Shown: one piece after another, positions 1 to 64,000 of the stretch | Layout of the letters: every line of letters starts with the position of its first letter | Numbering within the stretch: position 1 is the stretch's first letter | Sequence record: PQ327946.1 | DNA: 64,000 nt | Reading direction: 5' to 3' (one strand) | Source of the DNA: a phage | Notes under the pieces: generated by a model | Databases searched by the model: none | Seen by the model: the letters and a program-made list of their open reading frames with translations, nothing else | What the model was told of the DNA's origin: nothing | Made by a program: the position numbers and the translations under genes

Positions 1-152
1 AACCCGGCATTCAGTGCACCACCTAATGCAATATTCAACATCGGAATACGAGTAGGGACTTCATCACGATTATTAAACAGCTTAGACTTAGTCAAGTCTG
101 CAGTCATTTTAGAAGTAGAAGCTTTAATCAGACGAGATTTTAAATCAGACAT
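1..152 (-). CDS. uvsX: UvsX RecA-like recombinase, N-terminal ~50 codons; gene continues past window start
   Basis: ATG at 152..150; translation MSDLKSRLIKASTSKMTADLTKSKLF... matches the T4 UvsX N-terminus as I recall it; synteny with gene 42. Confidence 0.8.
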   Translation of the reverse strand, partial: MSDLKSRLIKASTSKMTADLTKSKLFNNRDEVPTRIPMLNIALGGALNAG

Positions 153-205
153 TGTATTTTTCCATAGGCATCATTATATTTTACTCATGTTTAAAAGATA
201 AGACG

Positions 206-233
206 ATTATATACTAAGGGTTATACAGCATTT
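206..233 (-). promoter_or_regulatory. Candidate MotA-type middle promoter upstream of uvsX
   Basis: Minus strand reads AAATGCTGTA, 12 nt, TATAAT, resembling a MotA box plus -10. Confidence 0.3.
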
Positions 234-252
234 AAAAACTTTAAACAGGCTC

Positions 253-801
253 TTAACGAGCCCATTTGATAATTTCTGTAATCAAATTATTACGTTCGCT
301 TGCATTAAATCCTATAACTTTGTTAGCACCATCATGATTAAGTAATTGATACGTTTGGATTTCGTTATGAATTGCAAACTCTTCAAAATATGAAATGACT
401 GTATTAAAACCGAATGAAGACAAAGTAATAAGGTCGTCTTCAAAACTTTCAGTCATTTCGTTACGTGTTAAAATAATTGTGAACACATCATGGTTTTGGC
501 AAAGACGAACATAATCCTGTTCATAAACGTCAAGAACCGAGTCCGCATCTTGTCGAATACGTCCATAAACCCAGTTACTAATATATCCACGGTCTAACAG
601 ATAAATCTTAGTAGGGTCTAAATAATTCAACATCGTTTCGAAACAGCCAACTTCATTTCGAGACTTAACATCGAAACGTCCATCAACTGTTCGTTTAAGG
701 AAATCAATCTTTACATATCTTTCACTAATTTCCATTATGTCATTAATGAAAGTTGTTTTACCAGCATTATCCGGGCCATCTACTAAAATAATTTTAGCCA
801 T
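253..801 (-). CDS. P-loop NTPase, small kinase-like protein
   Basis: 182 aa ORF; Walker A GPDNAGKTT near N-terminus; ATG at 801..799. Confidence 0.55.
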   Translation of the reverse strand: MAKIILVDGPDNAGKTTFINDIMEISERYVKIDFLKRTVDGRFDVKSRNEVGCFETMLNYLDPTKIYLLDRGYISNWVYGRIRQDADSVLDVYEQDYVRLCQNHDVFTIILTRNEMTESFEDDLITLSSFGFNTVISYFEEFAIHNEIQTYQLLNHDGANKVIGFNASERNNLITEIIKWAR

Positions 802-802
802 T

Positions 803-1702
803 TTATTCCTCGATTACGACATCTTCATATTTAGGTATATTATACGGTGAAGAAATTAAAGCGTTAAAGTAGATGAACTCACCAAGACCTGGATGGAATA
901 CTTCTTCAGGATTTTCGAAATATTGAATCTTCGGACGTCCTTTAAGAATTTGATAGTACTCAGTTTTAGTTGGATTAAAAATTCGAATCAGCGCTTCTTC
1001 AGGATACTTATTTCTGTCGAAACTATTATTTGGATCAGTTATATAAAGCGGTTGACCTAATTGAATTGCGCATTCAACCACTTGTTCAAAACGATAGCAC
1101 GGGTCACTAATTCGAAATGGATGAAAAATACCATCTAGATGAATAGGAGCCAAATCACCTACAAGACGCTGCATGATGGAAGGACGTATAACTTTCTGCG
1201 TTACGATAATCTTATTACCATCCGCACCAGCGTTAACCAGCACTTCCTTTTGACGTTCATTCAACACAGTAGTTTGAAGTGAACGATTAACCGACAACAT
1301 GTCGGTTTTTAAGAATTCGTCAATATAAAAACGCGGTTTATTAGGGTCTGCGGTGATATTGAAATTGAATTCTACATCAAAAGCACCATCATATCCAGTG
1401 ATATCTGTTATTAGAAAATCACAATCATAATAAGCAATTAATGAATCAACCACAAATTCATTTTCAGACCAGAAATATTTACGAGTGTTATACGCGTTAT
1501 CTTTATACCATAATGGAACAAACTTAAATTCTGGGAAAAGACGTTCACATTCTTTAATATCAGATGCATTACGTGGATATGTAATCACATCACCTGGATT
1601 AGCACGGTGCAAATGAAGTTGGAAGTTGCCATCCTTAAGGATAGCATACTGTCCAGTTTCATAAGACCGCATACTCAAGATAGGTACGCGGAAAATAGCC
1701 AT
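803..1702 (-). CDS. Hypothetical protein in the syntenic slot of T4 beta-glucosyltransferase; candidate novel DNA-modifying transferase
   Basis: 299 aa ORF between uvsX and gene 42; no resemblance to T4 beta-gt as I recall it. Confidence 0.5.
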   Translation of the reverse strand: MAIFRVPILSMRSYETGQYAILKDGNFQLHLHRANPGDVITYPRNASDIKECERLFPEFKFVPLWYKDNAYNTRKYFWSENEFVVDSLIAYYDCDFLITDITGYDGAFDVEFNFNITADPNKPRFYIDEFLKTDMLSVNRSLQTTVLNERQKEVLVNAGADGNKIIVTQKVIRPSIMQRLVGDLAPIHLDGIFHPFRISDPCYRFEQVVECAIQLGQPLYITDPNNSFDRNKYPEEALIRIFNPTKTEYYQILKGRPKIQYFENPEEVFHPGLGEFIYFNALISSPYNIPKYEDVVIEE

Positions 1703-2418
1703 TAGTCAAGGAATCCTTTAACATAATCAAAATCACGTTCAAACACATGGGCACTTACCATGGTATGAGTATAATCACCAACTTCTACACCACATTCGTT
1801 AGCGATATAATGAAGTAATTTTCCTTGGAGATAAAAATCCAACTGCATAACAACAGCACAGTTCTGAGAACGCATATGGCAGTGGGTATAAAGCTTACCA
1901 TCACGAATATAATAAGTCACCGAGTCAGTACATGGATATTCAAGCGTTTCGTCCGAATCAAGCAAAGCCTGATCAGAACTTTCTAGAATTTGGAACACAA
2001 CTCTTCGGGAGTTAGGCTTCTCTTTAAGTTCTTTTAGAAGAGCTGGTAATTGGGCCGCAATGCGAGGACCATAGAAAGTGTTGAAGTTCGCCGGCAAAAC
2101 ATCTGATTTTGGTTTAGAAATAAATTTAGCGACATTAGGATATGCCTTAAACGCTTCTTCTGCGTCAGTACCACCAGAAATCATAAACTTCCAGAAGTCT
2201 TCGGCATATTCATAAGAGATGCGGTTAATACGTGGGTCGGTCATTTTGAATGATGATGGAGTGTCAACAACTACTGTCATAGACCCAATTTCATTACAAC
2301 GTCCAATACGAGAATCAGTTACGAATTCCGGGTTTTCTAAAATTTCACGATTGACTGCTTTAAATGCGGTTTGAAAATCTGCGGCTTTGATATATTTCAT
2401 TGTGTTATGTTTTCCCAT
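1702..2418 (-). CDS. 42: dCMP hydroxymethylase (thymidylate synthase family)
   Basis: 238 aa; ThyA-family motifs YPCTDS and MRSQN; position upstream of gene 43 as in T4. Confidence 0.75.
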   Translation of the reverse strand: MGKHNTMKYIKAADFQTAFKAVNREILENPEFVTDSRIGRCNEIGSMTVVVDTPSSFKMTDPRINRISYEYAEDFWKFMISGGTDAEEAFKAYPNVAKFISKPKSDVLPANFNTFYGPRIAAQLPALLKELKEKPNSRRVVFQILESSDQALLDSDETLEYPCTDSVTYYIRDGKLYTHCHMRSQNCAVVMQLDFYLQGKLLHYIANECGVEVGDYTHTMVSAHVFERDFDYVKGFLD

Positions 2419-2696
2419 GTTTACCTCAATACAATTTATTATATACTCAATTCGTAAAGCTTATTTGAATTTCTTGACAATGTTGATATAACGTAAAGCT
2501 TCAGCATCGATACTTCCAAGAACACTATGAAGAAATGCATCAGCGTAGTATTCCAATTAAACAGGTTCTTTAATCACTTTAGCCGCTTTAGTTTCAAACA
2601 GGCCCATCAGGGCCTTTTTAAGAATTTGTTCGATGCTGTTAATTTTCATAGTCAAAATCTCTTCGTTAAGTTGGTGGTTAAAAGTTTTTCTAGAAA

Positions 2697-3857
2697 TCAT
2701 TCTGGGTACCTCAAAGCGTCGTCAGAGTTAGTTATATCAATAATAGATATAGAATTTTCTGATAACCCATTTTTAGATAACTGACGTTTATAATATCTTT
2801 CACAATATGTACACGTCGTCCCGCAGATTTCATTAGCACAATCGAAATCTGGATGTTTGAACCACCTTTTTTCTAAAAAGCCATCTAACAAAGAGGTTTC
2901 AATATTTACCGTATGTGAAAACTCGGTCTCATTTTCAAGAGTGAAAATGGTCTCTAAAGGCTTCCACAATTCCAACAAATTACCTTCAAATTTTTCGGAA
3001 GCATAAGCTTCAAGAACTTTCAAAATGTAGTCTGTGCTACCTGTACGTCCTGAAACTTTGAATTGAGTGATACCAATATCATTATAAAGTTTCAAATCTT
3101 GAGGACGAACAAAACGAGTTCTCAACCAGTTAAATGGGTCTGTATCACGAGCTTTAATACAGTGCTGCATTGGATACCCATTTAAGGATTTGGCATCATC
3201 TACTGTAACATCGGTGCTATGGAAAATATAGCAAGAGTCACGATAACTACAATGTGTTGTATACCCTTTACCAGCATTAGAACAGAACTCATTTACAAGA
3301 ACTTCAAATATTATATTGTTCTTATTACAAAACTCTGCTGCACGCTTCAGGAAAGAAACTGAACGGTTCTTATGAATTCCGCAGCAGACCTTTTTGATAT
3401 TATATTGGTCATGCAAGTATTTGATTTGAGTTACAGCATCGACATGTAGAATTGTTGAAACTTCAATCTCAATGTCTTTATTGACTTCACGAACAATTTC
3501 CATAACAACAGGGTTAGCGATAGTAATACGCCATACGCCTATTGACCAAAGATACTGAACATAATCCTGAATAGCTTTCTTCTTCCACTCAACTAGTTCT
3601 CTTTTTGAACCAGGATTTATCGTGTTGAGTGTATAGTTAAAGCAAATACCTAATTCGTTACAACGTTTAACGTAGTCTTCTAACATCTTTTTGTCAACGT
3701 CAGGAAGCCTAAAATCAGGTCTGGCTGCTACAAAAGCCATTTCTCTTGTAGAGCCATATACTTCGTTTATCAAGCTATTAGGATAGGTTTTATTGAGCTC
3801 TACGATTTTATCAAGAAGAGCTAAATCAAAATTCGTTCCGATTTTAAAAGTATTCAT
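2697..3857 (-). CDS. U32-like TIM-barrel protein with C-terminal cysteine cluster
   Basis: 386 aa; N-terminal pattern resembles U32 family; C-terminal CANEICGTTCTYC cysteine cluster. Confidence 0.45.
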   Translation of the reverse strand: MNTFKIGTNFDLALLDKIVELNKTYPNSLINEVYGSTREMAFVAARPDFRLPDVDKKMLEDYVKRCNELGICFNYTLNTINPGSKRELVEWKKKAIQDYVQYLWSIGVWRITIANPVVMEIVREVNKDIEIEVSTILHVDAVTQIKYLHDQYNIKKVCCGIHKNRSVSFLKRAAEFCNKNNIIFEVLVNEFCSNAGKGYTTHCSYRDSCYIFHSTDVTVDDAKSLNGYPMQHCIKARDTDPFNWLRTRFVRPQDLKLYNDIGITQFKVSGRTGSTDYILKVLEAYASEKFEGNLLELWKPLETIFTLENETEFSHTVNIETSLLDGFLEKRWFKHPDFDCANEICGTTCTYCERYYKRQLSKNGLSENSISIIDITNSDDALRYPE

Positions 3858-3914
3858 TTTTTTTGCATCCCACGTTAATTGATGCGATGGTTTTTGCAGG
3901 TCTTACTTAAATTA

Positions 3915-4316
3915 TTATAGATTCGGTTTATATGATTTAAATGTTTCGAATTCGCCTTTATTCATAAGAGCTTTGAATTCGTCAGGACGCATAGCTTTGT
4001 CGTCGATAATCCAATCATATACTGGTTTATGTGTTAGCAAATTATGGTACTTCAATCCAATGTTTGCCAAGTTCTGAATCAGACTTGGGAGAATGTCAAT
4101 TGCTATACGACCAGGACCGACTGACTTCATACCGCGAGCAGTGTAAAGCGTTATGGTATGCCCTGCATCATACAGGGCATTAATGGCAGATACCATTTCG
4201 ACGTCTGGTTTGAAGTTCACGTAATCACGATTGTTATTCCACTCTGTTATACAATCATCGACATCAAAACAAAGATTAAGCATGTTTTCTACACGGTGCA
4301 TTAGATTCGTTCCCAT
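3915..4316 (-). CDS. HAD-superfamily phosphatase-like protein (start uncertain)
   Basis: 133 aa ORF; FDVDDCIT fits HAD motif I (DxD); alternative ATG starts at 4301 or 4283. Confidence 0.5.
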   Translation of the reverse strand: MGTNLMHRVENMLNLCFDVDDCITEWNNNRDYVNFKPDVEMVSAINALYDAGHTITLYTARGMKSVGPGRIAIDILPSLIQNLANIGLKYHNLLTHKPVYDWIIDDKAMRPDEFKALMNKGEFETFKSYKPNL

Positions 4317-5986
4317 TGATGAGTGATATCGCCACCGATTGGACGATAAGAAACACCAGTTTCTTTATCAGTTAGTACCCATTTACCAGGATTTTTTGTA
4401 ATCAGAGTAGCCGTTACAGGTTCTGCTACATCATAACTAATAGTGCCGTCCTGAAGTACACGGCCCATGTTACGTAATTGCTTAGTCAGAAGTTCCATAC
4501 CTTTATAATATGCGGCTACCGCTTTAAGTGGATTATTCTTGAAATAACCACCTAATGCAATCCAGATAATTGCTACAGCCAAATGATGATACTCATTAAA
4601 CGAACTCATCTTTCCATATTTGTAAACTAATGGATTGATGTTAATAGTCACATTACAAGTTGTTTCATCAATAGTAAACTGACCCCAGGTCGGATTAGCG
4701 TTGAATTCATCATAACCTGAAACAGCATAAAGCACTTTAGCTTCATCATACAATTTTGGCCCATAAATCTTGGTTTCACCAAAATATCCACGAGGGTCGA
4801 TAAACTTGACTTCACCATTATCAGTAATCATAGTATTACTGAAGTTCGGGTCACCATGAATAACAGAGTACTGTCCCTGAGAACGGTTATGATAACGAAT
4901 AAGGTGTTCTAAAGCTTGTTTCAGCATTGGCTTCAGACGCCCAATCTTAGTGTAGTTCACATGTGTGATTTTACCAAATGAATCAATCAATGGTTGAATA
5001 CTTTCACAACGATCAATAACTTTCGTATAGAATTCTTTAGTGAAATCACGACGAACAGTTTCAGGACTTACAAAATAAGTGTCTGTGCTGAATTTCAGTG
5101 CGTCTAAAATTGCATCAACAATTTGTGGACGAGCAAGACTCGATTTGGATTTAATATATTCAAATGCTGGCTTACCTTTAATGCGTTCCATTTCAAAGTT
5201 ATTTTCATTAACAGAAACTAACTGAGGAACTGAATCTGATTTCACTTTAAGATACCATGAAATCTCATCTTTCTGAAGAGCTCGTCCCTGTTCGGTTAAT
5301 GCGAATTTAGTTACAGTTTCTTCACCAATTTCAACTGCATTAAAACTACGATTAAGTTCACGAACTTCATGAGCTTTTTCAAGTTTAGGCATATCACCTA
5401 AATCAATTAGATTCATAAGCTCTGATTTATTGAATGCGCTGCCGTAAAGGAATTCTACGAAATCACGTCCTTTGCAGTATTCATGAATTTCCTCATCAGT
5501 AGAACCCATATAGAATTCCCAGTCTTTGAACTGATAAATTCCTACAACATTACCACCTGTTGAACCTACGTTAGTGATATTTTCGCCGTCGAAATTATAT
5601 CGACATTCGTCACCCTTAACATAGATTGCGTTAACATTCCAAGACCATGAACCAAAATCAGGAATAATATCACACCAGTTAACAATTACATTATGACCGT
5701 CTAAATCTTTGTGTAATTTAGCAAGAGCATAAGCAGAACCGTACGCTTCATCAACTGTACGAATAGTCACATTGAACCCTTCTTGCTCACAATAAACTCG
5801 AACAGTTTCAGCAAATTTTGAATGAACTACTACAATAATTTCATCTGCGCCAAGGTCAGAATAAATTGTATACAAATTGCTCAGAATAGTGTCTTGTTTA
5901 TAGTTAACAAGCACCTTAGGAATATGATGCGTTATTGGATACAAACGAGTTGCCAGTCCAGCACCAAGAATAACAGCTTTTTTCAT
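4301..5986 (-). CDS. Bifunctional sugar-1-phosphate nucleotidyltransferase / APH-fold sugar kinase
   Basis: 561 aa; N-terminal ILGAGLATRL nucleotidyltransferase signature; C-terminal HGDPNFSN ... DPRG kinase motifs. Confidence 0.6.
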   Translation of the reverse strand: MKKAVILGAGLATRLYPITHHIPKVLVNYKQDTILSNLYTIYSDLGADEIIVVVHSKFAETVRVYCEQEGFNVTIRTVDEAYGSAYALAKLHKDLDGHNVIVNWCDIIPDFGSWSWNVNAIYVKGDECRYNFDGENITNVGSTGGNVVGIYQFKDWEFYMGSTDEEIHEYCKGRDFVEFLYGSAFNKSELMNLIDLGDMPKLEKAHEVRELNRSFNAVEIGEETVTKFALTEQGRALQKDEISWYLKVKSDSVPQLVSVNENNFEMERIKGKPAFEYIKSKSSLARPQIVDAILDALKFSTDTYFVSPETVRRDFTKEFYTKVIDRCESIQPLIDSFGKITHVNYTKIGRLKPMLKQALEHLIRYHNRSQGQYSVIHGDPNFSNTMITDNGEVKFIDPRGYFGETKIYGPKLYDEAKVLYAVSGYDEFNANPTWGQFTIDETTCNVTININPLVYKYGKMSSFNEYHHLAVAIIWIALGGYFKNNPLKAVAAYYKGMELLTKQLRNMGRVLQDGTISYDVAEPVTATLITKNPGKWVLTDKETGVSYRPIGGDITHQWERI

Positions 5987-6167
5987 GTTGTGGTCCTCAT
6001 TGGTAAGTAGGAGTATTGTACACTATTCTAGTTAAAGCATTCATACTTTGCTTGTAGTCCAATCATAATCCATCCGATTATAAGAGTCGGAATCATTACT
6101 GGAGCCGTTAAGCTCCAGTAGATAGTCATGACAAGCATCAATAGTAAAAGTCCTATTGTTATTGCTT

Positions 6168-6803
6168 TCATTGTTCGCCTCGTAACATGGCACCTAGTGC
6201 ACCGCCAGGGTGGAACTTAAGGAAGTCATTAGAGGTAAATCCACGTTCAGACGAAAGGTTGATAGCAAACGTATCGATAAGCGCTAACAACAATGTAGTG
6301 GACATAGTCGGAGCCAGAGAATTCTCATCAACCTCTACTGCGATGCCTGTACAGAACGTATAATCAAAAAGAGCTTCGTATTCTTGTGGAATGTCTGGGT
6401 TACAATGCAACAGAATCTGTTTGACGTTCGGACGAATCATTTTAAGATGCTTAGCCACGCCTATCATTTCTTCAGTTTTACCAGAACGACTAATATGAAT
6501 CAACACATCATTAGGCGCAATGAATCCTGCATCACCGTGAGAATAATGCCCGGTGTTCAAGTACATACTCGGGATACCGAGTGAAGCAAATGTCTCAGAA
6601 GCTTTAGTTGCGATATTAGCGTTCTTACCAACACCTGTAATAATTACACGACTTTCATAATTACTAAGTCCTGGGCGTCGAAGAGTTTCTAGAATAGCAT
6701 TATAACGAGCAGGGTTTTGACTAATTACTTTGGCCATAGCGGCCAAAGAAGAAGCTTGTTTTATGATTGCGTCAATAGCGATAGTAATAGGAGTAGTTTT
6801 CAT
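6168..6803 (-). CDS. SIS-domain sugar-phosphate isomerase
   Basis: 211 aa; ITGVGKNANIA ... HISRSGKTEE pattern typical of SIS domains. Confidence 0.6.
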   Translation of the reverse strand: MKTTPITIAIDAIIKQASSLAAMAKVISQNPARYNAILETLRRPGLSNYESRVIITGVGKNANIATKASETFASLGIPSMYLNTGHYSHGDAGFIAPNDVLIHISRSGKTEEMIGVAKHLKMIRPNVKQILLHCNPDIPQEYEALFDYTFCTGIAVEVDENSLAPTMSTTLLLALIDTFAINLSSERGFTSNDFLKFHPGGALGAMLRGEQ

Positions 6804-6843
6804 ATTTCTCTCATTTAATTAGTTTACCGTCCATGGCATTATA

Positions 6844-9555
6844 TCAAAAATCGAACATATCGAACAGAGATGCTTTCTTCTCGTAATCGAGTTTCGCTGC
6901 TGATGTGAATCCTTCAAGTGGTTTAATAAATGTCTTCTCAAGGAGAACAGTGTAGTCCATCCAATGAAGTACGTCGTCTTTAATTAAATCTGTGATTTCA
7001 GTACCAGAAGGCCATGCGATACATTTATCACCGAATGGGTTTCCTTCACGTAAAGGCAGAACATATACTTTTTCACCTTCTACAACTTGCGGTGCATCGA
7101 TATTACCTTTGATAGCACGGTTATACGTCAGAATTCCACGAATATGGAATGGGCATTTGGGACCAGGGAATCCACCTACATCATATTTAGCAATGTTATT
7201 CGCAGAAGATACCGACGCGATGCTAATATAATTCAATTGACGGAATTCTTTTTCAAACTCTTTAAAATATTCTTGTAATGATTCTTCACCTTCTTGAAGC
7301 ATACGACGAATACATTCTTTAAGAGCTTTCTGTACTGCTTTAGGAGTCGAAGATTTCTGAGTCTCTAGACCCATGATTTTGAGTTTAGGCTCAGCATAAC
7401 GAGTACCTTCCATATCCCACACGTTTAATGCATAACGTTTCTTACCAGTCCAGAATCCACCAATACCTTTAGAACCGAGTGGAGGCCCGGCGATAGCTTC
7501 TCGGTCCATGAACATTAAGTGTTGTTTATTGTTCATGTATTCACACATTTCACGGAAACCTCTATCAATAGCTGGTTCCATACGTTCACGTGCAAACTTA
7601 TCTAAGAAGTCTACCCAATGGTTGGTATCACGGAATTTAGATTCACCAACCTTATCGATAATTTTATCAGCAGATACGTAAATAGAGTCTGTATCACCAT
7701 AAAGAACGAAAGCTTCACCTTCTGTACCACAAACTTCATTCAGATATTCATTAACTTTACGTTCAATCCACTGTAAAGCCATTTGACCAAATGTTGTGAT
7801 TGCAGTAGCATTACGCAAATCGTAATAACGGAACCAAACGTTTCCAAGTGCACCATAAAGCGAGTTGATGAGCAATTTACGGTTAATCTGTGCAGTCATA
7901 CCTGCAACTTCAGTACGTTGAGCTCTAAACAACATTTCATTAAGAGATTTAGCAGACAACTTTTTAATCTTTTCTTTAATCTCATCACTGAAGTCGAAAC
8001 GATAATCAACATCTAATGGTTCGTCAACAGAAAGATTAGGATTATGCAATGCCTCTTTAATTATTTCACCATTACGTTGAGCCGCAAGCATATAACCTTT
8101 ATGTTCTTTACGTTGATTAAAGACTTTAGTGATTTCAGTTGGAACAACACCGTCACGGTCTTTATAATACATCATGCCGTTAGGAGAACAACTGTACACA
8201 TCAGAAGGACGTTCAGCAACAGCGTTAATATAATCATGCAATGGAGCTACTTTAAACGTTCCTGCTATTGTTTCCGGGCTAATATTCACTTGGCGAATAA
8301 TACTTGGATACAGAGATGTAAGGTCGAAACTCATTACATATTTGTATCGATTTGGAATAGGTTCCTTAACAAAAGCGCCGGGATAAGGTTGAACCGGGTG
8401 AGAACGACCTTGTGGAATCACCTTGTTCTGCTCTTTAAGGCTATTAAAAATAATAGCATCCCATGTTTTAATTGGGCTAAACACGGATTGAATCTGTATC
8501 TTAGCATAATAACCCATGTCCAAACTCAAGTTGATGAACTGACGCTTAGCATCAATTTGCAATACACGATACACGTCGATAATGTTATAAGAAATATATC
8601 GTTGGTGATTGCTTTCACGAAGCTTAGAAATAGGGCCGTCATATTTCAGTTTACCAACGTTCAATTCAAATTCTGAAATGTAATCCAGAGAATACGACGG
8701 TTGATTGGTAAAAGAGAATTTTTTGTAAAGGTCAATGTAATCAAGAACAGAGATACCGAATAATGTAATGATTTCACGAGAACCATACATGTTTTCGATA
8801 ACTTTAACACGAGTTTTACGATGTGGTGATAAACGTTTCGCAGTAGATTCGCCAAAAATATTCTTGATTCGGTTATACACATATGGAATATCAAATGACT
8901 CAACGTTCCATCCAGTCAAAATGACAGGAGTTTTCTGTTGCCAGAAATTGAGATATTCCATCAATAATTCTTTTTCGTTATCGAACGGCATATAAATGAT
9001 TTTATCGATAATTTCGGATGGAACTTCATCACCACCTTGTTCTTGAAGCTTAGCCGCAATTTCGATAGACCATTCTTCTACATTACCATATGGAGAATTC
9101 AATAGATCAAATACGTAGAACCTGTCGTCAATTGAGTCATAATGGGTGATAGCATCAATCGGATGTTTTGCTTGTGACGGCTCAGGGAACCCATCCGGAG
9201 ATGTTACTTCGATGTCGAAGTTAGCCACACGAATTTTTGTATGATCGTATTTGATTTCATAGTTATAAGTGTCAGACAAATACGCCAATTTGAAATCGTC
9301 CATGCCAAGTGCTTCAAGACCGATATCTTCCATGCGTTTAATCCATTGGGAGGCATCACGCATATTGGCGAACAACTTACGAGTACACGGCTTACCGTAG
9401 ATATCGAAATATTTCGTAGCCTGACTTTCCGGACAATGAGCAAACAGTGATGGTTTATATTCTACTTCACGAGTACGTTCACGGCCATTAGAATCGATGT
9501 AACGTTCAAAAATTGAATCACCAATCTGTTCAACCGTTAAGTAAAATTCTTTCAT
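6844..9555 (-). CDS. 43: DNA polymerase (family B)
   Basis: 903 aa; exonuclease and polymerase motifs (FDIE, YGDTDS); N-terminus matches RB69-type gp43 as I recall it. Confidence 0.97.
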   Translation of the reverse strand: MKEFYLTVEQIGDSIFERYIDSNGRERTREVEYKPSLFAHCPESQATKYFDIYGKPCTRKLFANMRDASQWIKRMEDIGLEALGMDDFKLAYLSDTYNYEIKYDHTKIRVANFDIEVTSPDGFPEPSQAKHPIDAITHYDSIDDRFYVFDLLNSPYGNVEEWSIEIAAKLQEQGGDEVPSEIIDKIIYMPFDNEKELLMEYLNFWQQKTPVILTGWNVESFDIPYVYNRIKNIFGESTAKRLSPHRKTRVKVIENMYGSREIITLFGISVLDYIDLYKKFSFTNQPSYSLDYISEFELNVGKLKYDGPISKLRESNHQRYISYNIIDVYRVLQIDAKRQFINLSLDMGYYAKIQIQSVFSPIKTWDAIIFNSLKEQNKVIPQGRSHPVQPYPGAFVKEPIPNRYKYVMSFDLTSLYPSIIRQVNISPETIAGTFKVAPLHDYINAVAERPSDVYSCSPNGMMYYKDRDGVVPTEITKVFNQRKEHKGYMLAAQRNGEIIKEALHNPNLSVDEPLDVDYRFDFSDEIKEKIKKLSAKSLNEMLFRAQRTEVAGMTAQINRKLLINSLYGALGNVWFRYYDLRNATAITTFGQMALQWIERKVNEYLNEVCGTEGEAFVLYGDTDSIYVSADKIIDKVGESKFRDTNHWVDFLDKFARERMEPAIDRGFREMCEYMNNKQHLMFMDREAIAGPPLGSKGIGGFWTGKKRYALNVWDMEGTRYAEPKLKIMGLETQKSSTPKAVQKALKECIRRMLQEGEESLQEYFKEFEKEFRQLNYISIASVSSANNIAKYDVGGFPGPKCPFHIRGILTYNRAIKGNIDAPQVVEGEKVYVLPLREGNPFGDKCIAWPSGTEITDLIKDDVLHWMDYTVLLEKTFIKPLEGFTSAAKLDYEKKASLFDMFDF

Positions 9556-9567
9556 TTAATTTCCTTT

Positions 9568-9583
9568 AGACGAGTTATTGTCT
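9568..9583 (-). promoter_or_regulatory. Candidate gene 43 translational operator hairpin
   Basis: mRNA AGACAAUAACUCGUCU (4-bp stem, 8-nt loop) directly 5' of SD AAGGAAA and ATG, the architecture of the T4 gp43 operator. Confidence 0.4.
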
Positions 9584-9602
9584 TTTGTTTGTTGATGAAC
9601 TT

Positions 9603-9633
9603 ATTATACTCCAAATGGGACCGAAGTCCCATT
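9603..9633 (-). promoter_or_regulatory. -10 TATAAT element plus UUCG-tetraloop hairpin downstream of regA
   Basis: Minus strand AAUGGGACUUCGGUCCCAUU (8-bp stem) then TTGGAGTATAAT, shared with promoters at 27553 and 28546. Confidence 0.45.
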
Positions 9634-9636
9634 GCT

Positions 9637-10014
9637 TTAATTACCAATTGTATATTTTGCTTTCAAAGTCCAGTCATCTTTCTGTTTAAAAGAGATAACA
9701 CGGAAGTTATTAGTCAGGCCAAACAGATCTTCACGAGCAGAGTCTTCAATAACAATCAATCCCCATTCTTCAAGCAACTGAGCAATCGAATCACGTCGCT
9801 GATAGTCTTCACCGTCAATATCAACCTGACGTCCGTCCATACGCAACATTTCTTTAAAGTGGACGATATAGTACTTACCTTGCTTTTGGAGGATATGACA
9901 AGACTGGTAAAGGACTTTATCTTTGTTATTAGCGATGCCCATACGAGTCAGAGTCTCTTTGACTTTCAGAAAATCTTCAGGGTTCTTCAATTTAATTTCA
10001 ATCATTTTTACCAT
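9637..10014 (-). CDS. regA: Translational repressor RegA
   Basis: 125 aa; synteny between 43 and 62; sequence resembles T4 RegA. Confidence 0.85.
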
Positions 10015-10571
10015 TCCAATGCTAATTTTTTAAATTGTTTTTGTTCTTTCACATTTTTTGTAACTTCTTTGAGAAACTCATCAGTGACCATGGCCTTCAG
10101 TTCTTTAAGGACTATTGGCAACTTGTTATTTTTTTCAAGGAGCCGCTTATACTCAGTAGCATCATTCATGTTGATTGTGTAATGTTTCATCAACAGTTTG
10201 ATAACTAGTAACTCTGAAGTGTCTTCGACTAGTTTAGCCCATTTAGAGAATCGACGACCACGTGGAATTGCCGCCATCATATAGTTGAAGTGCGCTTCAT
10301 CACTTAATTCAGAACCGACTAAGTTCATCATGTAAACGGCTGGCATACATTCTGGAAACTGGGATAATGAGTTCTCAACCATAAATTTTGAGTAGTCGAC
10401 CTGAGCAATTGACATAGATTTCTTTTCATTAATAGCATTAATGATTTTAAAGAATTCATTCTCAGGTTTTTCTTTAAACATATCAGCACATTTTTGAATC
10501 GCATCAGCGTCATTAGACTTCCATGCAATTTGGTGCTCGTTAAGCCGGACGTCATCATCGAATAAGTTCAT
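10008..10571 (-). CDS. 62: Clamp loader small subunit
   Basis: 187 aa, same length as T4 gp62; between 44 and regA. Confidence 0.85.
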
Positions 10572-10572
10572 A

Positions 10573-11535
10573 TTATTTCCAAGTCAGTTCGCAGGTCAGT
10601 TGAAGAAGCATATACATAACATGTAATTCAATATTACTTGCTAATCCATGAAACTTATTGTTTTCGCCTGCAATTTCATAAAGCGAAATAATACTTTTAC
10701 CAGGTGCAACTTGGTCATAACATTCTGAAACTAATTTATCGATGAACCATGAATAATCTGCGGCATATTTTGGAGCTAATGCACGAAGCTGTTTGATATC
10801 TTTGTTCTTCATTGCTTCGATAACATCAGAGACTGTGCCACGGTCATTAGTTACGATAGACAAAATACCCGCATCAAGAACACCTTTAGACGAGTACTGG
10901 TCTAATTGACCAATTGTGCGACGAAAGTCTGGGAAGTTCTTTTTAACCAGAGCTGCAACAACTTTCATATCAGCGATTTCGATATTTTCATTCTTACAGA
11001 TTTCAACCATACGATGAATCATTTTCTTCATCATCGAGATTTTATCTTCTTCGGTTGGACGCCCGAATTCGATAACTCGACAACGACTACGTAATGGTTC
11101 AATAATTCCATCGATGTTGTTAGCAGTAATAATAATAGAACAGTTACTAGAGAATTCTTCCATGAATGTACGAAGGTGACGTTGTGATTCGGCGAGGCCA
11201 CTACGGTCAAATTCATCGATAACAATAACTTTCGGCTTGCCTTCCATTGAGACTGAACGAGCGAATGCGGTTAACGGTCCGCGTACAAAATCAATCTTAC
11301 AATCAGAACCGTTGACGAACATCATTTCAGCGTTGATATCATTACACAATGCTTTTGCTACGGTTGTTTTACCTGTACCAGGAGAAGGAGAGTGCAAAAT
11401 AATATGAGGAAGTTTTCCTTTAGATACTAAAGACTTGAATGTTTCATGGTCATACGCTGGCAGAATACATTCGTCAATGGAAGAAGGACGATATTTCTGT
11501 TCTAGAATGTGTTCTTTGTGATTGATAGTAATCAT
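10573..11535 (-). CDS. 44: Clamp loader ATPase subunit
   Basis: 320 aa; Walker A GTGKTT and Walker B VIVIDEFD. Confidence 0.9.
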
Positions 11536-11610
11536 GTAATTTTCCTCATTATCATTAAACTGGAGGATTTCTCCTCCATAATAGTACTACATTAAACGTA
11601 AAGCTTTGAC

Positions 11611-12297
11611 TTAGAAGTCGTGAGTAGAATCGGCTTCCATCGCAATAACATAACTTACTTGAGGGCTTTCAAACTTGGCTGCAACTTTATCACCAGCTCC
11701 CCACAACATTACTTTATAATTACCCGGCTGAATTTTCATATTAGCCATATTGATTACGAAGTTAAAGTTGTTAGAACCATCATAATCGGTAAGAGTCAAA
11801 GAATACTTAGGACGAGTTAGTCCGGAATCTTCAACTTTATTATAGCCATTGATAACAATTTTACCATCTTTATTTGTAATAGCAATTGTATCAATCTGAA
11901 GACCACGTGAAACTCGAAGCAATTGTTGAAGGTCTTCAGCTTTAATTTCAGTAATCACAGAAGCCACTGGGAATTGAATTGGCTTATTAGGAAAAACAAT
12001 GGTGCTCTTGTCAGCGGCAGGCCAATAAACCGTGGAACGTGTATCTGCAATTTTAATATTGCCATCGGTGTGCATTGAAATTTCAGCATCATCAGACACT
12101 AGACTCAAAATGCTTAAGAAGCTATTCAAATCATAAAGTGCTACGTCAAAATCAATTTCATCAGAGATATTTGCTTCCGCATAAGTGGTGCCATTAACTG
12201 CACGAGTCATAATAAATTTACCTTGACTCAGCAGAATACCGGAGTTAATAGAGGCAAAGTTTTTCAGAATAGCGATAGTATCTTTAGACAGTTTCAT
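11611..12297 (-). CDS. 45: Sliding clamp
   Basis: 228 aa from ATG at 12297; MKLSKDTIAILKNF matches T4 gp45 start. Confidence 0.9.
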   Translation of the reverse strand: MKLSKDTIAILKNFASINSGILLSQGKFIMTRAVNGTTYAEANISDEIDFDVALYDLNSFLSILSLVSDDAEISMHTDGNIKIADTRSTVYWPAADKSTIVFPNKPIQFPVASVITEIKAEDLQQLLRVSRGLQIDTIAITNKDGKIVINGYNKVEDSGLTRPKYSLTLTDYDGSNNFNFVINMANMKIQPGNYKVMLWGAGDKVAAKFESPQVSYVIAMEADSTHDF

Positions 12298-12337
12298 TTT
12301 ATTTCCTTTCAAGACAATTCAAAGTTTAACAAATTTA

Positions 12338-12754
12338 TTATGCAGCAACCATTTGCTTTTTAATAGCTTCAGGCAGTGATTCAATATATTCTGGAATTTT
12401 AGAAGCAACAATTTCGCCAGCTGCAATTAGTTGTTCGTCGGCATCAACACAATAGAAATCTTCCAGACGTTCAGAACCATCTTTATCAAGAACGATTTTT
12501 CCGCCGGCTTCAATAGAATCTTTATAGTGCTTACGCATCAGATGAATCCACATATCAGATACATCATTATCAATAAAACCATAAATCATAAAACGAGTTT
12601 CTTGTGGCAAAGATTGGAGTTTTTTAGCACTTGCGTCATCACAATGCAGGACCCATGCTTTACGAACACGATTATGGTTATGTGGGTTAGCGTCAGTACG
12701 GATAGAAGTAACTTTCAGATCAGCAGCAGTGAAACCTTTAGCAGTAGTAAACAT
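12338..12754 (-). CDS. rpbA: RNA polymerase-binding protein RpbA-like (by synteny)
   Basis: 138 aa ORF in the position of T4 rpbA. Confidence 0.5.
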   Translation of the reverse strand: MFTTAKGFTAADLKVTSIRTDANPHNHNRVRKAWVLHCDDASAKKLQSLPQETRFMIYGFIDNDVSDMWIHLMRKHYKDSIEAGGKIVLDKDGSERLEDFYCVDADEQLIAAGEIVASKIPEYIESLPEAIKKQMVAA

Positions 12755-12766
12755 ATTATTTCTCTC

Positions 12767-12958
12767 TTATTCGTAGAAGTCGGTAACTGTCCATGCGGAA
12801 TTGCGATTAGACATTATTTTATTATACTCATCTTTAAAAGCAGATTTGAGCATTTGTTCGGTAACAATATGTTCTTCACCTGAAAACGTATTGGTCAAAA
12901 CATATTTTTTAATTTCAGGGACAACGAGAAGATGTTGCCCGGTTGAATACTCCGCCAT
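12767..12958 (-). CDS. 45.2: Small protein, 45.2-like
   Basis: 63 aa ORF in position of T4 45.2. Confidence 0.45.
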   Translation of the reverse strand: MAEYSTGQHLLVVPEIKKYVLTNTFSGEEHIVTEQMLKSAFKDEYNKIMSNRNSAWTVTDFYE

Positions 12959-12982
12959 TATAAATCTCCGTGTTTAAAGCAA

Positions 12983-12990
12983 TATAAATA
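12983..12990 (+). promoter_or_regulatory. Late promoter TATAAATA for the HNH endonuclease gene
   Basis: Exact TATAAATA on plus strand about 45 nt upstream of ATG 13036; SD AAGGA at about 13023. Confidence 0.5.
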
Positions 12991-13035
12991 GGTTTATCAA
13001 TTTATCTGTTGCTGTATCAAATAAGGATTTAGTAA

Positions 13036-13752
13036 ATGAATTATAACTCAATATACGAAAAGCTTATCGCCAATGCTAAATCAAGAAGTTTAGATGGTTA
13101 TACAGAACGTCATCACATTATACCACAATGTTTAGGTGGAAGTGATGATGCTTTAAACTTAGTAGACTTAACACCGGAAGAACATTATTTGGCACATCAA
13201 CTGTTGGTCAAAATCCATCCAGATAATGCCTCTTTAATATATGCCGCTCGTATGATGACAATATCATCTCCTAAAGCAGATAGAAGCAAAAACAAATTAT
13301 TTGGATGGCTTCGACGTAAGAATCAAGAAGTTCAAAAGAACAAAGAATTCACTGCTGAAACCCGTAAGAAAATGTCTGAAGCCGCTTTAAAGAGACCAAA
13401 GATTACCTGTCCACATTGTAATAAATCTGGATACGTTTCTAACATGCGTCGTTGGCATTTCGACAACTGTAAGCATGGACCCAACAAGTGTGTACATACT
13501 ATACCTGAATCACAAAAGCAAAAAATAAAAGACGGGTTAAAGAATGTGGTTCACACTATAGTCCAATGCCGGTATTGTAACATGGAAGGTATAAAGTGTG
13601 TTATAGCAGCACATGAAAAATTCTGTAAATCAAATCCCAATAGAAAGAAAAAAGAGGACAAGAAAATTCAGTGTCCTCATTGTGATAAAATAGGAATCCC
13701 TGCTAATATGTATCGTTGGCATTTTGATAATTGTAAACACAAGCCTCATTAA
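13036..13752 (+). CDS. HNH homing endonuclease with tandem C-terminal zinc-finger repeats
   Basis: 238 aa; HHIIPQCLGG ... EEHYLAHQ HNH motif; two repeats CPHC.K.G...NM.RWHFDNCKH; opposite strand to all neighbours. Confidence 0.75.
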   Translation: MNYNSIYEKLIANAKSRSLDGYTERHHIIPQCLGGSDDALNLVDLTPEEHYLAHQLLVKIHPDNASLIYAARMMTISSPKADRSKNKLFGWLRRKNQEVQKNKEFTAETRKKMSEAALKRPKITCPHCNKSGYVSNMRRWHFDNCKHGPNKCVHTIPESQKQKIKDGLKNVVHTIVQCRYCNMEGIKCVIAAHEKFCKSNPNRKKKEDKKIQCPHCDKIGIPANMYRWHFDNCKHKPH

Positions 13753-15437
13753 GAGGCTTTCATTACAGTAAATCGTCCAACTTTGCTCATTTGAAGATGT
13801 TGTCCATAACGTTGAGGGTCATGGTCTCTATGAGAGATAATGAACACGTTAGTATTTTGTAAACTGCCAAGGATGGTATCTATAGCCTTAACAGCCTCAG
13901 AATCAACAGCTCCATCAAAAACCTCATCAAGAATCAACGTGTTGATTTTAACACCAGAAACCTTTTCGGCAATATCTCGCCATGTAAACAACAATGCGAT
14001 ATCGATACGTGCCTTTTCACCTTGACTAAATGAAGCATAACTGAACTCTTCACGACCACGTGATTTTATAGATTCATTGAATTCTTCATCAATAGAAAAC
14101 ACGTAATCAGCTTCCATGATTTTAAGATAATGGTTAATCTGCTTGTTGAACAGAGGCACATATTTTTTAATGATAGCACCTTTAATACCAGAATCTTTTA
14201 ACATATCTGTGATAATACCACGATGGTATTTTTCAAGAACGATATCTGATTTTGTTTTAATGATTTTATCAAGTTCTTTTTGAAGCAAAGCTATCTCATC
14301 GGCATGGTCGATAAATTCTGCTGAGGCTTGTTCTATTGCGGCTTTAACTTTCTTAGCTTTATCAATAGTGGCAATCATTGCTTGTTTCTTGGTACGAATA
14401 TCAGATGCAAGGTCCTGTTTAGTCTTAACATTAGCTCTATATTCGTCCACTAGGACACTCAGATTATCTCTGTGACATGTAAGTTGCTCGAATGAGTGAT
14501 TACATTCGTGAAGCTTATCGGTAATCTTAGAGACAATAGGGTCACCCTGGTGCAACTGTGACGCACAAGTAGGACATGTGCCACCGTCATGATACATCTT
14601 AATAACTTTGTTATATGAGTCGATTTTAGATTTAATCAAGAATGCTTCTTGTCCGATCTTGTTGAATGCCTCAGTAGGGTCTTCATCAAGAACGATATTA
14701 AGTAGTCGCTCATTAGCTTCTTCGATTTCTGCTTTTAATGAACGAGCTTCTTTGGCTAGGTCATCATACATATTCTGTAGACGCGCTACATTATCACCAG
14801 ATAATTTCTTTTGACGTTCGATATTCTCGTTATAAATCTTAATTTGTTGGATAACACCATCTTTCTTGGCATCGAGAACTTGTCCCTGGGAATTAAGTTC
14901 TCGAACTTGAGACTTATTGATTTTATCCATTTCAGCGAGTGTGCCGACTTCTAAAAGGTCTTCGACAAGTTTTCTACGAGCAGGGGTGCTAAGAGCCATG
15001 AAAGGGGTATACCCTGCCGTCCCAAGCACAACGATTTGTTTAAAAGACGCGTATGACATTCCGATGCTACGTTCAAATTCTTCTTGGAAGTCACGACTGC
15101 TGGCAGATTCATCGAGACGAACACCGTCAACGGAGATTTCGAAAATATTGGGCTTTTGGCCACGTTTAATGAAGTATTTTTTACCATCGAATTCCATCCA
15201 AAGCTCAACTAAGAGCTCTTTCTTGTTCGTGCTATTAATGATTTGCCCTTTCTTAACATCACGAAATGGTTTACCGAAAAGTCCGAAAGTAATGGCTTCT
15301 AACATCGTAGATTTACCACCACCATTTTTACCAGTGATTAATGTCTTTTGGACTTTATCTAATTGGATGTCAATAGGATTCCCACCTACCGACATGATGT
15401 TTTGATAACGAACACGATTTAATTTAAATGATTTCAT
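13749..15437 (-). CDS. 46: Recombination nuclease subunit (SbcC/Rad50-like)
   Basis: 562 aa; Walker A GKNGGGKST, C-terminal ABC signature region; T4 gp46 is 560 aa. Confidence 0.9.
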   Translation of the reverse strand: MKSFKLNRVRYQNIMSVGGNPIDIQLDKVQKTLITGKNGGGKSTMLEAITFGLFGKPFRDVKKGQIINSTNKKELLVELWMEFDGKKYFIKRGQKPNIFEISVDGVRLDESASSRDFQEEFERSIGMSYASFKQIVVLGTAGYTPFMALSTPARRKLVEDLLEVGTLAEMDKINKSQVRELNSQGQVLDAKKDGVIQQIKIYNENIERQKKLSGDNVARLQNMYDDLAKEARSLKAEIEEANERLLNIVLDEDPTEAFNKIGQEAFLIKSKIDSYNKVIKMYHDGGTCPTCASQLHQGDPIVSKITDKLHECNHSFEQLTCHRDNLSVLVDEYRANVKTKQDLASDIRTKKQAMIATIDKAKKVKAAIEQASAEFIDHADEIALLQKELDKIIKTKSDIVLEKYHRGIITDMLKDSGIKGAIIKKYVPLFNKQINHYLKIMEADYVFSIDEEFNESIKSRGREEFSYASFSQGEKARIDIALLFTWRDIAEKVSGVKINTLILDEVFDGAVDSEAVKAIDTILGSLQNTNVFIISHRDHDPQRYGQHLQMSKVGRFTVMKAS

Positions 15438-15688
15438 ATGTATTCTCTTCGAATGAAGTCCTCTACATATTTTAACATGTCATCTCTATCAGCAAAATAT
15501 TCATCTAGTTCTGCATACATAACAACACCTGGTGCGTACTCACAGGTAACATACATTGTTCCAAAGAAACGAGGAGTTGATTCCTCGTAATTCTCAGTCC
15601 ATTCAACGATACCAATATAACCGTCACCAATACTAAATTCATGACGATGGATTTCATAATCAGTCTTCGTCATTATACGCGTCCTCAA
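15434..15688 (-). CDS. 46.1: Hypothetical small protein
   Basis: 84 aa ORF between 46 and 47. Confidence 0.45.
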   Translation of the reverse strand: MRTRIMTKTDYEIHRHEFSIGDGYIGIVEWTENYEESTPRFFGTMYVTCEYAPGVVMYAELDEYFADRDDMLKYVEDFIRREYI

Positions 15689-15917
15689 TACATGCTTCAG
15701 CCATTTTAAGAATAGAACCAGGAGTATCGTTGTCCATTATATTAAAGCTAAATTCAATAGCCCAGTCGGTGCAGACATGAACTGCTTTAACTTCATTGCC
15801 TTCAACGCGTAATGGCTCAATCCAATACTTGATAGCGTTCTCAAATCCATCATCGTCTTTAACGTCCATTTCAACTTCAAGTCCAAGCCCAGCATTGTTA
15901 AATTCATCTAAAGTCAT
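15660..15917 (-). CDS. 46.2: Hypothetical small acidic protein
   Basis: 85 aa ORF between 46 and 47. Confidence 0.45.
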   Translation of the reverse strand: MTLDEFNNAGLGLEVEMDVKDDDGFENAIKYWIEPLRVEGNEVKAVHVCTDWAIEFSFNIMDNDTPGSILKMAEACIEDAYNDED

Positions 15918-16933
15918 TGTGTTGCCTCAATATAAAGTTCGTTGGAATATTTGACCAGCGCTTCTCTGTCTTCGTCTGAGATATCTGGAATCGCGTCAAT
16001 ATATTCTTTAATGATATCTTGAAGTGATTTAATCTCGATTTCCTGGTCGTCATCAGATTCAACACTGTTATCAACTTTAGAAACCATACGAAGAGAGTGA
16101 ACTACTTTTTCAAGTTCAGATTCAAACTTAGTCAACTCTGAATCAATTTCTGATACTATAACACGTATGGCTAGATTAGTATAATCAGAATAATTGATTT
16201 TGCCTTTAAACGGATAAGTGATTCGTCGATGCCATGTTGTTTCATTAGGAATAAATTCCATACGTTCAACATCAGTGTCAAATACCCAGAATCCGCGTGG
16301 GTCGTTCTCATCACCTGCAGTAAGTGTCCACGGTGTCCCAATATATTTGACGTTAGCAGCTTCAGAGATTGTGTGGAAGTGGCCGGACCAGACTTGTTTA
16401 TAGGTCTTTAAGAAATCAGGTTCAAGCCCATGAGACTTCATTCCTTTATAGAAATAAAAGCCGTTCAGTTCCCAGTGACCAACACAATACGCCGCGGAAG
16501 AAGTCTTGATGTGCTCTAAGATTTCACCTGTATTTTCTTCACACATCCATGGAATGATATCAATCAGACATCCGTCAAAATCTACAGTAGTTGGATGTTC
16601 GTAAATAGTAAAGTTTTCAAATTGAGTTAACAATTCAGAAACAGTGTTAGGTGTTATTGTATTCTTAAACGCCATGTCATGGTTTCCTATCGTGACATGA
16701 ACGTGAATGCCTGCTTTAGAAATCATATCAACGATTTCACGATTGAATTCCATCGTACGATGTGTAATTGCTTTACGGACGTCAAACCAATCACCGTACT
16801 GAATCCAAGTTTTAATCCCGTGTTTCTTAGAGTATTCAATTGCTTGACGAATACCATCACGTTGAATATCTTGAACCCATGGGTCGTCTTGTTTGACTCC
16901 GATATGGAAGTCGCCTAAGTGCAAAATTTTCAT
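15914..16933 (-). CDS. 47: Recombination nuclease subunit (SbcD/Mre11-like phosphoesterase)
   Basis: 339 aa; calcineurin-like motifs GDFH, GNHD. Confidence 0.9.
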   Translation of the reverse strand: MKILHLGDFHIGVKQDDPWVQDIQRDGIRQAIEYSKKHGIKTWIQYGDWFDVRKAITHRTMEFNREIVDMISKAGIHVHVTIGNHDMAFKNTITPNTVSELLTQFENFTIYEHPTTVDFDGCLIDIIPWMCEENTGEILEHIKTSSAAYCVGHWELNGFYFYKGMKSHGLEPDFLKTYKQVWSGHFHTISEAANVKYIGTPWTLTAGDENDPRGFWVFDTDVERMEFIPNETTWHRRITYPFKGKINYSDYTNLAIRVIVSEIDSELTKFESELEKVVHSLRMVSKVDNSVESDDDQEIEIKSLQDIIKEYIDAIPDISDEDREALVKYSNELYIEATQ

Positions 16934-17215
16934 ATTATTTCCTCATTAGTTAATTCATTCTATCATCCGTTTATAAAGCAAAAAAGGAACTCCGAAGAGT
17001 TCCTATCCACATAGTACACCGTACAGAGGCTCATTTGAACTTTTAAATCGAATGGGCTTGTATGTAATAGTTCCTTCGGCTTTAGCTTTATCATAAGACT
17101 CTTTAAAACGTCTCATTCTTTCTGCTTTGCCTTTACGGATTTTATCGAAATTTTCAGAAGTCTGGGTGTTCGTCATGCATAATCACCTCTCAGAAAATAC
17201 CTAAATCGATTTCTC

Positions 17216-17437
17216 TCATCGTTTCCACCATTTCTTAACTTGAAATGAATCAACCCACACGAGTTGTTTTGGGTCTGCCTTTACAATAGGTGGACAAATT
17301 TCTGTAATAGAACTGTCGTGATATTCCTTTTCAGAGATTTTAACACAAAGAGGACCTCCCAATTTAATGGAGAATCCTGCGTTCAGATTAAGACGTTTAA
17401 ACTTTGTTTGAACTAGCGCCATTAATGATGTCCTCAA
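17216..17437 (-). CDS. Hypothetical protein (alpha-gt slot)
   Basis: 73 aa ORF. Confidence 0.3.
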   Translation of the reverse strand: MRTSLMALVQTKFKRLNLNAGFSIKLGGPLCVKISEKEYHDSSITEICPPIVKADPKQLVWVDSFQVKKWWKR

Positions 17438-17720
17438 TAGCCTGACGAGTAGTAATCCACTGGATTTTAATTAACTTGTCATTATATGGTTGTCGTAGAA
17501 TATCCCGAGATTTCTTAATAGCATATTCATAAGCTTCGAAGTTGTTTTGAATTGCTGCTTCTTGAGCATGAGCATAAAGACGGTTTAGTTCAAAACGATT
17601 CTTTTTAAGAATCTTTTCGGATTTTTTACGTGCTTCAGCTTCATTTTTCTTTTGGATTTCTTGTAGCATTTTAGCTACTGCATCTTCTGCTTCTTTATTT
17701 TCAATAATCTCGGTAGTCAT
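17397..17720 (-). CDS. Hypothetical protein (alpha-gt slot)
   Basis: 107 aa ORF, charged/helical. Confidence 0.4.
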   Translation of the reverse strand: MTTEIIENKEAEDAVAKMLQEIQKKNEAEARKKSEKILKKNRFELNRLYAHAQEAAIQNNFEAYEYAIKKSRDILRQPYNDKLIKIQWITTRQAIEDIINGASSNKV

Positions 17721-17721
17721 A

Positions 17722-17931
17722 TTATCTCATTAAATTAAAATAAAAACGTCCATCCTCTTCAATACAGAACTCATACTCAACCGGAGTCCCATTTATCGAA
17801 AATGACACGTCATGTGGGTTCAAAGGGTCGATGTCAAAATTAATTTTAAATTCACGACCCAACAGTTTTACCAAATAAGGGATTGCTTCGTCAAAAGGTT
17901 CTTCTAAGTAGTTAGAGATGTCAATTGTCAT
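17722..17931 (-). CDS. Hypothetical protein (alpha-gt slot)
   Basis: ORF trimmed to ATG at 17931, just after gp55 stop. Confidence 0.4.
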
Positions 17932-18496
17932 CCTCATATAAAAAATCCAAACTAGGCGAATCGCTAACAACTTCCTTCTTTTCAGCCCCAGGAGCTTTAT
18001 AAGCGGATTCTTCATAATGCGTCATTTTATCGTAGATGTCTTGAATAAACGTTTCATCTACCAACGCTACCATATCATCGTCATGACTGTCGTAGACATT
18101 ATGAACGAAGTAACTATATTTCTTTGCAACTTCCTTACGTTCTTTTTTGATACGTTGGACAAAAGCATTAAAACAAGCTCGAGTTATGTATGCATGTGGG
18201 TTATTGTACTTAGTTTCGTCGAAATTATGAAGTCCCTTAATAGAGGCTTCAATCCCATCTGCAATCATCTCCTGCTTCCAAGACTGGGTATATCCTGAAA
18301 AGTTGAAACGTTTGGACAGGCCTTCGGCGATAAGCATAATTGCTAAACCGATGGTATCATTCTGACGAATAATTTTGTTTGGGTCTTTATTATTTAAGAG
18401 CTCCTTTTTCCACTCGATTATAGCGGCGAGAAGCTCTTTATTATTCACATAGTTATTTTTAGGTTTTTGTTCAGTCATAAGTACCTCTTGGCTCAA
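17921..18496 (-). CDS. 55: Late-transcription sigma factor
   Basis: 191 aa; sequence closely resembles T4 gp55 as I recall it. Confidence 0.85.
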
Positions 18497-18633
18497 TTCA
18501 TAGGTCTATTATATCATAATATTTAGAGACCTATCTTAAAGCACGAGATACTATCAAAGATACGTAACTTTCATAAAGTTGTCGACTTAAAATTCACCAA
18601 ACTTTTCTTCGGTTATAGCGATTCAAGATAGTT

Positions 18634-18861
18634 TCATTCTATTTCCTTTGCTGCAAATAAGGCAGCATCCAACGAATCAAATTGGTCAACGAAATCAATA
18701 TTCAACGCATCGTCAACCGTAGCATATAACCACCATTGTTTGAATTCGTATTCAAGAATAAATCCGGGACCTTCAATCTGAGGAAGACCTAGGCTATTTG
18801 TACCAACTTCGTAACCAGCTAGACGCAGGTCATTAATCAAAGTTTCTGTTAATACGCTCAT
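18634..18861 (-). CDS. Hypothetical protein
   Basis: 75 aa ORF. Confidence 0.4.
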   Translation of the reverse strand: MSVLTETLINDLRLAGYEVGTNSLGLPQIEGPGFILEYEFKQWWLYATVDDALNIDFVDQFDSLDAALFAAKEIE

Positions 18862-19190
18862 TTTACCGCCTTAACAATTTTCAAGTCAGCGAATTTTTTC
18901 TTACGTTGATTTTTCATACGACGGATAGTTTTTTCAGAGATTTCATGTTTCTGATAAGCTTTAGATTCAACACCAAATGCAGCAACGTCAAATTCAGAAA
19001 GAATATATTGTACTAGAATTTCGCGAATAGAATTACGTCCAATTTTCTGGTCGTGTTTTTGCATGATTTCATAAAGACGGAATTCCCACGCGTCAAGAAC
19101 TTGAGGAGTAACAATATTGCCGGATTCAAGAAGAGCAACAACTTTATCGAAAGCGAAAGAATTAACTACGTTTTTGATTTTAGTAGACAT
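18858..19190 (-). CDS. Hypothetical protein
   Basis: ATG at 19190 with SD GAGGAAA; longer track ORF begins with TTG inside promoter. Confidence 0.45.
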   Translation of the reverse strand: MSTKIKNVVNSFAFDKVVALLESGNIVTPQVLDAWEFRLYEIMQKHDQKIGRNSIREILVQYILSEFDVAAFGVESKAYQKHEISEKTIRRMKNQRKKKFADLKIVKAVK

Positions 19191-19208
19191 ATTATTTTCC
19201 TCGGTTAT

Positions 19209-19255
19209 TTTATTATCCAATGATAGAATTATACTCTGCTCTCAAGAGTTTGTAT
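19209..19255. repeat. 47-nt promoter/stem-loop cassette repeat, copy A
   Basis: 45 of 47 nt identical to 48662..48708. Confidence 0.7.
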
Positions 19256-19256
19256 A
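19228..19256 (-). promoter_or_regulatory. Early promoter (TATACA-N17-TATAAT) with inverted repeat around -10
   Basis: Minus strand TATACA, 17 nt, TATAAT; part of 47-nt repeat shared with 48662..48708. Confidence 0.55.
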
Positions 19257-19258
19257 CT

Positions 19259-19498
19259 CTATTTTTTAAGCATGAAAAGTAAGTAATTTGTATCACGTGG
19301 AGTAATATCAACACCCATATCAAAGATGCCTTTATAGATTGGGTATTTGTTTTCGGTTGTATCGAAGCTGAAACTATTTCCATCACATCTAACAGTAATA
19401 GCATCTGTTAAAATGTCATACTCAATCCTAACAATTGAATCCCCAATTTTAACGTCGAGGTGTTTTTTGAATTTGATAAAATCTAATTCTTGTTCCAT
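19259..19498 (-). CDS. Hypothetical protein
   Basis: 79 aa ORF. Confidence 0.4.
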   Translation of the reverse strand: MEQELDFIKFKKHLDVKIGDSIVRIEYDILTDAITVRCDGNSFSFDTTENKYPIYKGIFDMGVDITPRDTNYLLFMLKK

Positions 19499-19561
19499 GA
19501 TATTTTCCTCATTTTAAGACGATAGGAAGATAATAACATGTCTTCCTATCGTTGTACATTA

Positions 19562-19774
19562 TTAACCGAACTTTTTAGCGCCTTTCCAGCCTTCGTACAT
19601 AACTGCGCAAGTCAGTAGTACAGCGTGCTGGCATTCTTTGTATTTGTAAATCCAGAACCAACGTAAAAAGTCTTCATCATCAACACCGTTGAGTTTCATA
19701 TTGGCAAAGAATTCGGCACGTTCTTCACGAAGTTGCCATGACACAATATTTTCAGGATTCATTTTGTGTTCCAC
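19562..19774 (-). CDS. Hypothetical protein
   Basis: 70 aa ORF. Confidence 0.4.
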   Translation of the reverse strand: MEHKMNPENIVSWQLREERAEFFANMKLNGVDDEDFLRWFWIYKYKECQHAVLLTCAVMYEGWKGAKKFG

Positions 19775-19893
19775 GCCCCATTTTCATCGATGAACTTAAT
19801 CCAGTCATTTACAGACCATTTAGTTGTATCACCCTTTGGATTAGCATTTAAAGTATATAATCCCTGCTTAAAAAGCATTCGTTTGATATTCAT
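19759..19893 (-). CDS. Hypothetical small protein
   Basis: ATG at 19893 preceded by SD GAGGAAA; 44 aa. Confidence 0.35.
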   Translation of the reverse strand: MNIKRMLFKQGLYTLNANPKGDTTKWSVNDWIKFIDENGAWNTK

Positions 19894-19900
19894 AATTTCC

Positions 19901-20194
19901 TCAACTGTAACGATAACATTCGTTAGCTTTACGTTTGGCTTCAGTATGAGAAGTATTATAATCATACTCTTCTTTACTGTAAACATCTTTTTTCAACTTA
20001 CGAACTTCTTTGCGGAGTTGTCGATTCATTTCATTCTTGACTTCAGAATCAACGCCTTTCATACGTTTCCATTTATCTGAGCGGAAGATGTTTTCAACCA
20101 TGTCTTTGTGGCTAACACCGTCAGGAGCTTTACGCTTACCAAAATAGTCGTAATCGCGAACTTTCAAATCTTTACGACGATATGTTTTACCCAT
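19901..20194 (-). CDS. Hypothetical basic protein
   Basis: ATG at 20194 with SD GAGGTA; lysine/arginine-rich. Confidence 0.4.
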   Translation of the reverse strand: MGKTYRRKDLKVRDYDYFGKRKAPDGVSHKDMVENIFRSDKWKRMKGVDSEVKNEMNRQLRKEVRKLKKDVYSKEEYDYNTSHTEAKRKANECYRYS

Positions 20195-20201
20195 AAGTAC
20201 C

Positions 20202-20453
20202 TCAGAGGTTGATTGATACAATGCGTTTGATAAAATTCACTTCACTTACTGAAAGGTGGTCTTTAAGACCGATTGATTCTAAACGCTGAGTAAGCGTCAA
20301 CATTGGGATATAGTCCCAATGTGTTTTAGACGTTTGATAAGTACGGACGCCATTAGCAATTTCAACGTTCAAATCGGAAATGGTAATGAATATCAGACGT
20401 TCGTTGTTTACATTAAGAGTTAGAACAACTTTCTTTGAATCTAAACCAATCAT
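20202..20453 (-). CDS. Hypothetical protein
   Basis: 83 aa ORF. Confidence 0.4.
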   Translation of the reverse strand: MIGLDSKKVVLTLNVNNERLIFITISDLNVEIANGVRTYQTSKTHWDYIPMLTLTQRLESIGLKDHLSVSEVNFIKRIVSINL

Positions 20454-20632
20454 GGCTTAATTTCCTTCGCAATTGAACAGAAGATACCACGGTCACAAAG
20501 CATTTCACCAATTTCTGGATATTTGATCGAACGGTACCAAACATCCAGGCTTGAAACTCTGGTTATCTGTACTGCACTACCGTTGACAGAATAGTACTGG
20601 TCGACCTTAATTTCTTTATCTTCAATTGTCAT
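20450..20632 (-). CDS. Hypothetical small protein
   Basis: ATG at 20632 after promoter-like GTTTAC-N17-TAAGAT. Confidence 0.4.
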   Translation of the reverse strand: MTIEDKEIKVDQYYSVNGSAVQITRVSSLDVWYRSIKYPEIGEMLCDRGIFCSIAKEIKP

Positions 20633-20797
20633 TTTATTTTCCTCTATAGTAGATGGTTTAATCTTAACACATCTATTGAGGATGTAAACTGTTTTATGAA
20701 AATATTTTCGATTTGAGAGGGGCACAAGGAGATAGTGAAGTGAAGATTCCAATGGATTATATTAGAAATGAGATAAAGAAGACCAGGCGGCACCTGG

Positions 20798-21091
20798 TCA
20801 ATCTTCTATGATATCAGAGTCATATCCTAATGAAATCAAGGACTTTTTAAACTCTGCGATATTCCTTTGTTTCTTATCATTTAAAAATATGACAGGATAA
20901 CGAATATTAAGTGAAGTGAATCCTGCACGTTTAGCAAGAGATACGATTAAAGGACGGTCATATTCAATCTTACCATTATTAGTGAGGACTTTATAAAATG
21001 TATAAGGAGCATTGAGCTCCTTTAAAAGTTTTGTAACAGTATAACATCCCGGACAACGTCCTACTTCTTCAGGGATGCCATAGATTTCAAT
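20798..21091 (-). CDS. nrdH: Glutaredoxin-like NrdH-type redoxin (start codon unresolved)
   Basis: CPGCYTV CxxC motif after KIEIYG; no in-frame ATG near expected N-terminus. Confidence 0.5.
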   Translation of the reverse strand: MEIYGIPEEVGRCPGCYTVTKLLKELNAPYTFYKVLTNNGKIEYDRPLIVSLAKRAGFTSLNIRYPVIFLNDKKQRNIAEFKKSLISLGYDSDIIED

Positions 21092-21404
21092 CTTGTTCTT
21101 TAAGTTCGAGTTTTGTTCCACGAGAAATAATTCCTTGGTAAGCCCAATATGGCGGGTTAACAGAATCATCACCGGAGTTTTCTTCAGGAAAATAAACCTG
21201 GATAACAAATCCGGATTCATCAAAGGTAAAATAAACCGTAGGCAGTTCACCTAACAATTCGGCACGAGCATTAATTTCTTCGAGATCTCGTTCACGTCCA
21301 GCCCAAAAACTAGGATTTAGATCACATTCGTAAAAATAATAGTCATTACCGAACATATCAAACCCCTTCCAACTCTCTACCACATACTGCTCAAAACTAA
21401 TCAT
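21087..21404 (-). CDS. Hypothetical acidic protein
   Basis: 105 aa ORF. Confidence 0.45.
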   Translation of the reverse strand: MISFEQYVVESWKGFDMFGNDYYFYECDLNPSFWAGRERDLEEINARAELLGELPTVYFTFDESGFVIQVYFPEENSGDDSVNPPYWAYQGIISRGTKLELKEQD

Positions 21405-21406
21405 AA

Positions 21407-21622
21407 TTAAGCCTTTTTATCAAGAACAGAATTCAGTTTATTAGTAATTTTGTCCAAACGTTCATTGAATTCGCTGGAGGATAATCCCTTTTCCGGAGAA
21501 ATTAAACTAATCAAGAAAAATACAACAGTAAAAGGAATAAGAAAAATAGCTCCAACTGCCATAAACAAAAAGAACGTTACAGTTGTAAGAAAATCAGCTA
21601 AACCTTTACGAAATTTATACAT
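21407..21622 (-). CDS. Small membrane protein
   Basis: 71 aa with a long hydrophobic helix. Confidence 0.45.
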   Translation of the reverse strand: MYKFRKGLADFLTTVTFFLFMAVGAIFLIPFTVVFFLISLISPEKGLSSSEFNERLDKITNKLNSVLDKKA

Positions 21623-21732
21623 ATTTACCCTTAATTAACTAAGCATTGATAAACACCAAACTATACTGCGAATAAAATTCTGGACCAAAACGAAAAATCA
21701 TATCATTTATAGTATCCATAATGTAATTCAAT

Positions 21733-22203
21733 TTAATCATGTTTCCACACCCCATCGGTATTTGACCAAAGTCGCTGATTATCTGATCCTCGCCACATCT
21801 TTTTAGTCGGAAGATTTTTCTCATACTTCCCATCAATAATAACATCAACATATTTAAGCATTTCTAGTTGTTTAATATCTTCAAACTTATATCCTGTCCA
21901 CAACCAAATGCTTTTATTGGGATAAAGATTTTTTACTGTTTGAGCAATGCGATGAATAACATCTCGGTTATCAGGATAGAGAGGATCTCCTCCGGTTATA
22001 GTTAATCCTTCTATATAATCATTATTCAAACATTCAATCAATTGTTCTAGTGTTTCACCAGTGAATGGAATACCATTTCTAGCGTTCCATGTTGATTTAT
22101 TATAACACCCTTCGCATTTATGCAAACAACCTGTAACGAAAAGAACGACCCTGCAACCAGGGCCATTCACAAAATCGCAAGGATAAAATCTATCATAATT
22201 CAT
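21733..22203 (-). CDS. nrdG: Anaerobic ribonucleotide reductase activating protein (radical SAM)
   Basis: 156 aa; CxxxCxxC motif GCLHKCEGC. Confidence 0.9.
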   Translation of the reverse strand: MNYDRFYPCDFVNGPGCRVVLFVTGCLHKCEGCYNKSTWNARNGIPFTGETLEQLIECLNNDYIEGLTITGGDPLYPDNRDVIHRIAQTVKNLYPNKSIWLWTGYKFEDIKQLEMLKYVDVIIDGKYEKNLPTKKMWRGSDNQRLWSNTDGVWKHD

Positions 22204-24017
22204 TGGTGTTTAACCCTATGCATGATTTCTTTATTTTTACCGAGATTAAATCCGCGTTCGTTCGGATTTCCCAAATAACCACATGTTCTTCTTATGGTGT
22301 TCATCTTTTTAGGATCACTTTCTCCACAAACTGAACAAACAAATCCGTTTTCAGTAGGAGTCATTTCATGAGTACTTCCACATGTAAAACATTTATCTAC
22401 TGGCATATTAACACCAAAATAATCTAAATGTTGTGCAGCATAATCCCAGACAGCCTCAAGACCTTTTAAGTTATTTTTCATATCTGGAAGTTCAACATAA
22501 GAAATGTGACCGCCTGTTGCAATGAAATGATATGGGGCTTCGCGAGAAATCTTTTCAAATGGAGTAATATTTTCTTCTACTGAAACGTGGAAACTGTTAG
22601 TGTACCAGCCTTTATCGGTAACATCTTTTACACTTCCATATTTCTCAGTATCAAGTTTACAGAAGCGATAGCACAGGTTTTCAGCAGGAGTAGAATACAG
22701 GCTAAAAGCAAAACCGGTTCTTTCAGTCCACTGCTTAAGACGAGCATTCATTTTAGTTAAAATTTCCTGTCCAATATCACGTCCGACAAGAATATTCAAT
22801 TCGTGAATACCAATGTATCCTAGGGACACTGAACTTCTGCCGTTTTTAAATAACTCAATTATATCGTCATCAGGTTTAAGACGAACCCCGAATGCACCTT
22901 CTTGGTAAAGAATAGGAGCAACAGTAGCTTTAACTCCTTTTAAGGAACTAATTCTGCACATCAATGCTTCAAAACATAAATCCATTCGTTCATTGAATAA
23001 TTCAACAAATTTCTGTTCATTGAACTGTGTTCCAATATAAGAATCTAACGCAATACGAGGAAGATTCAGTGTTACAACACCAAGATTATTACGTCCATCA
23101 AGAATTTCATTACCAGTCGAATCTTTCCATACGCTCAAGAAACTACGACAGCCCATTGGAGAAACAGGAACAGATGAACCAGTGATAGCTTTATTATTCT
23201 TAACTGAAATAATATCAGGATACATTCTTTTGCTTGCACACTCTAGAGCAAGCTGCTTAATATCATAATTCGGATCGTCTTTATAAAGATTAACACCTTC
23301 TTCAACGAACATAACAAGTTTAGGGAAAATAGGAGTTATCCCATCGCGACCAAGACCTTTAATACGATTTTTCAGAATTGCTTTCTGAATCATTCGTTCA
23401 GTCCAGTCAGTTCCAGTACCAAATGTAATTGTCACAAAAGGCGTTTGTCCGTTTGAACTAAAGAGAGTATTTACTTCATATTCATAAGCTTGGAATGCAT
23501 CGTATACGTCTTTTTCTGTTTTAGATTGGGCATAATTCAGCGCATCAGCGATTTGCCATTTTTCTGCATCTTCAATATGTTTTGCGTAGGTGCGTTTAAC
23601 ATAAGGAGAAAGGACTTTATCTACATTCGCAAATGTAGTTCCACCGTATTGATGGGAAGCAACCTGCGCAGTAATTTGTGCCATAATTGCAGTAGCAACA
23701 CCAATCGATTTAGGCGTTTCAATTTGAGCATTGCCTAATTTAAATCCATTCTCAAGCATCCCCTTTAAATCGACTAAACAGCAATTAGTAAATGGAAGAG
23801 CAGGAGAATAATCAATATCATGCATGTGGATAATTCCACTTTCGTGTGCTTTCATAATAAAAGACGGGACCATATTTTTGGCAATGTGCTTAGACACAAT
23901 ACCAGCCATAAGGTCCCGTTGAGTTGGAAAAACACGAGAATCTTTATTAGCATTCTCGTTCAAAAGATCTTTATTAGTTTTATGAATTAATCCTTCAATT
24001 TCTTTTTCAATTTTCAT
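22200..24017 (-). CDS. nrdD: Anaerobic ribonucleoside-triphosphate reductase
   Basis: 605 aa; C-terminal zinc-ribbon cysteines and glycyl radical motif RTCGYLG; uninterrupted. Confidence 0.93.
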   Translation of the reverse strand: MKIEKEIEGLIHKTNKDLLNENANKDSRVFPTQRDLMAGIVSKHIAKNMVPSFIMKAHESGIIHMHDIDYSPALPFTNCCLVDLKGMLENGFKLGNAQIETPKSIGVATAIMAQITAQVASHQYGGTTFANVDKVLSPYVKRTYAKHIEDAEKWQIADALNYAQSKTEKDVYDAFQAYEYEVNTLFSSNGQTPFVTITFGTGTDWTERMIQKAILKNRIKGLGRDGITPIFPKLVMFVEEGVNLYKDDPNYDIKQLALECASKRMYPDIISVKNNKAITGSSVPVSPMGCRSFLSVWKDSTGNEILDGRNNLGVVTLNLPRIALDSYIGTQFNEQKFVELFNERMDLCFEALMCRISSLKGVKATVAPILYQEGAFGVRLKPDDDIIELFKNGRSSVSLGYIGIHELNILVGRDIGQEILTKMNARLKQWTERTGFAFSLYSTPAENLCYRFCKLDTEKYGSVKDVTDKGWYTNSFHVSVEENITPFEKISREAPYHFIATGGHISYVELPDMKNNLKGLEAVWDYAAQHLDYFGVNMPVDKCFTCGSTHEMTPTENGFVCSVCGESDPKKMNTIRRTCGYLGNPNERGFNLGKNKEIMHRVKHQ

Positions 24018-24487
24018 TTTAAACTCTTTCTAAGCTGCTTTTTGAATGAAGCTATTAATTGTGTTTTGGTATCAGATTCATTATATTCAAATCCTCTTTG
24101 AAGCATCTCGGCCATCATTTCCTCTTTACCTAGTCTTGAGAACTCTTTAGTTTTGTCTGGAACAAAATTAGGATGGATATTATTATCAGAATAATCTTGT
24201 TTCAAATAAGCAAGAAGAGCTTCAAGCCATTCTAAGTAGTCAACGTTTTGTCCTTTCAAACCGGAACGGTTGAACTTATGCTTCATTTGACCTTCTGCTG
24301 CGTTGCACAGATTACAGAGTAAACCACGAACTCTACCTGCTTTTGGCCCGTTTAATTCGTGGTCGTGGTCAAGATGGTTACCTTGAACATCAGGGTCTAA
24401 TTCACGGTGGCAAATAGGACACTTACCATTCTGTGCATCATAAAATTTTTGTTTTTCTTCTTTATATTTTGCGCCTGATAATAACAT
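24014..24487 (-). CDS. 49: Endonuclease VII (Holliday junction resolvase)
   Basis: 157 aa; sequence closely matches T4 endo VII as I recall it, including zinc-binding cysteines. Confidence 0.9.
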   Translation of the reverse strand: MLLSGAKYKEEKQKFYDAQNGKCPICHRELDPDVQGNHLDHDHELNGPKAGRVRGLLCNLCNAAEGQMKHKFNRSGLKGQNVDYLEWLEALLAYLKQDYSDNNIHPNFVPDKTKEFSRLGKEEMMAEMLQRGFEYNESDTKTQLIASFKKQLRKSLK

Positions 24488-24492
24488 AATAA

Positions 24493-24524
24493 ACCCTTAC
24501 CTTAAATAGATAAGGGTATTTATA
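24493..24524 (-). promoter_or_regulatory. Gene 49 late promoter plus SD-sequestering hairpin
   Basis: Minus strand TATAAATA followed by ACCCTTA ... TAAGGGT inverted repeat whose 3' arm contains the SD. Confidence 0.55.
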
Positions 24525-24526
24525 AT

Positions 24527-24952
24527 TTAGTAAACGTTATAAAAGTCTCGATGAAAACGTCTTTCTAAATATTCAATGTATTCCGCTGCGGCTTGCATCA
24601 GATTACCTTCATAACCGTCATTATTTTCTTGGGCGGCTAATTTAGCTAGAGCATAAGAAATACGTTCACCTTCGAATTTGCCAACACAAACTACTTGGTC
24701 AATTTCTTCGAGTTCATCTATTGAATGGGATTCCCAGAAGCACCAAAGAGAAGTATCACGGTCATAGATGCAAAGTTTATCACCTGTGTTCAACATCACT
24801 TCGTTAATGCCATGGCCGCCATAACCACCTTCGGTAGTAGTACCAATTACCTTGATGAGTGTTCCTTTCTTTAATTCAGGAAACTTGACTTGTAGTTCTT
24901 CATCTTCTTTAACAATCTTGAACCATTTACCGCGAGTTTCAGAAATATTCAT
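24527..24952 (-). CDS. Hypothetical protein
   Basis: ATG at 24952 (MNISETRG...); track N-terminal extension looks like off-frame read-through. Confidence 0.5.
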   Translation of the reverse strand: MNISETRGKWFKIVKEDEELQVKFPELKKGTLIKVIGTTTEGGYGGHGINEVMLNTGDKLCIYDRDTSLWCFWESHSIDELEEIDQVVCVGKFEGERISYALAKLAAQENNDGYEGNLMQAAAEYIEYLERRFHRDFYNVY

Positions 24953-24953
24953 A

Positions 24954-25151
24954 TCAATATTCTCTATAAAAGTTACGATGAGAACGTTTAGCTTTGCGAA
25001 GCTGACGTTTAGTAGGACGAACTGTAAATGGTTGTCCAGAGAAAAAATTCGGATCGGTTTTAATAAGCAAATACCAATCATGCTTGCCATTTTTTAATAA
25101 ACGGTACAATAATTTAACTTGCATAATAATCTCTTCCCATTTCCATATCAA
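24954..25151 (-). CDS. Hypothetical small basic protein
   Basis: 65 aa ORF. Confidence 0.3.
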   Translation of the reverse strand: MIWKWEEIIMQVKLLYRLLKNGKHDWYLLIKTDPNFFSGQPFTVRPTKRQLRKAKRSHRNFYREY

Positions 25152-25252
25152 TTAATTCATTTATTGAAGGTTCATCATAACACGTTTCTTCGTCATTGTA
25201 AACTGTTTCGACGTCTGGCTCGACTGTCTCCCATCGAGCCGAATACCACGGT

Positions 25253-25609
25253 TTAACCCCGGAGTTTATTGAGCTCTTCATAATCAATCCAGGATTCTAG
25301 CCCTGAAGGCAGGTCACATTCAATGTTCCACAGAAGCTCTTCAATGGCTTGCAGGCGATTATATTCTTCAACGGTAATGGTAACCATTGGTGCAACCGGT
25401 TCTGCCTTTTTAACCATCATATCGTTCATCAGGACGTAAAGGTCATCACGAACGACAGTGTCGTTCCAACCCCATGATTTGGCTTCGTAAGCTAATGATG
25501 AAGGGAGCACATTTAAAACTTCAATAATAGTTGGAGCATCAGGACCAAGTTCATTGGCACAAACTTCGTATACATCTTGGAAATCTTTAAGATTTAATGA
25601 ATATGTCAT
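25253..25609 (-). CDS. Hypothetical protein
   Basis: 118 aa ORF. Confidence 0.45.
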   Translation of the reverse strand: MTYSLNLKDFQDVYEVCANELGPDAPTIIEVLNVLPSSLAYEAKSWGWNDTVVRDDLYVLMNDMMVKKAEPVAPMVTITVEEYNRLQAIEELLWNIECDLPSGLESWIDYEELNKLRG

Positions 25610-25869
25610 TTAAAATATTCTCGCAGTTGGTCAAATCCACCAATATGACTTCCGTCAGGAGCAAACACTTGAGGCATAGTCAATCCGATTTGTGATTCAC
25701 GTCCAAGCTTAACCAGAAGCTCAGCAATTTTCTCATCATCAAAAACACCTTTTTCCGGCATAACATTAATGAATTCGAATGGCTGTTTCTTAACGGTCAG
25801 CAATCGTTTCGCATTATCGCAATAAATGCATTTATGAATAGTAGAGTCATAACCATACACTTTAAACAT
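25606..25869 (-). CDS. nrdC: Glutaredoxin-like protein (T4 thioredoxin NrdC)
   Basis: 87 aa from ATG at 25869; CIYC CxxC motif; matches T4 NrdC. Confidence 0.85.
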   Translation of the reverse strand: MFKVYGYDSTIHKCIYCDNAKRLLTVKKQPFEFINVMPEKGVFDDEKIAELLVKLGRESQIGLTMPQVFAPDGSHIGGFDQLREYFK

Positions 25870-26275
25870 TATTTTTCCTTTCATCGATTAAATATGCAAT
25901 GCCAAATACAATACATGTAATAAAACCTGTGATACAGATAGAAACCAACAACACTGTACCAAAGAACCAAATCAAGTTATCTTTAGTAGTTTGTTTGATA
26001 TCCATCTCACGAATTTCTATAGCTATCGTATCACCTTTATTCAGAAGCGTATAAAACGATGGCGATACACGCCTGTCAAAAACTCGTCCTTGCTCATCTT
26101 TATAGACTGCAATAAATTCTAATTTAGAATATTTTCCTGTAGATTGGCCTGAGATTAATTCCACTACCTCCACAGGAATTACTTTAGTTTCCATGTAAGT
26201 ATTCTGGCTGTTCCAAATGAATGGAATGATGGCAAAAACTAAAGCTGCAATAAAGCAACGAAGGCTATATCTCAT
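25862..26275 (-). CDS. Membrane protein
   Basis: 137 aa with N- and C-terminal hydrophobic helices. Confidence 0.5.
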   Translation of the reverse strand: MRYSLRCFIAALVFAIIPFIWNSQNTYMETKVIPVEVVELISGQSTGKYSKLEFIAVYKDEQGRVFDRRVSPSFYTLLNKGDTIAIEIREMDIKQTTKDNLIWFFGTVLLVSICITGFITCIVFGIAYLIDERKNNV

Positions 26276-26580
26276 TATAATGTTCTCTCAAATTTGTGGA
26301 AGCATTTACGGCATTTCAATTTCAAGTTATCAGTGGTCCAGTTAACCAGTTGGACTTGGATAGTTCCACATTCCGGACATGGATGTTTTGCTGCCGATTT
26401 GGCAGCATTTTCACGTCGTTCAACCATTTTCATTATTTCGTTCCATGCCGGAGGAACGAACTCTTCTTCACCGTGGATTTTATCTCGCTGAACAAATTCA
26501 ATCTTTGAACTATCGTCAATAAACTTAACCAAGCCATGATTAGTGCTCATATCAATATCCTCTAAAAGACGTAGTTTCAT
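26275..26580 (-). CDS. Zinc-ribbon protein
   Basis: 101 aa; CPECG ... CRKC pairs. Confidence 0.5.
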   Translation of the reverse strand: MKLRLLEDIDMSTNHGLVKFIDDSSKIEFVQRDKIHGEEEFVPPAWNEIMKMVERRENAAKSAAKHPCPECGTIQVQLVNWTTDNLKLKCRKCFHKFERTL

Positions 26581-27524
26581 TATAACACCTCAATGGCATT
26601 TCGTAAGCCATCCGCTTTCGCATTCAGAGCTTTTAACGATTTAGTTTGTTCTGCAATCTGGGCTTCGACTTCTTTCAGACGAGATTTGAGATATTCGCGT
26701 TCTTCTCTTAAGTTATCAACTTTTTCTGCTTTAGGCTCTTTAATAGGCTTATACTCATTAGGGTTCTTCAACTTAATTTGAATGCGAGAACTGTATAACA
26801 TTGAACCGTTATCTTCGGTTTCGCTGAACATTTCAACAACATCCATAGTCTGTAATATCATACGAAGTTTATAAGACAGCGAACTAACGGTTTTGTTGCG
26901 CTTATTAATTTCTTCGGCTTTCATGGTACCGAGATTACGTGAGTAGTAATAAGGAACCTGGATATCAATTGACAATGATGCGTTACCATTACCAGTTGGT
27001 TTGAATACTGCAGTAACCCAATCTTTAACATGAACTTTATTTGTACGACCGTCGCCGCCTGTGAATAATTTACGTGAATGTTTAAAAAGCATATTCACTT
27101 GGTTATTGAATTCACAAGCAAATTTATCAGCAAATTTAGTTTCAGGAATGGTAGATAACCAATCAGCTAAATAGGTCTTTTTAACATCGTTAACAATAGT
27201 AAATTCAACCAAATCGGTTATAGATGTCGCAGTTTTAATGAATCTCGGCTTCATAAAGTTTTTAATGTTATCGCGAGCTACAGTAGAAGATAACATACGA
27301 GAACGTTTAAACCATTGAAGCAAATTGCCCAACGAATGAGAATAAGCGTTCTGTGTATCTTTACAGATATGATTTTCTTGACCTGTGTATGTACCAAAAT
27401 CGCGAAGAATACCACTTACTACAACTCGGTGTGGAACATCAAATCCTAATGAACCGGAAGCACGTTGGGCATGAACGTTAGCGATAAGACCTGCAAAATA
27501 ATCAACATAATGTGAACGTGTCAT
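26580..27524 (-). CDS. Hypothetical protein with C-terminal coiled coil
   Basis: 314 aa ORF; ATG at 27524 with SD GAGG. Confidence 0.55.
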   Translation of the reverse strand: MTRSHYVDYFAGLIANVHAQRASGSLGFDVPHRVVVSGILRDFGTYTGQENHICKDTQNAYSHSLGNLLQWFKRSRMLSSTVARDNIKNFMKPRFIKTATSITDLVEFTIVNDVKKTYLADWLSTIPETKFADKFACEFNNQVNMLFKHSRKLFTGGDGRTNKVHVKDWVTAVFKPTGNGNASLSIDIQVPYYYSRNLGTMKAEEINKRNKTVSSLSYKLRMILQTMDVVEMFSETEDNGSMLYSSRIQIKLKNPNEYKPIKEPKAEKVDNLREEREYLKSRLKEVEAQIAEQTKSLKALNAKADGLRNAIEVL

Positions 27525-27552
27525 AATATTTTCCTCTCGTTAAGATAGAAAG

Positions 27553-27581
27553 ATTATACTCCAACCATCCTTGGTTGTAAA
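27553..27581 (-). promoter_or_regulatory. Early promoter TTTACA-N17-TATAAT with hairpin in spacer
   Basis: Minus strand TTTACA, 17-nt spacer with CAACCA/TGGTTG stem, TATAAT; 27 nt identical to 28546..28572. Confidence 0.6.
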
Positions 27582-27586
27582 CTGAT

Positions 27587-28519
27587 TTATGATTTTAATG
27601 CATTCATTGCGTTAAAAAGTTTAGAGTACTGCAACTGGAGCTTGGTAACTACTTGTTGAGCATCACGAAGCTTAGCTTGTGCTTTGTCAAGTTCAACAGA
27701 CAGTTGGTCCACAGTGCCTTTGATTTGATTATAATAGTAATCTTCGGCAGGAAGAAGACCGTTAGAGATTTCCAGTTTAGTCGACGGTGTGCCGTTAAAC
27801 ATAACAGGTTGTGCTGAAGCTGCATTAATCTTACCGATAGTTGGGGCGACAATAATTGACGCTTCGAACGTTGCATTTTCCTTTTTAAGATTTTGATAGT
27901 ATTCAGAGTCTTTGTGCCACCATGGCGCAGGAACCTTTTTACCAATAGATACACGAGCCTGGATAGCGATATGGCCCTTATTCTTGATAGGGTTGATAAT
28001 ATTAAGCTCACGAGAATAAATTGCTTTAATCTGGTGAATATTATCACCTAGCACTTCCAACGCTTGGTGGAATACACGAGCAACGTTATCATTCTTAGGT
28101 TTATACGTAAGAGTGAACTCGTTCTCACTGATAACCATGATTTCCAACTTATCGTAAGTATATTTCAAATGTTTCATGTTAATTGCTTGAGGACGAATAC
28201 GAGAAGCAATGGCCATCAGATTGTTAAGGTTATTCCGGAACTGCTTAGCGAAATATTGTCCTTCATCGCCAATACAAAAATTACGAAGTTTCTGTTTGGC
28301 TAATAAACGGCTGAACTCACCATTTTTAATGAACTCTTTAACGGGTGTGTTAGTAACGCATTCAAATTGAGTAAACTTACGAGAAGTAATCCCATAATAT
28401 GAACAGATTTCCTCAATCTCTTCAGGAGTCTTTACAGGCATACGGATAGGATTAGGACCTGGGGTATATGCGTTCGAGGTAAATTCTTTGATAAGTTCTC
28501 TACGTGTAATAGAAGCCAT
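27587..28519 (-). CDS. Hypothetical protein with C-terminal coiled coil
   Basis: 310 aa ORF. Confidence 0.55.
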   Translation of the reverse strand: MASITRRELIKEFTSNAYTPGPNPIRMPVKTPEEIEEICSYYGITSRKFTQFECVTNTPVKEFIKNGEFSRLLAKQKLRNFCIGDEGQYFAKQFRNNLNNLMAIASRIRPQAINMKHLKYTYDKLEIMVISENEFTLTYKPKNDNVARVFHQALEVLGDNIHQIKAIYSRELNIINPIKNKGHIAIQARVSIGKKVPAPWWHKDSEYYQNLKKENATFEASIIVAPTIGKINAASAQPVMFNGTPSTKLEISNGLLPAEDYYYNQIKGTVDQLSVELDKAQAKLRDAQQVVTKLQLQYSKLFNAMNALKS

Positions 28520-28545
28520 TTTATATTCCTCATGTTGAAAAATTT

Positions 28546-28574
28546 ATTATACTCCAACCATCCTTGGTTGTACA
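28546..28574 (-). promoter_or_regulatory. Early promoter TGTACA-N17-TATAAT with hairpin in spacer
   Basis: Same spacer and -10 block as 27553..27581. Confidence 0.55.
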
Positions 28575-29570
28575 TCATTCCTTAAGAAGTTTTACTACTT
28601 GAATAAGATTAGCTCGTTCTGTTTTATTTTTACCGTTTAAGCCTGCTAATCGTGAGATTTCATCATCAGTCTGTTGAATAGTTACATTAAGTTCGTTAAT
28701 CAAAGCTTCAAAGTATTTGATTTGCTCAGCATGTTTTGATTCAAATTTTTGAACCGGAATAACGTCTTGGTTTAGTTCATCAATAAGGTCTTTAAGAGCA
28801 TCTTCTTGGTTGATATCATATTCAACTTCTTTTATTTCTTCAACGAGCTCGTCTTTATATCTAACGTCTTTTAGTCCTGGTGCTGGTCCTGAAATCTCTT
28901 CTTTAAGAGTACAAACATATCCAATACGGTATCCAATACCGTCTCGCTTGATAACAACTTCGTCAATAAATCCACAATGTTTAAGACCGGAGCCGATTAG
29001 GTCAAAATATCCTTGACGTCGTCCTTCAAACGTTACACGAACTACTAAGACAGTTTTACCTGCAACCTTTTGAAGCTCACATTTATAAAAGTCTGTTGAA
29101 CCTGAATAACGTGGATGAGTTTTAAAGTTCATCTGACGATCTAGGCCCATTTGTAAGCGTGCTGATACGGCCATAAAACGTGTTTGGTTCTCGTTAAGAT
29201 GAGCAACAATCCATTTCAAAGGCATTTTACACTGTTCACGACCGAACAAATCAGTACGTCCTAGATTACGCAGGATGTTGTTAGAGTTAATCATCGACAG
29301 AACGTTAAGTTTATTCAGCGCGCTGAAGATTCCATCGGCCATTGATTTTCCGTAACCTTTACACGCTTTAATAAGCGCTCGCGGTAGATTAGTATAGATT
29401 TCAGACGGCATATGAAAATCAAATTTACTAGTCAGTAATTGATGAACTTGGATAGCAATTTGCTCATAATTAAGTGCTCTGCGATCATTATGGTCTTTAA
29501 ACCACACTTTAATCTGTGAAGCACATAAACCGTTAATTTCATGTTTTACCGCATCAGATGTAATGCTCAT
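28575..29570 (-). CDS. Hypothetical protein with C-terminal coiled coil
   Basis: 331 aa ORF. Confidence 0.55.
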   Translation of the reverse strand: MSITSDAVKHEINGLCASQIKVWFKDHNDRRALNYEQIAIQVHQLLTSKFDFHMPSEIYTNLPRALIKACKGYGKSMADGIFSALNKLNVLSMINSNNILRNLGRTDLFGREQCKMPLKWIVAHLNENQTRFMAVSARLQMGLDRQMNFKTHPRYSGSTDFYKCELQKVAGKTVLVVRVTFEGRRQGYFDLIGSGLKHCGFIDEVVIKRDGIGYRIGYVCTLKEEISGPAPGLKDVRYKDELVEEIKEVEYDINQEDALKDLIDELNQDVIPVQKFESKHAEQIKYFEALINELNVTIQQTDDEISRLAGLNGKNKTERANLIQVVKLLKE

Positions 29571-29632
29571 AACTATTTCCTCAGATTGAATTGGAACTCA
29601 AAACCATTATAACCCGTCCTTGGGTAAAGCGT

Positions 29633-30160
29633 TTATGCGTGAACCGTCTTTAAACGTTCTTCAAATTTCCGAAGAGTACTAATACGTTCTGCTTTCTGTT
29701 TTGTATAGTTTGCAATACGTTCTGAAGTGAGAGCGTATCGTTCGTTTACTGTTTCTTTCATGAAGTCAGGGATTTCACGAGAAGCTTTAATTTCATCAAA
29801 CTTATCGAGTACTGCCTGGTCTTCAGCGATTAAATTTTCGTACATCTCGATATCTTTCTTGATAAACTCGATATCTTCCTGGGTTACTTTGGATAAACGA
29901 GATGCTTTATCCTTTTTGTACTGCTCGTTAGTTTCACGAGACCAGAATAATGTACGTTTTTTGTTAGTGTTTTTGTAGACTTCCACAATTCCAACTGAAT
30001 CGATGATAGCAATCCAATTCCAGCGAGATTTGAAAATCTGACCTCCGTCCACGGTAATCTCGTTACCATAAGCAACGTCATTAAAGAACTTGCTTTGTGC
30101 TTCAGATTTAAATTTACCGTCGTTATAATTTACCAGGTTGAAAATATCTTTAGCGTTCAT
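29633..30160 (-). CDS. Hypothetical protein
   Basis: 175 aa ORF. Confidence 0.5.
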   Translation of the reverse strand: MNAKDIFNLVNYNDGKFKSEAQSKFFNDVAYGNEITVDGGQIFKSRWNWIAIIDSVGIVEVYKNTNKKRTLFWSRETNEQYKKDKASRLSKVTQEDIEFIKKDIEMYENLIAEDQAVLDKFDEIKASREIPDFMKETVNERYALTSERIANYTKQKAERISTLRKFEERLKTVHA

Positions 30161-30187
30161 GTTTTACCTCCAGTAGTTGATAGGTCT

Positions 30188-30216
30188 ATAATAACATAAC
30201 CATAGACCTTGTAAAC
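30188..30216 (-). promoter_or_regulatory. Early promoter GTTTAC-N17-TATTAT within inverted repeat
   Basis: Minus strand GTTTAC, 17 nt, TATTAT; AGGTCTAT/ATAGACCT inverted repeat. Confidence 0.5.
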
Positions 30217-30218
30217 AA

Positions 30219-30506
30219 CTAAAAGAAACTTTTTTCGGTATTTTTTCCACTGAACCAAACCGATTTCGGAATTTTCTGTAATTTTTCAGATTTAAGTTTC
30301 TCTTCCTGTTCTTTCTTATATGCATCCTTGTCGTACTGGAACAACTCTAAGGCATTCTTTTGTAGACGGTCTAAGGTAATTAAGGCTTTAGTTTTTCCTT
30401 TCAAGGAAGAGTCCTGGCGAACCTCCTCGCTATATTGCATCGTAGAACTAACCATACGATGAGCATAGAGTTCTACTGCGGCTTTAATTTTTTGCATAAA
30501 ATCCAT
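30219..30506 (-). CDS. Hypothetical protein
   Basis: 95 aa ORF. Confidence 0.4.
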   Translation of the reverse strand: MDFMQKIKAAVELYAHRMVSSTMQYSEEVRQDSSLKGKTKALITLDRLQKNALELFQYDKDAYKKEQEEKLKSEKLQKIPKSVWFSGKNTEKSFF

Positions 30507-30644
30507 AACATATCCTCTTTGATTTGTACATCATTATTTTTAAATATTTCTATGCCCTCAGTAGGTTCCTGGTGTCCTTCTTTGAGGTAAGCCATATGAT
30601 TATTCATCTTTATGGCTTTTGTTACCTCAGAACTTCCTATAAGC

Positions 30645-31646
30645 TTATTTCAGTAAAGTTACTTCAGAGATTTCCTCCCAACCATCTTTATCAGTTGAAA
30701 TAAAATCTGCTACGTAAAGAGCCGTACGTAATGATACATTGCGAAGACGAGATACGTTAGCCTTCATCCAGGACAATGCTTTATACGTTTCTGCATCCGT
30801 CAGACCACGTTTCTGCATCATGTCAGTAGATAATATTACATCTTCAACTCGAACCATAATCTCTTCATTAGAGTGTACTCCAAGGTCGAGATACACTGAA
30901 CGAGATACTAAAGCTTGAAGGTGTGGGGCAAGTTTCGAACCGCGTTCTAACTCTTTATCGATATCAACGTTTGTAATGAAAACGATAGTACCTTCAAACT
31001 CAAATTCTTTATCAATACCCTTATCATCGAGATAAGATGACGCAGTGCTCCAACAAACTTTGCGTTTATCTCCAGTATCTAATGCTGCTTTAAGAAGGTT
31101 CAAGATGTCCATATCTGAGAATACGTCAACGTCGTCGATTAAGAGAACGCTGTCTGCATCACGGTTGAGCCAAAGTTGTTCGTAAAGGCCGATACCAGAG
31201 ATTTTACCATTAATGCTTTTGTATTTGATGAAACCATTATCATTAGCGTTATTAAGTGCTTTATCCAGAGAATACGTCTTACCAATACCAGCTGCACCTG
31301 AAATAATGAGTGAACGAATTTTACCATCGATAATGCCATTCGTCATCATGTTCATTACTTTAAAGCGTTTGTTGATACGAGTTTTCATATCTTCAGTGCT
31401 TTCAACGACTGCAACTGGTGATGTCTCAACTCCTTCCATTACGATGTCTGATTTGAAGACCCATACTCCACGTTCAGAACCGTCAATCATAACGAAGATT
31501 TTACCATCACCTAAGTGGGAACATTCAGGATTAAGCTTTGCCGGGAACCAGGTCTTTGTGGCAACATAAGAACCAGAGATTTCGTTATTACGATAGATAC
31601 CTTTTTTGATTTGAACGTTGAACATTTTATTCTCCAATTTACTCAT
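30645..31646 (-). CDS. AAA-type ATPase
   Basis: 333 aa; Walker A GAAGIGKT and Walker B VLLIDDVD. Confidence 0.6.
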   Translation of the reverse strand: MSKLENKMFNVQIKKGIYRNNEISGSYVATKTWFPAKLNPECSHLGDGKIFVMIDGSERGVWVFKSDIVMEGVETSPVAVVESTEDMKTRINKRFKVMNMMTNGIIDGKIRSLIISGAAGIGKTYSLDKALNNANDNGFIKYKSINGKISGIGLYEQLWLNRDADSVLLIDDVDVFSDMDILNLLKAALDTGDKRKVCWSTASSYLDDKGIDKEFEFEGTIVFITNVDIDKELERGSKLAPHLQALVSRSVYLDLGVHSNEEIMVRVEDVILSTDMMQKRGLTDAETYKALSWMKANVSRLRNVSLRTALYVADFISTDKDGWEEISEVTLLK

Positions 31647-31663
31647 TTCGTTTCGATAGGTCT

Positions 31664-31691
31664 ATAATAACATATCCTAAAAGCATGTACA
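31664..31691 (-). promoter_or_regulatory. Early promoter-like element (TGTACA-N16-TATTAT)
   Basis: Minus strand TGTACA, 16 nt, TATTAT upstream of ATPase gene. Confidence 0.4.
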
Positions 31692-31720
31692 CCACTTTTT
31701 AAAAATATTTTATCCCCCTA

Positions 31721-31738
31721 AAGGGCCTTCAGGCCCTT
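31721..31738 (-). terminator. GC-rich hairpin after nucleotidyltransferase gene
   Basis: AAGGGCC-TTCA-GGCCCTT directly after stop at 31740; weak U-tract. Confidence 0.35.
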
Positions 31739-31739
31739 A

Positions 31740-32753
31740 TCATTTATAGTACGAATTGTGGTTTTCTAAGTAAACTTGTTCAAGGAAGTCATCCCAGAAA
31801 CTCATATCTACTTTTTGCTGCATACCATTCTTAGCGGCTTGTTCTGACGCATGTTCTACCTGGTCAACAATATCTTCCAGGAATTCTTGTACAGTTTTAA
31901 ACGTATGTTTACCAAGCTTAACATCGAGAATAAATGGAGCATCTTGAAGCGGGTAAACCAGGTCGCCGGTTTTGTAAATTTCCAATAATTGAAGTCCACC
32001 ACGGCATGCATGACTCAATGCTTTCCAGTCAATACCTTCGTTAGCTTCTGCCTTACGAGCACGTTCACCGTATTCGGCATCAAGTTTATTCAAAGACTGC
32101 TTAAGCTCAATAAGAGAAAGTGTTGTCTGATATTTACGACCCAACACAGTGTAGAACGTTTGTGGGCCGGTTTTCTCATGATTATGGAATACCCATTCAC
32201 AAAACTCGTTTTCAGGGAGTCGGTGTTTGATATCTTCTACCTTAGTTCGGCGTAAACGATCTGGAATTCCCTCTTGGTAATCAACCCACTGGTCAGGGAT
32301 TTGATTAACTACTTTCAATACATCACGTAATGCGGCCAATCGAGAACCCTTGACGCCATATTTAGAAGCTTGCTTACGGACATACCCTAAATAAGATTTC
32401 ATGTTAGTAGTATAGAAACGAGACCTGTTGTCTCGAATATACTTCCACACGTCAGGCAAATCAGATTTAACTACTAAACTTGGTGGAGTGTGAAGCATAT
32501 CTAATGCGACTGTTTCACCATCTGCAGCTAGTTTAAAGAAATATTTGAGACTATACAACTCATGGTCCACGTCGTCTTTTGTGTTCTTAGAAGACGTGTT
32601 ATTCGTGTTCTTGCTCATATGTTCTTTAACGTTACCGGTCAAGATATCACGAGCATGAGGGACGTAAATTTCTTTAAAATCGACGTCAGATTCAGGAGTA
32701 GACGTTCCATAAAGGTGACTACCAAAATAAGTTTTCACAATTGTTTTCATCAT
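31740..32753 (-). CDS. Pol-beta superfamily nucleotidyltransferase-like protein
   Basis: 337 aa; N-terminal GS ... SDVDF minimal NTase motif. Confidence 0.5.
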   Translation of the reverse strand: MMKTIVKTYFGSHLYGTSTPESDVDFKEIYVPHARDILTGNVKEHMSKNTNNTSSKNTKDDVDHELYSLKYFFKLAADGETVALDMLHTPPSLVVKSDLPDVWKYIRDNRSRFYTTNMKSYLGYVRKQASKYGVKGSRLAALRDVLKVVNQIPDQWVDYQEGIPDRLRRTKVEDIKHRLPENEFCEWVFHNHEKTGPQTFYTVLGRKYQTTLSLIELKQSLNKLDAEYGERARKAEANEGIDWKALSHACRGGLQLLEIYKTGDLVYPLQDAPFILDVKLGKHTFKTVQEFLEDIVDQVEHASEQAAKNGMQQKVDMSFWDDFLEQVYLENHNSYYK

Positions 32754-33223
32754 TTAGCCTTATATTCAAGAGTAGGACAGACTTTTTCTTTACGAGCTTT
32801 AAGGTATTCACCTATTAATGATTTCTTACGTTCAATAGGCTCAAGTCCATTTTTAATTCGTTCTTGGTTTTGTGCAATGAGCTCAACTTCTTTATAATAC
32901 TTCCGCTCTCTGTATAAGTCGATTAGCCACGGTATGCCTAATACTAAAACTATAGAAATACCAACACATAATGCAATGAATAAAACACCTACGCCAATTG
33001 AGGCCGGAACTAATGACCATAAACTACTAAAGACAAAGAATTTAGTTAAAATTTCCTGGCCAACGATTGTGGCCGCTGCTAAAATCGCAAATCCAATAAT
33101 CGAAACAAACAATACCGGGAGAAACGTTTTCCAAAAATAAGCACACAACGTTTTCGGGCGATTCCATGTACTATTGAACGCGGCGTAAATTTTAAAGTGC
33201 CAAGAGTTTTCATTGATAATCAT
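32750..33223 (-). CDS. Membrane protein
   Basis: 157 aa with two to three hydrophobic helices. Confidence 0.5.
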   Translation of the reverse strand: MIINENSWHFKIYAAFNSTWNRPKTLCAYFWKTFLPVLFVSIIGFAILAAATIVGQEILTKFFVFSSLWSLVPASIGVGVLFIALCVGISIVLVLGIPWLIDLYRERKYYKEVELIAQNQERIKNGLEPIERKKSLIGEYLKARKEKVCPTLEYKAK

Positions 33224-33232
33224 AATAATTCC

Positions 33233-33763
33233 TTATTTCAAAGTTGGGATAATAGAATCGAGATAAGCTTTAAGAGCAACTGCTTCATCTTTGTCTAATG
33301 TAACGATATGCTGACGAAGGTCATCAATTTGACGAATAACTACAACATCGCCATCTTCATAAGAAGGATTAACACCTAGGATCGTTGTATAGTCAGGGCG
33401 GTCCTGATTTGTAATAAAAGCATTACGGCATTTAGCCCATTGAAGTTTGGCTTTTTTGTCTGTTTCAGATTCCATGAATTCTTTCACCTTAGTGACGAAT
33501 GTTTTCCAATTATTAATAGAAAAACATTCGTCTTCAGTTTCGATATTAACCCCACTATAAAGTCCGTGATAAAAACGAACTTGAAGGTCTTCATCAATGT
33601 TAATTACAGATGCATGGCCGGGTGGATTGAGTTTCAAAATCTTGTCCAGTTCCATAGGAAGAATAGTAGCAGCATCATCTTCTTGTGTCAGAACATACAC
33701 ATAACCACGTTTTTCGATACATAAATCACCAAACAACTCGGTTGTTTCAATTACAGTTTTCAT
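33233..33763 (-). CDS. Hypothetical protein
   Basis: ATG at 33763; track start is TTG. Confidence 0.5.
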   Translation of the reverse strand: MKTVIETTELFGDLCIEKRGYVYVLTQEDDAATILPMELDKILKLNPPGHASVINIDEDLQVRFYHGLYSGVNIETEDECFSINNWKTFVTKVKEFMESETDKKAKLQWAKCRNAFITNQDRPDYTTILGVNPSYEDGDVVVIRQIDDLRQHIVTLDKDEAVALKAYLDSIIPTLK

Positions 33764-33764
33764 A

Positions 33765-33944
33765 TTATTCACCAATTAAAGTTTCAACAAAATTCACCAA
33801 AGCATTCTGGCAAGCATCAACCTGATTTTCATAAAAGTCTCCGTTATCATTTACCGCATGATAAGCTACATCATTCAAATCTGAATCGGCTTCACGTAAG
33901 TCATGGATAAGTTCCATCAATTTATTAGCTTGTTCACGGGTCAT
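33765..33944 (-). CDS. Small ORF (59 aa) below the track cutoff
   Basis: Hand translation MTREQANKLMELIHDLREADSDL...; ATGA-type junction with downstream gene. Confidence 0.35.
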   Translation of the reverse strand: MTREQANKLMELIHDLREADSDLNDVAYHAVNDNGDFYENQVDACQNALVNFVETLIGE

Positions 33945-34108
33945 TTTACCATACTCATTTCAATAAGATTCACTATGCCGTTTACCATGTTATAAGTAAA
34001 CATCGGATAATTGTATTGTACTACAACATAAGCGATAAGCAAAAGTTTCATTTTGTTCTCCATTTGTTTTGGTAGGATTACTATATCATAGTCCTACCAA
34101 GACGTAAA

Positions 34109-34324
34109 CTACCGATTATGTTTTAAAATGCTATAAAGAGCTTCTACTTGGCTTGCATCCAGGTAAATAACATCATCATCTTGCTCAATGGAAATCCCAC
34201 CAGTATTACCTGCAACAAAATTACATTCACATACTTCAACTGGGCGGTATACGTCACCAACTGGATGCTCAGGTTCCAGAACAATCACACCATTTTCAAA
34301 ATTACCACTTGGGTCATACAGCAT
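34109..34324 (-). CDS. Small protein, MLYD family paralog 1
   Basis: ATG at 34324; MLYDPSGNFENGVIVLEPE parallels neighbour. Confidence 0.45.
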   Translation of the reverse strand: MLYDPSGNFENGVIVLEPEHPVGDVYRPVEVCECNFVAGNTGGISIEQDDDVIYLDASQVEALYSILKHNR

Positions 34325-34415
34325 TACAGTTTCCTCGCTAACCATGAAAAGAATAAACCAATTAAAACAGGCCCTATAGCCATTGTTAACCAAGCCCAAG
34401 GTTCAAGATAGTAAA

Positions 34416-34580
34416 TCATCTCATGCTCCTGTGCCAACAGTTTCTTGGTTCACGTTTAAAAATTTCATCACGCATTGATTGACAACCAACACAAAACATC
34501 ACTACCATATCATCTTCAGCGCTTTCAGGTAAAAGTTCAAGTACACCGTCTTCAGATTTTCCAGTATAATCGTAAAGCAT
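34416..34580 (-). CDS. Small protein, MLYD family paralog 2
   Basis: ATG at 34580; MLYDYTGKSEDGVLELLPE; CxxC pair. Confidence 0.45.
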   Translation of the reverse strand: MLYDYTGKSEDGVLELLPESAEDDMVVMFCVGCQSMRDEIFKREPRNCWHRSMR

Positions 34581-34587
34581 AATATCC

Positions 34588-34767
34588 TCACATAATCTCG
34601 TTAACATACATTTGCAATTCGGTGTGGGCTTCGGCCATCTTTTTCATAGCTCTGTTAATGTCGATGTCTCCATCTTCGCAACCATGAGCATTTTCCCAAT
34701 CAGATACCGCATTAGCATACTCTTCAATCAAAAACATCAACTTAGAAATCTTTTCTTTACGTGACAT
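34588..34767 (-). CDS. Hypothetical small protein
   Basis: ATG at 34767 (MSRKEK...). Confidence 0.4.
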   Translation of the reverse strand: MSRKEKISKLMFLIEEYANAVSDWENAHGCEDGDIDINRAMKKMAEAHTELQMYVNEIM

Positions 34768-34794
34768 AACGTTCTCCTCTAGTAAGTAAGGTCT

Positions 34795-34823
34795 ACTATA
34801 ACACAACCTGAGGAGAAGTAAAC
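34795..34823 (-). promoter_or_regulatory. Early promoter GTTTAC-N17-TATAGT
   Basis: Minus strand GTTTAC, 17 nt, TATAGT; flanked by TTCTCCTC/GAGGAGAA inverted repeat. Confidence 0.5.
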
Positions 34824-34833
34824 TGCTAAATGC

Positions 34834-34861
34834 AAAAAAGCCCCAACCGTAAGGAAGGGGC
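34834..34861 (-). terminator. Rho-independent terminator (repeat family copy 1)
   Basis: Minus strand GCCCCUUCCUUACGGUUGGGGC followed by U-run. Confidence 0.6.
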
Positions 34862-34868
34862 TAGTAAA

Positions 34869-35171
34869 TTAGATAGATGTAGGCTCTAATTTTATTTTCA
34901 TGAACTCGGCAAATTGTCTGGCAGTTTTTATGCCTTGTTCATGACATTCAAATGCATCATCACAGGGGCTATTTTTGTAATGCTTTGCCATATACTTATA
35001 GAATTTTTCAGAATTCTCGACATTTTGAATTTCAAACAAAGTATATACGTTTTTAATCCCTGATTCCATAAAGTTATCAAAATATGGGTCGGTGTACGCA
35101 GTACCAACGTTAGGAGTTGTTGCTGCAAAAAACCCCAGCATCGCCATGACAGCTATCGCTCTTAAGGCCAT
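34869..35171 (-). CDS. Secreted small protein
   Basis: 100 aa; N-terminal signal-peptide-like hydrophobic segment. Confidence 0.5.
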   Translation of the reverse strand: MALRAIAVMAMLGFFAATTPNVGTAYTDPYFDNFMESGIKNVYTLFEIQNVENSEKFYKYMAKHYKNSPCDDAFECHEQGIKTARQFAEFMKIKLEPTSI

Positions 35172-35183
35172 ATAGGCCTCCTG

Positions 35184-35396
35184 TTAATTTTGGCCAGTAT
35201 TTATTTTTCGCCTTTGGACGGCCTTAACATCTGTGAGGTATTTTTCCAGCTTGCGCTTGCGTGTATAATCAGCTTTAGAACCAGTTTGACGGATATCCTC
35301 GTTTAAATGAGAAATAGAATGTCCTATTTCTCTTCGGATTTCATCCAATTGGGTTACAGTAAGATTACGAAGTTGTCTTTCGTTTAATTGCTGCAT
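35184..35396 (-). CDS. Hypothetical small protein
   Basis: 70 aa ORF. Confidence 0.4.
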
Positions 35397-35420
35397 ATAT
35401 ACCTCTTGGTTAGATATTAG

Positions 35421-35428
35421 TATTTATA
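35421..35428 (-). promoter_or_regulatory. Late promoter-like TATAAATA
   Basis: Exact TATAAATA on minus strand about 25 nt upstream of ATG 35396. Confidence 0.4.
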
Positions 35429-36005
35429 ACAACCCTGTCAAATCATTCCAATGCTTCCGGCATAATGACACATATCTATCGGTATCACCAATTTCAATTT
35501 GACTGCCATCTGTAATTGGAAGTCCGTCTTCCGTGACTCTAGCTACCATTGTGGCCTTTTTACCACAATGACAGACACCTTTAAGTTCAACAAGCTTATC
35601 GGCAATAGCCATTAATGCTTGAGAACCTTCAAATAGATTACCTTTAAAATCTGTTCGTAGTCCATATGCCATTACCGGCACATTGTATACGTCAACAATA
35701 CGACTAAGTTGATACACCTTTTCAGTAGTTAAGAACTGAGCTTCGTCAACAAATACACAATGAATATCCTTTTGTGCTGCAGCCCATTTATAGAATTCAA
35801 AGATATCCATGTCTTTTGTAATTATATTGGCATCCTGACGAATACCAATACGAGAGACTATTTCACCTTTTGAATCACGAGTATCAATAGCCGGTTTAAG
35901 AACTAATACACCCATGCCACGTTCTTTATAGTTGTGTGCGGCTGTAAGTAATGAAGCAGACTTACCAGCGTTCATAGCGGCGTATGTAAAAATTAAACTC
36001 GCCAT
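35424..36005 (-). CDS. tk: Thymidine kinase
   Basis: 193 aa; P-loop AMNAGKS; zinc ribbon CHCGKKA. Confidence 0.9.
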   Translation of the reverse strand: MASLIFTYAAMNAGKSASLLTAAHNYKERGMGVLVLKPAIDTRDSKGEIVSRIGIRQDANIITKDMDIFEFYKWAAAQKDIHCVFVDEAQFLTTEKVYQLSRIVDVYNVPVMAYGLRTDFKGNLFEGSQALMAIADKLVELKGVCHCGKKATMVARVTEDGLPITDGSQIEIGDTDRYVSLCRKHWNDLTGLL

Positions 36006-36006
36006 T

Positions 36007-36195
36007 TTAATCCTTAGTTAAATTTTCTAAATATGTTTTTAAATCATTTTCAGCTTTATCGATAGATTTTACTAATTCGTAATATGTTTCGGCATCTCCA
36101 TATTCAGAAGATATTTCAAAAGACAAATCCTTTTCTAAACTAATAATTTCACCAACTAAAAATAATATTTCGTTCTTTTGTTCGCGAGTAATCAT
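36007..36195 (-). CDS. Small protein, paralog pair member
   Basis: 62 aa; similar spacing of EQK ... EY.EL.K to neighbour. Confidence 0.4.
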   Translation of the reverse strand: MITREQKNEILFLVGEIISLEKDLSFEISSEYGDAETYYELVKSIDKAENDLKTYLENLTKD

Positions 36196-36383
36196 AAGGA
36201 ATTTATATAATTAATAAGTTCTTGTTCTTTATTATCGAATTCTTTAGAAAGTTCTTCGTACTCGTTTGCACTAAAAGGACCGCATTCATTACAAACTTTT
36301 TCCAATTCACTATTTTTATCCATAACTTCGTGGATAAGAGAAAAGAGTTTGTCTTTTTGTTCTTTACTTAAACTCATAACCAT
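36192..36383 (-). CDS. Small protein, paralog pair member
   Basis: 63 aa ORF. Confidence 0.4.
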   Translation of the reverse strand: MVMSLSKEQKDKLFSLIHEVMDKNSELEKVCNECGPFSANEYEELSKEFDNKEQELINYINSL

Positions 36384-36601
36384 GTCACCTTTAAGCAGTA
36401 TTCTTCTACATGCTGTTTACGACCTTTCTTATCAATAAAGGTATATTCAACGAATGTTCCGATGTAGTCTTTATCTACATCATGTGGACTATTAATTGGA
36501 CATTTGGTACGACAAATGCGTTCCCATTGACGAATAATTACTACCTTATTCTTTGGGTCATATGGATGTGGATAATGTATATTCATAATAACGGTTCCCA
36601 A
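36374..36601 (-). CDS. Hypothetical small protein
   Basis: 75 aa ORF. Confidence 0.4.
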   Translation of the reverse strand: MGTVIMNIHYPHPYDPKNKVVIIRQWERICRTKCPINSPHDVDKDYIGTFVEYTFIDKKGRKQHVEEYCLKVTWL

Positions 36602-37080
36602 TCAACAATCACAATTTCTAGTTTAGTGGAATACGTATCTAAAATCTCTTCGATGACATCCCAGTTTCCACCACCGATACCTGCACCAATTCTTGGCATA
36701 TAAATTACAGGCTTTGTTATCTTATTCTTTCCGAATTCATTTAATTCTATTATACAATTCATTAAAGCAGAGTACTCAAAATTAGGTCCCGGCTCAAACT
36801 GCGTATAAAGATTAAAGCAATAAGCTTTATGGGTCTTAAAATATTTTTCATAAACTGAATAAGTCCCGAGTTTAGACTCGTCTCCGAATTCGGTTTGAAG
36901 TTTATCGGCTTCTAAAATTTTTGGATAAGCCTTTGCTAATTGGCCTGCTACACCGGCGCCCATTGTATGAAAACAATTACACCCATGAGCAATATTATTA
37001 CCTTTAGAAAACAGGGCGACAATATCGCCCTTGATATAGTTTTTAATCACTTGCTGCAAGTCCTCTATTATAAGAGTCAA
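36583..37080 (-). CDS. Macro-domain (ADP-ribose binding/processing) protein
   Basis: 165 aa; glycine-rich MGAGVAG and IGAGIGGG segments in macro-domain arrangement. Confidence 0.6.
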   Translation of the reverse strand: MTLIIEDLQQVIKNYIKGDIVALFSKGNNIAHGCNCFHTMGAGVAGQLAKAYPKILEADKLQTEFGDESKLGTYSVYEKYFKTHKAYCFNLYTQFEPGPNFEYSALMNCIIELNEFGKNKITKPVIYMPRIGAGIGGGNWDVIEEILDTYSTKLEIVIVDWEPLL

Positions 37081-37390
37081 CTAGACGGTCCACCATAGAA
37101 TTGCATGCTGCTTTATCTTTAGGTTCCGCCACCGAGCATTCTAATATTTGCCATTTTTTATAGTATCTTTTAATTAAGGTAGACGCCTTGAACCTACTAG
37201 ACGCCCCATCTTTTTCTCCGTCTTTATACGCATATAACAATTTTTGTGAAAAATCTACTTTACACTCTTGACTTTGACCACAATAATCAGATGCCGTTCT
37301 GTTTGTATACTCCGTTACATCAGTATATGTAGTATTAGCAAGAGCGTTAAATGAAACCAAGCCAACTATTAAAGCCAACATTTTGGTCAT
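37043..37390 (-). CDS. Secreted/periplasmic protein
   Basis: 115 aa; signal-peptide-like N-terminus. Confidence 0.5.
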   Translation of the reverse strand: MTKMLALIVGLVSFNALANTTYTDVTEYTNRTASDYCGQSQECKVDFSQKLLYAYKDGEKDGASSRFKASTLIKRYYKKWQILECSVAEPKDKAACNSMVDRLVDSYNRGLAASD

Positions 37391-37929
37391 TCTTTTATTT
37401 CCAGTAGTTTGTTTGATTTAAGGTAATTAGCCTTTTCTAGGACTTCAGAAGCATATTTACTTCCAGCACTCGTCTTCCATCCCGCATTATATGAGGATAT
37501 AGCTTTTCTTATATCCCCGTTATGTATATTTAACCAATAAGAAAATTCGATATAAGCCCATCTGGCTGAATTAGACCGCTTAGATAGCATTTTCTTAATT
37601 TGGGCATCAGACATATTATAACCAAGCCGGTTAATTCTTGCCCTCATTGTTGGTAGATAATTTTGGAACATTCCATACGCATGGTGACCTTTCTTATCTT
37701 TAAGATTAATACCAGCAGATGATTCCTGCCATAGTATTGCGGCCATTATGTATCCAAGTCCTTTCTTATGCATATTTTCATGCGTTTTAAATTTTCCATC
37801 CTTAGAAAACTGTTCCCCAAACTGATAAGCATAATTCAAGTTATCGAGTTGGACATTACTAAAAGTATGCTCGGAGCTATGTGCTGATAACGAAAGAGCA
37901 AATAGACCAGCGAGTAGTGCTTTTCTCAT
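37387..37929 (-). CDS. Secreted lytic transglycosylase-like protein
   Basis: 180 aa; signal peptide; WQESSAG ... GMFQ ... YNAGW resembles SLT-domain motifs. Confidence 0.5.
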   Translation of the reverse strand: MRKALLAGLFALSLSAHSSEHTFSNVQLDNLNYAYQFGEQFSKDGKFKTHENMHKKGLGYIMAAILWQESSAGINLKDKKGHHAYGMFQNYLPTMRARINRLGYNMSDAQIKKMLSKRSNSARWAYIEFSYWLNIHNGDIRKAISSYNAGWKTSAGSKYASEVLEKANYLKSNKLLEIKE

Positions 37930-37937
37930 GTTTACCT

Positions 37938-38396
37938 CTAGATTTTAATCACTGCTTTAGAAGCTTTTCCTGGTAGTCGTTTACTGTTAATAATAGCCAT
38001 TCTACATTGAAGAGTCTTCATTTTGAATGCTGGATTTTCGCGACAAACTGTAAGTCCTAGCCAAAGATTTCCATCAGTTATTTCTAAACGGCCTGGACGA
38101 TATTCGACACCTTCGACAAAATCTTCATCAACATCTGGACGTGCCGGCATTGATAAAAATTCTGCAACTTCTTTAACATGATTTTTTACTTTACGAAATA
38201 ATTCAAAAACGTAGTTCTCATCTATTTCTCTCTGGATAGCACGATCTAAGAGATGTTGAGAATACTTGATATGAAAGCCTGGTAGTCCAAGAGACTTTGC
38301 AGCATCTTTTATACCGGCATTTATTTTGCGGAACTCCGTTTCAAAGATTCGACGGAGTTTATTACGGCGGATAAAAACGTCAGAATTGATAGTCAT
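37938..38396 (-). CDS. regB: Endoribonuclease RegB
   Basis: 152 aa; sequence closely resembles T4 RegB as I recall it. Confidence 0.85.
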   Translation of the reverse strand: MTINSDVFIRRNKLRRIFETEFRKINAGIKDAAKSLGLPGFHIKYSQHLLDRAIQREIDENYVFELFRKVKNHVKEVAEFLSMPARPDVDEDFVEGVEYRPGRLEITDGNLWLGLTVCRENPAFKMKTLQCRMAIINSKRLPGKASKAVIKI

Positions 38397-38404
38397 TTTT
38401 GATT

Positions 38405-38454
38405 TCTCCTCTAGTTGACAGGTCTATAGTAACACAACTAGAGGAGAAGTAAAC
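38405..38454 (-). promoter_or_regulatory. Early promoter GTTTAC-N17-TACTAT inside a 13-bp inverted repeat; SD-sequestering hairpin for regB
   Basis: Arms TCTCCTCTAGTTG (38405..38417) and CAACTAGAGGAGA (38435..38447) flank the -10. Confidence 0.55.
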
Positions 38455-38753
38455 TACTCTTTGAAAGGAATTAACTTTTTAACTGCTTTAGATACTTCGT
38501 CACGAACCTGGTGGAAGTTCTTGAGCTGTTCAAGGCGTTGTTCGTAATACGCAATCTCATCTTCTTCAAGACAATCGTCAGCGTCTTCTTTCAGATATGC
38601 CTTGTACTCATTAAAGAGGGCCCATAGGCGATTCTCAAAGTCATCAAGGCTTTGAATTTTCTTGTGCTTCGGAACAAGGCCAAAAGGATTGCTTTCAGTT
38701 ATGCGTCGAGATGCTTCATAATGAGTTCCAAAGCCTGATAGGATTTGAGCCAT
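38454..38753 (-). CDS. Hypothetical protein
   Basis: ATG at 38753 overlapping upstream stop. Confidence 0.4.
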
Positions 38754-39019
38754 TAGTATTTTTCCTCTGGTCGAAATACCGCACGGCATGCCCACATGCT
38801 GGCTTCTTTTAGATGTTGCTTAGCATACTTAAGAGCCTGCACTGCATCCATATCTTCTTTGGTTTGTTGCTCTGATTCATTTTCTTTCAAGATATATGCT
38901 TCTTCAATCAGAGCATCAAACATCAATCCAAGACGGACTTCTGCGTCTTTAATAGCGTTCACTTTACTGATTTTATCATCGGTATGTGGCTTGTAGCCTT
39001 TGATGTCTTCAATCGACAT
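38753..39019 (-). CDS. Hypothetical protein
   Basis: ATG at 39019 with SD GAGGAAA. Confidence 0.4.
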
Positions 39020-39233
39020 AAGGAATTTCCTCATCGGTGGCAAGGTCATATTCAACCAATTGGATAGGCTCATTAATACCATATCCGCGTACAGTGATAT
39101 CAGTTGTCGGATATTTTCCAGTAATATCACCCGTTCTAAATGCTTCAATGAATGATTGCTCGCCTGAGCAACTAAACCAGGCGGCAAAACATTTTAAAAC
39201 ATCTTCAGACCCTTCTATAATCAATTTAGCCAT
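39009..39233 (-). CDS. Hypothetical small protein
   Basis: 74 aa ORF. Confidence 0.4.
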   Translation of the reverse strand: MAKLIIEGSEDVLKCFAAWFSCSGEQSFIEAFRTGDITGKYPTTDITVRGYGINEPIQLVEYDLATDEEIPYVD

Positions 39234-39595
39234 TATAGACTCTCAGTAAAGGTACGAGCGATAACGTCGCGCTGCTGTTCCGGAGTCAGAGAGTTAAAGC
39301 GAACTGCATAACCGGATACACGGATGGTCAACTGCGGATATTTTTCCGGATGCTTAACTGCATCTTCCAGAGTTTCGCGACGCAGAACGTTAACGTTCAG
39401 GTGTTGACCACCTTCAATTTTAACTTTAGGTTGATGTTCAATTTCAATTTCACGGGCATTCAAACCGTAGAAAATTTCCGGGTCTACAATAGCGTCTTCT
39501 TTAAAAGTCTTAGAGACAATAATCCGGGCTTGAGTACCGTCTTCAAAATAAATAGTGCCTTTGTGTGTGCCTTCAAGAATTTGATATGCTTTCAT
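39233..39595 (-). CDS. Autonomous glycyl radical cofactor-like protein (GrcA/YfiD-like)
   Basis: 120 aa; C-terminal RVSGYAVRF glycine radical motif. Confidence 0.65.
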
Positions 39596-39601
39596 ATAAC
39601 C

Positions 39602-39910
39602 TCAATTAGAAAATAAATTTATCCAAGATTTTTCTTTAATCAAAAATGGGTCGGAATTAAACGCCATTAAACTTTGAGTGATTAATCCCTTAAATGGCCC
39701 ATCAATAAATTCCATTTTGAAATGCGGAATACTAGTCATCAACCGTGCATTAGGAGCAGTACAAAGAACCTGCTGACCTGCGAACGGACCTTTAGTCAAA
39801 CGATATCGTTTAGGTTTAAAATGGTAGATCTCGTAATTTTCTACAAGAGCCCTTTTATTGCATACTGGACTGTTATAACAATACTCAAAAACTTCAATAG
39901 TGGTCATCAT
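39602..39910 (-). CDS. Hypothetical protein
   Basis: ORF trimmed to ATG at 39910/39907. Confidence 0.4.
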   Translation of the reverse strand: MMTTIEVFEYCYNSPVCNKRALVENYEIYHFKPKRYRLTKGPFAGQQVLCTAPNARLMTSIPHFKMEFIDGPFKGLITQSLMAFNSDPFLIKEKSWINLFSN

Positions 39911-40446
39911 TGCATTCCAATCACAAAAAATTGAGGACGAGCAGTACCGCCTATGCAATATTTGCTTTTGCAGCAGTGCTGTACTGATTTAATATGGACA
40001 TTGTAAATCTTATCCATATCAGGAGCTTTAATAGGCTCGTCAATTATGTATAGAATACGAGAAAGCGTTAATCCACGGAATTTAGAACCTTCATTGCCAA
40101 TAAAACTACGGACAGAATCAGTAAATAAACGGAATCGAATATCATCGCTAGAATAACGAGAAAATTCTTTTTTAATGTTGCCAGCAGAAATTTTAGCATA
40201 AGCTGAAGTATTAGAAAGAACAATAACTGTTCCATCGTCGTGCAGCCAATTAGCAGCAAAATTAGTTACTGCAGTGGATTTACCTGATTGTCTGCCACCG
40301 TCTAAACGAAGTGTACAGTACTGCTTGAGTATGTCTTCAAATGGTGGGACATAACCGTTCTTACAAATTTCTTCTACTCTAGCATCAGAATGGTGTGTAA
40401 AAGCATTCATCAGGGATAGATAAGGTCCAGTTAAAAATGTTTTCAT
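39907..40446 (-). CDS. P-loop ATPase
   Basis: Walker A GGRQSGKST and Walker B ILYIIDEP; start at 40446 or 40494. Confidence 0.5.
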   Translation of the reverse strand: MKTFLTGPYLSLMNAFTHHSDARVEEICKNGYVPPFEDILKQYCTLRLDGGRQSGKSTAVTNFAANWLHDDGTVIVLSNTSAYAKISAGNIKKEFSRYSSDDIRFRLFTDSVRSFIGNEGSKFRGLTLSRILYIIDEPIKAPDMDKIYNVHIKSVQHCCKSKYCIGGTARPQFFVIGMQ

Positions 40447-40718
40447 TTTGTTCTCTCTAAGTTTGGGCCATTCCATGGCACATGAATTGTCCATTTCTGT
40501 ATTTACCCATTACCGCACTTGGGCTCGACCTTATTACAGGTTGGCGGGAATCCCTCATAGAATCATGAGGTCCAGCTTGTTCCCATGTTATTTGAATGTA
40601 AATATTTTTGCCTTAATACTTATACCAGTGTGGCTTCATTAAAATTTTTTCATCGAGTCATTTTACCTCTCCAAGTAATTATGATTATACTATCACAATT
40701 CTAGGAGAAAGTAAACTG

Positions 40719-41021
40719 TTATTTACCTTTAATTACTTTAGCTGCTTCGATAGCCGCTTGCTGAAGGTCATCCATAGACATACCGAATTTAGAAGCAAAG
40801 TTATCAATTTTCTTTTCAACAGCATTCAAAGGCTTGGCCTGTTTACCTTCATTAGCGCCAGGAAGAGCGAGAATACGCTCTTTGTCAATATAAAGGCTTA
40901 CAAGTTTCTTACGGTCTTTATCGGACAAATCGTGAAATGAATGGGCCTTTTTATTTATAGCGGCTTCTAATTTACCTGCACTCACTCGCGCTTCAGTAAT
41001 AAATTCTTGATATGTTTTCAT
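40719..41021 (-). CDS. Internal protein candidate with capsid targeting sequence (IPII/IPIII-like)
   Basis: 100 aa; N-terminus MKTYQEFITEA matches the T4 internal-protein targeting sequence. Confidence 0.55.
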   Translation of the reverse strand: MKTYQEFITEARVSAGKLEAAINKKAHSFHDLSDKDRKKLVSLYIDKERILALPGANEGKQAKPLNAVEKKIDNFASKFGMSMDDLQQAAIEAAKVIKGK

Positions 41022-41112
41022 TTTTGTTTCCTTGTTTGTTTTGATAGAGTAATTATACCATATTAATACTTAAGCGTAAACTGTTTAAGCTTTACCATCG
41101 CAACCTTTTTCC

Positions 41113-41526
41113 TTAGTAAATTGATTTACCATAGTATTTGTACCAAGTAGGACGTTGAGCAATTTTTTCATCTAAACGAGCTTGACTTATCGCAATGGAC
41201 GCTTCGGTCGGGACATAATTATTACGAAATTCGGCAGGGATGTCGGAAATATCTTGGACAGTCGTGTCCTTGATTTTGAAACCACGTTTCAAGCATTCAG
41301 CGATTAGCTCGATTTGACGTAAACGTAAAAATTCGAGTTTGTCGTAAAAGAATGTTACATGACCTGTGCCTAAGATAAATGTCGGGGAGATTTTAAAATC
41401 CTTTACACGTTTACCGTTTTGAACATGTTTACGGACTGCACCAAATACGCGTGGTAATTCACGATACTCAGCCATAAGATGTTGGTCGGTCAGTTCAGAA
41501 ACAAGTGTTAAATTGATACGAGTCAT
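41113..41526 (-). CDS. denV: Endonuclease V (pyrimidine dimer DNA glycosylase)
   Basis: 137 aa from ATG at 41526; [12 protein letters not shown] matches T4 DenV. Confidence 0.9.
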
Positions 41527-41529
41527 AAT

Positions 41530-41583
41530 TTCCTCCAAGTAGTTGATGAATGTATAGTATCAAAACCCTTGGAGGAAGTAAAC
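41530..41583 (-). promoter_or_regulatory. Early promoter and SD-sequestering inverted repeat upstream of denV
   Basis: Arms TTCCTCCAAG (41530..41539) and CTTGGAGGAA (41568..41577) flank -10 TACTAT; -35 at about 41577..41583. Confidence 0.5.
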
Positions 41584-41584
41584 A

Positions 41585-41866
41585 CTATTTTTCTGAAGCG
41601 CCTGAAATGTATTTTTCAAGACGTTGTTTCATCAGCGAGCCGTTCTTAGCGATTTCTTCCGGTTTATCGCACATACGCAACAAGGCTTCAAGCTTAACGA
41701 TATCACTGGTGCGCTCAAATTTGCGAGTATCTATCTTACTAGCAAGTTCAGAAATACGTGCTAATAGACTTTCAGCTTCAACCAAAGCTGCACCTAGCTT
41801 AGTTGCAAATGTGTCAGTAGCTTCGTTAAGAATAGATTCTGATAAAAATTCACTATATGTTTTCAT
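41585..41866 (-). CDS. Internal protein candidate with capsid targeting sequence
   Basis: ATG at 41866 overlapping lysozyme stop; N-terminus [10 protein letters not shown]. Confidence 0.55.
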
Positions 41867-42351
41867 ATATACGCTTTCCAAGTTCCTGTTTTAAATGTTG
41901 AGATTACGCGTTTCGCGCGATTAGGTGTCTGACGATACCATTTAGATTGTGCTAGATTTACTGCCGCTTCGTCCCAACGTTTCTGTTGAAGCATACGAAG
42001 AGAATTAGTAAAACCGGCAACGCCTGCTACACCCATTTGGAAGACCATATTGACCAATGCACATCGACGAACTGCATCTAAAGAATCATACACCGGTTTA
42101 AGTTTAGCATTACCCAAGATTCCACGAACGGCTTTATCAACGTCTTCATTAAATAGCTTTTCAGCCTCATCAAGGGTAATTGTACCGTTGCATTTACGTC
42201 CGATCATTCTGTCAAGTTCAGCTTTAGCTACGGTTAAAGACGGGTTCTTTGTTACTAAATGACCTATGCCAATCGTCCAAAAGCCTTCAGTGTCTTTGTA
42301 TAAAGTCAGTCTAAGACCTTCGTCATTACGAAGCATTTCAAATATATTCAT
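41863..42351 (-). CDS. e: Lysozyme (endolysin)
   Basis: 162 aa from ATG at 42351; [15 protein letters not shown] matches T4 lysozyme. Confidence 0.93.
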
Positions 42352-42352
42352 A

Positions 42353-42378
42353 ATACCTCCCACGTTTATAGGAGGTAT
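42353..42378 (-). promoter_or_regulatory. SD-sequestering hairpin with late-promoter-like loop upstream of gene e
   Basis: ATACCTCC/GGAGGTAT arms; loop contains TATAAACG on minus strand; SD GGAGG in 3' arm. Confidence 0.5.
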
Positions 42379-42385
42379 TTATTAC

Positions 42386-42844
42386 TTATAGGATGGTAGT
42401 GAGCACCTTATATAATGATTTGCCCATTACATATTCCCATTGAGAAGGTTTAATTAAAGCGAATGCATCAAATTCAGGAATCTGTCGTCCGTCTGGGAAT
42501 GTATGATAGGAATTACAAACACTGTTTCTGAATTGCTCGTGCTCTACAGGGATGGTATATAGGAACAGATGAATATTCTTATTGTCTGAGTAATGATGTT
42601 CACCTAGGTCTTTCAGGAAGGCAGGGTCATATTGTGTAAACCCAGTTTCTTCTTCGCATTCACGAATAGCGGCTTCGATAGGAGATTCACCGGGCTCGAC
42701 ACGACCTTTAGGAATATCCCACCGATGAGCTAAAGAACCTTTAGGACGAGAACCAGTTACACGCCCCATGAATAACTCTTTATCTTTTGTCATGAAGATA
42801 ATACCGGCTGATAGTTCTTTCACTTTATTTTTCTTACTCATCAT
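42386..42844 (-). CDS. nudE: Nudix hydrolase
   Basis: 152 aa; Nudix box GRVEPGESPIEAAIRECEEETG. Confidence 0.8.
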   Translation of the reverse strand: MMSKKNKVKELSAGIIFMTKDKELFMGRVTGSRPKGSLAHRWDIPKGRVEPGESPIEAAIRECEEETGFTQYDPAFLKDLGEHHYSDNKNIHLFLYTIPVEHEQFRNSVCNSYHTFPDGRQIPEFDAFALIKPSQWEYVMGKSLYKVLTTIL

Positions 42845-43085
42845 CTCGGTCCCATGATTTAGCCATTAATTCGGACATAAATTCTTCAATGCGCGTTTCT
42901 TTAGATGGACTTTCACTATTAGAGACCGCAAGTTTGTAATCTGCAATAGGACAGAACATATCAAGGTCCATATTAAGATCGTCTTTGATTTTTTCTTCTG
43001 ACACGTCTTTATCGTATGTGTACAGATAACTATCACATGATTCTGATTTAATGTAAATTGCTATACTCATCTCAAATTCCTGCAT
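42834..43085 (-). CDS. Hypothetical small acidic protein
   Basis: 83 aa ORF. Confidence 0.4.
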   Translation of the reverse strand: MQEFEMSIAIYIKSESCDSYLYTYDKDVSEEKIKDDLNMDLDMFCPIADYKLAVSNSESPSKETRIEEFMSELMAKSWDRDDE

Positions 43086-43558
43086 TCGGTAATAAAACGT
43101 TCAACTTCATTATTCTTGGCCTTTATCTTGTCTTTACGTTCCTGTAAACTACTTTTAACAAGATTAATAGCGATGCCTACAGTACCTCCACCAATAATAC
43201 CACCAATAATACTTACAATAGTAGATGCTAATAAGATAGCGATAATATCTAGTACAGCAAAGGCACTTACTTTAGTACTAAAAAACCATACCGACGGTAC
43301 AAATATAATCCATCCTGTTATCCATTGGCACTTATTGAAAAACTTTTCAAGATCAGCTTGAGTTGTTCGTATTACTTCATCGATAGGTTGATATCCATTA
43401 ATGTATCTGTTCACAATAATACCTGCTGGCTGGTCGATTTTAAATTCTTGGCAAATATGTTTCACTAAATAGGATGGACATCCCGTCCAATCTACTGAAT
43501 AGTATGAAATACCTTCGTTGTCATCGTCTATATTAGACCAATATGTTTTGTTAATCAT
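43067..43558 (-). CDS. Membrane protein
   Basis: 163 aa; central hydrophobic helices and glycine-zipper-like segment. Confidence 0.5.
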   Translation of the reverse strand: MINKTYWSNIDDDNEGISYYSVDWTGCPSYLVKHICQEFKIDQPAGIIVNRYINGYQPIDEVIRTTQADLEKFFNKCQWITGWIIFVPSVWFFSTKVSAFAVLDIIAILLASTIVSIIGGIIGGGTVGIAINLVKSSLQERKDKIKAKNNEVERFITECRNLR

Positions 43559-44244
43559 TACCAGCCTTCCATAGGGAATTCTAGATAAACTTGAGCGTTG
43601 ACACGAATTTCATTGGTAATCTTTTTAACTCGGTCTGTATTACGAGATACACGTCCGAACCAACGCCATCCATTACTAATTGCACGAGAACCAGTGTGCC
43701 ATGTTTGCCAATCAAACTGAAGAAGAGTACGATCTGGAGCTTCCCATTTCTCTAGTTCACCTTTTTCAATTTTTTCGAGGACTTCTTTGTGCCACTGGCG
43801 ATAGATAAGTTCGCCATCAGGAATCTGACTGAACTCTGCAGTTCCTGTTGCAAAATGAGTAGGACACACATCAGCGTTAACAAGACCAAGAATATGTTCA
43901 GACAAATAACGAGGATTGTCATAATCAGGTTGTCCTGCAGTAATAAAATGTTGTCCTGTTGGAATATCTGGGCGCGGTACGTCATCATGGTGATATCCAG
44001 GAATAGCAGGGTACCAACCAGGCATCAGCATGTGGACTCGTGAATCAAATACTACATCCGAGTCTTTCCAATCGTCAGGAAGATTTTGGATAAAGCTACG
44101 AGTAATCGGGCCGCCATTATCAAAAGTAAAATTCAAATCACAGTTAAAGAACATAGGCTCGTTTTTAATCTGGTCGTTTTTAATCGCATGAGCAAAACCG
44201 CCTACTGCACGAGCTTGGCTATTAAACACTTTAGAACTATTCAT
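43558..44244 (-). CDS. Hypothetical protein
   Basis: 228 aa ORF. Confidence 0.5.
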   Translation of the reverse strand: MNSSKVFNSQARAVGGFAHAIKNDQIKNEPMFFNCDLNFTFDNGGPITRSFIQNLPDDWKDSDVVFDSRVHMLMPGWYPAIPGYHHDDVPRPDIPTGQHFITAGQPDYDNPRYLSEHILGLVNADVCPTHFATGTAEFSQIPDGELIYRQWHKEVLEKIEKGELEKWEAPDRTLLQFDWQTWHTGSRAISNGWRWFGRVSRNTDRVKKITNEIRVNAQVYLEFPMEGW

Positions 44245-44245
44245 A

Positions 44246-44551
44246 TTATTTTCCTCGACATTCTTTAATGAAATTTTCTAGATTGGTAGATTCAATAGCT
44301 TTTTTACGAGCTTCTGCGTGTTCTTCTTCAGACAATTTACATTTATAATTGACCCAGACATTATGGTCGAAACTAGTCGTGGCATATAATAACAATGCTC
44401 CGACGAATAATAAAAACGGTGATAAGAATACAAAACCAGGAACACCATCCATATCGTAAGCCTTTTGTAATACTGCAACAGAAAGAGCTGCGTAAAAAGG
44501 TGATGCAAGTATTGTTAAAAGACCAATTCGGTTGGTTTCTGTTAATTTCAT
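44246..44551 (-). CDS. Membrane protein
   Basis: 101 aa with two hydrophobic helices. Confidence 0.45.
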   Translation of the reverse strand: MKLTETNRIGLLTILASPFYAALSVAVLQKAYDMDGVPGFVFLSPFLLFVGALLLYATTSFDHNVWVNYKCKLSEEEHAEARKKAIESTNLENFIKECRGK

Positions 44552-44579
44552 AATATTCTCCTCATGTTTTAATAGGACT

Positions 44580-44609
44580 ACTATAACATAGTCCTATAAT
44601 TGTGTAAAC
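44580..44609 (-). promoter_or_regulatory. Early promoter GTTTAC-N18-TATAGT with inverted repeat
   Basis: TAGGACTA/TAGTCCTA inverted repeat around the -10. Confidence 0.45.
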
Positions 44610-44622
44610 AGTTTTTGCGAAA

Positions 44623-45579
44623 TTATTTGAAAGGTTTTACCATATGAAAGTTTTGTTTGAAACGCTTGACGTAATCGTCGTGTCCTAAGCTTTGGTACAT
44701 ACTTACTACTTTGCTATAATTTTCCCAAGCGAACTCACGGAACCAACCGGAGGTGATGCTTGTGCAGACTTTTTCTAATGCCATCATGAAACTGGCTTCA
44801 GGGTTAATTTCAAAGTTATTAGGAATCTGAGAACGTTCTAACGCTAGTACACATGATTCTTCGTATACACCGGCCAATTTGACCATTTCCGGAAGTGATT
44901 CAAACTTCTCGCGTGAGGTCATTACTTCAGAACCGTCTTTCATATAAAACGTATAAGCCGGACGGTCTGTTAGTGCAATGGCTTCATGAATAGTATCATG
45001 GTCATATGTATAGATGTCATCTTTAAAGAACGCACTTTTAGAAGTGTCAAGAATCGGGTGAGCATAGTTCAAGGTTTCTTTCTGGCGTTTCAGCATAATT
45101 TCAGTAAGTTCATCGTTCAGTGTAACACCTTTACCACGAAGATACTGAATATGGTTCATAGTCTTTAAAAAGAATGGATTATTTTTCTTGAAACGATGAG
45201 ACATCTTAATTGCAAGACATATCTCAGGAGTTGCCCAGTAAAACCCGTTCAAACGGTCTTTAGTCAAATTTTTCTTGGCGTATTTTAAAAGGTCATAAGA
45301 AGACGTGAAATCTTCAGGAGTGAGTTCACCGACTAATTCACTGACATTAGTGATTGCCGGAACAATATATGCTTCAAAATGAGTTTCGCGTCCATTATGG
45401 AAGCATTTGAAAACTTGGACATCAGGGTTATCTTGATGAACATATACACCCATCATTTGATTTTTGAATGCATTCCAAGAACCTTGGTCTGCAATAAAGT
45501 CCCAGTCACTATTTTTGATAGCGTTAGAATCAATAAGACCGTGATAGTGAAGTGCACGAGAACCAATAACTAACATCAT
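44623..45579 (-). CDS. Hypothetical protein
   Basis: 318 aa ORF. Confidence 0.5.
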   Translation of the reverse strand: MMLVIGSRALHYHGLIDSNAIKNSDWDFIADQGSWNAFKNQMMGVYVHQDNPDVQVFKCFHNGRETHFEAYIVPAITNVSELVGELTPEDFTSSYDLLKYAKKNLTKDRLNGFYWATPEICLAIKMSHRFKKNNPFFLKTMNHIQYLRGKGVTLNDELTEIMLKRQKETLNYAHPILDTSKSAFFKDDIYTYDHDTIHEAIALTDRPAYTFYMKDGSEVMTSREKFESLPEMVKLAGVYEESCVLALERSQIPNNFEINPEASFMMALEKVCTSITSGWFREFAWENYSKVVSMYQSLGHDDYVKRFKQNFHMVKPFK

Positions 45580-45604
45580 AATAATTTCCTCGAATTTAGA
45601 TTAC

Positions 45605-45856
45605 TTAAATTTCACGACATGCGATATTATATTCATCCCAGAGGTCGTCATGTGAAGCCTCTACCAATGGAACGATTGTACCGTTTATGTCTTCATTATA
45701 AGGACAAATTGTACAGTGCGCATCTTCGAATCGGATGCCTTTGTGTTCAGATTTTTTATAACGCATATCGAATATCTTTGCAAACTTTTCACGAGTAATG
45801 GTTTTACCAACCACTTTGGTTCCGATACTTTCGTAATAAATCATTGTGGACTCCAT
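45605..45856 (-). CDS. Hypothetical small protein
   Basis: 83 aa ORF. Confidence 0.4.
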   Translation of the reverse strand: MESTMIYYESIGTKVVGKTITREKFAKIFDMRYKKSEHKGIRFEDAHCTICPYNEDINGTIVPLVEASHDDLWDEYNIACREI

Positions 45857-45872
45857 TTAATTTGATAGGACT

Positions 45873-45902
45873 ACTATAACATAGCCCTATCTTGTTGTAA
45901 AC
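45873..45902 (-). promoter_or_regulatory. Early promoter GTTTAC-N18-TATAGT
   Basis: Same cassette type as 44580..44609. Confidence 0.45.
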
Positions 45903-45906
45903 TGTT

Positions 45907-46104
45907 TTAGCAAGAATAACTAGATGATACCCAGCCTTGAACAGTAATGCTATTATTGGATAATGAGATCGCGTCCTGGAGATTCAGACCTGCGTTATCT
46001 TCAATCCACAATGTAACTTCTTCGCGTTCTTCTGTTGCAATTTGGAACAGGTTTTCCAGAGCAGCTACTGCCGTACGTACAGCACAATCTAATTCACGAG
46101 ACAT
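45907..46104 (-). CDS. Small protein, tandem paralog family (C-terminal W-x-S-S-x-x-C)
   Basis: 65 aa ending GWVSSSYSC. Confidence 0.45.
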   Translation of the reverse strand: MSRELDCAVRTAVAALENLFQIATEEREEVTLWIEDNAGLNLQDAISLSNNSITVQGWVSSSYSC

Positions 46105-46113
46105 ATGGTTTCC

Positions 46114-46386
46114 TTAGCAAGTGTGAGAAGATGCGATCCAACCACCAGTTTCGAGGCTCAGGTTGTAGTCGTATTGGTAAACATCAGCCCATTCAGCATA
46201 GCCGTTTTTTGTACAACGTTCAAGATCGGCTTTAAGTTGTCCGGGTGAATGATAGGTTCCACCCATACCATAAGCTGGATACAAGTCGAATGTTGTGTTT
46301 TGTTTATCAGCAATTTCTTTGGCAGCCTCAATAGCTGCATAGATTTTTGCTACAGCTTCAGCCAGTTCGGTTTGTTCTTTAGACAT
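46114..46386 (-). CDS. Small protein, tandem paralog family
   Basis: 90 aa ending GGWIASSHTC. Confidence 0.45.
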   Translation of the reverse strand: MSKEQTELAEAVAKIYAAIEAAKEIADKQNTTFDLYPAYGMGGTYHSPGQLKADLERCTKNGYAEWADVYQYDYNLSLETGGWIASSHTC

Positions 46387-46395
46387 AATGATTCC

Positions 46396-46701
46396 TTAGC
46401 ACAACGCAGAAGACGAAACCCAAGCACCTTCAGTAATAACGTAACCATTACCTTCACGCTTAACATCGCCACCATTATTTTCAATTTCATCTTTCATCCA
46501 CTGGGATACGATTTCACCCTTAGGATAATAAGTACGACCGCTACCATAATCACCTACAGAAAATGATACGGCGTATTGGTCTGCGATCTTTGTTGCTTCT
46601 TCTTCGATACGTTCAGCTTGATTCAGAAGTTTATAAATTGCATCTGAAGCGGATTTGGCATCATTAAACTCTGGTACTTTAATTTCAATAATCTTACTCA
46701 T
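46396..46701 (-). CDS. Small protein, tandem paralog family
   Basis: 101 aa ending GAWVSSSALC. Confidence 0.45.
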   Translation of the reverse strand: MSKIIEIKVPEFNDAKSASDAIYKLLNQAERIEEEATKIADQYAVSFSVGDYGSGRTYYPKGEIVSQWMKDEIENNGGDVKREGNGYVITEGAWVSSSALC

Positions 46702-47057
46702 TTTCTACATTCCTTAATAAAGTTTTCTATTGTTTCATTTTCACGTCTAGCTAGGAGTTCATTATAACTAATCATTTGAGAAGCGTAAACCTTTTTATTT
46801 TTCTTGTTATGGCTTATAAAATCATAGTAAAAATAGACTACAGTACAAAAGGATGCGATGGATGCAAAGGCTTGGGTATACCGTAAGTCCTGCCATTGGT
46901 CTGTGAATCCACCGGTGTTCCCTATAAATCCTAACACAACGCCGTCAATAAGAAATCCAACTAATCCAAAGGCAAATCCCATGCCAATACTCATAATAAA
47001 AATTAGAATGTTCTCGCCAAGAGAAGGCCATACGGTTAAGAGTTGAGGCTTTTGCAT
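46698..47057 (-). CDS. Membrane protein
   Basis: 119 aa with hydrophobic helices. Confidence 0.45.
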   Translation of the reverse strand: MQKPQLLTVWPSLGENILIFIMSIGMGFAFGLVGFLIDGVVLGFIGNTGGFTDQWQDLRYTQAFASIASFCTVVYFYYDFISHNKKNKKVYASQMISYNELLARRENETIENFIKECRK

Positions 47058-47461
47058 CTTATTTCCTTAACGAATTCCATAGCTTCTTCATATTCATACT
47101 TTTTAACAGCTTCATCATACTGAGCTTGGGCTTTTGCGCACTGAACTTTCCATTCTCTTAATCGGGCTCTGTGATGGCGTCCTTGGTACCAATATCCCAC
47201 CCAGTTAATAGGCATTAATAAAAATGGTACAATAAACGACCCGGCTATAATAAGTAAAAACACTGCATCAGACGATATAACTTTATTGGAATCTAAAATA
47301 GCTCCTATAATCATAAAGATTAAAAATGCTAAAGCTAAAATAGGGCCAAATAGTACTTCATTTGGGATTAATTTACGCTTGTATTCATACGCCCAGGGCT
47401 TACTTGGCATGTATAGGGTTGGCTTTGACATATTCTCTACATTCCATAATAAATTGCTCAA
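47036..47461 (-). CDS. Membrane protein
   Basis: 141 aa with two hydrophobic helices. Confidence 0.45.
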   Translation of the reverse strand: MSNLLWNVENMSKPTLYMPSKPWAYEYKRKLIPNEVLFGPILALAFLIFMIIGAILDSNKVISSDAVFLLIIAGSFIVPFLLMPINWVGYWYQGRHHRARLREWKVQCAKAQAQYDEAVKKYEYEEAMEFVKEIRCKSLNS

Positions 47462-48017
47462 GGATTAAATTGTTAGTGAAATTAGGACTAACAACCATGG
47501 TTTCATAAAGCGCATCAATAGCACTTAAAGCATCAACTCTTTTAAGCAAAGGCTTGCCTTCATACATAGTTTCAGAATCGACGATTAACGTAAAGTAATA
47601 TTTTTTATTATTGACCAGAACTTCTGTATCAATATAAAACATGTTAGATCTTAAAAGCTTGTCTCTAAAGCCTACGTAATCATCTGAACGTTCGCTGATA
47701 TATTCCCATTCAGTGTTTAAACAACAAACAGACCACGTAGGAGCAACGAAATCAGTGAATCTAATATCATGGTCTGCAACTAGTTTAGCAATAGCTCCGA
47801 TATCATGAATCATAATACCTGGGGCTAATAAAGATTTTCGGCGATTTGCATATTCAGTTGTCTCATAAGAAGACGACCAGTACCATTTACGTCCAGTTGC
47901 AACATGTCGTAATGAATCAACTAAAGACGTAGGTGGATTTACCTTATCTCGGAACTCTTCGAACATTGAGTCAATATCATTATTTTGGTTTCGCATGTTA
48001 ACTCCTTTATTATCCAA
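47400..48017 (-). CDS. Hypothetical protein
   Basis: 205 aa ORF. Confidence 0.45.
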   Translation of the reverse strand: MDNKGVNMRNQNNDIDSMFEEFRDKVNPPTSLVDSLRHVATGRKWYWSSSYETTEYANRRKSLLAPGIMIHDIGAIAKLVADHDIRFTDFVAPTWSVCCLNTEWEYISERSDDYVGFRDKLLRSNMFYIDTEVLVNNKKYYFTLIVDSETMYEGKPLLKRVDALSAIDALYETMVVSPNFTNNLILEQFIMECREYVKANPIHAK

Positions 48018-48045
48018 AAGGAGGACCGGAGTCCTCCGTATTATT

Positions 48046-48639
48046 TTATTTCAAAGAGTTAATATATTCTTGTACATCAGCAGAAGTGGTTTCGACACCA
48101 GCTGGAGTGCCATTGAACGTTTCAACACGAGTCAGAGTGTCTTCGATATCAACCTTAGTCAGTGCAGCGATTTCAATTACATCATCAGCCGTAGAGATAC
48201 CAAGGGCATTGGCTGCTCGAGTTTCACGAATGTATTCGAGTTTGATTGCCAGGTTCTGACGAGCATCGTCAAGTTCAACAACCTTACGAGCAATTTCAAT
48301 TCGCATAGCGGCATACCCGTCAGCTTTTGTATTAAGTTGTTCGGCCGTTCGACGATACAGAAGACCAAGCTTAGCATGCATGGTAACATCTTGTCCTTCA
48401 GCCAGGAGCTTACGAATTTCACGTTCCTTAGAAGCGGCTTGCTTGTTCTTTTCATTAACAAGTTCGCGAATACGTTTTTCTTCATTAATAGATTTAACAG
48501 AAGCCGTTTTTAGTTCTTTGATTTGGGTAATCAACTTATCTGCAGCTGCGTTATACTGTTCTTCGACAGTCAGATTTTTAGCCATAGCAGTACCCAGTTT
48601 AGTGCGGATGAATTCAACAAGTTTCTTCAGTGTGTTCAT
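48046..48639 (-). CDS. Coiled-coil protein, possibly PspA/IM30-like
   Basis: ATG at 48639 (track start is TTG); long heptad-like helical sequence. Confidence 0.4.
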
Positions 48640-48661
48640 ATTATTACCTTTCAATTGGTGG

Positions 48662-48708
48662 TTTATTATCCAATGAGAGCATTATACTCTGCTCTCAAGA
48701 GTTTGTAA
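48662..48708. repeat. 47-nt promoter/stem-loop cassette repeat, copy B
   Basis: 45 of 47 nt identical to 19209..19255. Confidence 0.7.
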
Positions 48709-48709
48709 A
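48681..48709 (-). promoter_or_regulatory. Early promoter TTTACA-N17-TATAAT with inverted repeat
   Basis: Part of 47-nt repeat shared with 19209..19255. Confidence 0.55.
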
Positions 48710-48937
48710 TTATTTTTTAATCAAATTGACATAAAACTCGGCGTCTTCCGGGTGCATGCCTTCGCAGTATTCTTCAACCATGAACTTCTTAACAGCTTCA
48801 TAAGGACCACTCAGATTAAGCTCAGTTGTCCAGAACTTGGAATCTTGGACTGAATCGATACGAACTTCAGGGTGGCGGTTGCGAATAACTTCTTCGGTGT
48901 ATTCATAATCAACGACATCAATACTAACTGTAGCCAT
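48710..48937 (-). CDS. Hypothetical small protein
   Basis: 75 aa ORF. Confidence 0.4.
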   Translation of the reverse strand: MATVSIDVVDYEYTEEVIRNRHPEVRIDSVQDSKFWTTELNLSGPYEAVKKFMVEEYCEGMHPEDAEFYVNLIKK

Positions 48938-48966
48938 TTTGTTTCTCCTCTGTAGTTGATAAGTCT

Positions 48967-48995
48967 ATAGTATCACCATCTTTGGTGCTTGTACA
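48967..48995 (-). promoter_or_regulatory. Early promoter TGTACA-N17-TACTAT with hairpin spacer
   Basis: Spacer contains CACCA/TGGTG stem. Confidence 0.5.
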
Positions 48996-49004
48996 TCATT
49001 ATTT

Positions 49005-49310
49005 TTAATTTTTCCAACTTAACAACTTGTAGTGTCCTTCATTCATACGTGGTTTATCCCAAGAAATACTAATATATGATTCGCTGTCAATAGAAGTCGC
49101 CGGGTTTTTCTCTACCGTAAGACCTTCACTTTCCAGCCATTCAATAGTATTTGCGCATAAATCGGAAGAACACCTCATCGGAAACCTGCAAGATTTTTCA
49201 CCTTTAGATGCAGCGTTATACATCTTTTCTAAAATACGCTTTTGCACGTTTTTAAAAATAGTTTCAGCAGATTCTTCAGATTTTTTATTCAGTTCAGTAT
49301 AAAGACTCAT
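49005..49310 (-). CDS. Hypothetical protein
   Basis: 101 aa ORF. Confidence 0.45.
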   Translation of the reverse strand: MSLYTELNKKSEESAETIFKNVQKRILEKMYNAASKGEKSCRFPMRCSSDLCANTIEWLESEGLTVEKNPATSIDSESYISISWDKPRMNEGHYKLLSWKN

Positions 49311-49338
49311 AACATTTTCCTATGTGGTTGATAAGTCT

Positions 49339-49367
49339 ATAGTATCATGTCCTTAGAAGAAGTAAAC
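49339..49367 (-). promoter_or_regulatory. Early promoter GTTTAC-N17-TACTAT
   Basis: Consensus-like -35 and -10 with 17-nt spacer. Confidence 0.5.
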
Positions 49368-49400
49368 ATCTTTATGAAATATTTTTATGCCCTAGATACC

Positions 49401-49427
49401 AAAAAGCCCCAACCGTAAGGAAGGGGC
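49401..49427 (-). terminator. Rho-independent terminator (repeat family copy 2)
   Basis: Same GCCCC...GGGGC hairpin plus U-run as 34834..34861. Confidence 0.6.
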
Positions 49428-49433
49428 ATTCTA

Positions 49434-49898
49434 TTATTTAATTTGTTTAGCAGACCAGATACGGTCTTTAATAAGTTTTTGGATATCTTCAACATACTCG
49501 AGGCTATGAGCGTGAGGATTATCTTTGAAGCTATGTGCTCGTGCCAGTTTCCGGCCTTCTGTTTTGATTACTAAAAGCTCTTTAAGAATTGCTTCATACT
49601 TAGAAATAATTCCTTTGGCGATATTTTTTTCTTGAGCGGCTTTAGGGTCCGCTTTTGGCGTAGGTGCTTTACCTGTAGCTTTTTGGAACAATTCACCTGA
49701 TGCAGCTAGGCTTTTAAAAACTCGGCTAACAGTATTAGCATTAGTAAAACCTTCGGCTTTAAAATCTCTAATAAAACGGAAACGTTCTTCATCAGAGGCG
49801 TCTTTGTAAGAATATTTACCTGCTTGAATTGCTGCAATCGCAGCGGCTTTTACATCTGAACTAGATTGTTCAGTCAAAAATTCAGCGTATGATTTCAT
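49434..49898 (-). CDS. Internal-protein-like protein with capsid targeting sequence
   Basis: 154 aa; N-terminus MKSYAEFLTEQ; flanked by terminators. Confidence 0.5.
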   Translation of the reverse strand: MKSYAEFLTEQSSSDVKAAAIAAIQAGKYSYKDASDEERFRFIRDFKAEGFTNANTVSRVFKSLAASGELFQKATGKAPTPKADPKAAQEKNIAKGIISKYEAILKELLVIKTEGRKLARAHSFKDNPHAHSLEYVEDIQKLIKDRIWSAKQIK

Positions 49899-49942
49899 GT
49901 TGCTTTTCCTAAGTTAATTAACTTATCTATTTATTATTATAC

Positions 49943-49971
49943 AAAAAAAGCCCCAACCTTTCGGAAGGGGC
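49943..49971 (-). terminator. Rho-independent terminator (repeat family copy 3)
   Basis: Minus strand GCCCCUUCCGAAAGGUUGGGGC plus U7. Confidence 0.6.
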
Positions 49972-50024
49972 TATGCCTTGCGGCAACCTTGTCGGGGTTC
50001 CACCTGCTAAGGCAAGTGTTTGTA

Positions 50025-50048
50025 CGAAACGCCGGGATTCGAACCCGG
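50025..50048 (-). other. tRNA-like T-arm/acceptor remnant
   Basis: Minus strand CCGGG-TTCGAAT-CCCGG; no convincing D or anticodon arm found by hand. Confidence 0.3.
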
Positions 50049-50283
50049 TTATTAAGCAGTTGACACTACTCAATATTTTTAAAAGGCCATATCTCGACCA
50101 TATCCGAACGTTCCGTCAAAAACGCTACTCGGCTTACGGCAAAGATATTTCCTCGAATCGATAATTCTGTGCGCCGTTTCTGCTGTGATGTAAGGGGATA
50201 TTAACGAATCATAAAGATTTATTAAGACCAGTCCTTACACAGGGAACATCAGTCCGACGACTTGCCGGTAGCGACCCGGCTTC

Positions 50284-50628
50284 TTATTTTGGCATATCAT
50301 CAATTTGCTCTCGACGCCGACGCCATAGATTAATCGCTTCATAAACACATTCGGCATTTGGTATATGGCGGCAATAATATAATGATTCACGTTTCTGGAA
50401 CCGATGTTGCAATGGGATTTCGTTTAAAAGGTCTTTACGGTCAAAGTATTCAAAACTAGTTAACCCGGAACGATTTTTAATGAACTTCCAATGTCCAAAT
50501 TCATTTTGAACATAGATGTAATCGGCATGCTGATACAGCGAATTAATCAATCGATGAGAAATAACTGTATCATATTCGTTAAAATAAAACGTTAAATCAT
50601 GAACTACCAGATAAATATTGCCTTTCAT
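50284..50628 (-). CDS. Hypothetical protein
   Basis: ATG at 50628 with SD GAGGAAA; track extension would overlap tRNA-Arg. Confidence 0.45.
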   Translation of the reverse strand: MKGNIYLVVHDLTFYFNEYDTVISHRLINSLYQHADYIYVQNEFGHWKFIKNRSGLTSFEYFDRKDLLNEIPLQHRFQKRESLYYCRHIPNAECVYEAINLWRRRREQIDDMPK

Positions 50629-50646
50629 ATTTTCCTCACTTAAAGT

Positions 50647-50723
<77 letters not shown>

Positions 50724-50729
50724 AATATA

Positions 50730-50803
50730 TGACCCAGACCAGATTCGAACTGGTAACCTTTCCCTTATGAGGGGACTGCTGCTAACCATTGAGCTACAGG
50801 GCC
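50730..50803 (-). tRNA. tRNA with anticodon CAU (Met or lysidine-Ile), non-canonical D arm
   Basis: Acceptor GGCCCTG/CTGGGTC, T arm ACCAG-TTCGAAT-CTGGT, loop CTCATAA; 6 nt downstream of tRNA-Arg. Confidence 0.6.
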
Positions 50804-50882
50804 TAAATAACTTTCTATTATGAAAGGCACTTTAGAGCACCTTTGGTAATAGATGGTATGAATTAATAATAACACATAATTC

Positions 50883-51398
50883 TTAAAGCAAATCAATCAT
50901 TTTAACTGTTGGCAAAACGATTTCTTCTTCAATATAAGCAAATTCGACACGTTCAACTACACGCAAGAAATCATAATCATAATATTCAGAAGCATGGCCA
51001 AGAATATCAGTGAGACCTTCTGATACCAAATATTCATTCTCACGGAACAGGTCGAATACACGCGATTCGTCTTCTTCAGATTTATTACCGAGGTCGACTT
51101 CAATATCAAAGACCTTTTTAATGAATTCTGGATAAAGCTGGTCTGAGAACAGTCCTTCAACCAAGTATTCATAGATTAAAAGCGAGCAATCACTGAATAG
51201 TGTATTACCACAGTAACGTTCAGCTTTAGTACTAGAATGACGACTCTTAAATTTCTTCAAGAGATATTTAAACTGTTGGAGCTCATGCTCTTCTACACCA
51301 AATAATGTTTTGGTTTTATAGTTGTCACTGTCATTTTCCCAAGTAGTGACATCAATTACATAACCTTTAGGAATTGTACTGCCTAAACAAATATTCAT
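50883..51398 (-). CDS. Hypothetical acidic protein
   Basis: 171 aa ORF. Confidence 0.45.
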   Translation of the reverse strand: MNICLGSTIPKGYVIDVTTWENDSDNYKTKTLFGVEEHELQQFKYLLKKFKSRHSSTKAERYCGNTLFSDCSLLIYEYLVEGLFSDQLYPEFIKKVFDIEVDLGNKSEEDESRVFDLFRENEYLVSEGLTDILGHASEYYDYDFLRVVERVEFAYIEEEIVLPTVKMIDLL

Positions 51399-51402
51399 TT
51401 AA

Positions 51403-51693
51403 TCACCGTACCATATTAATGTAATTATATTCAATGCAACGTAATTTCAAAGGGTTCTTGAAAATATCATATTCAAGAGGGCCTGATTCAGTTTCAATAA
51501 AGAAATCAAAGTTAACTGTGTTAAATTTATCATCTTCACAGAGTAATTTAACCTGTGAAGACGAACGGTCGATGTAAACCTTTTCAACTTCAAAACATGT
51601 TAAAATGCCATAATCATCAATCAAGGCTTTAGCTGCTTCTTGATCATATTTATATCCATTTTCAATGGATGATACTTTCGCATAAAGAATCAT
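51403..51693 (-). CDS. Hypothetical protein
   Basis: 96 aa ORF. Confidence 0.4.
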   Translation of the reverse strand: MILYAKVSSIENGYKYDQEAAKALIDDYGILTCFEVEKVYIDRSSSQVKLLCEDDKFNTVNFDFFIETESGPLEYDIFKNPLKLRCIEYNYINMVR

Positions 51694-51695
51694 TA

Positions 51696-52079
51696 TTAAC
51701 CTTTATCAACAATAGTATGTGTATGGGCATTTACGATTTGCCACCAGTCAAAACTATCGCCAAATCGTTTTGATTTATTGTCTTCAATAATTTGGCGTAA
51801 TTCATCTTCAGTAGCGGCTTTCGCGATTAAATCAGCATATCCACCACGAGGATAATAATTATCACCTGCAAAAAGTAAAAAGTTTGGTTTAATATTATTA
51901 AACTCTTCAAGAGTAATAACTGTTCCACCAGGTTGAACAATATCTACATAACTATATCCTAATTTTTGAGCAGCATCTACTGCTTCAAGCAGGGTATCAT
52001 GAGCCCATCCAATTTGGCAATCTGGCTTTTCAGATGGATTAGCCTGATAATCCGCGTACACTTTATACATTCTATTCAC
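51696..52079 (-). CDS. Hypothetical protein
   Basis: 127 aa ORF. Confidence 0.45.
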   Translation of the reverse strand: MNRMYKVYADYQANPSEKPDCQIGWAHDTLLEAVDAAQKLGYSYVDIVQPGGTVITLEEFNNIKPNFLLFAGDNYYPRGGYADLIAKAATEDELRQIIEDNKSKRFGDSFDWWQIVNAHTHTIVDKG

Positions 52080-52257
52080 CTTTAGAAATTTTATCCATAA
52101 CGATAGCGATTAAACCGATTAGAAATGCTACTACCAATGAGATAGAATTTTCTGTTGTTGTCAGTAGTCCACAAATGAATCCTACAAACATCGAAAAACT
52201 AAAAGCCATTGAAGCAATTACTACAGCAACATTACGAATCAGTTCAGCGCGTTTCAT
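52072..52257 (-). CDS. Small membrane protein
   Basis: 61 aa, two hydrophobic segments. Confidence 0.4.
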   Translation of the reverse strand: MKRAELIRNVAVVIASMAFSFSMFVGFICGLLTTTENSISLVVAFLIGLIAIVMDKISKGE

Positions 52258-52287
52258 TTTATTATCCTCTCATGTTTTGATAGGACT

Positions 52288-52317
52288 ACTATAACATAGT
52301 CCTATCAGCATGTAAAC
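52288..52317 (-). promoter_or_regulatory. Early promoter GTTTAC-N18-TATAGT with inverted repeat
   Basis: TAGGACTA/TAGTCCTA repeat around -10. Confidence 0.45.
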
Positions 52318-52321
52318 TACT

Positions 52322-52609
52322 TTACAGAAGAGTTTTTGCAATAATTTTAAGCTGAGCTACAGAAATATGCTTAGCTTTAAACAGTGTAGTCTCTTCAGCC
52401 GGAGAGATAACAATAGTAGCGCCGTCTTTCTTAGCAGACCATCCATCACCTAAGTAAACAGTACCTTTTACTTCTTCGCCGTCAACCAGACTAATCATCG
52501 GTTTACCCTCACGTCCTTTATTTGCTTTAATAACTTCGGAAGTAAGAGTTGCTTCAGTCAGAGTAGAAACGTTAGCAACAGGTGATATAAATTCTTTATA
52601 GGTTTTCAT
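52322..52609 (-). CDS. ipI: Internal protein I-like (capsid targeting sequence)
   Basis: 95 aa, same precursor length as T4 IPI as I recall it; N-terminus MKTYKEFI; directly upstream of 57B. Confidence 0.6.
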   Translation of the reverse strand: MKTYKEFISPVANVSTLTEATLTSEVIKANKGREGKPMISLVDGEEVKGTVYLGDGWSAKKDGATIVISPAEETTLFKAKHISVAQLKIIAKTLL

Positions 52610-52643
52610 TTTATTTCCTTGAGGTCGTTTATTTGATAGGATG

Positions 52644-52673
52644 ATAGTAACACACCATCATCCTTATGTAAAC
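52644..52673 (-). promoter_or_regulatory. Early promoter GTTTAC-N18-TACTAT
   Basis: Cassette with GGATGAT/ATCATCC inverted repeat. Confidence 0.45.
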
Positions 52674-52686
52674 TGTTTTGTGAAAA

Positions 52687-53372
<686 letters not shown>

Positions 53373-53376
53373 TTTA

Positions 53377-54111
53377 TTACCTTAAGATTGTTTCAATTTT
53401 AGAATAAAGCTCTTCTAAAGAGCCGTCGTTTGTAATAACTAAATCGCCTTCTTCAATAGGCAACCCAGCTTCTGTAATATGTTTATCAGTGGATTCCGTA
53501 CCAGAGCGAACCACATGAATAACTGTAGCACCCATCGCTCTAGCGGTTTCCATTTCATGGACTTGGCGTGTATCGGTTACAACATAGTAATCGAAATCAC
53601 TTCCAATATAATCCATATAGTTTAATGCAAAAAGTTTAACCCAATACATACGGTCAAATAAATTAACGACAACATCCGTACCGAGGGCTTGCATAAGACG
53701 GCGGATTGACCATGTGTCGTTGATATTATTTATAGCTTCACGCAGGGCTTCATATGGTTTAATATCTAGATATGAATACCCACCTTCTAATGATGATAAT
53801 ACTTTAACATTATTAATTGGTAAATATTGACTTTGTAAATAAATTAGCGCTTCTTCCAATAATTCAATAACATCCAACTTATTGAGATTTAATGGTGTTT
53901 CACGGTCGTATCCAACACCTTCGAAGTATTCATATTTCAACTCAGTGAATACATCAGGATTTTCAGCATGCCTACGTCCCCAGGCTATTGCTAGAGCGTC
54001 TTTAATCGGATATGCCAATTGGTATTTTACGGATTTAAAGTTTGAATTGATGTAATCGGCAGTAGTGTCTTTACCACTACGTTTGATGCCGCTTAAAAAG
54101 ATTAGCTCCAT
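53377..54111 (-). CDS. 1: Deoxynucleoside monophosphate kinase
   Basis: 244 aa; P-loop SGIKRSGKDT; closely matches T4 gp1. Confidence 0.9.
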   Translation of the reverse strand: MELIFLSGIKRSGKDTTADYINSNFKSVKYQLAYPIKDALAIAWGRRHAENPDVFTELKYEYFEGVGYDRETPLNLNKLDVIELLEEALIYLQSQYLPINNVKVLSSLEGGYSYLDIKPYEALREAINNINDTWSIRRLMQALGTDVVVNLFDRMYWVKLFALNYMDYIGSDFDYYVVTDTRQVHEMETARAMGATVIHVVRSGTESTDKHITEAGLPIEEGDLVITNDGSLEELYSKIETILR

Positions 54112-54164
54112 AGGTTTTCCTCATATAATTTATGAATGATTATAACATACGGAGCTAGAAGCGA

Positions 54165-54749
54165 TTAACGCAAGGAAGGGTGTCTAGAAATGGATTTAGA
54201 TTCGACCGCTTGACGTGGCTGTTGAGATACAATGACTTCGCCATCCTTTTCTATCGTCATATACGCGTAGTGAATAGTTGCTACGCACGTAACGGCAGGG
54301 TCAGAGTCTTCGGTGTAACTAAATTCAATTTCACTCAAATCAGAAATCCATGGTTTATAGAAATTTGCCGTCAAAACTACTTCGGTCTTATTGTTGTTTA
54401 AAATGTGCAAAGTAACAAACTCAGGACCATCTGAGTGGGCCGTATTATGTCCGGTTATATAGTTATTAGTGCTGAGCATCCATTTATACATGTTCATCCA
54501 GGACGTCATGTCTTCATCAACTATAAATCGTACAACAAAAGGGTCATATTCAAATGTGGTGCCTGCACGCATTGCACGTCCTAACCCCATTGTGCCTGTC
54601 ACAGTTTCAACAACAGGAATTCTCACACCTGGCAATGGAGCCGTTTGGGCATTGAGCACAAAACCTGAAGTTCGTGTACTATCTGGGATATCCACAACAA
54701 AGTTTGTTATATTTGTTTGGTTAAAAATCTGTCTCGCTGGACGAGTCAT
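54165..54749 (-). CDS. 3: Tail completion / sheath stabilizer protein (by synteny)
   Basis: ATG at 54749 with SD GAGGTG; position between genes 1 and 2. Confidence 0.6.
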   Translation of the reverse strand: MTRPARQIFNQTNITNFVVDIPDSTRTSGFVLNAQTAPLPGVRIPVVETVTGTMGLGRAMRAGTTFEYDPFVVRFIVDEDMTSWMNMYKWMLSTNNYITGHNTAHSDGPEFVTLHILNNNKTEVVLTANFYKPWISDLSEIEFSYTEDSDPAVTCVATIHYAYMTIEKDGEVIVSQQPRQAVESKSISRHPSLR

Positions 54750-54851
54750 AAGCACCTCAAAAACGCTTTAATAAAAATGCAGTATAATGGTTTTAGGTCT
54801 CTTCCATTAATCCGGTTCAACAGAATATCAGAAGAACGGAAGAGAATAGAA

Positions 54852-55673
54852 TTAAGATTTCCAAACAGTATTCGCAGAGAAACGTTTTCCTTTTGACATA
54901 AACTGCTGAGTAGGTAACATGATTATGTTAGCCCAGTCTTTAGGAGCTATTTCTGTTATTGTTCCTCTAATGTGGCCTGGCAGGTATGCTTTAATCATTT
55001 TGTCAGCACCTTGAAATCCTTTCACCTTGCTCCAGTCTATCTTCAACTTTGTGTTATTAGTAATAGTAGTTGTGCTAGCATATTGCTTCAGCAATTCTTC
55101 AAGAAACTGTTGTCGTGCTTTAGGTGGGATATAGTGTAAGTTTAACCCATACATCAAATTATGTTTACCTAATCCTAAATAAATAATCAAAGGATATCGG
55201 TCCCAGTACGGCAGAGTATCTTTATGTTTAGCATCATACACGTAAGTATAAATTTTGCCTGGCGTAGGCTTGACTACTTTATGACCTTTTACACTTTTCT
55301 TAATTGTTTCAACAAACCACTTAGATGATTTGTTGTTTACTGCTGCGCCTTCATTTCTAATCTTTTCTCGTATTGAACTGCGAAACGAGTTTATCATCAG
55401 AAGTTGACGTTCTTGCTTATTGAGTTTATTTTTAGGTTTAGATTCAAGTGTTTCAATTTTCTGTGCAGTCTTAATAGATGATGCATATCTAGACATTGCA
55501 GATGTAAACGACGAGTATTTTATTCCTTTTGATTCTGCAAATGCTTTTGCAGTGATTCCTTTCTCTTTAGCTTTCTTGTATTCTAATCCTATCTCAATCC
55601 ATTTTCTTTCATTCATAGACTGAGCAATCTTAGGGGCTTGTACGCCTTCAGATATAATTTGGAATATGCTCAT
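54852..55673 (-). CDS. 2: DNA end protector protein (by synteny and length)
   Basis: 273 aa (T4 gp2 is 274 aa). Confidence 0.65.
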
Positions 55674-55675
55674 AA

Positions 55676-56125
55676 TTACCCCTTGTATCCGAGTTTTCTA
55701 AGACCATCCTCGGTTAGAACTCGGAATTTTATATTTCTCTTTTCAGCAACAGCTGAGGCAGCTTTCCATTTATCACAGTTCACAGACCAGGTATATATTT
55801 CATTCATATAACGTTTCTTTGCTGCAGTCGTAAGATTTGCAGGCTTAATAGGTGGTTGAGTTTCTTTCTTTGGTTTTATTTCTACAAAGAACTCTTGACC
55901 TGATGCATCCTTCATCCATATATCCATAAAGTATCGACGTTTTTTACCTTCTGCGTTACAGAAATATGGAATTACTGCTGTTTCACTACCCCATGCAATA
56001 ATTTCTGGATTTTTATCCAACCATTCGAAAAAGAATTTTTCCCAGTTTGAACGATACGTTATTTTGGTATGGTCTCCACGGTATTTTTTTAAATTTTTTG
56101 GGACCCATTTACCAGAGTAGGCCAT
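55676..56125 (-). CDS. 4: Head completion protein
   Basis: 149 aa from ATG at 56125 with SD AAGGAGG. Confidence 0.65.
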
Positions 56126-56136
56126 GTTGTCCTCCT

Positions 56137-56144
56137 TATAAATA
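56137..56144 (+). promoter_or_regulatory. Late promoter TATAAATA (gene 53 direction)
   Basis: Exact TATAAATA on plus strand between divergent genes 4 and 53. Confidence 0.5.
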
Positions 56145-56151
56145 GTATTAT

Positions 56152-56159
56152 TATTTATA
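56152..56159 (-). promoter_or_regulatory. Late promoter TATAAATA (gene 4 direction)
   Basis: Exact TATAAATA on minus strand about 27 nt upstream of gene 4 ATG. Confidence 0.5.
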
Positions 56160-56186
56160 CCAATTTCATATTGGAAGGAGACTATC

Positions 56187-56762
56187 TTGTTATTTACATT
56201 CTTCGACCCAATAGGATATAGTGCTAAAACAGTTAATAAGAATGCACCTACTATTCCTATGACAGACATATTTCGTAACTATAAAGAGTACTTTAAGCGT
56301 GTTGCTGCCAATTATAGATTACGTTCTTATTATATTAAAGGCTCTCCGCGTCCTGAAGAACTAGCAAACATAATTTATGGCAACCCTCAATTATACTGGG
56401 TCCTTTTGATGTGTAATGACAACTATGATCCGTATTATGGTTGGATTACATCTCAGGAAGCAGCGTATCAAGCTTCTATTCAGAAATATGCTAATGCTGG
56501 CGGCGACCAAGTTCTTTATCATATTAATGAAAATCGTGAGAAATTTTACAATTTGGTTTCATATCCGGACGAGCCTTTAGTGTGGTACGATAAAGGTGAT
56601 GAAGCTCGTAAGTATCCGCAATATAAAGGACCTTTAGCTGCAGTAGATACTTATGAAGCGGCAGTATTAGATAATGAAAAACTTCGTAAAATAAAAATTG
56701 TTGCAAAAGAAGATATAAACTCGTTTATCACAGATTTGATTCGTGAGATGGAGATTGCATAA
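56187..56762 (+). CDS. 53: Baseplate wedge protein
   Basis: 191 aa; LFTFFDP N-terminus matches T4 gp53; TTG start with SD GGAAGGAG. Confidence 0.8.
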   Translation: MLFTFFDPIGYSAKTVNKNAPTIPMTDIFRNYKEYFKRVAANYRLRSYYIKGSPRPEELANIIYGNPQLYWVLLMCNDNYDPYYGWITSQEAAYQASIQKYANAGGDQVLYHINENREKFYNLVSYPDEPLVWYDKGDEARKYPQYKGPLAAVDTYEAAVLDNEKLRKIKIVAKEDINSFITDLIREMEIA

Positions 56763-58495
56763 TGGAAATGATTAGCAGTAGCCTTAATTGGTTCGTGGGT
56801 GTTGTCGAGGATAGAATGGACCCATTAAAACAAGGGCGAGTTCGAGTTCGAGTCGTTGGTCTTCATCCGGCGCAGAGAACACAAGGTGATGTACAAGGTA
56901 TTCCTACAGAAAAACTTCCATGGATGACTGTTATTCAACCTATTACGTCTGCATCAATGTCAGGTATTGGTGGTTCTGTTACAGGTCCTGTTGAAGGAAC
57001 TCGAGTATATGGTCATTTCTTAGACAAATGGAAAACAAACGGGATTGTACTTGGTACATATGGCGGAATAGTACGTGAAAAGCCTAATAGACTTGAAGGT
57101 TTTTCAGACCCGACAGGTCAGTATCCGCGACGTTTAGGTAATGATACGAACGTATTAAACCAAGGTGGTGAAGCTGGTTATTATTCAAACTCTAACGTAA
57201 TTCAAGATAACAACTTGGATTATGGTATAAACCCAGATGATACAGATTTAGCAAATATTCCAGAAGATGATGACCCTAATTTTACAATAACAGAAATGTT
57301 ACGTCGTGACGAAGGTCTTCGTGATAAAGTGTATTGGGACCATCTCGGGTATCCTACAGTAGGTATTGGACACCTTATCGTAATGGAAAAGACCCGAGAT
57401 ATGTCTCGAATTAATAAATTGTTATCTGATCAAGTAGGGCGTGAAGTAACAGGAAATCCGGGAACTATTACATTAGAAGAAGCAACAGCGTTATTTGAGA
57501 AGGACCTTGCTAAGATGCAGAAAGACATTCGTTCTAATTCTAAAGTAGGTCCTGTTTATGCTAAAATGAACAGATCTCGCCAAATGGCGTTAGAAAACAT
57601 GTGCTTCCAGATGGGCGTTGGTGGTGTAGCAAAATTCAATACTATGCTTAAAGCAATGGCCACAGGTGATTGGAAAACCGCATACAAATCTGGACGCGAT
57701 TCGTTATGGTTCCAACAGACTAAAGGGCGTGCTTCACGTGTAACAACAATTATTTTAACTGGTAACATGGAATCATATGGCGTTCCTGTTAAAACACCAC
57801 CTTCACCAGGAGTTGGTGCTGATTTAGTTACTAGAAATACCGATCCAGAAGACCCAGCTGGTCCTCCTGTTCCGTTAGATTCACGCATCCTTTTTAAAGA
57901 ACCGGAATCAAGTTATCGTGGTGAGTATCCATACGTTCATGCTATGGAAACAGAAAGCGGACATATCCAAGAATTTGACGATACTCCAGGTAATGAACGT
58001 TATCGCTTAGTTCATCCAACAGGGTCATATGAGGAAGTTTCTCCGTCTGGGCGTCGTACTCGTAAAACTGTAGAAGACCTTTTTGACATCACTAATGGCG
58101 ATGGGAACTTCTTGATTTCTGGTGATAAGCTTGTTAACGTTGGTGCTAACGAAATATATTATAACATGGCAGACCGCCTCCATCAAATAGATGGCAATGA
58201 CACAATCTTTATTCGCGGTAACCAATCTAAAACTGTTGAAGGCGATGGAACTCTTTACGTTAAGGGTAATATCAAAATAGTTGTTGACGGAAATGCAGAT
58301 ATTCTTGTTAAAGGTGATGCTAAAACTCAGGTCGAAGGGAATCATGATTACACCGTCAACGGAAACGTTAAATGGACTGTTAATGGTAATGTTGATATGA
58401 CTGTTGCCGGGGATTGGGCAGAAACAATGTCTACAATGAGCTCAGTAGCTTCAGGACAATACACTGTTGACGGATCTCGTATTGATATTGGGTAA
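56762..58495 (+). CDS. 5: Baseplate hub and tail lysozyme, cell-puncturing device
   Basis: 577 aa; central T4-lysozyme-like domain; C-terminal VxGxxxxxV beta-helix repeats. Confidence 0.95.
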   Translation: MEMISSSLNWFVGVVEDRMDPLKQGRVRVRVVGLHPAQRTQGDVQGIPTEKLPWMTVIQPITSASMSGIGGSVTGPVEGTRVYGHFLDKWKTNGIVLGTYGGIVREKPNRLEGFSDPTGQYPRRLGNDTNVLNQGGEAGYYSNSNVIQDNNLDYGINPDDTDLANIPEDDDPNFTITEMLRRDEGLRDKVYWDHLGYPTVGIGHLIVMEKTRDMSRINKLLSDQVGREVTGNPGTITLEEATALFEKDLAKMQKDIRSNSKVGPVYAKMNRSRQMALENMCFQMGVGGVAKFNTMLKAMATGDWKTAYKSGRDSLWFQQTKGRASRVTTIILTGNMESYGVPVKTPPSPGVGADLVTRNTDPEDPAGPPVPLDSRILFKEPESSYRGEYPYVHAMETESGHIQEFDDTPGNERYRLVHPTGSYEEVSPSGRRTRKTVEDLFDITNGDGNFLISGDKLVNVGANEIYYNMADRLHQIDGNDTIFIRGNQSKTVEGDGTLYVKGNIKIVVDGNADILVKGDAKTQVEGNHDYTVNGNVKWTVNGNVDMTVAGDWAETMSTMSSVASGQYTVDGSRIDIG

Positions 58496-58498
58496 TAT

Positions 58499-59014
58499 AT
58501 GGCACAAATACTTCCTTTAAATACCGACTTAGGAGAAGACATGGAAGGGGCGTCTATTGACGTCCTTTTTACTCCACAGTTAGAAACAACCGAAACTTTA
58601 GTGTCAATAAATATAACAGATTATGAACCGACACAAGGCATTACGGTAGATGGTAATCGTTTATATGGAACATATGAAAGTGTGTTTAGCTTTTCTTCGG
58701 ATGCATTGAAATACCGATTAAATGATGATTTTGAAACCGCATCTTCATGGGATGATTTACCAAAAGATGAATCCACACAGTTATATTTGTGGAGAGCTCC
58801 TCAGAATCTTCGTAAAGTGTTTAGTTATACGGTTGAAATGATTTATAACTACCAAGAAGAAAGTTCATCAGGCGGTTCTAGAAGTGACTCTGGTACAGAA
58901 CCTCCACCGGCTCCAGTACAAAAAACTCTTACTAAGGTTTATACAAAAACTATAGTAGGAAATTGGAGCAAATGGGCTCAACAATTACGAAACTATGTTT
59001 ATGTGAGGCCGTGA
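58499..59014 (+). CDS. 5.1: Baseplate-associated protein
   Basis: 171 aa ORF after gene 5. Confidence 0.6.
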
Positions 59015-59016
59015 AA

Positions 59017-59310
59017 ATGTCTGGCTTAAGTTACGACAAGTGCGTTACAACAGGTCATGAAGCATGGCCTCCTACTGTAATAAATGCTTCCCAATCTAAA
59101 GTATTCACCGGTGGTATTCCTGTTCTTGTGGCAGGAGACCAAATAACACCTCATACAGAAATTAAAAAACCATACGAGACTCATGGAGGTGTTACTGAAC
59201 CTCGTACATCTAAAGTATACGTCACCGGTAAAAAGGCCGTTCAAATGGCTGACCCAATTTCATGCGGGGATACTGTTTCTCAGGCCTCGTCAAAAGTCTT
59301 TATAAAATAG
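59017..59310 (+). CDS. 5.4: PAAR-repeat spike tip protein
   Basis: 97 aa from ATG at 59017, same length as T4 gp5.4. Confidence 0.7.
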
Positions 59311-59318
59311 GAATTAAA

Positions 59319-61292
59319 ATGGCAAACACTCCTGTAAATTATCAATTAACACGAACAGCGAATGCTATTCCCGAGATTTTTATCGGGGGCACATTTGCCG
59401 AAATCAAACAGAACATTATCGAATGGCTCAATGGGCAGAATGAATTTCTTGATTATGATTTTGAAGGTTCGCGTTTAAACGTATTGTGTGACCTTTTAGC
59501 ATATAACACTCTTTACATCCAACAGTTCAGTAATAGTGCAGTGTATGAAAGTTTTATGCGTACTGCAAACTTGCGTAGTTCTGTTGTACAAGCGGCTCAA
59601 GATAACGGATATCTGCCTTCATCTAAATCAGCAGCACAAACAGAAATTATGCTCACATGTACGGATGCATTAAATAGAAACTATATCACCATTCCACGTG
59701 GCACTCGTTTCTTAGCATACGCTAAAGATACTTCTGTTAACCCGTATAACTTTGTTTCTACTGAAGATGTCATTGTAGTTAAAGACAAAAATAACCAATA
59801 TTTTCCACGTCTTCGATTAGCTCAAGGACGTATTGTTCGCACTGAATTAACATTTGATAGATTAAAACCTATCATTATTCGTGATAAGAATATTGACCGT
59901 AATTTGGTTAAGCTGTATGTTGACGGAGCAGAATGGATTAACTGGACTCGTAAGTCGATGGTTCACGCTGGTTCTACGTCAACAATCTATTATATGCGTG
60001 AAACAGTTGATGGGAACACCGAATTTTATTTTGGTGAAGGCGAAATCTCTATTAACACATCAGAAGGTGCGTTAACATCTAACTATATTGGTGGCCTTAA
60101 ACCTGTTCAGGGTTCTAAAATCGTAATTGAGTATATTTCTACTAACGGCGCAGATGCTAACGGTGCTGTAGGATTTTCTTATGCTGATACATTAGCTAAT
60201 ATCACGGTAATCGATATTAACGAGAACCCTAGCAATAACCCAGACTTTGTTGGGGCCGACGGCGGCGGCGACCCTGAAGATATTGAACGTATCCGCGAAT
60301 TAGGCACAATTAAACGCGAAACTCAACAACGTTGTGTAACCGCTTCCGACTATGACACATTCGTCTCTGAGCGGTTTGGTTCTATTATTCAAGCGGTTCA
60401 AACATTCACAGATTCATCTAAACCAGGGTACGCATATATTGCTGCTAAGCCTAAATCTGGATTGTATTTGACTTCTGTTCAACGTGATGATATCAAAAAC
60501 TATTTGAATGATTATAACTTAGGGACTATTACACCTGTTGTTATTTCGCCTGATTATTTGTTTATCAAAATGAATATCAAAGTTACGTACGCGTTGAATA
60601 AACTCCAAGAATCAGAACAATATCTTGAAGGGCAGATTATTAATAAAATTGACCGTTATTATATTGAAGATGTAGAAATTTTTAACTCATCGTTTGCAAA
60701 ATCTAAAATGCTAACTTATGTCGATGATGCAGATATTTCTATTATTGGTTCTTCAGCTACTATTCAAATGGTTCGCGAAGTACAAAACTTCTATAAAACG
60801 CCTGAGGCCGGTATTAAATACAATAATCAGATTAAAGATAGATCGATGGAATCTAATATATTCTCGTTTGATTCGCACAGACCTAATCCAGAAAATGCAA
60901 ACGAAACTATTAAATACGGTGTTCGCATAGTATCTTCTGACCGTAATGATCGTGGCATAGGTCAAGTTATTATTGGTCCATTTGCAGACGGTGATGTTGT
61001 TGAAAACGAAAATATACAACCTTATACAGGTAATGATTTTAATAAACTTACTGTTACTGACGGACGAAACAAATACTATTCAATTGGTGAAGTGAATTAT
61101 CCTGCCGATTCGATTTATTGGAACATTGCTAAAATTGACCTCACTTCAGACCGTTTTGAAGTTCAAACAATTGAACTTTATTCCGACCCTGCAGATGATA
61201 TTATTTTTACAAAGGATGGTTCTTTAATCGTATTCGAAAATGACTTACGTCCTCAGTACTTAACTATAGATTTGGAGCCTATTTCACAATGA
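59319..61292 (+). CDS. 6: Baseplate wedge protein
   Basis: 657 aa from ATG at 59319; size and position match T4 gp6. Confidence 0.8.
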   Translation: MANTPVNYQLTRTANAIPEIFIGGTFAEIKQNIIEWLNGQNEFLDYDFEGSRLNVLCDLLAYNTLYIQQFSNSAVYESFMRTANLRSSVVQAAQDNGYLPSSKSAAQTEIMLTCTDALNRNYITIPRGTRFLAYAKDTSVNPYNFVSTEDVIVVKDKNNQYFPRLRLAQGRIVRTELTFDRLKPIIIRDKNIDRNLVKLYVDGAEWINWTRKSMVHAGSTSTIYYMRETVDGNTEFYFGEGEISINTSEGALTSNYIGGLKPVQGSKIVIEYISTNGADANGAVGFSYADTLANITVIDINENPSNNPDFVGADGGGDPEDIERIRELGTIKRETQQRCVTASDYDTFVSERFGSIIQAVQTFTDSSKPGYAYIAAKPKSGLYLTSVQRDDIKNYLNDYNLGTITPVVISPDYLFIKMNIKVTYALNKLQESEQYLEGQIINKIDRYYIEDVEIFNSSFAKSKMLTYVDDADISIIGSSATIQMVREVQNFYKTPEAGIKYNNQIKDRSMESNIFSFDSHRPNPENANETIKYGVRIVSSDRNDRGIGQVIIGPFADGDVVENENIQPYTGNDFNKLTVTDGRNKYYSIGEVNYPADSIYWNIAKIDLTSDRFEVQTIELYSDPADDIIFTKDGSLIVFENDLRPQYLTIDLEPISQ

Positions 61293-64000
61293 CAGTAAAA
61301 GCGCCAGCAGTCACAAGTCTCAGAATATCCAAGTTGTCCGCTAACCAAGTTCAAATACGCTGGGATGACGTTGGTGCTAATTTCTACTATTTCGTAGAAA
61401 TCGCTGAGACTAAAACGGCAGACGGGGAAATAATTCCCCCTGCCAGCTACAGATGGACAAATTTAGGATATACTCCTAATAGCAACTGGTTCGAAAGTAG
61501 CTTAGACCCATTAACTTCTTATATTATTCGTGTATCAACTGCCGCCGAAGGCTTCGAGAGATCTGATTGGGTATATACTGAAATATTTGAATCATTTCAG
61601 ACTAACGCGTATACATTTCAACATATGATTGAAATGCAATTGGCTAACACTTTTATTAGAGAAAAATTTACAAATAACAACATGGCTTATGTCGATTTTA
61701 ATAACGACACTATAATGGCAGCTCTAATGAATGAATCGTTCCAATTTAGCCCTGCTTATGCGGATATTTCATCTATTAAAAATTTCATTATTGGCGAAAA
61801 TGAGTATCATGAAATTCAAGGTTCGATTCAACAGGTGTGTCATGATATAAACCGTGTTTATTTGATGGAATCTGAAGGAATTCTTTATTTGTTTGAACGG
61901 TATCAGCCTGTGGTTAAAGTCTCTAATGATAAGGGACAAACCTGGAAATCGGTTAAATTGTTTAATGACCGTGTAGGGTACCCTGTATCAAGAACAGTGT
62001 ATTACCAGACAGATTACACCACGTATGTTCTTGGATATGATAAATTATTTTACGGCCGTAAATCAACCGACATTCGTTGGTCTGCCGATGATGTGAGATT
62101 TAGTTCTCAAGATATAACATTTGCTAAAATTGGTGACCAATTAAATTTAGGATTTGATGTAGAAATATTTGGTAACTACGCATCATTACCTGCTAACGTA
62201 TCACGTATTGCAGAAGCTATTGTTTGCAACGACGATTATGTATACGTTGCTGCTCGAGATAAAGTTCGTTTTATTAAAACTAGTAATGCCCCTATTGATT
62301 CAGACCCGTTATCTCCGACATATTCCGAACGTTTGTTTGAACCAGAAACATTTAACATCACAGGTAACCCTAAGGCCGTTTGCTATAAAATGGATTCTGT
62401 TGGTGGTAAAATATTTGCACTGATTATCGGTGAAGTTGTTAATCTTAATGACGACCCGAGGACCACTCCTATTGTTGATTCTGTTGATAAGGGTGTTTAC
62501 GTTCTAGACCATGATGCTGGCACATTTAAACGTGTGTTTGGTAATACTGAAGAAGAACGCCGTCGTATTGAACCTGGGTACACCAGTATGTCTACTGATG
62601 GTGTTGAGTTATCTATTTCATCTAGTAATTTTAAATTTTTAGAATCAGATATTGTTGATGACCCAAAAACACAAGCCAAGTACGGTTTAATCGGTGCTGT
62701 TAAATACGAGTATCCTCGCGAATGGTTGGCTGATAAACATTATCATATGATGTCATTTATTTCAACCGAAGACTCTCAATGGGAATCGTTCACTCCTCAA
62801 CCGATGGAATACTATGCTGAGCCATTCTTTAGTTATTCTAGAAAGTCTGGTACTCGTTGTTGGATTAATAACTCAGACAAGGCCGTTGTAATTTATTCTG
62901 ATTTACTTTACACTAAGGTTATTGAGAGTCATCCACTTAGTTCTCCAGACCGTGAAGTTCATGAATATTGGAAGGACGGTGACTGTACAATAGTGATGCC
63001 TAACGTAGATTTCACCGGATTTAAAAAATATGCATCCGGCATGATTTTCTATAAAGCATCAGGTGAGATTATTTCTTATTATGATTTTAGTTACCGTGTT
63101 AGAGATAATGTTTCTATAATTTGGAAGCCTACTAATGTATTCTTAACAGCATCGTTACAAAACCAAGAAAAAGATACCACATGGTCTCCTGTGGAAGAGA
63201 ATGGTATTGCGGACCCAGATTTACGACCATTGCTCACTACAATGATGCCGGAGTCTTATCTTTTAGATAATACAAACTTCGAAGCATTCTGTGAGGCTTA
63301 TATTCAGTATCTTTCTGACGGCTATGGGACCCATTATAACAACCTTTTAAATCTTATTAAAAATCAATATCCGCGAGAAGAACATGCGTGGGAATATTTA
63401 TGGTCTGAGATTTATAAACGAAACATTTACTTAAACGCCGAAAAACGCGATTTAGTGTCTCGTTTCTTTGAATCAAGAAGTTATGACTTCTATTCAACTA
63501 AAGGAACTGAAGCATCATATAAATTCTTGTTTAAAGTGCTTTATAATGAAGATGTTGAAATTGAAATTGAATCTAGTTCCGGGACCGAATATGATATCAT
63601 CATTGAATCTGATTCGTTGACAGAAGATTTGGTCGGACAAACCATATACACCGCTACAGGACGTTGTAATGTAACGTATATCGAGAGAAGTTACTCTAAA
63701 GGTAAATTACAATGGGCTGTAACAATTCACAACCTCTTAGGTCGTTTAATCCAAGGACAGGAAGTTAAAGCTGAAAGACTCCCTGGTTTTGAAGGTGAAA
63801 TTGTTCGTGGTATTAAAGGTAAAGAGCTTTCTCAGAACAACATCGATTACATAAATCGTGGTAGAGCATACTACGTAATGAAGATTAAATCTAAACTTCC
63901 ATCATCTCGTTGGAAATCAGACGTATTACGTTTTGTTCATCCGGTTGGATTTGGATTTATCGCAATTACCCTTCTCACAATGTTTATTAACACCGGATTA
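61289..64000 (+). CDS. 7: Baseplate wedge protein, 5' part; continues beyond window end
   Basis: ATG at 61289 overlapping gene 6 stop (ATGA); frame appears open to 64000. Confidence 0.7.
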   Translation, partial: MTVKAPAVTSLRISKLSANQVQIRWDDVGANFYYFVEIAETKTADGEIIPPASYRWTNLGYTPNSNWFESSLDPLTSYIIRVSTAAEGFERSDWVYTEIFESFQTNAYTFQHMIEMQLANTFIREKFTNNNMAYVDFNNDTIMAALMNESFQFSPAYADISSIKNFIIGENEYHEIQGSIQQVCHDINRVYLMESEGILYLFERYQPVVKVSNDKGQTWKSVKLFNDRVGYPVSRTVYYQTDYTTYVLGYDKLFYGRKSTDIRWSADDVRFSSQDITFAKIGDQLNLGFDVEIFGNYASLPANVSRIAEAIVCNDDYVYVAARDKVRFIKTSNAPIDSDPLSPTYSERLFEPETFNITGNPKAVCYKMDSVGGKIFALIIGEVVNLNDDPRTTPIVDSVDKGVYVLDHDAGTFKRVFGNTEEERRRIEPGYTSMSTDGVELSISSSNFKFLESDIVDDPKTQAKYGLIGAVKYEYPREWLADKHYHMMSFISTEDSQWESFTPQPMEYYAEPFFSYSRKSGTRCWINNSDKAVVIYSDLLYTKVIESHPLSSPDREVHEYWKDGDCTIVMPNVDFTGFKKYASGMIFYKASGEIISYYDFSYRVRDNVSIIWKPTNVFLTASLQNQEKDTTWSPVEENGIADPDLRPLLTTMMPESYLLDNTNFEAFCEAYIQYLSDGYGTHYNNLLNLIKNQYPREEHAWEYLWSEIYKRNIYLNAEKRDLVSRFFESRSYDFYSTKGTEASYKFLFKVLYNEDVEIEIESSSGTEYDIIIESDSLTEDLVGQTIYTATGRCNVTYIERSYSKGKLQWAVTIHNLLGRLIQGQEVKAERLPGFEGEIVRGIKGKELSQNNIDYINRGRAYYVMKIKSKLPSSRWKSDVLRFVHPVGFGFIAITLLTMFINTGL

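Follow-up and report, generated by a model that had tools for sequence, protein, structure and literature searches.

The window analyzed here is a stretch of 64,000 nucleotides of phage DNA (PQ327946.1) that, judged from its sequence, derives from a Mosigvirus, i.e., an RB69/JS09-like T-even phage. A 1.1-kb region of it is 96 to 98.6% identical to many Mosigvirus genomes (ST0, JS09, HX01, and others), with phage ST0 at 98.6%, and 683 phage records match this region altogether. On the minus strand lies a gene cluster headed by nrdD and nrdG (together positions 21733 to 24017). The former (22200 to 24017), which specifies the anaerobic class III ribonucleotide reductase, is recognized from its ORF and the annotations of relatives; the latter (21733 to 22203), which specifies the activase of that reductase, is recognized from its matches to the Pfam domains Fer4_12 (E 2.2e-48) and Radical_SAM and likewise from the annotations of relatives. 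Farther along the same strand are a homologue of T4 gene 55.8 (21407 to 21622), coding for a small predicted membrane protein of 71 amino acids (phrog_1930, E 6.4e-36; annotated in T4 and RB69), and a 105-aa gene (21087 to 21404) whose product matches the phrog_2749 profile at E 1.8e-49, with residues 1 to 100 aligning with profile positions 1 to 99 of 100. The phrog_2749 gene is homologous to RB69ORF082c and is annotated in relatives. It is absent from T4 itself, where 55.8 is the gene immediately upstream of nrdH and no phrog_2749 member stands between the two. The cluster closes with nrdH (20798 to 21121), a coding sequence for 107 amino acids plus a TGA stop, identified from its ORF, from homology to T4 NrdH, and from the 324-nt coding sequences of ST0 and HX01. 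The order of the window's ORFs, from nrdD, nrdG, and 55.8 through nrdH to the 55.6-55.1 genes and gene 55, is that of the T4, RB69, ST0, and HX01 maps.

Several smaller features accompany these genes. An ORF of about 37 aa (21627 to 21752, minus strand) lies between the 55.8 homologue and nrdG, whose end it overlaps; ST0, HX01, and other relatives have it annotated as hypothetical, and the corresponding 117-nt gap of T4 is unannotated. At the other end of the cluster, a scan for terminators found an intrinsic-terminator-like hairpin, GACCAGGTGCCGCCTGGTC, followed by TTCTTT (20781 to 20799, minus strand), which begins within the nrdH stop codon. T4 nrdH has a comparable hairpin after its stop, and several related phages carry an annotated “terminator” feature at the position equivalent to 20781 to 20799. 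The same scan found a second terminator-like hairpin, AAGGAGCTCAATGCTCCTT, at 21004 to 21022 (minus strand), within the KELNAP codons of nrdH. This one has a perfect 7-bp stem that includes AAGGAG, occurs as the identical sequence in T4 nrdH, and is probably just coding sequence. A promoter scan returned 6 sites against 7.2 in shuffled sequences, none of them convincing just upstream of nrdH.

The nrdH product is a clear orthologue of T4 NrdH, with 85% identity over 100 of 102 residues (BLASTP, E 1e-66). Its redox-active dithiol, CPGC (Cys23 to Cys26), is specified by codons at 21044 to 21055 on the minus strand; both cysteines are invariant in an alignment of 16 sequences and align with the CVYC of T4 glutaredoxin (1AAZ). 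Among the domain models, phrog_22, a “thioredoxin domain” family, matches at E 1e-15, and the Pfam model Glutaredoxin (PF00462) scores 19.9 bits, below its gathering score of 22.9. At E 1.3e-10, a profile built from 16 homologues recovered the NrdC product, T4 glutaredoxin (1AAZ and 1ABA), in an alignment of 85 residues that takes in the entire fold from its first strand onward; other glutaredoxins matched weakly. Hence, going by sequence and profile, the protein is best described as a thioredoxin-fold, CPGC-bearing, glutaredoxin-like redoxin and a paralogue of T4 NrdC. The alignment with 1AAZ begins at chain residue 2, opposite IEIYG, so that the nine residues MEQNSNLKN lie outside the fold and constitute a clade-specific extension.

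Comparison with the two known T4 redoxins and with the bacterial family that shares the name helps to place this protein. T4 NrdH (NP_049686.1, annotated “NrdH glutaredoxin,” formerly Y55B/55.7) and RB69 nrdH (NP_861771.1) are orthologues that occupy the same place after nrdD-nrdG and 55.8. Like the window, T4 has a GTG start, an AAGGAA Shine-Dalgarno sequence, a DIIED C terminus, and a terminator hairpin after the stop. The window, RB69, and other Mosigviruses differ from T4 in the extra phrog_2749 gene between 55.8 and nrdH; the window also differs from T4 in an N-terminal extension five residues longer (MEQNSNLKNK against MKQNK) and in an active site reading CPGCYTV rather than CPGCQSV. T4 NrdC (formerly “T4 thioredoxin”; 1AAZ, 1ABA, 1DE1, and 1DE2), the nearest solved structure by profile search, is likewise a small thioredoxin-fold CxxC protein from the same phage group, but it is a distant paralogue for which pairwise BLASTP is not significant. 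NrdC has CVYC, an ATG directly before its first strand, and serves the aerobic reductase, whereas NrdH has CPGC, about 15 extra C-terminal residues, and a gene beside those of the anaerobic reductase. With the bacterial NrdH-redoxins (E. coli NrdH of the class Ib nrdHIEF operon; TIGR02194), it shares a name and the general character of a small CxxC protein encoded next to reductase genes. The bacterial site is CVQC rather than CPGC, and the partner genes there are class Ib nrdIEF; the neighbors in the window are the class III genes nrdD and nrdG, not nrdI-nrdE-nrdF. An NCBIfam scan at E values up to 1 returned no match to TIGR02194; its single hit was TIGR02196 (the YruB family), whose 13.5 bits fall short of the cutoff, 88.55. 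The earlier note's description of the product as an NrdH-like redoxin is thus apt in the sense of a T4-type NrdH and fails in the sense of the bacterial NrdH-redoxin model: as far as the family models go, “NrdH” is here a T4 gene name and not a statement of NrdH-redoxin family membership. A biochemical role beside the anaerobic reductase may be read from the position of the gene and from the T4 annotation, where a note (annotation only) says that the product “has glutaredoxin activity.”

Read on the minus strand, the nrdH frame runs GTG (21121-21119) GAA CAA AAC TCG AAC TTA AAG AAC AAG ATT (21091-21089) GAA ATC TAT GGC and continues ATC CCT GAA GAA GTA GGA CGT TGT CCG GGA TGT up to the final GAA GAT TGA (20800-20798). 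Translation from the GTG gives the 107-aa product MEQNSNLKNKIEIYGIPEEVGRCPGCYTV...DIIED. Delimited mechanically, the same frame is open back to 21250, giving 150 aa with 43 open codons upstream of the GTG; in-frame ATGs occur at 21220 and 21169, both within the 105-aa upstream ORF, whose reading frame is a different one. The sequence thus bears out the earlier note's description of an ORF at 20798 to 21121 with a clear CPGC core and no nearby ATG, whose in-frame ATGs lie far upstream in sequence overlapping the preceding gene. That note had gone on to offer GTG 21121 and ATT 21091 as candidate starts and to conclude that initiation must be non-canonical, coupled, or frameshifted. That conclusion is not supported: GTG is a standard start codon in bacteria and phages, the one at 21121 is preceded by a typical Shine-Dalgarno sequence, and it corresponds to the curated start in T4 and RB69. 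We therefore propose, with a confidence of about 90%, that the nrdH of the window is translated by normal fMet initiation at GTG 21121 directed by the Shine-Dalgarno sequence AAGGA, a reading that rests on the comparative evidence set out below and on annotation.

The GTG at 21119 to 21121 (minus strand) is homologous to the annotated GTG starts of both T4 and RB69 nrdH. In T4 (NP_049686, 102 aa), the junction reads ...AAGGAATAGTT GTG AAA CAA AAT AAG ATT GAA GTC TAT GGA, giving MKQNKIEVYG, where the counterpart from the GTG of the window is MEQNSNLKNKIEIYGIPEEVGR; RB69 nrdH (NP_861771) is annotated from the GTG homologous to 21121. The GTG start of nrdH is therefore already known from the T4 and RB69 reference genomes, and no unusual decoding is needed. 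The AAGGA lies 10 nt upstream of the GTG (21132 to 21136, minus strand), inside the last codons of the phrog_2749 gene, and can form a duplex with the 3' end of 16S rRNA. The energy of that duplex is -5.4 kcal/mol, which is reached by 6.5% of random positions and equals the median for first-ATG starts of the window's minus-strand ORFs of 100 aa or longer (72 in number). A 10-nt spacer is at the long end of the usual range, yet within the working range; the corresponding distance is 9 nt in Dhakavirus and Gaprivervirus and 6 nt in T4. We also considered a hairpin bringing the Shine-Dalgarno sequence closer to the nrdH start or gating that start, but dropped it, since the junction RNA folds no better than shuffled sequence (minimum free energy of -16.7 kcal/mol, z +0.61). 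Literature searches turned up no experimental N terminus, initiation-site profiling, or proteomics on the NrdH start for any T-even phage, and we infer from comparison that ribosomes would actually initiate at GTG 21121.

The comparison of this junction in related phages, which the earlier note had suggested as a check, was made over 79 loci drawn from IMG/VR contigs and annotated phages of about 15 genera; for each, every in-frame start candidate was tabulated with its Shine-Dalgarno energy. The GTG and its Shine-Dalgarno sequence are kept in several genera: a GTG preceded by AAGGAA/AAGGAG or GAAGGTGG is found in Tequatrovirus, Mosigvirus, Gaprivervirus, Dhakavirus, the CIP9/MY742-like Enterobacter phages, and an unclassified contig (L009), so that the pair is retained even where the proteins are only about 60% identical. 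In T4-type loci, an in-frame stop stands four codons before the GTG (TAA GGA ATA GTT GTG), and in Gaprivervirus one stands two codons before it (TGA TTT CCT GTG). With these frames closed upstream, no ATG start is possible and GTG is the sole standard start codon; by the same token, the long open frame that the window has upstream of the GTG is neither conserved nor coding in that reading frame.

Elsewhere, the start codon itself varies at a fixed place. The Karamvirus KaAlpha (L026) has an ATG at the homologous codon (GAGG-9 nt-ATG GAA AAC TCA CAA CTA), at the same distance of 10 codons from the conserved Tyr as the GTG of MY742 (GTG GAA AAC CAA TCA CTA), and its N terminus, MENSQL, resembles the MENQSL of MY742. 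Similarly, a Dhaka-like contig (L062; IMGVR_UViG_2974741249_000001) has an ATG at the codon where other Dhakaviruses have GTG, in flanks that otherwise match the Dhakavirus GTG junction. On the sequence evidence, such exchange of GTG and ATG is the behavior of a real start codon. The nrdH of the Dhaka-like contig (L062:480-700), the nearest case of a GTG-to-ATG exchange, lacks about 33 internal codons, the CPGC site among them (GIPETVM|DDKPLIV), and is probably a decaying gene; with that segment lost, it is doubtful whether selection acts on its start codon. The CIP9/MY742-like clade has an additional in-frame ATG 6 codons upstream of the GTG, which one annotation used, and consequently the exact start is not unambiguous in every clade. 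In Winklervirus (L016, L041, and L042; e.g., Erwinia phage Vettismorki), about 25 nt upstream of KVEIYG, the nrdH frame opens only 9 codons before the conserved Tyr and holds no ATG or GTG, only two TTG codons, one of which is the annotated start. Weak start codons thus seem to recur in nrdH across genera. In Slopekvirus, Pseudotevenvirus, Bragavirus, Gelderlandvirus, Lazarusvirus, Cinqassovirus, and Klebsiella phages, an ATG stands directly before (K)IEIYG.

This last arrangement is a parallel for a start at ATT 21091, since several of these distant genera have true ATGA overlaps between the upstream gene and nrdH. The TGA of the phrog_2749 gene (21089-21087) overlaps the ATT in an ATGA-like arrangement, ATTGA, and one could envisage that ribosomes terminating there restart two bases back, yielding a 97-aa product beginning (M)EIYG. 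We consider such termination-reinitiation very unlikely. The ATT (21089 to 21091, minus strand) reads as a sense codon, Ile11, in the first beta strand (KIEIYG), aligns with residue 2 or 3 of T4 glutaredoxin 1AAZ, and is not a start codon. AAG ATT GAA is also present in T4 without any upstream gene ending there, and the overlap of ATT with a stop is accordingly a by-product of an ancestral coding sequence. Moreover, in L006 to L011 the upstream gene ends two codons earlier, at a TAA, which breaks the ATTGA; the counterpart of the ATT drifts to ATC (L045 and L070), to ATA in several genera, and to GTC, GTT, or TTT elsewhere; and its Shine-Dalgarno energy of -0.9 kcal/mol is at the background level. 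Initiation at the ATT would also leave the conserved GTG and Shine-Dalgarno sequence 30 nt upstream unexplained. Between the two candidates of the earlier note, then, it is the GTG that holds, as the T4 and RB69 start with a Shine-Dalgarno sequence, and the ATT that falls, as a drifting codon with none.

A start at the ATGs of 21220 or 21169, giving 140 or 123 aa, an overlap of about 100 nt or more, and an N-terminal extension MNPDLLSRFIFLKK..., is extremely improbable, even though the frame is open for 43 codons upstream of the GTG and GenBank record MZ234025 does annotate a 423-nt NrdH from the ATG equivalent to 21220. The stops two codons (Gaprivervirus) and four codons (T4) before the GTG close this frame in relatives; the stretch in question is coding in the other frame, as attested by the full-length phrog_2749 match (E 1.8e-49); the two ATGs have weak Shine-Dalgarno sites (-2.4 and -1.0 kcal/mol); and the glutaredoxin match starts only at residue 65 of the 150-aa ORF. 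A fault of sequencing or assembly that cost the gene a true ATG or displaced its frame, the circumstance that the earlier note had named as overturning its observation, can be regarded as excluded, its probability being negligible. Nothing favoring such an error was found at the nrdH junction. The 75-nt junction is present in 413 phage records at 90% identity or more, 30 independent ones among them being identical, and is therefore not a sequencing error; in addition, the 1.1-kb region agrees with ST0 at the level given above, and the T4 and RB69 reference sequences have the GTG as well.

Frameshifted expression was considered for the junction, where the nrdH frame is +1 relative to the phrog_2749 gene and the two overlap by 35 nt (21087 to 21121): a programmed +1 frameshift or transcriptional slippage within the overlap would produce a phrog_2749-NrdH fusion of about 200 aa. 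In Pectobacterium phage PM2, the two genes do form one ORF of 199 aa, annotated “nrdH glutaredoxin,” and the two-frame overlap is widely conserved, as a tblastn search of phage genomes gave 544 records with coverage of 80% or more of the PM2 fusion protein. Yet among the approximately 30 such records listed, all but the two entries of PM2 match in two pieces, that is, in two frames. The single frame of PM2 hangs on a run of seven A's (AGTGGAAAAAAATAT), where one extra A would again give a GTG-initiated nrdH; a homopolymer sequencing error is plausible there, with only one PM2 genome available. No known +1 slippery or stall signal occurs in the overlap itself (CGT GGA ACA AAA CTC GAA CTT AAA GAA CAA GAT TGA); from clade to clade, the candidate region does not keep its sequence and presents no common slippery motif, and T4 does without the phrog_2749 gene altogether. 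A frameshift or slippage of this kind is thus highly unlikely. A protein-database search with the PM2 fusion protein gave no matches and hence no independent check on fused forms. In the PM2 genome (NC_028940), the fusion occupies 41901 to 42500 (L052:207-806, equivalent to L079:608-1207), with the A7 run, at about 42,010 to 42,020, in AGTGGAAAAAAATATCCT; a run of eight would yield a separate, GTG-started nrdH. The PM2 ORF is either the outcome of a homopolymer sequencing error or a private gene fusion.

Initiation at GTG 21121 would place the start site in an overlapping context, with the GTG and its Shine-Dalgarno sequence embedded in the last 12 codons of the phrog_2749 gene, which ends 32 nt past the GTG. 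The substitutions around this junction were mapped in a 607-nt alignment of the two genes from six Mosigvirus- and Tequatrovirus-type haplotypes, a small sample. The alignment has 102 variable sites, and the longest gap between them spans alignment positions 256 to 309, i.e., window positions 21096 to 21149 (minus strand), an invariant 54-nt stretch that covers the Shine-Dalgarno sequence, the GTG, and most of the overlap. The next variable site, a C-to-T change at 21095, is synonymous in nrdH (AAC to AAT, Asn9) and turns a CAA of the phrog_2749 gene into TAA, which shortens that gene by two codons. T4-type loci, in which no gene overlaps this stretch, show a single difference in the N-terminal extension, AAT/AAC, that is likewise synonymous. 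Within the limits of this small sample, the substitutions fall as they would under translation of nrdH from the GTG and not the ATT.

The phrog_2749 gene itself has a patchy distribution. Absent in T4, it is present in Mosigvirus, Gaprivervirus, and Dhakavirus as well as in four contigs (L007, L008, L010, and L011) whose nrdH is of the T4 type (CPGCQSV) and in which the phrog_2749 gene ends at the TAA two codons earlier. Such a distribution is suggestive of mosaic recombination, the invariant junction being the site of a breakpoint.

Whichever gene lies upstream, the annotated nrdH start overlaps or abuts it, by 0 to 41 nt in the sampled annotated genera; a gap before nrdH in phage QL01 is due only to an annotation that starts nrdH at a later codon. 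This is typical T-even gene packing. Ordinary GTG-initiated overlapping or coupled genes of E. coli and T-even phages likewise have the Shine-Dalgarno sequence inside the 3' end of the preceding gene, and against them the 35-nt overlap and 10-nt spacer of the window are only somewhat longer, with nothing otherwise distinctive. Translational coupling of nrdH to its upstream gene is plausible on this analysis and possible, but it is not needed to account for a GTG start. Ribosomes traversing the phrog_2749 gene may help nrdH by keeping the site open or by re-initiating, and the weak start codon together with the long spacer may keep NrdH output modest. A more ambitious proposal, that the conserved 35-nt overlap is a translational-coupling device and the phrog_2749 protein a functional partner of NrdH, strikes us as doubtful. 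Were it true, NrdH synthesis would depend on upstream translation by virtue of weak start codons (GTG here, apparently TTG in Winklervirus), the length of the spacer, and the invariance of the 54-nt junction; the PM2 fusion would be genuine and would point to a complex, physical or functional, that acts with the anaerobic ribonucleotide reductase.

The value of placing the start lies mainly in annotation quality. Public records disagree on this gene, giving products of 107 aa, 140 aa, 199 aa (the PM2 fusion), and 90 aa (RB69); the comparative evidence fixes the start at the GTG, and the start codon as such offers no new biology. RefSeq entries for ST0 and HX01 give for nrdH the 324-nt coding sequence (107 aa) delimited here. 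In MZ234025 (L003), by comparison, NrdH (10399 to 10821) is stretched to 140 aa from the upstream ATG, and the phrog_2749 gene is omitted. In the HX01 record (L002, NC_018855), at 61432 to 61769, “glutaredoxin” is an erroneous label of the 55.8-like membrane protein, and a 37-aa ORF is wrongly entered as a class III reductase activating protein. Finally, compared with the window and other Mosigviruses, the reference nrdH of RB69 (NC_004928, 44089 to 44361) is short of 2 nt near codon 85 (L005:6090-6120; AAACAAAGATATTGCAGAG against AAACAAAGGAATATCGCAGAG), so that its annotated product is truncated to 90 aa from 107; the cause is either a frameshift peculiar to the strain or an error of the old sequencing.

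Follow-up and report, generated by a model that had tools for sequence, protein, structure and literature searches.

A nrdC.5-family gene present or absent at promoter repeats in the nrdC.x array of an RB69/JS09-like phage

The window, a stretch of 64,000 nucleotides of phage DNA (sequence record PQ327946.1), carries three neighbouring minus-strand genes that we read, with a probability of roughly 0.7, as an accessory array of related head-plus-tail genes, with promoter-hairpin elements, cassette shuffling and an inferred counter-defence role. Natural phages differ in whether they carry the middle gene, a member of the NrdC.5 family, and the difference falls exactly at two promoter repeats. 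By its sequence, the window belongs to an RB69/JS09-like T-even (T4-type) phage, and these genes would lie in its hyperplastic accessory-gene region, downstream of nrdC. We propose three single-gene transcription units: nrdC.3, a nrdC.5-family gene (DUF7235) and a nrdC.6-family gene (Table 1). The sequence-only reading had described three neighbouring genes of 310–330 aa between nrdC and tk. The ORFs encoded 314, 310 and 331 aa (hereafter w314, w310 and w331), and comparison with T4 synteny placed them correctly in that interval. Each had a GAGG Shine-Dalgarno sequence 8–9 nt upstream.

Table 1 Features of the nrdC.x array, in coordinates of the window.
Feature	Position	Strand	Description
w314	26580..27524	minus	orthologue of T4 nrdC.3, 314 aa; variable head and conserved C-terminal helix
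w314 C-terminal helix	about 26583-26708 (aa 273-313)	minus	AlphaFold2 model
Early-type sigma-70 promoter, copy 1	27553..27581	minus	-35 TTTACA, 17-nt spacer, -10 TATAAT; predicted by consensus match
Hairpin, copy 1	27562-27577	minus	CAACC-AAGGAT-GGTTG, inside promoter spacer, then GGAG
w310	27587..28519	minus	NrdC.5-family gene, DUF7235, 310 aa; between two 27-nt direct repeats
w310 C-terminal helix	about 27590-27748 (aa 258-309)	minus	AlphaFold2 model
Early-type sigma-70 promoter, copy 2	28546..28574	minus	-35 TGTACA, 17-nt spacer, -10 TATAAT; predicted by consensus match
Hairpin, copy 2	28555-28570	minus	inside promoter spacer
w331	28575..29570	minus	NrdC.6-family gene, 331 aa
w331 C-terminal heptad segment	about 28578-28730 (aa 281-331)	minus	heptad score
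Middle-promoter-like element	29606..29631	minus	MotA-box-like cGCTTTA 29631-29625, 13-nt spacer, -10 TATAAT 29611-29606
Hairpin upstream of w331	29612-29625	minus	ACCC-AAGGAC-GGGT, within spacer of the middle-promoter-like element

The protein encoded by w314 was 55% identical to T4 NrdC.3 over its full length (314 aa, E 5e-119) and matched phrog_1435, and Pfam PF26897 was found as precomputed annotation on all its homologues. The gene adjoined a nrdC.2 homologue, in a position syntenic with T4 nrdC.3. The w310 protein matched Pfam DUF7235 with 368.8 bits (gathering score 30), its residues 15–309 covering model positions 1–307 of 307; T4 NrdC.5 matched this model with 5e-126 and 420.6 bits. 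It was 91% identical to an RB69 protein annotated as NrdC.5, and only 24–30% identical to T4 NrdC.5. For w331, phmmer matched full-length (295-aa) NrdC.6 homologues with an E of 1e-33, and the truncated NrdC.6 of T4 with 9e-20. It matched phrog_2257, with PF26899 as precomputed Pfam annotation, and adjoined a nrdC.8 homologue 83% identical to T4 nrdC.8. The NrdC.3/5/6-type families are confined to T-even coliphages. The NrdC.6 family had only six representatives among the 1.84 billion proteins searched, and the NrdC.3 alignment, used as query for related loci, recovered seven loci only. Dispensability and decay were seen at several places in the region: a deletion in ACG-C40, a split nrdC.4 in L005 and a frameshifted nrdC.6 in T4. 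In other clades NrdC.4 replaces NrdC.3.

An identical 27-nt block had been claimed upstream of two of the genes, and we found the exact repeat TACAACCAAGGATGGTTGGAGTATAAT at 27553–27579 and 28546–28572. Allowing up to three mismatches, it had two matches in the window, with 0.00 expected from 100 shuffles. The flanks of the two copies were unrelated and the repeat was sharply bounded, with the identity extending through the promoter spacer, which is unconstrained by the sigma-70 consensus. Judged by its motifs, the block is a predicted sigma-70-type early promoter with a hairpin in the spacer, a PeSL-like cassette and as such a known kind of element. The two promoters scored 11/12 (TTTACA-17-TATAAT) and 10/12 (TGTACA-17-TATAAT), and both were the best or among the best sigma-70 consensus matches in the 24–34 kb interval, where the total of such matches was not above chance. 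In close relatives the block was conserved, being identical or different by 1 nt. A relative's genome had a third copy downstream of dexA, where about 50 nt of copy 1 recurred. The genes had all been described as lying behind cloned promoters, which holds for w314 and w310; w331 sits behind a related element that resembles a MotA-type middle promoter.

In its motifs and position, this element upstream of w331 corresponds to the mapped MotA-dependent T4 promoter PnrdC.7, a published middle promoter with start site 53325 (Hinton 2010 Table 1, PMC2988021). Its MotA-like box cGCTTTA has C, not T, at the first position of TGCTTtA, and its spacer is 13 nt long, where about 12 nt up to a -10 of the form TAnnnT is typical. 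The T4 counterpart reads cGCTTTA-12-TATAAT, with the hairpin TTATACC-AAGGAT-GGTATAA, and its TATAAT ends 7 nt before the published start site.

The array had also been called shuffled, and natural variation at the two repeats bears this out. A synthetic junction made of the end of w331, one block and the start of w314 was matched contiguously, with 95–99% identity, in 21 phage records, and the one-block junction lacking w310 was verified in phage F2. Homologous recombination between the identical 27-nt promoter cores, which are direct repeats, would remove or insert the nrdC.5-family gene as a cassette. Efficient recombination in T4 is usually said to need homologies longer than 27 nt. We infer the mechanism from the PeSL literature, in which the PeSL concept and the excision of mini-circles were described (Arbiol et al. 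2010, PMC2839356; Comeau et al. 2014, PMC4122927). The polymorphism is a clean natural gain or loss of a gene from an anti-defence family at two 27-nt promoter repeats, and with it the PeSL shuffling model gains support from one more T-even lineage.

All three genes would be preceded by a composite PeSL-type promoter-plus-hairpin element, with a conserved AGGA loop and a covarying stem; this distinctive hairpin inside the promoters is one of the things added by our analysis. In every case it lay in the spacer that joins the -10 to the -35 or MotA box, 4–11 nt past the upstream stop codon, and would therefore be transcribed only in read-through RNA. The intergenic elements were aligned with the loop as anchor, the MAFFT alignment being out of register. 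In 5–7 distinct versions, from which the structure had also been derived, 96% of the cells were paired, three of the five pairs had compensatory changes, none of 500 shuffles reached the observed score and the slide controls collapsed. Upstream of NrdC.4-like genes in other clades, the stem occurred in two more versions, CATCC/GGATG and, with a U.G wobble, CTTCC/GGAGG. When six intergenic elements were folded, the hairpins were part of the minimum-free-energy structure, but their −5 to −9 kcal/mol did not surpass the shuffles and a U-tract followed none of them. A strong intrinsic terminator was rejected on account of these weak energies and the missing U-tract. An Rfam search of the 25.5–31 kb interval gave no match.

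The hairpin itself could be the functional core of the repeat, acting as RNA in read-through transcripts. It might stabilise the 3′ end of the upstream gene, attenuate it or serve as a processing signal, for which RegB cleavage at the GGAG that follows the hairpin in several copies is a candidate; promoter identity and cassette indel would then be side effects. We take this to be a real possibility, at clearly less than even odds. The loop stays constant (AAGGAU or AAGGAC) while the stems covary, and the U.G wobble of one version pairs only in the sense-strand RNA. The constant placement just past the upstream stop, and ahead of where its own promoter would start transcription, fits such a role, as does the transcription termination by PeSL stem-loops of RB49 and phi1 (PMC2839356). 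In five versions GGAGTATAAT is kept, though the sigma-70 consensus needs no GGAG, whereas in three versions GGAG is missing. The low predicted stability, the lack of a U-tract and the empty Rfam search also speak against it. This alternative bears on the hairpin's role alone, and can stand beside the main reading of a shuffled accessory array.

As to the proteins, the sequence-only reading had proposed a duplicated module with similar N-terminal starts and C-terminal coiled coils in all three genes. We propose a common plan, in which a fast-diverging head of ~250 aa would be followed by a better conserved, heptad-patterned C-terminal helix of ~45 aa ending in L-x-x-[AVI]-[ILMV]-x-[VLA]-[LI]-[K/N]. 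The predicted coiled coils agreed with a crude heptad score, whose top segment was C-terminal in each protein: 265–314 in w314, 258–310 in w310 and 281–311 in w331. The w331 protein has a glycine-containing break (AGLNGKN). In the control neighbours NrdC.10 and NrdC.11, the same score gave no C-terminal top segment. AlphaFold2 models of w314 and w310 each had a single long terminal helix, the remainder being of low confidence (pLDDT 56.8 and 40.2, respectively). The tails were better conserved than the heads (64 vs 54%, 38 vs 24% and 60 vs 26%), and those of NrdC.3, NrdC.4 and NrdC.5 aligned best when anchored at the C-terminus, beating registers shifted by one heptad (±7), e.g., 50 vs 17 and 23. 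The N-terminal starts were similar in w314 (MTRSHYVDYF) and w310 (MASITRRELIKEF), and T4 NrdC.3, NrdC.4 and NrdC.5 also begin with M(K)TRxxYI; in w331 the resemblance was weak.

Pairwise BLASTP among w314, w310 and w331 gave no matches, and the first, shallow alignments yielded no significant hhalign match (E 0.016–0.28). Profile searches with NrdC.3 and NrdC.4 in a database of 480 ORFs found each other with E of 6e-9 and 1e-8. We then relied on hhalign comparisons of heads only, with the tails removed and column-permuted controls. NrdC.3 against NrdC.4 scored 53 (z 15). NrdC.3 and NrdC.4 together against NrdC.5 scored 40 (E 3e-5, z 9.8, reached by 0 of 100 controls). With more clades added, NrdC.4 against NrdC.5 scored 37 over 163 columns (z 11.5). 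Overall, the comparisons of NrdC.3/4 with NrdC.5 gave E of about 1e-4 and z of about 10–11.5, with hhalign probabilities of only ~50%. Reversed controls across families scored 14–18. NrdC.4 against its own reverse scored 39, showing that local symmetry can produce values of this size; we treat this one as a mirror-symmetry artefact and keep it as a caveat. These profile comparisons establish the heads of NrdC.3, NrdC.4 and NrdC.5 as remote paralogues. NrdC.6 gave no significant profile match to the individual NrdC.3, NrdC.4 or NrdC.5 families, and the merged NrdC.3/4/5 profile reached it with E 0.006 and z 5.4, which is suggestive of a more distant member of the group. The duplicated module therefore stands for w314 and w310, as remote homologues linked through NrdC.4 (z of about 10–15 against permuted controls among NrdC.3/4/5), and is only suggestive for w331. 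The AlphaFold2 models of w314 and w310 were too poor for a comparison of folds, and for the same reason Foldseek with the w314 model against BFVD returned only its own family and noise.

The same data can be set against a reading without duplication or cassette, in which the three genes are unrelated ORFans with convergent coiled-coil tails, and the promoters are alike only because selection for the T4 early consensus is strong. It is suggested by the empty BLASTP searches and weak shallow profiles, by Pfam and PHROGs, which keep the three proteins in separate families, and by the nature of coiled coils, which are alike in composition. We consider it unlikely, given that the heads-only profiles link NrdC.3/4/5 far above permuted and reversed controls and that the tails fit best in the C-terminal register. 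Moreover, the identical 27 nt cover a consensus-free spacer with sharp boundaries, and the natural deletion junction falls exactly at the repeats. Common ancestry at least of the NrdC.3/4/5 heads, as in our main reading, joins three or four “orphan” families as one head-plus-tail superfamily, and is a reason to test NrdC.3, NrdC.4 and NrdC.6 for counter-defence activity.

The genes had been given an unknown function, which is outdated for one family. Among the host systems concerned here, Dsr1 is a SIR2-type defence. T4 nrdC.5 has been published as an anti-Dsr1 gene, whose expression by itself restores infection of cells that carry Dsr1 (Srikant et al. 2022, PMC9391042). Of the neighbouring genes, gp49.2 counters OLD (PMC13096335) and nrdC.1 counters Septu (bioRxiv 10.1101/2025.11.20.689424). 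By analogy with these three cases, the w314, w310 and w331 proteins are probably early-expressed counter-defence factors. The variable head would bind host immune proteins and the tail would serve oligomerisation. With w310 only 24–30% identical to the assayed T4 NrdC.5, its target may be a different one.

In many GenBank records these genes are labelled ‘thioredoxin’. Searches of Pfam, NCBIfam and PDB sequences found no meaningful domain except DUF7235, and with no thioredoxin domain among the matches a thioredoxin-like identity was rejected. The label has evidently spread from the gene names nrdC.x, and should be read as annotation carry-over. Together with the nrdC neighbourhood, it could point to nucleotide or redox metabolism, with the three proteins forming one complex through their C-terminal helices. 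The genes are indeed adjacent and similar in size, with a common terminal motif and conserved tails. We regard such a complex as very improbable: besides the absence of any thioredoxin or enzymatic domain in those searches, 21 otherwise similar phages lack just the middle gene, NrdC.4 stands in for NrdC.3 elsewhere, and T4 nrdC.5 acts on its own against Dsr1.

The counter-defence reading can be taken further, to a single diversifying superfamily of NrdC.3/4/5/6 with hypervariable target-binding heads and conserved coiled-coil tails. Its genes would pass singly between T-even phages, as cassettes that recombine at the hairpin repeats within promoters. Every family or allele would have its own immune protein as target, Dsr1 being the first one known, and the AGGA-loop hairpin would be a dedicated RNA/DNA cassette signal and not just a weak terminator. 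Taken jointly, these extensions are speculative and we think them less likely than not.

The genes and the element type are already catalogued, as T4 nrdC.x ORFs, as PeSL cassettes and, for nrdC.5, as an anti-Dsr1 gene, and for that reason the locus does not count as a new kind of system. It is a well-explained case of known kinds, with modest novelty. Like T4 NrdC.5, w310 belongs to DUF7235, whose model it matches along its full length, and the two agree in their place in the array and in the plan of a head with a C-terminal helix; the T4 gene is without its own promoter, whereas w310 has a predicted one. The element upstream of w331 shares with T4 PnrdC.7 the cGCTTTA box, a 12–13-nt spacer with an AAGGA hairpin and TATAATGG, and likewise comes after the stop codon of nrdC.8. 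The T4 promoter drives nrdC.7 and then nrdC.6, whereas nrdC.7 has been relocated in the window and the element directly precedes, and putatively drives, the nrdC.6-family gene.

Described PeSLs are, like the predicted promoters here, small intergenic sigma-70-type early promoters (T4/PST type TTTACW-N17-TAYWAT) with a stem-loop. As here, they are repeated within a genome, are concentrated in hyperplastic regions beside ORFans and flank single genes as direct repeats to which indels map; a version with a MotA box (PmSL) has also been described. In the described PeSLs the stem-loop lies upstream of the -35, whereas here the spacer itself holds it, upstream of the -10 and downstream of the -35 or MotA box. 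Their stems are G/C-rich or of the type AGNA...TCNT, whereas here the loop is conserved as AAGGA(U/C). Terminator activity and mini-circles are features of described PeSLs, which the elements in the window may or may not share.

A last comparison is with the anti-defence islands and paralogue arrays of T-even phages (internal protein loci, dmd-tifA-adfA, pin-49.2-nrdC.1). The head-plus-coiled-coil architecture has not been described there, and in the nrdC.x array only the NrdC.5 family has experimental support. What the array shares with these islands is the clustering of dispensable, fast-evolving early genes, several of them with proven counter-defence roles, and the frequency with which close relatives differ through their gain, loss or decay.

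The sequence-only reading had described three consecutive genes between nrdC and tk, ending in coiled coils and accompanied by a repeated promoter block, and this observation was confirmed. The three minus-strand ORFs (w314, w310 and w331, named by length in amino acids) were genuine, each with a good Shine-Dalgarno sequence. The surrounding 4 kb (26200-30200), with all genes on the minus strand, were 96-98% identical to RB69/JS09-group Escherichia and Shigella phages, among them vB_EcoM_JQD51, phi25-307 and JS09; ~480 further T-even phages matched more weakly. By comparison with T4 (NC_000866) and BLASTP, the gene order along transcription was nrdC.11 (92% identity to T4), nrdC.10 (78%), nrdC.9, nrdC.8 (83%), w331, w310, w314, nrdC.2 (51%), an nrdC.7-like gene and nrdC, with gene 49 and nrdD farther along. 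This T4-like order therefore places the three genes between nrdC and tk.

Coordinates of the features discussed.
Feature	Record	Position	Strand	Detail
w314	window	26580-27524	minus	NrdC.3 family
w310	window	27587-28519	minus	NrdC.5 family
w331	window	28575-29570	minus	NrdC.6 family
27-nt block, copy 1	window	27553-27579		upstream of w314
27-nt block, copy 2	window	28546-28572		upstream of w310
GGAG beside -10, copy 1	window	27553-27561
GGAG beside -10, copy 2	window	28546-28554
nrdC.7-like membrane-protein gene	window	25862-26275		41% identity to T4 NrdC.7
nrdD	window	22200-24017		one unbroken 605-aa ORF
Second promoter-like pair, first	window	30179-30235		upstream of nrdC.8
Second promoter-like pair, second	window	31655-31711		upstream of nrdC.10
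nrdC.6 frameshift	T4 (NC_000866), locus L001	7997-8200	minus	annotated as 275 aa
nrdC.5/nrdC.3 deletion	ACG-C40, locus L009	5805-6213		natural deletion
dexA-dda region of relatives	locus L011	1341-2866		outside window
dexA-dda region of relatives	locus L012	75-569		outside window

The nrdC.7-like gene lay between nrdC and nrdC.2, the slot of nrdC.1 in T4, and no homologue of nrdC.1 (anti-Septu in T4) was found among the nrdC-neighbourhood ORFs compared in the window. T4 nrdD, uninterrupted here, is split by an I-TevII-carrying intron.

BLASTP against T4 identified w314 as the NrdC.3 orthologue (55% identity, full length). w310 belonged to Pfam DUF7235 (368.8 bits), a model that T4 NrdC.5 also fits over its full length; the RB69 homologue is annotated NrdC.5, and identity to T4 NrdC.5 was only 24-30%. 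w331 fell into the NrdC.6 family (phmmer E 1e-33 vs full-length 295-aa homologues). NrdC.4 was absent from the window. All three families were restricted to T-even coliphages, NrdC.3 being present in 654 phage records and the w310 type in 133, with only six NrdC.6-type representatives among 1.84 billion proteins. Searches of Pfam, NCBIfam and PDB gave no enzymatic or other known domain and no solved relative for the three proteins. Many GenBank phage records label homologues of nrdC.3, nrdC.5 and nrdC.6 “thioredoxin”; we rejected this identity, as no thioredoxin domain was detectable, and the labels were apparently carried over from the nrdC.x gene names. The order in other T-even clades was nrdC.8, NrdC.6, NrdC.5, NrdC.4, nrdC.2, with NrdC.3 missing. 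The common state appears to be an array of three genes, one of them of the NrdC.3/4 type, with T4 having an extra paralogue.

The predicted coiled coils correspond to a single long terminal helix in the low-confidence AlphaFold2 models (w314 273-313, w310 258-309), and a simple heptad score peaked at the C-terminus of all three proteins and not in control neighbours. These tails (~45 aa) aligned best flush with the C-terminus in NrdC.3/4/5, with lower scores at +/-7 or +/-14, and the terminal motif L-x-x-[AVI]-[ILMV]-x-[VLA]-[LI]-[K/N] was common to all four families, NrdC.3/4/5/6. Between this phage and T4-type phages, tail vs head (the N-terminal ~250 aa) conservation was 64 vs 54%, 38 vs 24% and 60 vs 26%. 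The heads have diverged strongly; the neighbours nrdC.8, nrdC.10 and nrdC.11 keep 78-92% identity. The annotated T4 nrdC.6 has an apparent frameshift right before the C-terminal helix: its conserved tail, ...ISIQQYDDEIFRLSGLSSKAKSEREKLIKIVDLLKS*, is legible in a different frame, within the nominally “intergenic” 70 nt that precede nrdC.5, and the gene is intact (295 aa) in other T4-type phages.

Pairwise BLASTP detected no similarity among w314, w310 and w331, and first profile comparisons of their families, made with shallow alignments, were not significant. We then gathered family members from several T-even clades and compared the deeper profiles locally. NrdC.3 and NrdC.4 found each other by hmmsearch (E 6e-9 and 1e-8, database of 480 ORFs) and by hhalign (E 3e-6 across 236 columns), and on these scores clearly read as paralogues. 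For heads-only comparisons the C-terminal 55 residues were cut off, so that coiled-coil composition was unable to contribute. NrdC.3+4 vs NrdC.5 then scored 40.4 (E 3.4e-5), the 100 column-permuted controls having a mean of 13.9 (sd 2.7, maximum 22.8); NrdC.4 vs NrdC.5, with more clades added, scored 37.2 over 163 columns (z 11.5). Reversed controls gave 14-18 across families and 39 in one self-reversed case, and hhalign probabilities for NrdC.5 were only about 50%. The aligned core, FACEFNNQVNMLFKHSRKLF...VTAVFKPTGNGNASL in w314 and FAKQFRNNLNNLMAIASRIR...FTLTYKPKNDNVARV in w310, consists of a helix followed by strands. The secondary-structure elements of both proteins come in the same order (low-confidence AlphaFold2 models), and the N-termini agree in the pattern M(K)TRxxYI. 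Foldseek, queried with an unreliable structure model, returned only matches within the protein's own family. NrdC.6 was not significant against each single family (z 1.2-3.3); the merged NrdC.3/4/5 profile reached it with E 0.006 over 94 collinear columns (z 5.4, 0/60 controls as high), and with E 5e-4 when tails were kept. On this evidence we take w314 and w310 to be remote paralogues; w331 probably belongs to the same superfamily, though this is unproven. The proposed duplicated module is thus supported for the first two genes and no more than probable for w331.

The 27-nt block, TACAACCAAGGATGGTTGGAGTATAAT, occurred in two exact copies (0 chance matches expected at <=3 mismatches) in otherwise unrelated flanking DNA. 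With adjoining bases, the copies read as predicted promoters, TTTACA-17-TATAAT and TGTACA-17-TATAAT, and both spacers contain the hairpin CAACC-AAGGAT-GGTTG. The same design, a 4-8-bp stem and an AAGGA(T/C) loop, then (GGAG)TATAAT, was found upstream of w331 and of T4 nrdC.3, nrdC.4 and nrdC.7, with no further copies in the rest of the 64-kb window or of the 16-kb T4 segment. The stems vary yet always pair (CAACC, ACCC, AGCC, CCAC, TTATACC): in a loop-anchored alignment 96% of cells were paired, with compensatory double changes in 3/5 pairs. None of 500 shuffles reached this pairing score, and pairing was lost when partner columns were slid. In other T-even clades the element before NrdC.4-like genes has the stem CATCC/GGATG or CTTCC/GGAGG, the latter including a U.G wobble. 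The hairpins are weak, with stability no greater than shuffled sequence and no U-tract, and gave no Rfam match. They lie 4-11 nt past the upstream gene's stop codon and upstream of their own promoter's start site; an RNA form is therefore confined to read-through transcripts.

In five versions of the element, GGAG comes immediately after the hairpin (GGAGTATAAT, or GGAGTATAAA upstream of T4 nrdC.3); a sigma-70 consensus does not require it. The T4 endoribonuclease RegB recognises this tetranucleotide, so it might cleave read-through RNA at these sites. A second repeated promoter-like pair, 74% identical across 57 nt, shares the 20-nt exact core GATAGGTCTATAATAACATA (+ strand); its T4 analogue, TGGTACTATACAACTATCAACT, likewise lies upstream of nrdC.8 and nrdC.10.

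The element upstream of w331 reads cGCTTTA, 13 nt, TATAAT, and its T4 counterpart cGCTTTA-12-TATAAT. The -10 box of the latter ends 7 nt before 53325, the published start of the MotA-dependent middle promoter PnrdC.7. The predicted w331 promoter is thus of the middle type rather than a repeat of the early block.

The two block copies are direct repeats 993 bp apart, bracketing w310. We built the junction predicted from recombination between them (w331 end, one block, w314 start; 327 nt) and found it by megablast as one contiguous match in 21 phage records, with 95-99% identity. Phage F2 (NC_054913.1) carries nrdC.3 immediately after the 331-aa gene, and the join reads exactly as predicted: ...AAGGAATGATG-TACAACCAAGGATGGTTGGAGTATAAT-CTTTCTATCTTAACGAGAGG... 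Among natural phages, the nrdC.5-family gene thus shows a presence/absence polymorphism whose boundaries are the 27-nt repeats. A third exact copy was found in a close relative, downstream of dexA and before a 164-aa gene; it has ~50 nt in common with the copy upstream of nrdC.3, and a CATCC hairpin variant precedes the next gene. Relatives have a tandem array of three small paralogous genes (164, 165 and 139 aa) downstream of dexA, all with W(V/I)EDG...N(V/I)V..G.F.VV as a C-terminal motif; CAACC and CATCC versions of the promoter-hairpin cassette precede the first and the second.

Genes of the nrdC array are dispensable and decay frequently, as in ACG-C40, an IMG/VR phage and T4 nrdC.6. In ACG-C40 a deletion has left the initial 71 codons of nrdC.5 fused to roughly the final 70 of nrdC.3, so that nrdC.4 and the greater part of these two flanking genes are gone. 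In the IMG/VR phage, two ORFs (193 and 158 aa) stand in place of an intact nrdC.4. T4 nrdC.5, described as an early gene, restored infection by a T4 deletion mutant on cells with Dsr1, a SIR2-type defence (PMC9391042); T6 gp49.2 inhibits OLD (PMC13096335), and T4 nrdC.1 inhibits Septu (bioRxiv 10.1101/2025.11.20.689424). The nrdC neighbourhood thus seems to behave as an anti-defence island. We infer that the three proteins are probably early counter-defence factors, in which the variable head would bind host immune components and the tail would serve oligomerisation.

The initial interpretation, a duplicated and shuffled module, found support in part. The block/hairpin design fits the promoter-early stem-loop (PeSL) class of T4-like phages, composite early-promoter/stem-loop cassettes, MotA-box variant included, that cluster in hyperplastic regions and have a proposed role in gene shuffling and mini-circle excision (PMC2839356, PMC4122927). 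In contrast to that class, the stem-loop here lies within the spacer and its loop is conserved. For phage PST, a figure legend puts degraded PeSLs at roughly 43-51 kb (PMC4122927); this stretch is probably the same nrdC neighbourhood, because 84% genome identity to T4 was reported (PMC4122927). Overall, the locus is a well-described example of kinds already known: the accessory nrdC.x genes of T4, cassettes of the PeSL type and the anti-defence island. To these it adds some new detail, namely the remote paralogy, a conserved-loop hairpin embedded in the promoter, and an exact natural cassette indel.

Follow-up and report, generated by a model that had tools for sequence, protein, structure and literature searches.

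Two neighbouring intergenic gaps in the phage sequence PQ327946.1 contain one and the same 27-nt sequence, and the locus raises the question of how the two gaps came to share it and what the shared sequence does there. The stretch of DNA analyzed in this study (hereafter the window) comprises 64,000 nucleotides. Its identity to RB69-like phages, members of the genus Mosigvirus, is 96-98%, and on this basis it is assigned to the RB69-like, T4-type Mosigvirus group; RB69 coordinates correspond to window coordinates plus approximately 23.4 kb.

Promoter-early stem-loop (PeSL) cassettes of T4-type phages have been described as an AT-rich region, a promoter similar to those for sigma-70, a stem-loop that lies mostly between the two promoter elements (-35 and -10) or over the -10, and a Shine-Dalgarno (SD) sequence with an ATG (Arbiol et al. 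2010, PMC2839356). They are located between the ORFs of hyperplastic regions, beside indels that distinguish close relatives (PMC2839356), and the promoter consensus in T4 and PST is TTTACW-N17-TAYWAT (Comeau et al. 2014, PMC4122927). In this study, we conclude that the two gaps very probably hold two copies of a PeSL-type early-promoter cassette, which serve as recombining direct repeats and carry a hairpin maintained by selection.

Gene context and occurrence of the repeat

The genes around the repeat are encoded on the minus strand, in the transcription order NrdC.8, NrdC.6-like, NrdC.5-like, NrdC.3, NrdC.2, NrdC.7 and nrdC. Orthology with T4 genes was assigned by an all-against-all protein comparison. 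The genes closest to the repeat are the following.

29633-30160, minus strand: NrdC.8 homologue, 83% identical to T4
28575-29570, minus strand: NrdC.6-like gene (w331), 29% identical to T4
27587-28519, minus strand: NrdC.5-like gene (w310), 310 aa, between the two copies of the repeat, 24% identical to T4 NrdC.5 (E = 4e-8)
26580-27524, minus strand: NrdC.3 homologue (w314), 55% identical to T4

The NrdC.5-like protein, which is the cargo between the repeats, belongs to Pfam DUF7235 and phrog_2351; it is a distant NrdC.5 homologue, and its gene is of unknown function. Compared with T4, the block is devoid of nrdC.1 and nrdC.4, and nrdC.7 is relocated. Because the nrdC.x block is not the same in T4 and RB69, either in gene content or in gene order, it can be regarded as one of the hyperplastic regions of T4-type phages. 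The gap between the nrdC.5-like gene and nrdC.3 is 62 nt long and contains copy 1 of the repeat, and that between the nrdC.6-like and nrdC.5-like genes is 55 nt long and contains copy 2.

The sequence-only reading that drew attention to this locus had described an identical 27-nt cassette repeated about 1 kb apart, and had proposed a repeat search as a check. The search, run in the window, confirmed the description: ATTATACTCCAACCATCCTTGGTTGTA is an exact 27-nt repeat with two copies in the whole 64-kb window (27553-27579 and 28546-28572 in plus-strand coordinates), arranged as direct repeats 993 nt apart, and both copies are in intergenic gaps at gene boundaries. The repeat finder listed the pair as family D18. 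No further copy with up to 3 mismatches was found in the window, and none of 100 dinucleotide-preserving shuffles gave a match, so that none is expected by chance. The strand has to be corrected, since the functional reading of the cassette is that of the minus strand. In IMG/VR the exact 27-mer was present in 4 stretches only, and a scan of the same resource with the NrdC.8 protein gave 8 loci only.

Anatomy of the two copies

When read along the minus strand, the gap of copy 1 is TAA-ATCAG-TTTACA-ACCAAGGATGGTTGGAG-TATAAT-CTTTCTATCTTAACGAGAGGAAAATATT-ATG and that of copy 2 is TGA-TGTACA-ACCAAGGATGGTTGGAG-TATAAT-AAATTTTTCAACATGAGGAATATAAA-ATG. The following elements can be recognized.

Copy 1, in the nrdC.5-like/nrdC.3 gap
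27553..27579, minus strand: 27-nt core, comprising the hairpin-bearing spacer, the -10 and a portion of the -35
27576..27581, minus strand: -35 TTTACA, in which the preceding G gives the T4 early consensus GTTTAC
27562..27577, minus strand: hairpin CAACCA-AGGA-TGGTTG, within the spacer and overlapping the final 2 nt of the -35
27553..27558, minus strand: -10 TATAAT, with a predicted start at ~27546 from the usual spacing of ~7 nt
27525..27552, minus strand: leader with the Shine-Dalgarno sequence GAGAGGAAAA (27529-27538), followed by the ATG of nrdC.3 (27522-27524)

Copy 2, in the nrdC.6-like/nrdC.5-like gap
28546..28572, minus strand: 27-nt core
28569..28574, minus strand: -35 TGTACA, a weaker match, immediately past the TGA stop codon of the upstream gene
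28555..28570, minus strand: hairpin CAACCA-AGGA-TGGTTG
28546..28551, minus strand: -10 TATAAT, with a predicted start at ~28539-28541 and the SD GAGGAA at 28526-28531

All of the parts named in the earlier description, namely a -35, a 17-nt spacer with a CAACCA/TGGTTG hairpin and a -10 TATAAT, are present, but the -35 hexamers of the two copies are not identical. The repeat also supplies less of the -35 than had been thought, as it contains only the last four of the six bases of each hexamer. Copy 1 matches the sigma-70 hexamers at 11 of 12 positions and copy 2 at 10 of 12, both with the 17-nt spacer and on the coding strand. The 25 nt upstream of the promoter are 76% A+T in copy 1 and 72% in copy 2, which is weak evidence because the whole genome is A+T-rich. 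In their GTTTAC-type -35, TATAAT -10, A-rich upstream sequence and orientation with the early genes, the copies resemble T4 early promoters (Pe). Unlike typical strong T4 early promoters, which carry a TGn extended -10 (Hinton 2010 review, PMC2988021), neither copy has this motif. A simple census of the window counted 17 minus-strand and 4 plus-strand candidates for T4-type early promoters; the majority of the other candidates have a different inverted repeat, which spans the -10.

From the match to the consensus, on which the case for promoter activity rests, we infer that each 27-mer forms the core of a sigma-70 early promoter of the T4 type. A literature search found no experimental data on transcription starts for this phage or for the matching T4 and RB69 sites. 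The RB69 counterparts have been predicted as the early promoters Pe:51019, Pe:52042, Pe:8947 and Pe:8387 (Nolan et al. 2006, PMC1524935). In that set, in which HMM scores range from 4.9 to 40.3, the orthologues of copies 1 and 2 score 27.8 and 18.2, and the two promoters of the dexA region 27.2 and 6.2 (PMC1524935). Hairpins or stem-loops are not mentioned in that report (Nolan et al. 2006, PMC1524935).

Covariation of the spacer hairpin

On its own, the hairpin in the spacer, with a 6-bp stem and a 4-nt loop, has a predicted energy of -6.9 kcal/mol and a z-score of -1.6 to -1.7 against shuffles. This fold energy is unremarkable, and it is the covariation between relatives that makes the case for a real hairpin. 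When 17 distinct members of the family are aligned, 89% of the cells pair, compared with 57% after shuffling; five of the six stem pairs show changes in both arms, and the stem has a covariation score of 0.78, whereas shuffles give 0.18 and slid registers at most 0.35. There are about 11 different stems, all of which pair, while the loop is AAGGAT or AAGGAC (AAGGAY) in every family member from T4, RB69-like and other T4-type phages. To be included, these members had to have at least 3 pairs, a filter by which the inner pairs are inflated, and the outer two pairs and an unfiltered scan are therefore the fairer evidence. The unfiltered pattern scan of IMG/VR required only TTTA...CAAGGATG...TATAAT and no stem. 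Hits were assigned to T4-type phages by way of known genomes, contigs of ~155-172 kb and matching flanks; they had 4-8 pairs, against 2-3 pairs in the chance hits, which formed the majority and served as an internal control. A stem that covaries around a fixed AAGGAY loop indicates that the hairpin is a selected structure. No Rfam covariance model matched window positions 27300-28800 at E <= 1.

The same near-palindrome could be read as an operator, at which a dimeric DNA-binding protein, encoded by the phage or the host, would occupy the space between the -35 and -10 hexamers and shut the early promoters; the two copies would then be identical owing to recognition of their sequence by this protein. 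The 16-bp element is placed exactly where repressors commonly act, its central AAGGAY is invariant across genera, and the shut-off of T4 early promoters has been described as still unexplained (Hinton 2010 review, PMC2988021). However, there are about 11 stems, and five of the six pairs have changed in both arms; such a pattern is characteristic of a folded single strand rather than of base-specific contacts. In addition, the conserved centre AAGGAY is not palindromic, and within the family the hairpin is separated from the -10 by anything from 0 to 3 nt. Because the arms keep their complementarity and not their sequence, we consider a role as an operator to be highly improbable.

Another function that has been attributed to such structures is termination. 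In a composite terminator-promoter, the hairpin would be the terminator half and would chiefly stop transcription coming from the upstream gene. One PeSL stem-loop of RB49/phi1 lowered the expression of a reporter to roughly the same extent as did the rrnB T1 terminator (PMC2839356), and the hairpin lies 2-12 nt past the upstream stop codon. Wobble pairs among the family members (3 independent G-T cases against 1 A-C case) slightly favour pairing in the sense strand, though they are too few to decide. Against this, the 6-bp stem of -6.9 kcal/mol is followed by GAGUAUAAU, which contains no U-run. The terminator scan omitted the hairpin yet found true terminators nearby, and the real G+C-rich terminators followed by promoters in the window, such as those at 34826-34861 and 49392-49427 (family D7), look quite different. 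Without a U-tract after the hairpin, the terminator half of the PeSL definition has no sequence support here. A classical terminator is thus not supported by the sequence, and it seems unlikely that the hairpin chiefly serves to end upstream transcripts.

Three narrower candidates were considered and rejected. An intrinsic terminator at the hairpin would have 3 G-C pairs among the six of the stem and GAGUAUAAU instead of a U-run as its tail, and it is absent from the list of the terminator scan. Folds of the two leaders that would mask the SD on read-through RNA were predicted by ViennaRNA and were not significant (z = -0.66 and -0.81). A mini-ORF, AAGGATGGTTGGAGTATAA (ATG-GTT-GGA-GTA-TAA), has an SD-like AAGG abutting its ATG, and its frame is not kept in the T4 variants.

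Other family members and a second cassette

One gene further upstream, a diverged third member of the family is located.

29606..29628, minus strand: TTTAC, hairpin ACCC-AAGGAC-GGGT and TATAAT, downstream of nrdC.8

In its sequence, TTTAC-CC-AAGGAC-GG-GT-TATAAT, the elements TTTAC and TATAAT are closer together than a canonical sigma-70 promoter allows, which gives it the look of a degraded or 'half' cassette. Its orthologue in T4 is the cassette that lies between nrdC.8 and nrdC.7, and T4 homology resumes at window position 29602. T4 itself has the same type of element upstream of nrdC.3, nrdC.4 and nrdC.7, each with the loop AAGGAT and all with different stems. A typical Mosigvirus genome has the cassette family in 3-4 places, including the dexA-motB region. 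In RB69, WFK and many others, a cassette copy identical over ~50 nt lies between dexA and motB.1, and one gap beyond it there is a variant with the stem CATCC/GGATG. The part CTTTCTATCTTA of the copy 1 leader is also present in the dexA-region copy of the relatives, which is how the identity comes to extend over ~50 nt.

These distributions bear on the possibility that the repeat is the relic of an old tandem duplication of genes of the nrdC.3/.4/.5/.6 type, with the promoters kept identical by strong purifying selection and not by exchange. The genes of the block all encode proteins of ~300-340 aa, and faint similarities are detectable between NrdC.3 and NrdC.4 of T4 (E = 0.012) and between NrdC.4 and the NrdC.3 of the window (E = 0.003); T4 too has hairpins of the same kind between several nrdC.x genes. 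However, the three flanking proteins are without similarity to each other in BLASTP and belong to different PHROG families, and genes whose products have diverged so far should not keep 27 of 27 bases of a spacer, which other promoters in the window fill quite differently. In the relatives the cassette is also identical over ~50 nt between dexA and motB.1, which are unrelated, and the orthologous T4 cassettes differ from one another in stem sequence. An origin by tandem duplication is therefore very unlikely. Exchange between the copies, rather than constraint on the promoters alone, accounts for an otherwise free spacer being identical in two places.

A second cassette had been described as a 47-nt sequence repeated at 19209..19255 and 48662..48708. 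The pair (family D8) is similar but not exact, as 44 of the 47 positions are identical, with 89% identity over 57 nt.

19209..19262, minus strand: copy A, upstream of the gene 55.2 homologue, with -35 TATACA (19251-19256) and -10 TATAAT (19228-19233)
48662..48718, minus strand: copy B, upstream of the e.6 homologue, with -35 TTTACA (48704-48709) and -10 TATAAT (48681-48686)

In copy B, the hairpin GAGAGC...GCTCTC (48675-48696) extends across the -10 and has a predicted energy of -13.8 kcal/mol (z -3.5). In copy A, the 5' arm GAGAGC is unpaired with the 3' arm TCTATC. The corresponding arms of RB69 match at both sites: the copy preceding 55.2 has GAGAGA/TCTCTC and the copy preceding e.6 has GAGAGC/GCTCTC. 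The 55.2 copy of the window, with its e.6-type 5' arm and the 3' arm TCTATC, looks as if a conversion patch had disrupted its stem.

Gene presence and absence at the repeat

In the phage collection, the nrdC.5-like gene is present with two cassettes in 133 phage records. Another 21 records have one hybrid cassette, and what they are missing is exactly the 993-bp unit (the gene and one cassette), with the crossover inside the 27-mer. In WFL6982, JM17 and F2, for example, the 310-aa gene is absent and the single cassette consists of the upstream flank of copy 2 (GGAATGA-TGTACA), the 27-nt core and the downstream flank of copy 1. A 361-nt query across the F2 junction was contiguous in the 21 records; in the two-cassette records (the best 19 of the other 135), the match ended at query position 206, which is the far end of the core. 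From these junctions, it appears that the 21 relatives lost, or never gained, the nrdC.5-like gene through a crossover inside the repeat.

Three genomes with a single cassette were examined and do not share a nearest relative, as the upstream flank of each is closest to a different two-cassette genome. The identity also shifts at the cassette, from 97-98% upstream to 90-96% downstream. Different nearest relatives and a step in divergence would fit with repeated events or with free recombination at this site. The suggestion that such cassettes drive the shuffling of modules, to be checked in related phages, is upheld by the 21 records whose junction is inside the 27-nt repeat. The word 'mobile', which had been applied to the cassettes, is better replaced by 'recombination substrate'.

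A similar exchange may have occurred at the motB-region site. In AV110, this site has TGTACA and CAACC/GGTTG, that is, the core of copy 2. At the same site, the IMG/VR contig L009 and RB69 have TGTACA with CATCC/GGATG, and WFK has TTTACA with CATCC/GGATG. The state of AV110 might be due either to a short conversion tract or to a double compensatory change. Among the Mosigvirus sequences compared, the core varied only by a T/C difference in the loop in L130 and L007 and by the AV110 patch.

Discussion

The cassette proposed here consists, in order, of an A+T-rich stretch, a -35 of (G)TTTACA or TGTACA, a 17-bp spacer with a 6-bp hairpin and AGGA loop, TATAAT, a leader of ~25 nt, an SD and an ATG. 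Judging from the consensus, the sigma-70 RNA polymerase of the host would initiate ~7 nt beyond each -10 as soon as the cell is infected, and nrdC.3 and the nrdC.5-like gene would each obtain an early transcript of their own. With direct repeats placed 993 nt from each other, recombination or copy-choice between the copies takes out the gene that separates them, together with one cassette. The reverse event would insert a unit of gene and cassette, and the route might be homologous recombination, copy-choice or the integration of a circular unit (minicircle). Patches of sequence also appear to move between cassette copies, including those of the hyperplastic dexA-motB region of the relatives.

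The resemblance to PeSL cassettes that had been noticed in the sequence holds for layout, position at gene boundaries, copy number and association with indels. As in the published cassettes, an early promoter with a 17-nt spacer has its stem-loop between the -35 and -10 elements and is followed by an SD and an ATG; it lies between small non-essential ORFs, and the direct repeats flank a gene that is present in some close relatives and absent from others, with crossovers that fall inside the cassette. Both copies fit the T4/PST consensus at the -10, but only copy 1 does so at the -35. There are also differences in the stem-loop. The stem in the window is A/T-rich with a fixed AAGGAY loop, whereas RB49/phi1 have a G(n)-loop-C(n) stem and PST/T4 an AGNA-loop-TCNT stem. 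The stem-loops of PST are described as just upstream of the promoter, in contrast to the position inside the spacer in the window (PMC4122927). Moreover, the hairpin of the window shows no sign of terminator capacity. RB69 and the nrdC and motB regions are not mentioned in the text of PMC2839356 and PMC4122927. These comparisons support the view that the locus is a clear new example of a PeSL, from a class that was published in 2010 and 2014 and in a group for which promoter predictions in RB69 date from 2006.

Recombination or replication slippage is known to delete DNA that is bounded by short direct repeats (Albertini et al. 1982, as cited in PMC4122927). The present case is alike in that a 27-bp direct repeat flanks the unit of 993 bp and a single hybrid repeat is left in the deletion product. 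It differs in that the repeats in the window are regulatory units which occur at several loci. As functional regulatory units, the repeats would leave every product with a working promoter for the gene downstream; short repeats of random sequence would offer no such guarantee.

The role of the hairpin is the least certain step of the proposed mechanism. As it is located upstream of the predicted start site of its own cassette, it would occur in RNA only on transcripts that read through from upstream promoters. On such read-through RNA, it would most likely be an element for 3'-end formation, stability or processing, or a weak attenuator between cistrons. Several T4 genes are organized in a related manner: in the lysozyme gene e, gene 49, soc and I-TevI, the proximal promoter, which is late or middle, is inside a hairpin that forms only on read-through RNA and sequesters the ribosome-binding site. 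The cassettes of the window are similar in that the structure is present only on upstream-started transcripts, so that two RNA species may behave differently. Unlike in those genes, the SD is left outside the hairpin, which lies ~30 nt upstream of it.

It is also conceivable, although we put this forward only tentatively, that the AAGGAY hairpin is a distinct selected element acting solely on read-through RNA, or in single-stranded DNA, and not a by-product of homology between cassettes. The loop might then present an SD-like sequence to ribosomes, or the hairpin might position the adjacent GGAG, which in copy 1 is directly 3' of the stem, for cleavage by RegB; upstream-started and locally started RNAs would meet different fates. 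Alternatively, the hairpin might form in single-stranded DNA and stimulate copy-choice recombination at the cassette. A covarying hairpin with a fixed loop thus poses a small testable question, namely what a structure inside a promoter spacer does.

The finding leaves current understanding unchanged. With the RB69-like Mosigvirus group, it adds a third T-even lineage to those that support the PeSL model, and it provides a clean natural example of the gain and loss of an accessory gene in T4-type phages, in which the 27-bp promoter core would serve as a portable patch of homology and every product of recombination would retain the promoter of the downstream gene.

Discussion

We compared window positions 26580-29570 and their flanks with six RB69-like phages (L002, L003, L006, L012, L130 and L136). 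Identity among the RB69-like phages is 97-98% in the 900 nt upstream of the 27-nt cassette (nrdC.6-like) and 90-96% in the 900 nt downstream of it (nrdC.3). This step in divergence across the cassette suggests that a recombination boundary is located there.

The position of two genes differs from that in T4. The NrdC.7 homologue directly adjoins nrdC instead of lying between nrdC.6 and nrdC.8, and the Frd.3 homologue adjoins e.6. Each relocated gene lies beside a cassette-type promoter:
25862-26275, NrdC.7 homologue
48710-48937, Frd.3 homologue

In many GenBank records the nrdC.2 to nrdC.10 homologues are labeled 'thioredoxin', a label that appears to have been propagated from the gene name nrdC. 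The nrdC.x proteins of the window match DUF7235 or PHROG families without an assigned function, not thioredoxin.

The promoter upstream of the gene 55.2 homologue, a member of the second cassette family, looks like a conversion patch derived from the e.6 promoter, with the stem broken by the patch. At window 19228-19256 the 5' arm is GAGAGC, as in the e.6 type, and does not match the 3' arm, TCTATC; at the equivalent site in RB69 (42436-42500) the arms, GAGAGA and TCTCTC, are matched.

The hairpin of the 27-nt cassette is very different in appearance from a G+C-rich stem-loop with a T-run (minus-strand sequence GCCCCTTCC-TTACGG-TTGGGGC-TTTTT), which is present in the same window in three near-identical copies (75-92% identity):
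34826-34861, stem-loop and T-run
49392-49427, stem-loop and T-run
49936-49971, stem-loop and T-run
An early-type promoter lies directly downstream of all three, and these units are true terminator-promoter composites.

Among the early promoters of the window, the dominant family carries an inverted repeat of 8-12 bp with one arm on either side of the -10 element (for example, ATAGGACTA-TGTTATAGT-AGTCCTAT). The spacer holds the 5' arm, the 3' arm lies around the start site, and the fold energies are predicted to lie between -12 and -18 kcal/mol. Members of this family lie at:
52276-52333, early promoter
45861-45918, early promoter
44568-44625, early promoter
34068-34125, early promoter
30179-30235, early promoter
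19520-19558, early promoter

In T4, the promoter that precedes nrdC.8, in the nrdC.9/nrdC.8 gap (9887-9946), has within its spacer the sequence GTTCCTC, the complement of GAGGAAC, which is the ribosome-binding site of nrdC.8 itself. This site could therefore be masked on read-through RNA only. In the window, the nrdC.8 promoter has a AGGTCTAT/ATAGACCT repeat in place of the T4 element.

A separate direct repeat of 77 nt (73% identity) occurs at 13399-13475 and 13663-13739, with the copies 264 nt apart. Read by eye, the DNA appears to encode a putative repeated Cys-rich peptide, roughly CPHC...RRWHFDNCK.

Two short metagenomic IMG/VR contigs (about 10 kb) carry motifs of the 27-nt cassette type with 7-bp stems:
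L014 9610-9634, TTTA-ATAACCA-AGGA-TGGTTAT-AAT
L077 4714-4742, TTTAC-TTCA-AGGA-TGAAG-TATAGTATAAT
The spacer-hairpin element may therefore also occur outside T4, the RB69-like phages and the other large T4-type contigs covered by this analysis.

Follow-up and report, generated by a model that had tools for sequence, protein, structure and literature searches.

The best described relatives of the protein considered here belong to the ALC1/TARG1-like class of macrodomains. Every known thymine- or uracil-N3 ADP-ribose hydrolase (TARG1, DarG and SCO6735) falls into this class, and no enzyme besides these three has been found to cleave the chemically equivalent N3-uracil ADP-ribose mark (PMC13036486). 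SCO6735 cleaves DarT-made thymidine-linked ADP-ribose from DNA and protects against DarT; its Q85A mutant is inactive, N27S is nearly inactive and G128E has lower activity, and a mobile loop with Lys89 contributes to the activity on DNA (PMC9411070). In the mechanism proposed for SCO6735, a water positioned by the protein backbone starts the reaction, while the distal ribose is kept in place by the Gln. Both SCO6735 and TARG1 also de-modify Glu/Asp-linked proteins (PMC9411070).

Two phage proteins are known under the name AdfM. Gp104 of PhiKZ is a stand-alone protein that is imported into the phage nucleus, protects against DarTG2 and removes ADP-ribose from DarT2-modified DNA in vitro, with the N23A mutation reducing the activity (PMC13309987). 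For T4, the HIDEN-SEQ 2025 preprint reported transposon sequencing on a DarTG2-expressing host, from which tk.4 emerged as the single significant match; a clean tk.4 knock-out sensitised T4 to DarTG2, the gene was found to be dispensable on plain E. coli K-12, and it was renamed adfM, for anti-DarT factor Macrodomain (10.1101/2025.11.20.689424). Enzymatic removal of ADP-ribose by Tk.4 only 'seems likely' in the words of the same authors (10.1101/2025.11.20.689424). T2 and T4 without adfN, which encodes a NADAR enzyme, remain resistant to DarTG2 (PMC11825919), so that another factor was to be expected. The searchable literature yielded no biochemical assay for the Tk.4 of a T-even phage, and the CmdTAC paper contains nothing on phage macrodomains.

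The window analysed here is a stretch of 64,000 nucleotides of phage DNA (PQ327946.1). A first-pass annotation, made from the sequence alone, had placed a macro-domain protein at 36583-37080, downstream of tk, and had suggested that it reverses ADP-ribosylation.

Extent of the gene and its junctions

The maximal open reading frame has 165 codons and runs on the minus strand from a TTG at 37080 to a TGA at 36583. The following features were assigned at this locus.

36583..37050, minus strand: tk.4 (adfM) coding sequence with its most likely start, GTG start and TGA stop, 155 aa; a single macro domain and no other domain
37051..37080, minus strand: 5' extension of the maximal open reading frame, TTG start, residues LTLIIEDLQQ; the stretch forms the 3' end of vs
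37061..37065, minus strand: Shine-Dalgarno-like GAGGA, 10 nt 5' of the GTG start, conserved in T4 and PNJ-6
36584..36586, minus strand: ATG of tk.3 (DUF7202), overlapping the TGA of tk.4 as ATGA

The GTG at 37050 is aligned exactly with the ATG of T4 tk.4, which in T4 is directly preceded by an in-frame TAG. The coding sequences annotated in PNJ-6 and HX01, phages that are 98-99% identical, are 468 nt long. Taken together with the GAGGA, these observations place the gene at 36583-37050, starting at the GTG at 37050 and not at the TTG at 37080. The homologs of other T-even phages enter the alignment at residue 11 of the 165-aa frame. From the sequence, the true start is most likely this GTG and the product a protein of 155 aa, and the residues LTLIIEDLQQ (37051..37080) probably lie outside Tk.4. 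The coordinates of the first-pass annotation thus described an existing reading frame at its maximal length, and only its start has to be moved, the likely gene being 36583-37050. The 5' end of tk.4 has 8 nt in common with vs, and the genes vs, tk.4 and tk.3 form one tightly packed, translationally coupled string.

Phage identity, gene order and orthology

The 3 kb around tk.4 are 97-99% identical to the Mosigvirus genomes PNJ-9, PNJ-6, HX01, moskry and SHSML-52-1, and this comparison assigns the window to a Mosigvirus, a T-even phage resembling RB69 and HX01. Mosigviruses are the RB69-like T-even phages, and their hosts are E. coli and Shigella. When the open reading frames of the window and their Pfam matches were compared with the annotations of T4, PNJ-6 and HX01, the gene order regB, vs.1, vs, tk.4, tk.3, tk.2, tk.1, tk, rI.1, rI was found to be that of T4, with vs on the 5' side and tk.3 (DUF7202) on the 3' side as the immediate neighbours of tk.4. 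All genes of the cluster are on the minus strand, so the earlier placement downstream of tk has to be reversed: tk.4 has higher plus-strand coordinates than tk, yet is upstream of it by transcription.

The window protein aligns with T4 Tk.4 (NP_049723) without gaps and with 131 of 155 residues identical (85%; E = 7e-105), and the gene is, as judged from sequence and position, the syntenic ortholog of T4 tk.4 (adfM). The two have the vs and tk.3 neighbours, the overlapping gene junctions and the active-site residues in common. They differ in that the T4 gene, from a Tequatrovirus, starts with ATG and the Mosigvirus gene with GTG, and in that residue 127, in the second glycine-rich loop, is Lys in T4 and Gly in the window protein, Gly being the family consensus.

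No darT or other transferase gene was present among the nine neighbouring genes scanned. A scan of 35000-40500 for promoters and terminators gave 17 promoter-like sites where 18.6 were expected from shuffled sequences, and since this is no better than the shuffles, no promoter was assigned. From its place in the regB-vs-tk cluster alone, tk.4 would be expressed early; the main text of the time-resolved omics paper on T4 does not mention the gene.

Macro fold and class of the protein

The macro domain had first been proposed from glycine-rich motifs, and it was borne out by all of the following comparisons. The protein matched the Pfam Macro family (PF01661) with 28.1 bits against a gathering cut-off of 22 (E = 2.2e-6; profile positions 2-117, or 116 of 118), and PHROG 335, which carries the label 'phosphatase', with E = 8e-67. 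Searched as a single sequence against solved macrodomains, it matched BT1257 (6e-11), Poa1p (1.5e-8), and TARG1 and DarG (each about 1e-3). A profile of the Tk.4 family, compared with PDB sequences, matched BT1257 (3e-17), TARG1 (2e-16), SCO6735 (2e-14) and M. tuberculosis DarG (1e-13). The first 15 profile matches in the PDB all belong to the ALC1/TARG1-like class (E from 3e-17 to 1e-6), and coronavirus Mac1 was matched with just 5e-4.

Structure prediction, which the first-pass annotation had named as a check on the fold, was performed with AlphaFold2 using 53 homologs as input. The model (mean pLDDT 95.8, pTM 0.91) contains six strands alternating with helices in a three-layer alpha/beta/alpha arrangement, that is, the macro fold. 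A Foldseek search of the PDB returned a probability of 1.00 for TARG1 (E 3e-10), Poa1p (8e-10), BT1257, DarG and SCO6735, with TM scores of about 0.7-0.8, and its ranking agrees with that of the profile comparison in favouring the ALC1/TARG1-like class. In view of the Pfam, PHROG, PDB, AlphaFold2 and Foldseek matches, the macro domain is real and no chance resemblance. The window protein is a macrodomain of the ALC1/TARG1-like class, closest to TARG1, DarG, SCO6735, BT1257 and Poa1p and not to MacroD, PARG or viral Mac1.

Active-site residues and their conservation

Four segments were assigned to the predicted ligand-binding site, with residues numbered from the GTG start.

36973..36987, minus strand: motif H22-G-C-N25-C26, where strand 2 ends; its N25 is the Asn conserved among macrodomains
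36943..36963, minus strand: glycine-rich loop 1, MGAGVAG, residues 30-36, predicted phosphate-binding loop
36799..36813, minus strand: N80-L-Y-T-Q84; Q84 is at the catalytic-Lys position of TARG1 (K84) and DarG (K80) and corresponds to the essential Gln85 of SCO6735
36661..36696, minus strand: glycine-rich loop 2, PRIGAGIGGGNW, residues 119-130; G122 and G124 correspond to G126 and G128 of SCO6735

N25, the equivalent of N27 in SCO6735 and of N23 in PhiKZ AdfM, is present together with C26 in all 142 distant representatives and in 119 of 120 closer homologs. In loop 1, G33 and A35 are invariant within the family, and all of the aligned macrodomain references keep G31 and G33 as well. Q84 is kept in 262 of 262 relatives, namely all 120 homologs of the first search and all 142 additional representatives, the latter with 29-46% identity; when the family profile was aligned with hhalign, Q84 stood opposite K84 of TARG1 (probability 98.3%) and Q85 of SCO6735 (98.2%). 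Among the relatives checked, G122 and G124 are conserved about as strictly as Q84, N25 and C26. Clade-specific residues were also seen in an alignment of 127 sequences, where Cys26 and Tyr82 are invariant and Thr83 is nearly so. The glycine-rich motifs on which the first-pass annotation had relied, MGAGVAG and PRIGAGIGGGNW, match and are predicted to be the two ADP-ribose-binding loops.

Two further alignments were made and rejected: an eight-sequence MAFFT alignment, in which SCO6735, BT1257 and Poa1p were mis-registered at their central strand, and an ungapped HMMER pairwise alignment to BT1257, which placed the Gln of BT1257 six residues before Q84. Their registers were dropped because the profile-profile and 127-sequence alignments agree with each other; these preferred alignments also match the published structure-based alignment, in which SCO6735 has a loop five residues longer (PMC9411070).

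Comparison with characterised macrodomains

SCO6735 of Streptomyces coelicolor (5E3B) and BT1257 of Bacteroides (2FG1/2AFC), the latter being the best PDB sequence match to Tk.4, are Gln-type ALC1-like macrodomains. Both have in common with Tk.4 the Gln, the Asn that locks it, the H-x-C-N motif and the loop 2 pattern P-R-I-G-x-G-x-(A/G)-G-G-x-W, at an identity to the window protein of 23-31%; both are cellular proteins. The phage family is without the five-residue-longer mobile loop of SCO6735 that carries Lys89 (hhalign places a gap opposite 'GMKTG'), and it has Cys26, Tyr82 and Thr83 where SCO6735 and BT1257 have Asp, Ile and Gly. Since the clade-invariant C26 is Asp in both of these proteins, the chemistry of Tk.4 may differ in detail. 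Human TARG1/OARD1 (4J5R) has a K84/D125 dyad in place of Q84/G126 of the window protein. The His at position 22 is common to the window protein, TARG1 and yeast Poa1p (6LFQ). In a comparison with the active-site region of Poa1p (H23, S30, F152), Poa1p (25% identity) was seen to have the HxCNC motif as well, but it carries a Ser at the Q84 position and, unlike the window protein, a large insertion before loop 2.

The macrodomain of DarG (M. tuberculosis 5M3I; T. aquaticus 5M31/5M3E) has as its substrate the lesion from which the T4 ortholog gives protection. Its fold class, conserved Asn and pair of Gly loops are those of the window protein, with 22-24% identity. With the NCBIfam DarG equivalog NF048014, however, the window protein scored 31.9 bits against a cut-off of 250 (positions 4-146 of 338), and with the PADLOC DarG model 33.2 bits (positions 4-145 of 329), compared with 133 for PhiKZ gp104 and 264 for M. 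tuberculosis DarG. The C-terminal DarT-binding domain of DarG is absent, the 155 aa of the window protein matching the macro part alone, and K80 of DarG (F-P-T-K) is replaced by Gln84 (N-L-Y-T-Q). A strict DarG homolog was therefore ruled out: the score, the DarT-binding domain, the catalytic Lys and an adjacent darT all fail. A cellular relative encoded beside darT was also looked for and dismissed; the one 'bacterial' match examined, P0112 from a Nitrospirae MAG, lies on a short phage-like contig with an SLT gene adjoining and no toxin gene.

PhiKZ gp104 is 20% identical to the window protein and has the F-P-T-K of the DarG type. Because the catalytic position is occupied by Gln and not by Lys, T-even AdfM is grouped with SCO6735 and not with DarG or PhiKZ AdfM. 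Judged by this residue pattern and the low identity, PhiKZ AdfM is a separate, Lys-type lineage, and the one name would cover two independent recruitments.

Family spread and domain fusions

Homologs were found in 2,800 of 50,697 phage records, the hosts being Escherichia, Klebsiella, Salmonella, Pseudomonas, Vibrio, Acinetobacter and Aeromonas. Among 1.84 billion cluster representatives, a profile search retrieved 1,185 with E<=1e-30 and 8,778 with E<=1e-10. Distant members of the Tk.4 clade include the fusions P0254 (Macro + NADAR + DUF4326), P0200 (DUF4326 + Macro) and P0247 (Macro + NUDIX). As the NADAR domain of DarG1 and AdfN hydrolyses guanine-linked ADP-ribose on DNA (PMC11825919), P0254 unites both known classes of DNA-ADP-ribose erasers in a single polypeptide. 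By guilt by association, which is not proof, these fusions suggest a role in erasing ADP-ribose.

Proposed function and alternatives

Countering DarT-type defence had been offered in the first-pass annotation as an example of what such a protein might do. Given the tk.4 knock-out phenotype and the orthology, that example coincides with the genetically shown role of the ortholog, and it is supported by published genetics on a T4 protein that is syntenic and 85% identical. The T4 evidence comes from a preprint and from another genus, and the anti-DarTG2 role of the window protein would be one supported by orthology.

We consider it probable that the window protein, as the ortholog of Tk.4/AdfM, is a stand-alone 155-aa ALC1/TARG1-like macrodomain that acts in counter-defence by cleaving DarT2-made thymine-ADP-ribose off DNA. 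Host DarT2 attaches ADP-ribose to thymine N3 in phage ssDNA, which blocks replication. According to this model, the phage macrodomain would then use its two Gly-rich loops to grip the ADP-ribose and would cleave the N-glycosidic bond, by which the base would be restored. Gln84, held by Asn25, would fill the place of the catalytic Lys in an arrangement like that of SCO6735. By analogy, identical thymine-ADP-ribose chemistry may be expected of the window protein, which is best read as a putative stand-alone thymine-ADP-ribose DNA glycohydrolase of the Gln type.

T-even phages have several ADP-ribosyltransferases of their own, which such a protein might tune according to the first-pass annotation, and Tk.4 might chiefly reverse ADP-ribosylation of protein or RNA, either the marks made by Alt, ModA and ModB of the phage or those of other ADP-ribosylating defences, and not of DNA. 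The nearest characterised enzymes, TARG1 and SCO6735, do de-modify Glu/Asp-linked proteins and cleave uracil-linked ADP-ribose on RNA (PMC9411070; PMC13036486), and the spread of the family over 2,800 phage records is wider than one defence system would suggest. We nevertheless regard this as unlikely, the sole T4 tk.4 phenotype found being specific to DarTG2 and the gene being dispensable on plain E. coli K-12. There is also no operon link to transferases, since none is annotated within 20 kb on either side of tk.4 in the near-identical phage HX01. Moreover, such an activity could co-exist with a role on DNA and need not replace it: SCO6735 and TARG1 are promiscuous, which makes protein or RNA erasing possible as an extra activity, and as SCO6735 also acts on protein and uracil-RNA, DNA need not be the sole target of Tk.4.

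Another explanation is that Tk.4 blocks DarT2 as a reader or inhibitor, binding the toxin or shielding ADP-ribosylated sites, and is no eraser. The dead mutants SCO6735 Q85A, DarG K80A and TARG1 K84A all retain in vitro inhibition of DarT through interaction (PMC9411070), and the window protein is without the canonical catalytic Lys. It has no counterpart of the C-terminal DarT-binding domain of DarG, however, and the catalytic residues of SCO6735 (Asn, Gln and two Gly) are kept across relatives down to 29% identity, a pattern consistent with selection on an active site, and the non-catalytic explanation is decidedly improbable. The legacy label 'phosphatase / A1pp motif' in the T4 record and 'phosphatase' in PHROG 335 would make Tk.4 an ADP-ribose-1''-phosphate phosphatase that, like Poa1p, processes the by-product of RNA 2'-phosphotransferase. 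Poa1p is indeed among the best structure and sequence matches, and the H-x-C-N-C motif is common to both; at the invariant Gln84, though, Poa1p has Ser, and it has the large insertion before loop 2. The label predates any test and was based on domain similarity alone, T4 infection has no known source of Appr-1''-p, and the DarTG2 phenotype would be left unexplained, so that a phosphatase function is very improbable. We thus retain removal of thymine-ADP-ribose from DNA as the preferred function.

Active-site type and annotation

The anti-DarTG2 role of the T4 ortholog has already been reported, and the gene, real and very widespread, has little discovery value. What may be new beyond the preprint is small, namely the apparent Gln-type active site that would set T-even AdfM apart from DarG and PhiKZ AdfM. 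More tentatively, and with somewhat less than even confidence, T-even Tk.4/AdfM could be viewed as an independently recruited Gln-type macrodomain with the signature H-G-C-N-C...N-x-Y-T-Q, and not as an 'orphan DarG'. It would work either by lysine-independent, water-activated removal as in SCO6735 or by a variant route through Cys26, perhaps on wider substrates such as uracil-RNA and protein marks. If this is true, phages have found at least two solutions to the DarT2 problem, with erasers that differ chemically, one of the Tk.4 type and one of the PhiKZ gp104 type.

The distinction between Gln and Lys bears on the classification of phage anti-DarT factors. A Gln-type site also affects the design of inhibitors and mutants: Q84A and N25A would be informative, and there is no Lys equivalent to DarG K80 to mutate. 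Labels of tk.4 in public records vary between 'macro domain protein', 'phosphatase' and 'hypothetical protein', the first two being already in use in hundreds of T-even genomes, and 'AdfM-like macrodomain, anti-DarT2' should replace the legacy 'phosphatase'.

Macrodomain lineages and domain fusions

The name AdfM now covers, in the literature, two phage macrodomains of unrelated lineage, T4 Tk.4 and PhiKZ gp104, whose mutual identity is only 20%. Against the DarG model of PADLOC, the score was 33 bits for T4 Tk.4, which is of the Gln type (Gln at the catalytic-Lys position), and 133 bits for PhiKZ gp104, which is of the Lys type and carries an FPTK motif. Fusions were recorded in three distant representatives of the Tk.4 clade, all encoded outside the window:

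P0254, 472 aa, Macro + NADAR + DUF4326
P0200, 302 aa, DUF4326 + Macro
P0247, 247 aa, Macro + NUDIX

DUF4326 is a repeated fusion partner (P0254 and P0200), and P0254 combines both kinds of DNA ADP-ribose eraser domain, the thymine type and the guanine type, within a single protein. A separate NUDIX gene was located in the window, approximately 5.3 kb from the macrodomain gene tk.4, and its counterpart by position in the near-identical Mosigvirus genome HX01 is annotated 'nudix hydrolase':

42386-42844, minus strand, gene for a NUDIX hydrolase (match to Pfam NUDIX at E = 5e-16)

Since Macro-NUDIX fusions occur elsewhere, it may be speculated that released ADP-ribose might be disposed of by this hydrolase.

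Genes flanking tk.4

Three genes, of which tk.1 and tk.2 are tandem paralogs with a 4-nt overlap, are placed between tk.4 and tk, and a vs.1 homolog was also assigned:

36007-36195, minus strand, tk.1 homolog (DUF7438, E 7e-15)
36192-36383, minus strand, tk.2 homolog (DUF7438, E 4e-19)
36374-36586, minus strand, tk.3 homolog (DUF7202)
37387-37929, minus strand, vs.1 homolog (SLT lytic transglycosylase domain, sub-threshold)

The SLT match was scored at 19.6 bits, below the GA cut-off of 21.3. An SLT-domain gene was also observed close to the macro gene of an unrelated phage-like contig (L003).

Hairpin within tk.4

A terminator-like hairpin was located with its first base 19 nt into the tk.4 coding sequence:

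37013-37031, minus strand, AGGGCGATATTGTCGCCCT, followed by GTTTTCT (8-bp stem, 5 G-C pairs)

Sequence comparison gave no difference from the counterparts in T4 or in PNJ-6, another near-identical Mosigvirus genome. Because the hairpin encodes the conserved protein segment KGDIVAL, coding constraint alone may account for its conservation.

tRNA genes

A call by ARAGORN and a nearby pair of tRNA genes are listed here:

50022-50116, minus strand, 'tRNA-???', 95 nt, four-base anticodon (ttta)
50647-50803, tRNA-Arg(tct) and tRNA-Met(cat) pair

Both members of the pair were confirmed by the Rfam tRNA model, whereas the ARAGORN call 'tRNA-???', which lies about 530 nt from them, was not.
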